From contig JAVZLK010000039.1 of NCBI GenBank assembly GCA_038883795.1, positions 1 through 14,501 on the forward strand: DNA of 14,501 nt. Reading direction: 5' to 3'. A model generated the notes under the pieces. It saw only the letters and a program-made list of their open reading frames with translations, had not been told where the DNA came from and searched no databases. Below are positions 1 through 14,501 of the stretch, piece by piece. The stretch comes from Candidatus Bathyarchaeia archaeon. GTDB lineage: Archaea; Thermoproteota; Bathyarchaeia; Bathyarchaeales; Bathycorpusculaceae. Position 1 is the stretch's first letter. Each line of letters starts with the position of its first letter. Made by a program: the position numbers and the translations under genes.

Positions 1-2
1 GC

Positions 3-152
3 ATAAAATCTCAACTCGCCATAATCTTCAACTACAAAAGCCTCGAAATAAGTCTATTCACCAACGGACGTATGCTAATAAAAAACGTAAAAAACGAAAA
101 AGAAGCCCTAAAAATTTACAAGGAAATCGCCAAAAAACTCGGAATAACCTAA
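3..152 (+). CDS. 3' end of a gene entering from the left, probably a ThiF/MoeB/HesA-family adenylyltransferase C-terminus
   Basis: Manual translation from base 3: IKSQLAIIFNYKSLEISLFTNGRMLIKNVKNEKEALKIYKEIAKKLGIT*, TAA at 150-152. The 'lF.nGR.li......eA...Y' pattern resembles C-terminal tails of ThiF/MoeB proteins (recalled, not searched). Confidence 0.55.
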   Translation: MKSQLAIIFNYKSLEISLFTNGRMLIKNVKNEKEALKIYKEIAKKLGIT

Positions 153-159
153 ATACATT

Positions 160-167
160 TTTATTAA
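160..167 (+). promoter_or_regulatory. Archaeal TATA box for tRNA-Cys
   Basis: TTTATTAA begins 29 nt upstream of the tRNA 5' end at 189. Confidence 0.55.
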
Positions 168-188
168 ACCTCAAAAATAATCTAAATC

Positions 189-261
189 GCCGGGGTGGCC
201 GAACGGTTCAGGCGGCTGCCTGCAGAGCAGCTATATGTGGGTTCAACTCCCACCCCCGGCT
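189..261 (+). tRNA. tRNA-Cys(GCA), intronless, CCA not encoded
   Basis: Acceptor stem GCCGGGG/CCCCGGC, anticodon arm GCTGC-CTGCAGA-GCAGC, T arm GTGGG-TTCAACT-CCCAC, discriminator U typical of tRNA-Cys. Confidence 0.97.
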
Positions 262-331
262 TTTAAGATAAACCTCGGCTTGGAACAGATTATATTTAGA
301 TACCGGAGAACTTTCACTTTTGGTTTGTAGA

Positions 332-417
332 CGGGCGGGGTGGGATTTGAACCCACGACCACAAGCTTTCTTCGCTGTTAGGAGGCTTGCGCCCTATCCG
401 TACTAGGCTACCCGCCC
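332..417 (-). tRNA. tRNA-Arg(CCT) with 11-nt intron at canonical position 37/38 (intron 368-378)
   Basis: Reverse complement: GGGCGGG..CAAGC-CT CCT A[ACAGCGAAGAA]A-GCTTG..GTGGG-TTCAAAT-CCCAC-CCCGCCC-G. Removing the intron gives a 75-nt cloverleaf. Confidence 0.93.
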
Positions 418-505
418 CAAACAATAAAATAAGTAAAATGCAGATTTTAACTTAATGCATTCCACAAAAGACTTAAACTGCACATCATCATCTCAAAATA
501 ACTGT

Positions 506-620
506 GCGGGGGTACCCGAGCCAGGTCTAAATAGGCAGTGGGCCAGAAAGCCTAAGATAAGGGGGAGGACTTAAGATCCTCTGGCGTAGGCCTCCGTGGG
601 TTCGAATCCCACCCCCCGCA
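506..620 (+). tRNA. tRNA-Leu(TAA) with 30-nt non-canonical D-arm intron (about 531-560)
   Basis: Acceptor GCGGGGG/CCCCCGC-A, anticodon arm GAGGA-CTTAAGA-TCCTC, long variable arm GGC-GTAG-GCC. The insert forms a BHB-like motif: GTCT/AGAT central helix, AAA and AAG bulges, TAGGC/GCCTA outer helix. Mature length 85 nt. Confidence 0.93.
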
Positions 621-726
621 CTTTATCGGTGTATTGAAGTTTTCATAGTGTCAGCTAGCTTTTCCAGTTTTTCTTCACGAAAACATTTTTATTATATCTG
701 ACGAAAGAAGAATTTAGGGCGCTCAT

Positions 727-1455
727 TTGGCTACAGAAACGAACGAATACGATGCAATATTCAAAGCGTTGAAACATCCGGTACGTCGCCAAATTCTGCT
801 TTTTCTTGAGCAGAAGGGTGAAGCGTCATTTACAGATATTCAGAATTCTGTAAGCATAAATGATACTGGCTTGATGAGCTATCATCTCGGAGAACTAGCA
901 CCTTTAGTTGAGCAAACTGCAAGAGGAAAATATCATCTTTCAGAAATAGGACAAACAAGCATAGCGCTCTTTCGGAAAGTTGAGCAGGAGAAACAGAGGA
1001 CAAGTACAGCGGTTCGCAAGGAACTTGGAAAGGCATTGGGTGAAATCGTTTTTCTTTTTCTTATCGTAGGCGTTACTCTAATGGCTCCATTGAGCGTCGG
1101 CATATATGTATCAGTTCAAAACTTGTATGCACCAACTCTGTCTTTTGTAGAGATGGTGGGCTTGTATTTGGTTGGGCTTTCTGGAATGACTTTTGGCGCA
1201 ATCCTGTTTGCCTTTTATGATCGTCACTATTTTTCAAAGAACTTGAAGACAAATGTTGTTCACTCAACAATTTTTGCCGTAGGCATATTATCCCTATTAA
1301 TTCCTTCCGCTTACGTGAATTATAGATTCGAAGAAGCATCATTATCAAACAACAGCAGCATAACATGGCTATTCATGATTTTGCATGCTGTTTCTTTACT
1401 AGTAAGCGCCCCAATTGTGTCATACACCATAGGTAAACTCACGAGAAGATACTAA
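727..1455 (+). CDS. ArsR-like winged-helix protein with C-terminal membrane domain (about 4 TM helices)
   Basis: N-terminal 'IFKALKHPVRRQILLFL..SFTDI..GLMSYHLGEL..GKYHLSEIG' is a typical wHTH, followed by four hydrophobic stretches. TTG start, with TATA-like TTTATTAT near 688-695. Confidence 0.85.
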   Translation: MATETNEYDAIFKALKHPVRRQILLFLEQKGEASFTDIQNSVSINDTGLMSYHLGELAPLVEQTARGKYHLSEIGQTSIALFRKVEQEKQRTSTAVRKELGKALGEIVFLFLIVGVTLMAPLSVGIYVSVQNLYAPTLSFVEMVGLYLVGLSGMTFGAILFAFYDRHYFSKNLKTNVVHSTIFAVGILSLLIPSAYVNYRFEEASLSNNSSITWLFMILHAVSLLVSAPIVSYTIGKLTRRY

Positions 1456-1555
1456 ATGCGTATTACGTCCATGTTGAATGTAAACTTACCCGTTGTTTCT
1501 GAAACCAAAATTCCGAGAATTTAAACCGAGTTTTATAAAAAAGAATATCAAAAGA

Positions 1556-1563
1556 TTTATATG
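1556..1563 (+). promoter_or_regulatory. TATA box of a probably leaderless integrase transcript
   Basis: TTTATATG preceded by purine-rich CAAAAGA (BRE-like), 30 nt before ATG 1586. No SD motif. Confidence 0.45.
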
Positions 1564-1585
1564 AAATGCAGTTTATACACAAATC

Positions 1586-3007
1586 ATGGAACCTAAAATA
1601 GAATTAGAAAACTTAGAGGATTATACGGAAATCAAAGGCTGGCTTTCAGGGAAAAGTCAAGGTTCAAAATTCAATTATCTCTCAGCAATGAAAGCCTTCA
1701 TAGAGTATACAAAGTTAACGCCAAAAGCAATGATAGATTTAGCAGAAGAAGATAGAAAGAAAAGTGTGAGAGAACAGGGAGAACCAGAGCGTAAGGTCAA
1801 AGCATTTTTCGAGTGGCTTCTAAACGAGTACACGCAGAAGAGCAGAGGCGTTGGCAGAAGAGAAAAAAAGAAAGCGAAGCAAAAAGGTGTAAGCAGAAAT
1901 TTAGCCGTAACCTACTGCAACGCCATAAGAAGTTTTTACAAAGCCAACGGCTTCCCATTAAATTTAAGGATACCTAAAGCAGCACCTAAGAAGGAGAATT
2001 TCAAGCTGATACTAAGAGTCCCAGAAGTTAAACGCTTAATCGATGTAGCAACTAATGTTAGAGATAGAGCAATAATTTTAACGCTATTTCAGAGCGGAAT
2101 GGGAGTATCTGAATTATGCAATTTAACATATGGAGATGTAGTAAAAGGATTAGAGGAAAACGAAGAACCATTGCACATACATTTAATTAGAAAGAAAGAG
2201 CTGGTGGAATACGATACTTTTCTGGGAAAAGACGCAATAGATGCTCTCAAATCCTATTTGGATGAAAGGCGGAGGAATGGAGAGATTTTGAAATACGATA
2301 CACCACTGTTTATCAAACGTTTCATAAAATCAAATAGCAAAAGCAAAGCCGAAAGGTTAACTCCAACACTAATCGAAGCAACCTTCAGAGCCTTAGCAGT
2401 AAAATCTGGACTTGTCTCACAGGAAAGGCTGGAGAGAGCAGACATTAACCCATGCAGGCCACATACACTGCGATCATCTTTCATCAGCATATTGAAAACG
2501 GCTGGATGCCCAAACGTAGCTGTTGAATACATGGTTGGCCATGCTGTTCCAGACACGGAGAAGGCGTACTGGCAAGTTAGAGTTGAAGAGCTTAAAAACT
2601 TGTATAAGAAGTATGAAAAGCACATTAGCATTAGCGGTATGATAGACACGGAAAAGCTTGAGACATTGGAGCAAGATGCAAAAAGGAAATCTGAATTAAT
2701 CGAAGTTCTACTAGAAAACGGAAAATTAAAAGACCAAAAAATCAGTGAATTAACTCAAACATTGGATCAAATCAAAAATCAGTTAAACTATCTTGATTCA
2801 GAGCTAGACTTTCACAGGATGGAACAGATTGCACGGTTTGTAAGGGCTAAGGCACCAACAGAGCAGGAATTGCAAGAATTTCTAAACAGAAAAGGCCTAA
2901 GCCCAGCCATGCTTAAAAGAGAAGAATTAGCATGTATATCCTATGATAGCAAAAACAACAGATGGATATATCAAGAAGACTCAGATACTTACGGGATGGC
3001 CTACTAA
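1586..3007 (+). CDS. Tyrosine recombinase/integrase with C-terminal coiled-coil extension
   Basis: Box I 'RDRAIILTLFQSGMGVSELCNL', H293-T-L-R296, MVGH319 and nucleophile Y328. Heptad-like tail after about residue 350. Confidence 0.92.
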   Translation: MEPKIELENLEDYTEIKGWLSGKSQGSKFNYLSAMKAFIEYTKLTPKAMIDLAEEDRKKSVREQGEPERKVKAFFEWLLNEYTQKSRGVGRREKKKAKQKGVSRNLAVTYCNAIRSFYKANGFPLNLRIPKAAPKKENFKLILRVPEVKRLIDVATNVRDRAIILTLFQSGMGVSELCNLTYGDVVKGLEENEEPLHIHLIRKKELVEYDTFLGKDAIDALKSYLDERRRNGEILKYDTPLFIKRFIKSNSKSKAERLTPTLIEATFRALAVKSGLVSQERLERADINPCRPHTLRSSFISILKTAGCPNVAVEYMVGHAVPDTEKAYWQVRVEELKNLYKKYEKHISISGMIDTEKLETLEQDAKRKSELIEVLLENGKLKDQKISELTQTLDQIKNQLNYLDSELDFHRMEQIARFVRAKAPTEQELQEFLNRKGLSPAMLKREELACISYDSKNNRWIYQEDSDTYGMAY

Positions 3008-3271
3008 AAATATACCTAATGTTGAATCTACACTATTAACAAGTTAAATCCTGTTGCAGTTTCGTGTAAGATTATATTAGTCATATGTGAAAAGTTTATC
3101 TTTACGTTTAAATTAATATCGTGAAAAAATAATAACCGAAATTTAAACGGAACATGGTACTTTTAACCTCTGAAGACGCTATTTTTGGTTATCTTCCTAG
3201 AAATTTGGTGCGCTTTCGCAGTAGAGCAACTATATGAATGAGCCTTGGAATATTCAAAGTGAGGTGAGAAA

Positions 3272-3871
3272 ATGCAAGAAGTTATTGAAAACCAAAATGA
3301 AACAAATAATATACTTCACGAAGAGTATACGAAGGTCAAAACTACTGGTGGTATCCCTAGCAGCAGAAATTTAAGATACACAGAGAACCTATACGCTCAA
3401 ATCAAAGCTATTCAAAGGGTTTTCGGCATTGCAAGCGAACAGAAGATTATTGAAGAAGCTGTGGGTGTCTTATACAAGCTACTGGTGGGCGTCGCCCCCA
3501 GCGAAATAGTAAAACAGGTTAAAAGACAGATAGACAGAGAGCAGAAATTACAACGGTTACAAAAAATACTCGCACAACTCAAGAGATTTCACAGCAAGAA
3601 GGAGACCGTATATCCCGAGTTCTATAAAATAGGCGATTTTGACTGGGTGAAACATTTAGAGGATTTACAAATGCTAGAGAAAGCATTGCGGTTGAACCTT
3701 GATGAACCAATTGTCATGCCAGACTTCTCTGATTTGGAATTTTTCGAATACAAATATAGGATTGTTGGATACGAGCCACTAAAAAGTTATGAAGGAAAAC
3801 TAGCGTTAATTAATGAAGAAATTCGCCTAGTTGAAGAAGTCATTGAGATTCTGCGGGATTTAAGTACCTAG
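3272..3871 (+). CDS. Hypothetical protein with a possible N-terminal ribbon-helix-helix DNA-binding fold
   Basis: SD GAGGTGA upstream. 'SRNLRY-TENLYAQIKAIQRVFG-IASEQKIIEEAV' fits a strand-helix-Gly-helix RHH pattern. Confidence 0.7.
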   Translation: MQEVIENQNETNNILHEEYTKVKTTGGIPSSRNLRYTENLYAQIKAIQRVFGIASEQKIIEEAVGVLYKLLVGVAPSEIVKQVKRQIDREQKLQRLQKILAQLKRFHSKKETVYPEFYKIGDFDWVKHLEDLQMLEKALRLNLDEPIVMPDFSDLEFFEYKYRIVGYEPLKSYEGKLALINEEIRLVEEVIEILRDLST

Positions 3872-3890
3872 GTACCGGTACCATGGTGCC
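3864..3890. repeat. Cluster of overlapping palindromes built from four GT(A/G)CC units
   Basis: GTACCTAGGTAC (3864-3875), GGTACCGGTACC (3871-3882) and ACCATGGT (3880-3887) are all perfect palindromes. Confidence 0.85.
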
Positions 3891-4088
3891 GCCTTCCCTT
3901 TTTTCATTTGGCGAAAAAGTAAATGCAATAACCATAGAACAGAACCAAAGCTTTTCCATCACATATTTTTAAATAATAAGCGAGAATTTGGCTTGTATAA
4001 GGAAAATAAGGCTGTAATAAGCTTTATATAGTTAGTGGTCTATGATACATTTAAGCACTATTTGTGTCTTATACGGGGTTTTTATCCC

Positions 4089-4319
4089 ATGCCGTTGTTG
4101 AAGAAAGTGATGGATATAAATGGTTCGACTGTGGTTGTATTGCCCAAACAGTATACAGATGCCTTTGAAAAGATACACGGAGTAAAACTAAAGCAGGTAT
4201 TGATGGAAGTGAACAATGAAATCGTCATTAAGCCATATATTCCGCCAACAAAACCTGTAGAAGCGCATCTAAAGGAAAAGGAACCAATAGAAATAGGGGA
4301 AATCGAAGAGGTTTTCTGA
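4089..4319 (+). CDS. AbrB/MazE/SpoVT-family DNA-binding protein; start revised from GTG 4035 to ATG 4089
   Basis: MPLLKKVMDINGSTVVVLPKQY...VLMEVNNEIVIKP matches the swapped-hairpin pattern 'K....G.S..V.LPK...i.ikP'. Confidence 0.78.
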   Translation: MPLLKKVMDINGSTVVVLPKQYTDAFEKIHGVKLKQVLMEVNNEIVIKPYIPPTKPVEAHLKEKEPIEIGEIEEVF

Positions 4320-4583
4320 ATGTCAAAATCGAAAATAGGAAAGGACGTTACAGAAAGGAGAGTAGCTATAATCTCAAGTCCTAAGGAAAGCAAAGAATTC
4401 GAAGAATGGAAACAAGCAAGAGAGGAAGAAAGGGAAGAGAATCCAAAATCTGAAGTGGAAATTAAATCAGAGGTTCCAATGGAAAAAGAGCCCAGTGCCG
4501 ATGAGGAAAGTAGAGAGTATGCAAAGTTAGCCGAGGAAATGGCACAAGCAAAACTTAAAGCTTCTAAGGGCGTTGAGAAGTAG
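4320..4583 (+). CDS. Small highly charged (Glu/Lys-rich) hypothetical protein
   Basis: ATG directly follows the AbrB TGA and has GAGG upstream. Composition is protein-like. Confidence 0.7.
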   Translation: MSKSKIGKDVTERRVAIISSPKESKEFEEWKQAREEEREENPKSEVEIKSEVPMEKEPSADEESREYAKLAEEMAQAKLKASKGVEK

Positions 4584-4630
4584 CCAATTCGACTACTTCC
4601 AACAAAGCCTCAGATAAATGATGACGGGGC

Positions 4631-4697
4631 GGTCTAACAACCTCAGCCTCTTAGACCCCTAAAAGGATGATTTGAAGGTTGTGGGGTTAGTTAGACC
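4631..4697. repeat. Intergenic inverted repeat with one GGTCTAA and two TTAGACC copies
   Basis: GGTCTAA 4631-4637; TTAGACC 4651-4657 and 4691-4697. Extended pairing GGTCTAAC-AACCTCA / TGGGGTT-A-GTTAGACC. Confidence 0.75.
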
Positions 4698-4721
4698 TTA
4701 TGGGAAAAGTGAATATAAAAA

Positions 4722-5063
4722 ATGCCAGGTGAAAATGAAGGACAGGAAAAAGAAGCCAACACGAATCCACTGATAGATGCCGTTTTTAAACCACCATTAG
4801 CCGCCGTTTATGTCCATAGCTGTAGTCGAAGAGTATTATCATACATCGTGCTCGGCATTGAGCGAAACCTGGGTAAAGAAAACGTTCAGGTGCTGCCGCC
4901 GTATTTCAACGAGAAACGGCAAAGCTGGGGCATTCAAGTCATAGTCAAAAAATTCCCGAGAATATTAACCGATTCTAAATACGTTGCCATTAGAGAAGCC
5001 TTAGCCACCAGAAGAACCGCCAATGGATTCGGAGATGTAACCTATGTGTCCAATAGCAGTTAA
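4722..5063 (+). CDS. Hypothetical protein
   Basis: 113-aa ATG ORF co-oriented with and slightly overlapping parB. No family recognised. Confidence 0.6.
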   Translation: MPGENEGQEKEANTNPLIDAVFKPPLAAVYVHSCSRRVLSYIVLGIERNLGKENVQVLPPYFNEKRQSWGIQVIVKKFPRILTDSKYVAIREALATRRTANGFGDVTYVSNSS

Positions 5064-6429
5064 GCCAAGAAAGGAGGAACAAAAGGACAAGGATTTTACC
5101 AGTGAACCTGATATACAGCACATGAATCCATCCTTTACCGGTAAAGGATCATTAACTTTTAAATCCGAGAATCCATCGACCAATCCATCCTTTACCAGTT
5201 GTCCGGAGACACAACCAAAGGAAACGGAATTTACCGGTAAATTGGAAACACAAGCAGAGAAAAAGGATTTAACTAAAATAATACCAGACTTTGAACAGAT
5301 TGATAAAACATTTGAGTACGACCTTAAAACGGAGTTAAGTCAAAGAAGGAGGCGTGTTTACAGCGTACCCATAGAGTTCCTTGAACCGTTAAAAAACTTA
5401 ACACCAAGAAGGCATAGTGAAGAAAAAATAAACCTGCTTGCAGAAAGCATAAAGAAGACAGGCGTTTTACACAACCTTATAGTGACTATTCCATGGTGGG
5501 AAAACAGAGAAACAATTGATAAACTTTCAATAGTATGTGGAGTTGGTAGATTCTTAGCGGCACAAAAAGTAGGATTAAAGAGCTTAACGGTTGAGTTGAT
5601 TGTGTTGAGAGACCTTGATGAAGCATATTTGCTATCGGTTACGGAAAACTTGGAAAGGACAGAGCTAAGTAAAATCGAAGAAGCGGATTTTTACATTGAT
5701 TGGATAAATAAAGCAAATGTGCCATTGAGAGACATAGCCCCTAAAATTCATAGGTCAGAGTCTTATATCTATAACATAATTCGACTGAAATCTTTACCGG
5801 TAAAGATTCAAGAATGTATTCATAACGGAGACATACCATATTCTTTTGGACTCTCTCTGCTTGAGATTAAAGACCCAAATCAACAATTAGAGCTTGCCAA
5901 ATTAGTCATAGAGGACAAACTAACAAGAGCGCAATTAGAAGCTAAAATTAGAGAGGTTAAAGGTCAACAAACGTTGGCAAGTATGAAGTTAGAAGTAGAA
6001 AAGCCCCAGCAGGAACAAACAAAAACACAAGAGCCGTCACCGATTCAAAAAGCATTAAGCAAACCATTCATTAAACAACCAGCTAGGGAAATAGAAAAAA
6101 TAACAGAAACAAGAAAATATGCGGAGCCAGATTGGTGGCTTTATAATTGGAAACGGAAGTTTGAGAATTGTGAATATCAGAGTGACTGTGGATTATGCCA
6201 CCTTTACAATGAATGCCATAGTATGCTTGTAGAAAACATCAGAAAATTTGGAACACCACCAAAAGAACATTGGAAGCTTATCAGGTTCCTATATGAGACA
6301 GCGAGACTAAGTAAAGACCTTGACCTGATGGATAAAATTAAGGCGTTGGAACAAGCAGGATTTGATAGTGCTGAAATAAAACAAGAGATTCAGGAAAGAG
6401 ATAAGAAGATTTTTGGAAAGCCAGAGTGA
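5044..6429 (+). CDS. parB: ParB/Spo0J-family partition protein with N-terminal repeat region and C-terminal Cys4 motif; start uncertain
   Basis: 'PRR..EEKINLLAESIKKTGVLHNLIV', GxxRxxA (G166-V-G-R169-FLA), 'ENLERTELSKIEEA' (ENLQR-like) and HTH 'LRDIAPKIHRSESYIYNIIRLKSLP'. Confidence 0.9.
   Translation: MCPIAVKPRKEEQKDKDFTSEPDIQHMNPSFTGKGSLTFKSENPSTNPSFTSCPETQPKETEFTGKLETQAEKKDLTKIIPDFEQIDKTFEYDLKTELSQRRRRVYSVPIEFLEPLKNLTPRRHSEEKINLLAESIKKTGVLHNLIVTIPWWENRETIDKLSIVCGVGRFLAAQKVGLKSLTVELIVLRDLDEAYLLSVTENLERTELSKIEEADFYIDWINKANVPLRDIAPKIHRSESYIYNIIRLKSLPVKIQECIHNGDIPYSFGLSLLEIKDPNQQLELAKLVIEDKLTRAQLEAKIREVKGQQTLASMKLEVEKPQQEQTKTQEPSPIQKALSKPFIKQPAREIEKITETRKYAEPDWWLYNWKRKFENCEYQSDCGLCHLYNECHSMLVENIRKFGTPPKEHWKLIRFLYETARLSKDLDLMDKIKALEQAGFDSAEIKQEIQERDKKIFGKPE
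5095..5804. repeat. Repeated palindrome TTTACCGGTAAA, a candidate parS
   Basis: Perfect copies at 5134-5145, 5230-5241 and 5793-5804. Degenerate copies TTTACCAGTGAA 5095-5106 and TTTACCAGT 5191-5199. Confidence 0.85.
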
Positions 6430-6459
6430 AAGAAACCATGGAAATCTCTAAAAATCCCC

Positions 6460-6481
6460 TTTTTTATTTTTTTAGTTTTTT
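6460..6481 (+). terminator. Oligo-T tract, probable archaeal terminator after parB
   Basis: Three consecutive runs of 6-7 T starting about 30 nt after the parB stop. Confidence 0.55.
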
Positions 6482-6775
6482 AGCCTATTCCGTGCAATTA
6501 ATTTCACACCATCATACTAAGGATGTTGGAGAAGTATCCCAAGAAGAAATAGGTGTTATTGGCTGAATTTTTTAATGGCTACATATAAAATTTTGGTACA
6601 TCACCATAATCTTCATCAACACAACATAGCCGAATTGCCTGCCGCCGGCATTTTAGATTACATACAGCCAAGTTTTTCAAGGCCTGTTTAACAATGAAAA
6701 GGTGGAAATCAGATATACGAAAGAATTTCAACATCCCTGAAAACTACTCGGAAACTACTATAAGGAGGAAACGAA

Positions 6776-7264
6776 ATGGAAGAAACATATTATAATATGG
6801 AAATAAATAAAGCAAGCCTTAAAGCAATCTCAAGGCGTAAGTATGCAGTGAAAATACTCAAATTTCTATCGGAAAATGATGATGAAGCATTTTATCTATC
6901 AGAATTGGCTAAGCAATTGAATATTTGCGATGTTGTTGTGCGTCAAAACATGGATAAACTCGAAGCAGCAGGACTTGTCAGGCGAACTCAAGGCAACCCC
7001 ATTCAAAGAAATATTGTATATTATGAGGTTAAAAATAAAGATGCTGCAATGTATGTAATTGAAAAGTTTAGGCGTTACGTTGGCTTTCAGTTGGCAAGGC
7101 ATGTTACGGAAAGGAAAACGGAGCAACAATTAAGAAAAGATATTGAAGTAGACTGTAAGCGGTTTAAAATTAGCGTGGATGAAGGCATTCAATGTTTAAA
7201 CTTATGTCCGTCAATTGCTAAAGAAAGGCAGTATGATACAACAATTTACTATAGGAAGCCATAA
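6776..7264 (+). CDS. ArsR-like winged-helix DNA-binding protein with C-terminal extension
   Basis: SD AGGAGG. 'ILKFL..FYLSELAKQLNICDVVVRQNMDKLEAAGLVRR..VYYEV' is a wHTH. Confidence 0.85.
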   Translation: MEETYYNMEINKASLKAISRRKYAVKILKFLSENDDEAFYLSELAKQLNICDVVVRQNMDKLEAAGLVRRTQGNPIQRNIVYYEVKNKDAAMYVIEKFRRYVGFQLARHVTERKTEQQLRKDIEVDCKRFKISVDEGIQCLNLCPSIAKERQYDTTIYYRKP

Positions 7265-7301
7265 AAAGGAAGAGGTTGAGTAAGAAATCGAATATACCGT
7301 T

Positions 7302-7442
7302 ATGTGGAAGGTTAAACCTGATTTTTTCGCCTTACATTGTTTAAAATGCCCATATTACGTGAATCATGTAGAAGGCAAAGTAAATTTCTTTGTGGAATGT
7401 AAGGCTGAAAGGTGTGACAAGGATGCTCGTTTACAACATTAA
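7302..7442 (+). CDS. Putative 46-aa Cys-rich (zinc-binding) microprotein, not in the ORF track
   Basis: MWKVKPDFFALHCLKCPYYVNHVEGKVNFFVECKAERCDKDARLQH*: CxxC plus C-x4-C, co-oriented with its neighbours. Confidence 0.5.
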   Translation: MWKVKPDFFALHCLKCPYYVNHVEGKVNFFVECKAERCDKDARLQH

Positions 7443-7572
7443 AAATGTGTGAGGATTTGACGTAACTAAATTCATGGAGATGGAAATATGGGCGGTATAT
7501 CTATTCTTGGTTTAAAACAAAAATGTCTTCCTAACTACACAACCGTGCTATACATGGAGTAGGTGACGTTAT

Positions 7573-7908
7573 ATGTCAAAATCGAATATGGGCTTAGAAA
7601 AGACCATTTCGCTATTGTTTGACCCCAAAACAAGGAATTTAGCCGTTACACTGCTAACGGAGATAAGGAATAGGCAAAATACGGAGAATCCATATAAAAG
7701 CAATGAATACGTAGAGTTTTGCAAAAGGCATGGTTTCCAACAAACTCAATACTACTCGGTTTTATCAAAGCTAAGGGATTACGGCATTGTCTATAAAACA
7801 GGCGGACATCATGAAGGAATCTATCGGATAAACTCTTATTTTATATTCCAACTTCTCAAAGAATGGATGGAATTTTTGGGTGTTGAATATTCGAATCCAC
7901 TAAAGTAG
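7573..7908 (+). CDS. Winged-helix-like hypothetical protein
   Basis: SD AGGTGA. 'QTQYYSVLSKLRDYGIVYKTGG..GIYRIN' resembles a recognition helix plus wing. Confidence 0.72.
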   Translation: MSKSNMGLEKTISLLFDPKTRNLAVTLLTEIRNRQNTENPYKSNEYVEFCKRHGFQQTQYYSVLSKLRDYGIVYKTGGHHEGIYRINSYFIFQLLKEWMEFLGVEYSNPLK

Positions 7909-7920
7909 CTATAGATGATA

Positions 7921-8481
7921 CTAGCCACTACTCCGTCCATAAAGCAATTTACCACCTATATACCAAAGTGCAACGTCCACTCCTCTAGCAGTCATGTTAC
8001 ATTTTTTAGCTAAACCCCTGATATCCCTCAAGTATTTCATGTAATCTTGGACTTCAAAGGAATTTTTATCCTCATCATAAAGGGTTTTCCAAGCGTTTTT
8101 ATCTATAACGCCAAACTTTTGCGGATTGTAAAAGGTCAATATCGCAGATGCAGTTCGCACATCAACTCCATAAAGGTCATCTAACTTTTCAATTGCCTTT
8201 TCCACGTCTCCCTCCTCAGCCAATTTAAAAGCTTCTCTTGTTACGTTTTCAATTTCTTTAGCACCTTTTTCCCTAATAGAATAGAGAGCATTTTCGGCCG
8301 CTTTGCCACGCCTACCACCTGGCGCTTTCCAACAAACAATGTACAGAAAATCTGGTGGCAATAGATAGCCTCTTTCCCTTATACTTTTCCCAGTATACTC
8401 GAAATCTGCCTCTTCTAACTTTCCTGACTCTTCAACCGCCTTTTTTGCAGCATCTTTCAATTGCTCACATGTTATATGCAA
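7921..8481 (-). CDS. HhH-GPD/OGG-fold DNA glycosylase-like protein
   Basis: HhH 'LDDLYGVDVRTASAIL', downstream 'NPQKFGVID' with candidate catalytic Asp, C-terminal 'RGVDVALW' and an N-terminal WK motif. TTG start with GGGAG SD. Confidence 0.7.
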   Translation of the reverse strand: MHITCEQLKDAAKKAVEESGKLEEADFEYTGKSIRERGYLLPPDFLYIVCWKAPGGRRGKAAENALYSIREKGAKEIENVTREAFKLAEEGDVEKAIEKLDDLYGVDVRTASAILTFYNPQKFGVIDKNAWKTLYDEDKNSFEVQDYMKYLRDIRGLAKKCNMTARGVDVALWYIGGKLLYGRSSG

Positions 8482-8484
8482 ATT

Positions 8485-8703
8485 TTAATTCGCTCCCTTT
8501 AACAGTAAAGATTCAATAGTCTTGTCCATTGTGATTCTAATAAGTTCTTTTGGTTCTGCTATAACTTTTCCGCATTTCTTACATACTTCAACTTTTAGAG
8601 GCTCATACACTGGAATATAGGCTTTAACTTTAGGCTCTGAAGTAGGTTGTTCAATAAAGAGCTTATTGGCTTCTATTCTATTCCAATGACTACAAACCTT
8701 ACA
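8485..8703 (-). pseudogene. Start-less zinc-ribbon ORF (CxxC...CxxC), 5'-truncated
   Basis: CKVCSHWNRIEANKLFIEQPTSEPKVKAYIPVYEPLKVEVCKKCGKVIAEPKELIRITMDKTIESLLLKGAN*. An in-frame TGA lies immediately before the first Cys. Confidence 0.6.
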
Positions 8704-8810
8704 TCAAAAATTTCTTTGTAGCATTTTCTAACTAAGGGATGAAATTCTTTCTCTTCATCTTTAGGTGTCCAAAGTTTATACTTAACACCATCAACAATAA
8801 GCGTTGACAT
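8673..8810 (-). pseudogene. Short N-terminal fragment of a larger protein, 3'-truncated
   Basis: MSTLIVDGVKYKLWTPKDEEKEFHPLVRKCYKEIFDVRFVVIGIE*. It overlaps the zinc-ribbon frame out of phase, and 'E.EF..LV....KEIF' resembles N-termini of restriction-endonuclease-like proteins (recalled). Confidence 0.5.
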
Positions 8811-8947
8811 GCTTTGTCAGAATATACTTTCTAGAATCAAGTATTTATGGTTAAATTCTACTTTAAGAAAATTTAAATTGTATTGTTGTTTTTAATTAAA
8901 AACGGACATGCCTTTGAGGAATTACGAATTAAAGAAAAGGGATAGAG

Positions 8948-11821
8948 TTGAGTTATATTACTGAACGAACCTTGTACCCTCCAATTTTACAGCAACTTTC
9001 TCAGTTTAGTTTTACAGGTCTACAAGAAGTTGACTTAGGTGGCGAATATCCAGATATAGAGTTTTGGCATGGAACTGATCGATTCATATTAGAAGTCAAA
9101 ATCGGAACGTGGCAAAAGAAGCTAGTAAGTGGCATTATTCAGGCTAGAAAATATGCTGATAAAGCAAAAACTGACAACATAATACTAGTTTTCTATCCTC
9201 CTGAAATCAAAAGACCGCTCATTCCATCAGTCATAAGCGATTTAGCTCTAAAAACACCAGTTGATGCGCTGATTCTTACAAAATATTGGAAGTGGGATTT
9301 TATAGGTGGAAAACGTCCAACGCTAATGAACATACTTAGTGAGTTAAAGCAAAAGATTGAAATTAAGCGACCAACAGTTTCCTTAAGTTTAGTGATTGAA
9401 ACACTGAGAGAAAGTATAACAATGCTCTCAGACCACTTAAGAATTCTTAGTGATATTGACCTAGAAAAACTTGTGAATACTGTTGTAGGAAGATTTGACC
9501 TTTTCTTAGCGCTTGGTGAAGCCGGTGGAATACAAAAAGAAGACTTAAAAATGGCAACAATAGACCTTTCTTCCTACCTTTTACTTAATCAAATTGTTTT
9601 TTACCATATTTACAGTCAGCTAAGTAAGAATGTCCCAGAATTACCTGAAATAAAAAATATTGAAGATCTGGTCGAATATTTTAAAAAAATTACGGATATA
9701 AATTACAAACCTATTTATGCGATCGATGTTGTATCCAGCTTGCCTCGAACACCCAAAGTTAATGACCTGATATGCGAAACAATTGAAGCTATAAAAACTA
9801 TCAGCCCTGAACTTGTTGAACACGAGCTCCTTGGTAGACTTTTTCATGAATTGCTTCCTCCTCAAACTAGGAAAGTCCTTGCAGCCTTTTATACTAGACC
9901 AGTTGCAGCAGAGATACTAGCAACGCTTTCCATAGAGTCCTACGATGAATCTATACTAGACCCCGCTTGCGGATCTGGAACTTTGCTAGTTTCAGCCTAT
10001 AAAAGAAAAATGGAACTTCTACAGCCTAAAAATCTCTTAGATATGGCATTAGCACATACTAAATTCGTAGAAAACGAATTAATCGGAATAGATATAATGC
10101 CATTTGCTTCACATTTAAGTGCAATTCATCTGGCTTCTCAGAATTTTGATGTAACAACAAATAAAGTGCTAATAGGTGTTAAGGATTCTCTTCGCTGCAG
10201 AGAGGGAATGGCAGTTGAACCTTTCTCGAAGGCTGTTCAAAAAACATTATTTGAACATGAACTTGCAAAGATTGAAAGTTCGGGAGCTATTAGCCCAGAA
10301 GGAGCGGGTGAGGCTTTCAAATTAAGGAGAGTCGACACGGTCATAATGAATCCTCCTTTTACAAAAGAAGAAAGATTGCCTCCAGATTATAGAAGAGCAC
10401 TAAAAGACTTTGCATACGACTTGTCACCGATTTCAGGAAAAGCAGCAGGCTTATGGGGTTATTTTCTCGCCTTAGCTAGTAAATTTGCAAATAAGAAAAT
10501 AGTATGTGTAATCCCTATCAATCTACTTAGAGGCAGAGGCAGCCTTAGGCTTAGAGAACATTTTCTTAATGGACAGTATACATGGCGATATATTGTAAAA
10601 GCAACTGAAAATTATGGGTTTACTGAAAGAGCTGAATATAGAGACATATTGTTAGTTGTTGACAAAAAGAAAGCTAGCTCGGATGACAAACTGGGAGTAA
10701 TACTACTCAAAAAACGACTTGAAAAAATGTCGTTGGATGAAGCCAAGGCTATCGCTTTAAGAATATTGAAGGTACCTAAAGGAAAAGATCACAGAGAAGA
10801 TGATTTTGATGTTTTTTGGATTGACCATAAGTTCCTTTTTAGAAATAAAAGACATTTAATGCGTTTAGTTGCATTTTCGAATCTTGATAACTTGTTGCTA
10901 GCAAATAGTTTTATGGATAAGATAATAAAACGAGGCGGCGAAAAACTAACAAGACCCTCTGAGAATTGGTTTATCGAAGGATTTCGCCCTGTTCCTCAAG
11001 GGCTTTCTCAAGTTGTTTTTGTAACTAGACCATTTCATGAAGGACGAGAAAAAGCTGCTTTTATGACTTTTGTCAAAGAGGAAGACGAATATATTCATGC
11101 TCAAATCAAAGAAATGAATGAAGACTTAATCATTAGAAAAGATTCAGCCTTGCCCTCACTAAGAACTCTCACAGGTGTAAGAACCTTTGACATTTCAAAT
11201 TTGTATGATTACGTTTTAATTAATCAATATCCCAAAGCTTCCAAAATAATAAGACTATCTAAGCTCAAGGAGAAAAGTGTTGATTGGGAAAAGATAAGGA
11301 AAGAATGTAAAGGTAGATTAACTCGACTTAGTATCGCTCACCGCATAAACTGGTACTCACCTAACGTAGCTCATTTAGCATTTTACTCTGACATTCCATA
11401 TGCACCATCGAACGTATTAGAAGTAGTAAAAGTTGAGGATGAAACTGATGCCAAAATAATTAGCTTGAGTTTGAATTCTACACTTTTACTGCTTCAGCTT
11501 TTCATGCACAAAGAAGAAAGTACAGGAAGATGGTTAAACATAAGAATAGAAGATTTAGTTCCGACGTATGTTTTAGATACAAATAAGTTAAATATGCAAG
11601 AAAAAGAAAGTCTTCTGACTCTTTTTAATGAGCTACGTAATGTTGAATTCCCTGGTTACCGTCAACAACTTAAAGAAAGATTCTGGGGTAGAGTAAAGTT
11701 GGACACAACTTTGTTAAAGATTCTCGGATTTTCGTGTGAAGAAATCCAAAATATTCTCCCTAAAATTTATGATATGCTCTACTATGAAATGATGAAAATA
11801 CGCAGATTAACGAAAGATTAG
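8948..11821 (+). CDS. Type IIG-like restriction-modification fusion: PD-(D/E)XK nuclease, N6-adenine methyltransferase and target recognition region
   Basis: N-terminal 'YPDIEF..FILEVK', 'AFYT', motif I 'ILDPACGSGTLL', motif IV 'IMNPPF' (gamma order) and a long C-terminal TRD-like region. Confidence 0.9.
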   Translation: MSYITERTLYPPILQQLSQFSFTGLQEVDLGGEYPDIEFWHGTDRFILEVKIGTWQKKLVSGIIQARKYADKAKTDNIILVFYPPEIKRPLIPSVISDLALKTPVDALILTKYWKWDFIGGKRPTLMNILSELKQKIEIKRPTVSLSLVIETLRESITMLSDHLRILSDIDLEKLVNTVVGRFDLFLALGEAGGIQKEDLKMATIDLSSYLLLNQIVFYHIYSQLSKNVPELPEIKNIEDLVEYFKKITDINYKPIYAIDVVSSLPRTPKVNDLICETIEAIKTISPELVEHELLGRLFHELLPPQTRKVLAAFYTRPVAAEILATLSIESYDESILDPACGSGTLLVSAYKRKMELLQPKNLLDMALAHTKFVENELIGIDIMPFASHLSAIHLASQNFDVTTNKVLIGVKDSLRCREGMAVEPFSKAVQKTLFEHELAKIESSGAISPEGAGEAFKLRRVDTVIMNPPFTKEERLPPDYRRALKDFAYDLSPISGKAAGLWGYFLALASKFANKKIVCVIPINLLRGRGSLRLREHFLNGQYTWRYIVKATENYGFTERAEYRDILLVVDKKKASSDDKLGVILLKKRLEKMSLDEAKAIALRILKVPKGKDHREDDFDVFWIDHKFLFRNKRHLMRLVAFSNLDNLLLANSFMDKIIKRGGEKLTRPSENWFIEGFRPVPQGLSQVVFVTRPFHEGREKAAFMTFVKEEDEYIHAQIKEMNEDLIIRKDSALPSLRTLTGVRTFDISNLYDYVLINQYPKASKIIRLSKLKEKSVDWEKIRKECKGRLTRLSIAHRINWYSPNVAHLAFYSDIPYAPSNVLEVVKVEDETDAKIISLSLNSTLLLLQLFMHKEESTGRWLNIRIEDLVPTYVLDTNKLNMQEKESLLTLFNELRNVEFPGYRQQLKERFWGRVKLDTTLLKILGFSCEEIQNILPKIYDMLYYEMMKIRRLTKD

Positions 11822-11978
11822 TGATGCACTTACCTTGTCAAACTCATTAATAGTAAACTGTTTAGTGTAAGTTTTTAAAATGAACAAAAGTCAACTGTCC
11901 CTCTCAAGACCGAAGTCAACACCACAGCTCACCCTAATCTTTACAATAATGTCATTCATTTCCTAATAAAAAGGCATA

Positions 11979-12254
11979 TTATTTTCTAAAACTCTGCATA
12001 TGCTCTTTCACATCATTAAACGCTTTTGCTATTTTCTGTCCCTTTTCCGTCAGCGAATAATACGTCTGTATAGATTTAGTTGTAATCACTCTTCTTTTAA
12101 TAAGCTCTTCTTTCTCCAGCTCCTTCAAATTTGCAGATAATGTTCCTCTACTTGCAATCAGCTTTGTTAAATCCGTATACCTTACTTCCCCTTTTCCATG
12201 AATAAATAGGAGAATCTTGACTGAAGGAATCTCGAATATCTTCGATATCTTCAC
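11979..12254 (-). CDS. HxlR-like winged-helix transcriptional regulator
   Basis: 'VRYTDL..SRGTLSANLKELEKEELIKRRV..TYYSLTEKGQKIA' is the HxlR pattern. Confidence 0.88.
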   Translation of the reverse strand: MKISKIFEIPSVKILLFIHGKGEVRYTDLTKLIASRGTLSANLKELEKEELIKRRVITTKSIQTYYSLTEKGQKIAKAFNDVKEHMQSFRK

Positions 12255-12316
12255 CGTTAAAGCCCAAATTTATAGTGAGCCTAATTCGTTGAAAACACCA
12301 TGACACGATAAAATGA

Positions 12317-12937
12317 GTGAGGTTCAGCGAAAAGAACTTAAGCAACCATATGCTGAAAACAGTATGGCTGTCTGTGATGGGGCTTTCATATACTGAGGAA
12401 TTGGTAAGCGAATACTTTAGGCATTTGACGGATGAGGAAGGCAGACCTTTGTATATGGTTTCTGAGCATGTTCATTTTCAAGTTGAAGAAACTAAAAAGG
12501 GAGTTAAGGGTTGGAAAGACATAGACATACTTGCTATAGGAAAAAATGAAATTTGTATAATTCAAACTAAATCTTACGCCATATTCGAGAAAACCGTGAA
12601 AGAATCCATTGATTCTGCAGAAGAATACTTTAAGGAAGCAGAAAAGTTTGTAGCCAAACAATATGATATTAAAGGTAAGAAAATTAGAAAAATATTTATA
12701 GCAGACTTTGGGGTTAGCAAAACTTTCCAAGAAACTCTTTCAGCTAAAGGAATTGAAGTTAAGAGGCTGCGAGATGTTTTCCTAGAATATCTTAACATTT
12801 TACATAAACTGTACCCAGACATATATCATTTAGGAAAAGAAGAAAACAATGTAACGAGAATTCTTATGTTTCTTTCATATTCTTTTAAAAAGGAGCTAGA
12901 ATCATGCGGGCTCCTGAAAACTGAAAAAAGTGAATAG
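12317..12937 (+). CDS. PD-(D/E)XK-superfamily nuclease-like protein; true start may be ATG 12377
   Basis: Helix with Glu 'TEELVSEYF', then 'KDIDILAI..ICIIQTKS' (D...QxK) and a late strand 'KIFIADF...KGIEV'. Confidence 0.75.
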   Translation: MRFSEKNLSNHMLKTVWLSVMGLSYTEELVSEYFRHLTDEEGRPLYMVSEHVHFQVEETKKGVKGWKDIDILAIGKNEICIIQTKSYAIFEKTVKESIDSAEEYFKEAEKFVAKQYDIKGKKIRKIFIADFGVSKTFQETLSAKGIEVKRLRDVFLEYLNILHKLYPDIYHLGKEENNVTRILMFLSYSFKKELESCGLLKTEKSE

Positions 12938-13437
12938 TGTTGATTGAAGAACCTAAGAAATCAATTAGACAATGCATGGAATCCAGCATACCTTATCAAG
13001 AAGCACGCTCACTTTTTAAAGATAGAAATTTTGGTTTCTTTTTGCGTGAAGACTATACAGAATTTGTCTTTCCTCTTGCGGTTACCATTAGAAAATTCTA
13101 TCTTCCGCCAGATGCGTTTGTTGTTGGCTTAAATAAGGAGGTCAACCAGTTATATCTATATTCACCTTCTTTGGATGGAGGTAGAGGAGGAGCCGGTGAC
13201 AGACTAGATGGCAAAGAAATCTCATGGTTCACAGCCTTTCTAAATACCAATGGTGAGAAAATCAGTGATAGGATGTGGTCTATATCTAAAAAGATTTTCT
13301 TGGTCATAGAAGCATTATGTTCAGAGAAATCTAAAACTGCACGGAAGACCATCGTAACATCTTTGAACCCATATTCCACTTCTGTTGAGGAGCTGGAGAG
13401 CGTCATAAAAGCTATGAAGGATATAGTAGGCTTATAG
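12937..13437 (+). CDS. Hypothetical protein translationally coupled to the nuclease
   Basis: GTG start overlaps the upstream TAG by 1 nt. 166 aa, no family recognised. Confidence 0.7.
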   Translation: MLIEEPKKSIRQCMESSIPYQEARSLFKDRNFGFFLREDYTEFVFPLAVTIRKFYLPPDAFVVGLNKEVNQLYLYSPSLDGGRGGAGDRLDGKEISWFTAFLNTNGEKISDRMWSISKKIFLVIEALCSEKSKTARKTIVTSLNPYSTSVEELESVIKAMKDIVGL

Positions 13438-13449
13438 GGTATCGATTTT

Positions 13450-14418
13450 TTAAGTTTTTAGACAACGCCAACCATTATATGCCGTAGGATTATGCCAACA
13501 ATTAATATCTACGCAGTCAGAATATGGTGTTGTCCACAAATCGAAAAACTCTTCTGATGTAAATTTTAGATTATATCTTTTACATGTTTCTGCAATGGTT
13601 TCCATCGTCTTTCTTCTATACGTGTATTCTGGAAGCCTATAGTTGCTCAAGTCTATGTCCCCTTGTTTAAAGTATAATTCTTCATATTTATTGATTAAAA
13701 AATTATAATGATTCATTAGAAAATCCTTGACATACTTCCACACAATAGGGCGAATCTTCAAGAAGATAGCAGAACAACACTTAGCTCCATTATCGGATGC
13801 TTTTTTCAAGTAGAAATCTAAAAGGTTTTCAGATAGAACAGGGAAAATTGGCGACAAATAAATAGAACATGGAATCCCTGCCTTCGTAAGCATATACATA
13901 GCTTTTAATCTTTTTTCATTGTTTGGTGTATAAGGCTCAACTTTTGCGAGTATTTCATTATTTAATGGCGTTATGGTGAAATTTACAGCAACCAAATTTC
14001 TTTTAGCTAAAGAGGATAATACATCCTTATCACGCATAACTAAATCAGATTTTGTCACTATAAAACAAGGATAACTTAACTCATCACAAACTTCCAACAT
14101 TTTCCTTGTTATTTCATATTTTTGTTCTATCGGCTGATAAGGGTCTGAAATACTGCCAAAGCATACAGGTTCTCTTGGCTTATTATTTCCTATTCTTTTT
14201 TGTAATTCTTGTTTCAATCTTTCATATGCGTTGGTTTTAGCTGTAATTTGGCCTTTTCGAGTATACCATCTGGCATAACAATAAACGCAATCATGTCCAC
14301 AGCCAACATATGCGTTTGCAACCAGTCTATGTGGAAAAATTAGAAGATTCAGCAGATATTTACTTGTATCATGTAGGATCGTTTGACAAGTTTGCTCTTT
14401 TATGATTTTATTCGCCAT
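13450..14418 (-). CDS. Radical SAM protein, spore photoproduct lyase-like (SplB/Rv2578c/COG1533 type)
   Basis: 'NAYVGCGHDCVYCYA' (CxxxCxxC), 'GSISDPYQPIEQKYEITR', 'TKS' and 'EP..P..EKRL'. Confidence 0.87.
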   Translation of the reverse strand: MANKIIKEQTCQTILHDTSKYLLNLLIFPHRLVANAYVGCGHDCVYCYARWYTRKGQITAKTNAYERLKQELQKRIGNNKPREPVCFGSISDPYQPIEQKYEITRKMLEVCDELSYPCFIVTKSDLVMRDKDVLSSLAKRNLVAVNFTITPLNNEILAKVEPYTPNNEKRLKAMYMLTKAGIPCSIYLSPIFPVLSENLLDFYLKKASDNGAKCCSAIFLKIRPIVWKYVKDFLMNHYNFLINKYEELYFKQGDIDLSNYRLPEYTYRRKTMETIAETCKRYNLKFTSEEFFDLWTTPYSDCVDINCWHNPTAYNGWRCLKT

Positions 14419-14501
14419 GAAAAATGTAAAAAGGATGTATGTAATAAGATTTTTGAGAAATAGGTTGTTTTCTAGGATTTTTCTTACAAAAAAAGGTAAA
14501 C

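Follow-up and report, generated by a model that had tools for sequence, protein, structure and literature searches.

Palindromes within an orphan ParB-family gene of an archaeal integrative element are candidate sites of the encoded protein

The window—the whole stretch of 14,501 nucleotides analyzed here—comes from a Candidatus Bathyarchaeia archaeon and carries a gene for an orphan ParB-family protein (P0001) in the company of integrase and tRNA genes (Table 1). An earlier sequence-only reading had assigned this gene to an integrative element of an archaeal host, and both attributions are supported, the former by these very neighbors. Three small ORFs upstream of the gene (4089–4319, 4320–4583, and 4722–5063) match no Pfam or NCBIfam family; an Atlas structure search with the last of them returned only sub-threshold PriA_C-like rows, and the first has an AbrB-like look, a by-eye impression only. 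A TATA-like box near 4017, seen by eye, is the candidate operon promoter. Other genes of the element encode a DUF7347 HTH protein (727–1455) and an Rrf2-like wHTH protein (6776–7264). The sequencing runs that hold the sequence are labeled as hot-springs metagenome, no RNA run being listed among them, and runs X1, X3, and X4 leave parts of the stretch without cover.

P0001 has a ParB/Noc-type HTH DNA-binding domain, preceded by an N-terminal extension (residues 1–72, low confidence) and a ParB_N fold; a linker connects it to a helical C-terminal part. It exceeds the curated cut-offs of PF02195 (32.3 bits against 26.3; E = 1e-7), PF17762 (59 against 22.6 bits; E = 5.7e-16), and TIGR00180 (76.1 against 58.45 bits), which places it in the ParB/Spo0J/RepB family, as had been proposed. 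Sequence matches in the PDB were headed by Spo0J (6sdk, E = 2e-18), followed by ParB and Noc (range 2e-18 to 1e-14), and Foldseek with the AlphaFold2 model ranked Noc and ParB chains on top (E about 1e-12), the DNA-binding domain of the model superimposing on the Noc DBD-NBS complex 6y93_B with a TMt of 0.88 and an rmsd of 2.1 Å. Of the motifs typical of the family, box III is present (ENLERTEL, aligned with ENLQREDL of Spo0J), whereas the arginine patch of box II that contacts nucleotide phosphates (GERRxR) reads GVGRFL: in the alignment of IVAGERRFRAA (Spo0J) with IVCGVGRFLAA, only G...R is kept. Relatives have GVGR (P0002) or GNAR (three others), hence G-x-x-R overall; according to the accessible part of a survey (10.1101/2025.10.10.680097), nucleotide specificity is not reliably predicted by sequence analysis or AlphaFold3. 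A Cys4 motif in the C-terminal part is invariant in five of five relatives. The only close homolog, P0002 (50% identity), is encoded on a 1743-bp JGI contig and shares the M[CS]PIAVKP peptide that backs the P0001 start codon. No relatives were found among viral contigs; the only match in the genome-contig collection was a Crocosphaera ParB (27% identity), and the plasmid and phage collections yielded only generic bacterial ParB, Spo0J, and Noc proteins at 24–36% identity.

Table 1. Features of the window
Feature	Position	Strand	Description	Basis
tRNA gene	505..621	+	probably intron-bearing	by eye; ARAGORN and Rfam give no call in the window
Decayed 12-mer TTTATCGGTGTA	622..633		3 mismatches to the 12-mer; directly after the 3′ end of the class II intron-bearing tRNA	
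Integrase gene	1586..3007	+	tyrosine-recombinase integrase of the element	PF00589, E = 1.1e-17
ParB-family gene (P0001)	5044..6429	+	orphan ParB/Noc-family protein, 461 aa	Pfam, NCBIfam, PDB sequence matches, AlphaFold2, Foldseek
Degenerate copy TTTACCAGTGAA	5095..5106		2 mismatches; 39 bp upstream of site 1	
Site 1 ATCCTTTACCGGTAAAGGAT	5130..5149		20-bp perfect palindrome around TTTACCGGTAAA; codons 30–35, P-S-F-T-G-K-G-S	
Half-site remnant TTTACCAGTTGT	5191..5202		keeps only TTTACCAGT, differing from the 12-mer at four positions; 39 bp upstream of site 2	
Site 2 AATTTACCGGTAAATT	5228..5243		16-bp perfect palindrome around TTTACCGGTAAA; E-F-T-G-K-L	
Site 3 AATCTTTACCGGTAAAGATT	5789..5808		20-bp perfect palindrome around TTTACCGGTAAA; different phase, K-S-L-P-V-K-I	
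Possible decayed copy of site 3 with 3′ flank, CTTTAACAGTAAAGATTCAA	8497..8516		18/20 identical, intergenic, borderline significance	

Exactly three copies of the 12-mer TTTACCGGTAAA occur in the window (starting at 5134, 5230, and 5793), all of them within the ParB-family gene, and each is extended by symmetric flanks into a longer perfect palindrome. Allowing up to two mismatches, we counted six matches where 0.96 were expected, a number reached in none of 200 shuffles. Beyond the 12-mer, sites 1, 2, and 3 comprise four, two, and four further symmetric pairs, for which base composition gives a joint probability of about 1.7e-6; the empirical probability is 0.066 for an extension by at least two pairs and 0.004 for one by at least four. 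The sites can be written as 16-bp dyads with half-sites xxTTTACC and GGTAAAxx, and the candidate P0001 site as CTTTACCGGTAAAG. The hexamer ACCGGT is similarly concentrated: all four occurrences in the window lie at 3874–5801 (0.91 expected), and only one of 200 shuffles has at least four. The three palindromes, the clustering of ACCGGT between 3.87 and 5.8 kb, and the coding phases had all been described by the sequence-only reading and stand as described; of the two degenerate copies that it listed, the one at 5095 holds up, whereas the one at 5191 is reduced to a half-site.

Sites 1 and 2 belong to a tandem duplication whose units (5095–5190 and 5191–5286) match at merely 47 of 96 positions (49%), yet have TTTACCAGT and the 12-mer intact (12/12), and an 18-nt direct repeat (repeat family D20) joins the 5191 remnant to site 1. 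The copies at 5095, 5134, 5191, and 5230 are all read in phase 0 and the one at 5793 in phase 2, which is why the first sites encode F-T-G-K and the last S-L-P-V-K. The peptide around sites 1 and 2 is modeled as disordered (AlphaFold2, pLDDT about 30). P0002 retains its NPTFTGK and EFT elements; the P0002 DNA gave no match in metagenome contigs, either by alignment or with a degenerate pattern for EEKINLLAESIKKTG. When the gene was recoded synonymously, the palindrome reappeared in one of 2000 trials for site 1, in 33 for site 2, and in none for site 3. It is therefore codon choice and not the peptide that creates the palindromes and, with one copy out of phase, the constraint acts on DNA rather than on a peptide repeat, in line with the previous proposal. 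A variant about 5% diverged (an 81x contig of run X2) leaves the 12-mers of sites 2 and 3 unchanged among the differences listed, none of which falls between 5696 and 5816; this conservation is not significant alone (P about 0.3). At site 2 of the same variant, the −1/+1 flank pair A.T is replaced by C.G, as sites 1 and 3 have it.

In the 2.18-Mb assembly, the three copies in this gene are the only exact ones; eight further copies carry one mismatch, and 124 in all are found at up to two. Perfect palindromes of at least 16 bp number 55, which is about chance level, and only six reach 20 bp, two of these in this gene. As the sequence-only reading had called for, we compared 81 ParB-HTH frames of the archaeal class (76 from other genomes and five from this one). 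Palindromes in these genes cluster at a hot spot, defined as the 25 alignment columns from 0 to +24 after the proline of the HTH "LP" motif: 22 of 81 frames have one with arms of at least 7 there, which amounts to 22 of the 44 in-frame palindromes found, and a tally against the genome table distributes these loci over 19 genomes and 15 genera. Perfect 9+9 dyads occur in nine of 80 hot-spot windows as compared to two of 735 control windows, and dyads with at least eight of nine pairs in 21 of 80 as compared to 24 of 735. Each of 23 palindromes subjected to the recoding null (20 of them in the hot spot) was reproduced in 0–90 of 2000 trials. Roughly one in four of the ParB-HTH genes sampled, then, has its own lineage-specific palindrome in the same stretch of the gene, usually found nowhere else in the genome, and site 3, in the HTH-coding segment, lies at this family-wide hot spot.

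Several features of the hot-spot palindromes point to recognition by the encoded proteins. The palindromes differ among ParB subfamilies and are retained within each. Between loci L002 and L005, one pair has changed in a compensatory way (G..C against A..T), through one non-synonymous and one synonymous change. The palindromes of the four other ParB paralogs of this genome are single-copy. At locus L036, as in the window gene, a palindrome (here of 17 bp) recurs within a single ParB gene, one copy lying in the N-terminal part and the other at the hot spot. Those checked in other genomes occur rarely or never outside their own gene, and the hot-spot loci have no neighboring gene family in common, at most three of them sharing one. 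Moreover, 15 of 22 are complementary through the center, as a dimeric protein site needs to be and a hairpin does not, which favors a protein site.

Taken together, the half-site register, the recoding results, the near-private nature of the palindromes, and the lack of a common neighbor make a cognate protein–site pair the best reading, and we lean toward viewing the three palindromes as DNA sites of the very ParB-family protein that their gene encodes. Some observations argue in the opposite direction. Several residues by which Caulobacter ParB contacts parS are not kept (Q162, G170, and R204 correspond to L228, H236, and L270; roles as given in the available portion of PMC7383237), and the four specificity positions are E239, I245, S250, and S267, compared to Q, K, K, and R in Noc (alignment from the PDB search, positions from the same portion of PMC7383237). 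Furthermore, the center of the window's hot-spot site falls about eight codons upstream of where most homologs have theirs, a strong hot-spot dyad is lacking in about 58 of 80 ParB-HTH frames, and a contig of run X3 (2x depth) shows, among the differences listed, 5229 A>C without a change of its partner. The same 12-mer is also present at tRNA ends in genomes without a close P0001 relative (see below).

The sequence-only reading had gone further and interpreted the sites as the centromere of a bacterial-style ParB–parS pair. Our comparison favors the pairing of protein and site but does not support the centromere. For a true partition centromere, the sites would load ParB, and an excised circular element would be segregated by a ParA/MinD-type ATPase supplied by the host or by an unassembled part of the element. 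All evidence for a ParB–site pair applies here as well; three perfect 16–20-bp dyads within the gene are what one looks for in a parS-type site in or near a par locus, and parS sites inside the gene of their reader are established in Bacillus (parS-359 "within the parB gene" in the accessible part of PMC4442127; likewise B. thuringiensis spo0J, our control). The contig measures only 14.5 kb, so that the element may extend past it, and ParA/MinD-like P-loop ATPases are encoded on contigs C3, C9, C34, C70, and C6 of the genome. Yet no ORF of the window matches a ParA-like family in Pfam or NCBIfam, and the five ParB-bearing contigs (C39, C38, C46, C21, and C48) lack any PF13614 or PF01656 match, the genomic matches to these families being on C1, C3, C6, C9, C34, C70, and C78; the Walker-type ATPase gene that adjoins parB in ParABS systems is therefore missing. 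P0001 itself contains no match to the ParA-contact motif LG(R/K)GL (searched as [LIVFM]G[KR]G[LIVFM]), and its altered box II is shared by its relatives. We consider a partition centromere unlikely.

Nor is the motif private to ParB biology. Of 400 other genomes of the class, 74 contain the exact 12-mer, all of them without a close P0001 relative, and there it mostly abuts tRNA 3′ ends or pieces resembling tRNA 3′ halves, as do 15 of 20 copies in nine clusters; among single copies sampled, eight of 20 lie at tRNA-like ends by eye, while a strict T-arm pattern flags four of 20. In this genome, five of the eight one-mismatch copies are likewise situated (the tRNA-junction variant being TTTACTGGTAAA), including one at C21:261, where a tRNA adjoins it and the contig also encodes another ParB and an integrase. 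The window conforms to this pattern: the decayed copy TTTATCGGTGTA after the tRNA lies just ahead of the HTH and integrase genes and probably marks the left edge of the integrated element. The 59-nt 3′ part of this tRNA recurs on contigs C20 and C62, and at two loci of other genomes (L093 and L094, the latter with an intron-bearing tRNA-Ser called by ARAGORN) the same tRNA 3′ end is followed by the exact 12-mer at the position of TTTATCGGTGTA.

In genomes without a close P0001 relative, another protein must read the motif, and the copies at tRNA 3′ ends, exact or with one mismatch, suggest that another factor could do so. The palindromes might accordingly be a recognition or recombination-associated site for an integrase, an accessory factor, or a host protein at tRNA–element junctions, the copies in parB being secondary sites or scars. 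Family f1 has 46 copies of the motif compared to 25 of its reversed control (tallied by hand). A genome-level link of the 12-mer with any ParB-HTH gene in this family looked weak: by hand count, nine genomes contain both, 16 only the ParB gene, 17 only the motif, and 61 neither, and these related genomes do not count as independent. Against a foreign reader, the exact motif is confined to the parB gene in this genome, the other 80 ParB loci are devoid of it, and the coincidence of site 3 with the hot spot of palindromes in unrelated ParB genes would be left unexplained. The intervals between motif pairs in other genomes, which may bound integrated elements, hold ordinary genes (esterase, histidine kinase, GH130 enzyme, ferredoxin) and no integrase, and a 12-bp dyad without spacer is unlike the core sites known for tyrosine recombinases. 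We judge that the sites belong to another system somewhat less probable still than a centromere. That motif pairs bound rRNA genes as processing stems was rejected, as Rfam found only tRNAs there.

A third possibility is that the palindromes act as hairpins in mRNA or single-stranded DNA, for instance as 5′ coding-region structures that tune ParB levels. In Caulobacter, mRNA structure at the 5′ end of parB controls ParB abundance (as reported in the accessible part of PMC13371061), and flank symmetry that varies among the copies with pairing retained resembles stem covariation. The predicted hairpins are weak at 37 °C, however (−6.6, −3.4, and −6.4 kcal/mol for sites 1, 2, and 3; z-scores −1.2, −0.6, and −1.0), the best fold of site 2 omits the palindromic hairpin, and such stems would be weaker still in the hot springs named by the metagenome label. 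Besides, a stem-loop requires neither a 12-nt core identical in all copies nor dyads complementary through the center, and site 3 is located 750 nt into the gene, so that hairpins appear highly improbable. Least credible, and already disfavored, is that the palindromes have no function and arose as by-products when a peptide repeat (NPSFTGK) was duplicated, with one further match due to chance: the 96-bp tandem duplication, the 18-nt direct repeat, and the retained peptides of P0002 would fit, but the third copy is off-phase in a conserved domain, the 12-mer is perfect in units of 49% identity, the flanks are symmetric, 2.18 Mb hold no further exact copy, and homologs show the hot-spot pattern.

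Returning to the cognate pair, we compared protein and sites with known systems. ParB/Spo0J shares the order of ParB_N and ParB HTH domains with P0001, and parS (TGTTTCACGTGAAACA, a motif confirmed in papers) is likewise a perfect dyad of 16 bp that has TTT at half-site positions 3–5 and C at the dyad. The window differs in site sequence, in having three copies confined to one gene, and in a protein with Cys4 in its C-terminal domain, GVGRFL in box II, and neither adjacent ParA nor ParA-contact motif; the in-gene parS of Bacillus, alike in lying within the gene of its reader, sits 57 residues after the LP proline, as opposed to 0 to +24 for the archaeal hot spot. Noc, also an orphan without ParA, offers the best structural and NCBIfam resemblance (7nfu, E = 1.3e-12, besides 6y93_B; TIGR04285, 100.2 bits), and its site NBS (TATTTCCCGGGAAATA, as given in the available portion of PMC7383237) matches the window sites at TTT.CC and GG.AAA with no shift in register. 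The TIGR04285 score is, however, far below the Noc equivalog cut-off of 315, the specificity positions deviate as described, and P0001 is archaeal and encoded on a mobile element, its sites restricted to the gene instead of spread over the chromosome.

KorB of plasmid RK2 is a ParB-family protein as well, with palindromic operators that have TTTA...TAAA arms (OB oligo GGGATATTTTAGCGGCTAAAAGGA, in the part of PMC11790492 available to us), and the palindromes of L002 and L005 contain the core TTTAGCGCTAAA. KorB serves as a regulator in addition to partition, and its chain 8qa9_B matches the P0001 fold (TMt 0.69). Sequence similarity is weak (8qa8, E = 3.4e-5; 1r71, E = 0.005; PF07506 RepB below cut-off), neither IncC nor a clamp-locking partner of the KorA/TrbA type was identified, and KorB depends on CTP for sliding, whereas P0001 has a degenerate phosphate-binding patch. 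The pNOB8 AspA–ParB–ParA and SegAB systems resemble the window in being archaeal and, in some cases, carried on mobile elements, and the N-domain of pNOB8 ParB is a distant fold match to P0001 (5k5d_B, E = 1.2e-4, 15% identity). In these systems, a separate small protein (AspA or SegB) reads the site, and the locus also encodes a ParA-type ATPase. P0001 differs in that it retains an HTH of the bacterial type; searches found no ParA, and the small ORFs upstream have no assigned family.

If the palindromes are sites of P0001, a ParB dimer would dock on them via its HTH domains and could nucleate a ParB–DNA complex on the integrated element. Such a complex may auto-regulate or silence its own operon—by roadblock or short-range spreading—or mark the element, and a site within the gene of its reader would keep the two linked whenever the gene moves. 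With no ParA nearby, no ParA-contact motif, and a degenerate arginine patch, the complex would more likely resemble those of the orphans Noc, KorB, and VirB than a ParA-driven centromere.

More speculatively, and as a possibility that we hold with little confidence, orphan ParB-HTH genes of this archaeal class may be self-contained modules of reader and site, each lineage with its own palindrome at the hot spot just after the recognition helix, so that specificity and site co-evolve within one gene without ParA; the member in the window would have tripled its site, and its palindrome would also mark junctions of tRNA genes and mobile elements. If so, a ParB-type protein would be connected with the regulation that decides whether archaeal integrative elements integrate, excise, or are silenced. 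That archaea have ParB-HTH proteins is established, and we know of no DNA sites or functions assigned to them. A 2025 survey put them aside as unlikely segregation proteins. Across the main texts of the literature, we found no paper with the 12-mer in a ParB context, no description of an archaeal in-gene ParB site, and none of a parB gene with a site at this location. Should the in-gene palindromes be cognate sites, the window together with 21 further loci would provide testable protein–site pairs of more than a dozen distinct specificities, permitting direct tests of NTP-dependent clamp action, of the role of an orphan ParB on an integrative element, and of the co-divergence of specificity and site.

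Exact copies of the 12-mer TTTACCGGTAAA start at 5134, 5230, and 5793 in the window, all within the gene for the ParB-family protein P0001, and extend into perfect palindromes of 20, 16, and 20 bp (sites 1, 2, and 3), as the sequence-only reading had described. The joint chance of the flank symmetry beyond the 12-mer—four, two, and four extra pairs—is about 2e-6. With up to two mismatches allowed, the window contains six matches against 0.96 expected, a number reached by none of 200 shuffles. Genome-wide, exact TTTACCGGTAAA is confined to these three copies in the 2.18-Mb assembly, with eight one-mismatch copies elsewhere. Perfect palindromes of at least 16 bp occur in about the chance number (55); only six are 20 bp long, two of them in this parB gene. 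Separately, an intergenic stretch ahead of the restriction-modification gene (8497–8516, CTTTAACAGTAAAGATTCAA) shares 18 of its 20 nucleotides with site 3 plus the adjoining 3′ sequence, perhaps as the decayed remnant of a fourth site, perhaps by chance.

The same reading had placed the constraint on the DNA rather than on a peptide, and our results bear this out. Toward the 5′ end of the gene, the five copies and remnants all share reading phase 0 (F-T-G/S...); the copy at 5793 stands in phase 2 and reads S-L-P-V-K, a shift already pointed out from the sequence. When synonymous codons were re-drawn from the gene's own usage (2000 trials per site, scored if a palindrome of at least the observed length arose anywhere in the local stretch), the palindromes of sites 1, 2, and 3 were reproduced in 1, 33, and 0 trials, respectively. 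The phase change at site 3 and the recoding results contradict an origin as by-product of a peptide repeat. Sites 1 and 2 lie inside a 96-bp tandem duplication with units identical at 47 of 96 positions; both units keep TTTACCAGT followed, 39 bp on, by the perfect 12-mer, and the encoded peptide is disordered in the AlphaFold2 model. A natural variant, an 81x contig in one hot-springs run spanning 5121–6401, carries 64 differences. Of the 31 listed for 5151–5850, none falls in the 12-mer of site 2 and, among those listed, none at 5696–5816, which includes site 3; the unchanged 12-mers are not significant on their own. In the flank of site 2, the variant (5228 A>C, 5229 A>C, and 5242 T>G) replaces the −1/+1 pair A.T by C.G, the pair that sites 1 and 3 have. 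In a different run, a contig at 2x has 5229 A>C but not the change at the partner position. The pattern at sites 2 and 3 is suggestive of DNA-level constraint, albeit not decisive. That the palindromes act as RNA or single-stranded DNA hairpins, for which the 5′ mRNA structure in Caulobacter parB offers a precedent (excerpt of PMC13371061), is very improbable, as the predicted hairpins are weak (−6.6, −3.4, and −6.4 kcal/mol; z-scores −0.6 to −1.2) and would leave the identical core and the complementarity through the centre unexplained.

P0001 (461 aa; ORF 5044–6429) has a ParB N-terminal and a ParB HTH domain and scores above the TIGR00180 cut-off. Among solved structures, Spo0J, ParB, and Noc are closest to it in sequence (E 2e-18 to 1e-14), the KorB match being much weaker (E 3.4e-5). 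In an AlphaFold2 model derived from a five-sequence alignment, confidence is high for residues ~100–310 and low for 1–72 and 319–381; Foldseek returned Noc, ParB, and KorB, and the DNA-binding part superposes on the site-bound Noc domain 6y93_B with a TMt of 0.88 and an rmsd of 2.1 Å. Box II reads GVGRFLA in place of the canonical GERRFRA, with G-x-x-R kept in relatives, and the ParA-contact motif LG(K/R)GL is absent from the P0001 sequence. The C-terminal part, just after a stretch modeled without confidence, contains a Cys-x5-Cys-x2-Cys-x5-Cys motif invariant in five relatives (28–56% identity), which suggests a metal or Fe-S site in this subfamily. The subfamily is rare: a single relative, 50% identical, was found among 5.8 billion clusters, and only two of 1.84 billion representatives, P0001 itself being one, reached E 1e-30.

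Written as 16-mers with a slash at the dyad, the window sites are CCTTTACC/GGTAAAGG, AATTTACC/GGTAAATT, and TCTTTACC/GGTAAAGA. Both bacterial parS (TGTTTCACGTGAAACA) and the Noc site (TATTTCCCGGGAAATA), strings verified in excerpts of papers, share their register, with TTT at half-site positions 3–5 and C beside the dyad. Four specificity positions are R/T/A/G in ParB and Q/K/K/R in Noc (excerpt of PMC7383237); in our alignment, these positions correspond to E239, I245, S250, and S267 of P0001, residues that would fit a different specificity. The parS-contacting Q162, G170, and R204 are not conserved in P0001 in the alignment.

The window is an entire 14,501-bp contig (C39) of an 81-contig assembly, which is archaeal, as it contains an archaeal-type SSU fragment and ribosomal protein L44e, the latter present in only the four archaea among 14 control genomes. 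The window has no gene for a ParA-like protein; the ParA/MinD-like genes of the genome all lie on other contigs, and none on the five that bear ParB genes. The type IIG-like restriction-modification/methylase gene encodes 957 aa with N6_Mtase, Eco57I, and MmeI-type domains and has relatives of 25–35% identity on at least nine other contigs. Directly 3′ of the stop codon of ORF 3272–3871 and ahead of a T-run, a 12-bp palindrome with a TACCGGTA core (GGTACCGGTACC, 3873–3884) overlaps a second palindrome, GTACCTAGGTAC; a terminator-like stem was called over this region (3876–3891).

Features of the window and palindromes in paralogous ParB-HTH genes of the same assembly
Feature	Location	Strand	Remark
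tRNA-Cys	189–261		upstream of parB gene
Probable intron-bearing class II tRNA (Ser-like)	505–621	+	by eye; not called by ARAGORN or Rfam
Second tRNA		−	upstream of parB gene
HTH (DUF7347) gene			upstream of parB gene
Tyrosine integrase gene			upstream of parB gene
Site 1	5130–5149		
Site 2	5228–5243		
Site 3	5789–5808		
Cys motif of P0001	6169–6216		residues 376–391
wHTH genes, others			downstream of parB gene
Type IIG-like restriction-modification gene	8948–11821		downstream of parB gene
Paralog palindrome	C38:10307–10326		20-bp perfect
Paralog palindrome	C38:14311–14328		8+2+8, resembles parS
Paralog palindrome	C46:2246–2270		25 bp, 12+1+12

A profile built from four ParBs had matches in 119 of the class's 401 genomes, a count that includes this one. 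The comparison used 81 homologous frames, five of which belong to this assembly and 76 to other genomes. Palindromes with arms of at least 7 and a spacer of 0–2 numbered 44 within frames (82.4 kb) and 61 in flanks (194.9 kb). Half of the former (22 of 44) fell inside 25 alignment columns starting at the proline of the HTH motif 'LP..(I/V)Q', a hot spot of ~7% of the average frame, where site 3 occupies column 0 and most others +5 to +11. One truncated frame left out, a perfect 9+9 dyad was present in 9 of 80 hot-spot windows versus 2 of 735 equal-sized control windows from the same frames, and at least eight of nine pairs in 21 versus 24, respectively. In this comparison, which the sequence-only reading had called for, about a quarter of the sampled genes carry a palindrome of their own at the same place. 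TTTACCGGTAAA itself occurs in none of the other 80 loci.

Hot-spot palindromes vary between ParB subfamilies and are constant within them: for example, five frames whose helix reads GKDVAW..RH have GTTGACACGTG.CAAC, and three with GKSDSY have TACAC(GCGC/ACGT)GTGTA. Two loci from different genera (L002 and L005) share a 26-bp palindrome apart from one compensatory pair, made up of a non-synonymous and a synonymous change. Complementarity runs through the centre in 15 of 22; recoding rarely reproduced the 23 palindromes tested (0–90 of 2000 trials); and the hot-spot palindromes of other genomes are private or nearly private to their own gene. L036, like the window, has an identical palindrome (17 bp) twice in one gene, in the N-terminal part and at the hot spot. 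Three of four other paralogs in this assembly have a long in-gene palindrome, each single-copy; the fourth, on C21, lacks one, and a fifth, on C48, is truncated where its contig stops. No neighbor gene family is common to the hot-spot loci, and the palindrome is mostly missing from the two subfamilies with conserved neighbors. The annotated spo0J of a Bacillus thuringiensis record served as a control: its in-gene GTTTCACGTGAAAC is found 57 residues downstream of the LP proline and does not fall in the archaeal hot spot. A 22-bp palindrome (L015:981–1002, genome G090) lies ~330 bp upstream of an archaeal ParB frame with a canonical-looking recognition helix. Compared with bacterial parS, one base pair per dyad is changed in its core (CATG replacing the CACGTG symmetry), which hints that near-canonical ParB/parS pairs may exist in archaea. 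A Crocosphaera record (L009) has identical 24-bp perfect palindromes at 6850–6873 and 7656–7679, just downstream of a cyanobacterial ParB homolog.

Of 400 other genomes in the class, 74 also have exact TTTACCGGTAAA, and none of the 74 encodes a close relative of P0001. Among 20 copies in nine clusters, 15 abut, by eye, a tRNA 3′ end or a T-arm plus 3′-acceptor-strand-like piece (one tRNA was Rfam-confirmed); of 20 sampled single-copy cases, eight were tRNA-linked by eye and four by a strict T-arm pattern. A short T-rich spacer often intervenes, both at these loci (L083–L111) and in this assembly. Five genomes have two motif–tRNA units facing outward around 1.5–7.6 kb of ordinary genes. Five of the eight one-mismatch copies in this assembly are tRNA-linked (C21:261, C10:32664, C1:148159, C20:2250, and C62:591), the first on a contig with a ParB paralog and an integrase. 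In the window, the probable Ser-like tRNA, whose 3′ part (59 nt) is found again on C20 and C62, ends at ~621; next come TTTATCGGTGTA (622–633) and then the genes for the HTH protein and the integrase. Two other genomes have this tRNA 3′ end directly before exact TTTACCGGTAAA. This tRNA, rather than tRNA-Cys, is likely the integration target of the element. Given the tRNA-linked copies here and in genomes lacking a close P0001 relative, the TTTACYGGTAAA-type palindrome is a marker, irrespective of P0001, of tRNA-linked junctions in this archaeal family. Either the ParB took up a palindrome also used by another system, or another factor reads all copies; the tRNA-beside units may be att-flanks, scars, or a small dispersed repeat family.

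The observation made from the sequence stands. Most likely, the three dyad sites and the orphan ParB/Noc-like protein whose gene contains them form a putative cognate pair, so that the bacterial-style ParB–parS pair proposed earlier is supported in part; the term centromere goes beyond the evidence, because the protein lacks the ParA-contact motif and the canonical nucleotide patch, and a partner ATPase is missing from the ParB-bearing contigs. A role like that of Noc or KorB, in regulation or nucleation, is more likely, though which of these is an inference. In the literature searched, supplements apart, we found no description of the wider pattern in which archaeal ParB-HTH genes have a palindrome of their own at a fixed hot spot; the gene in the window is one member of it.
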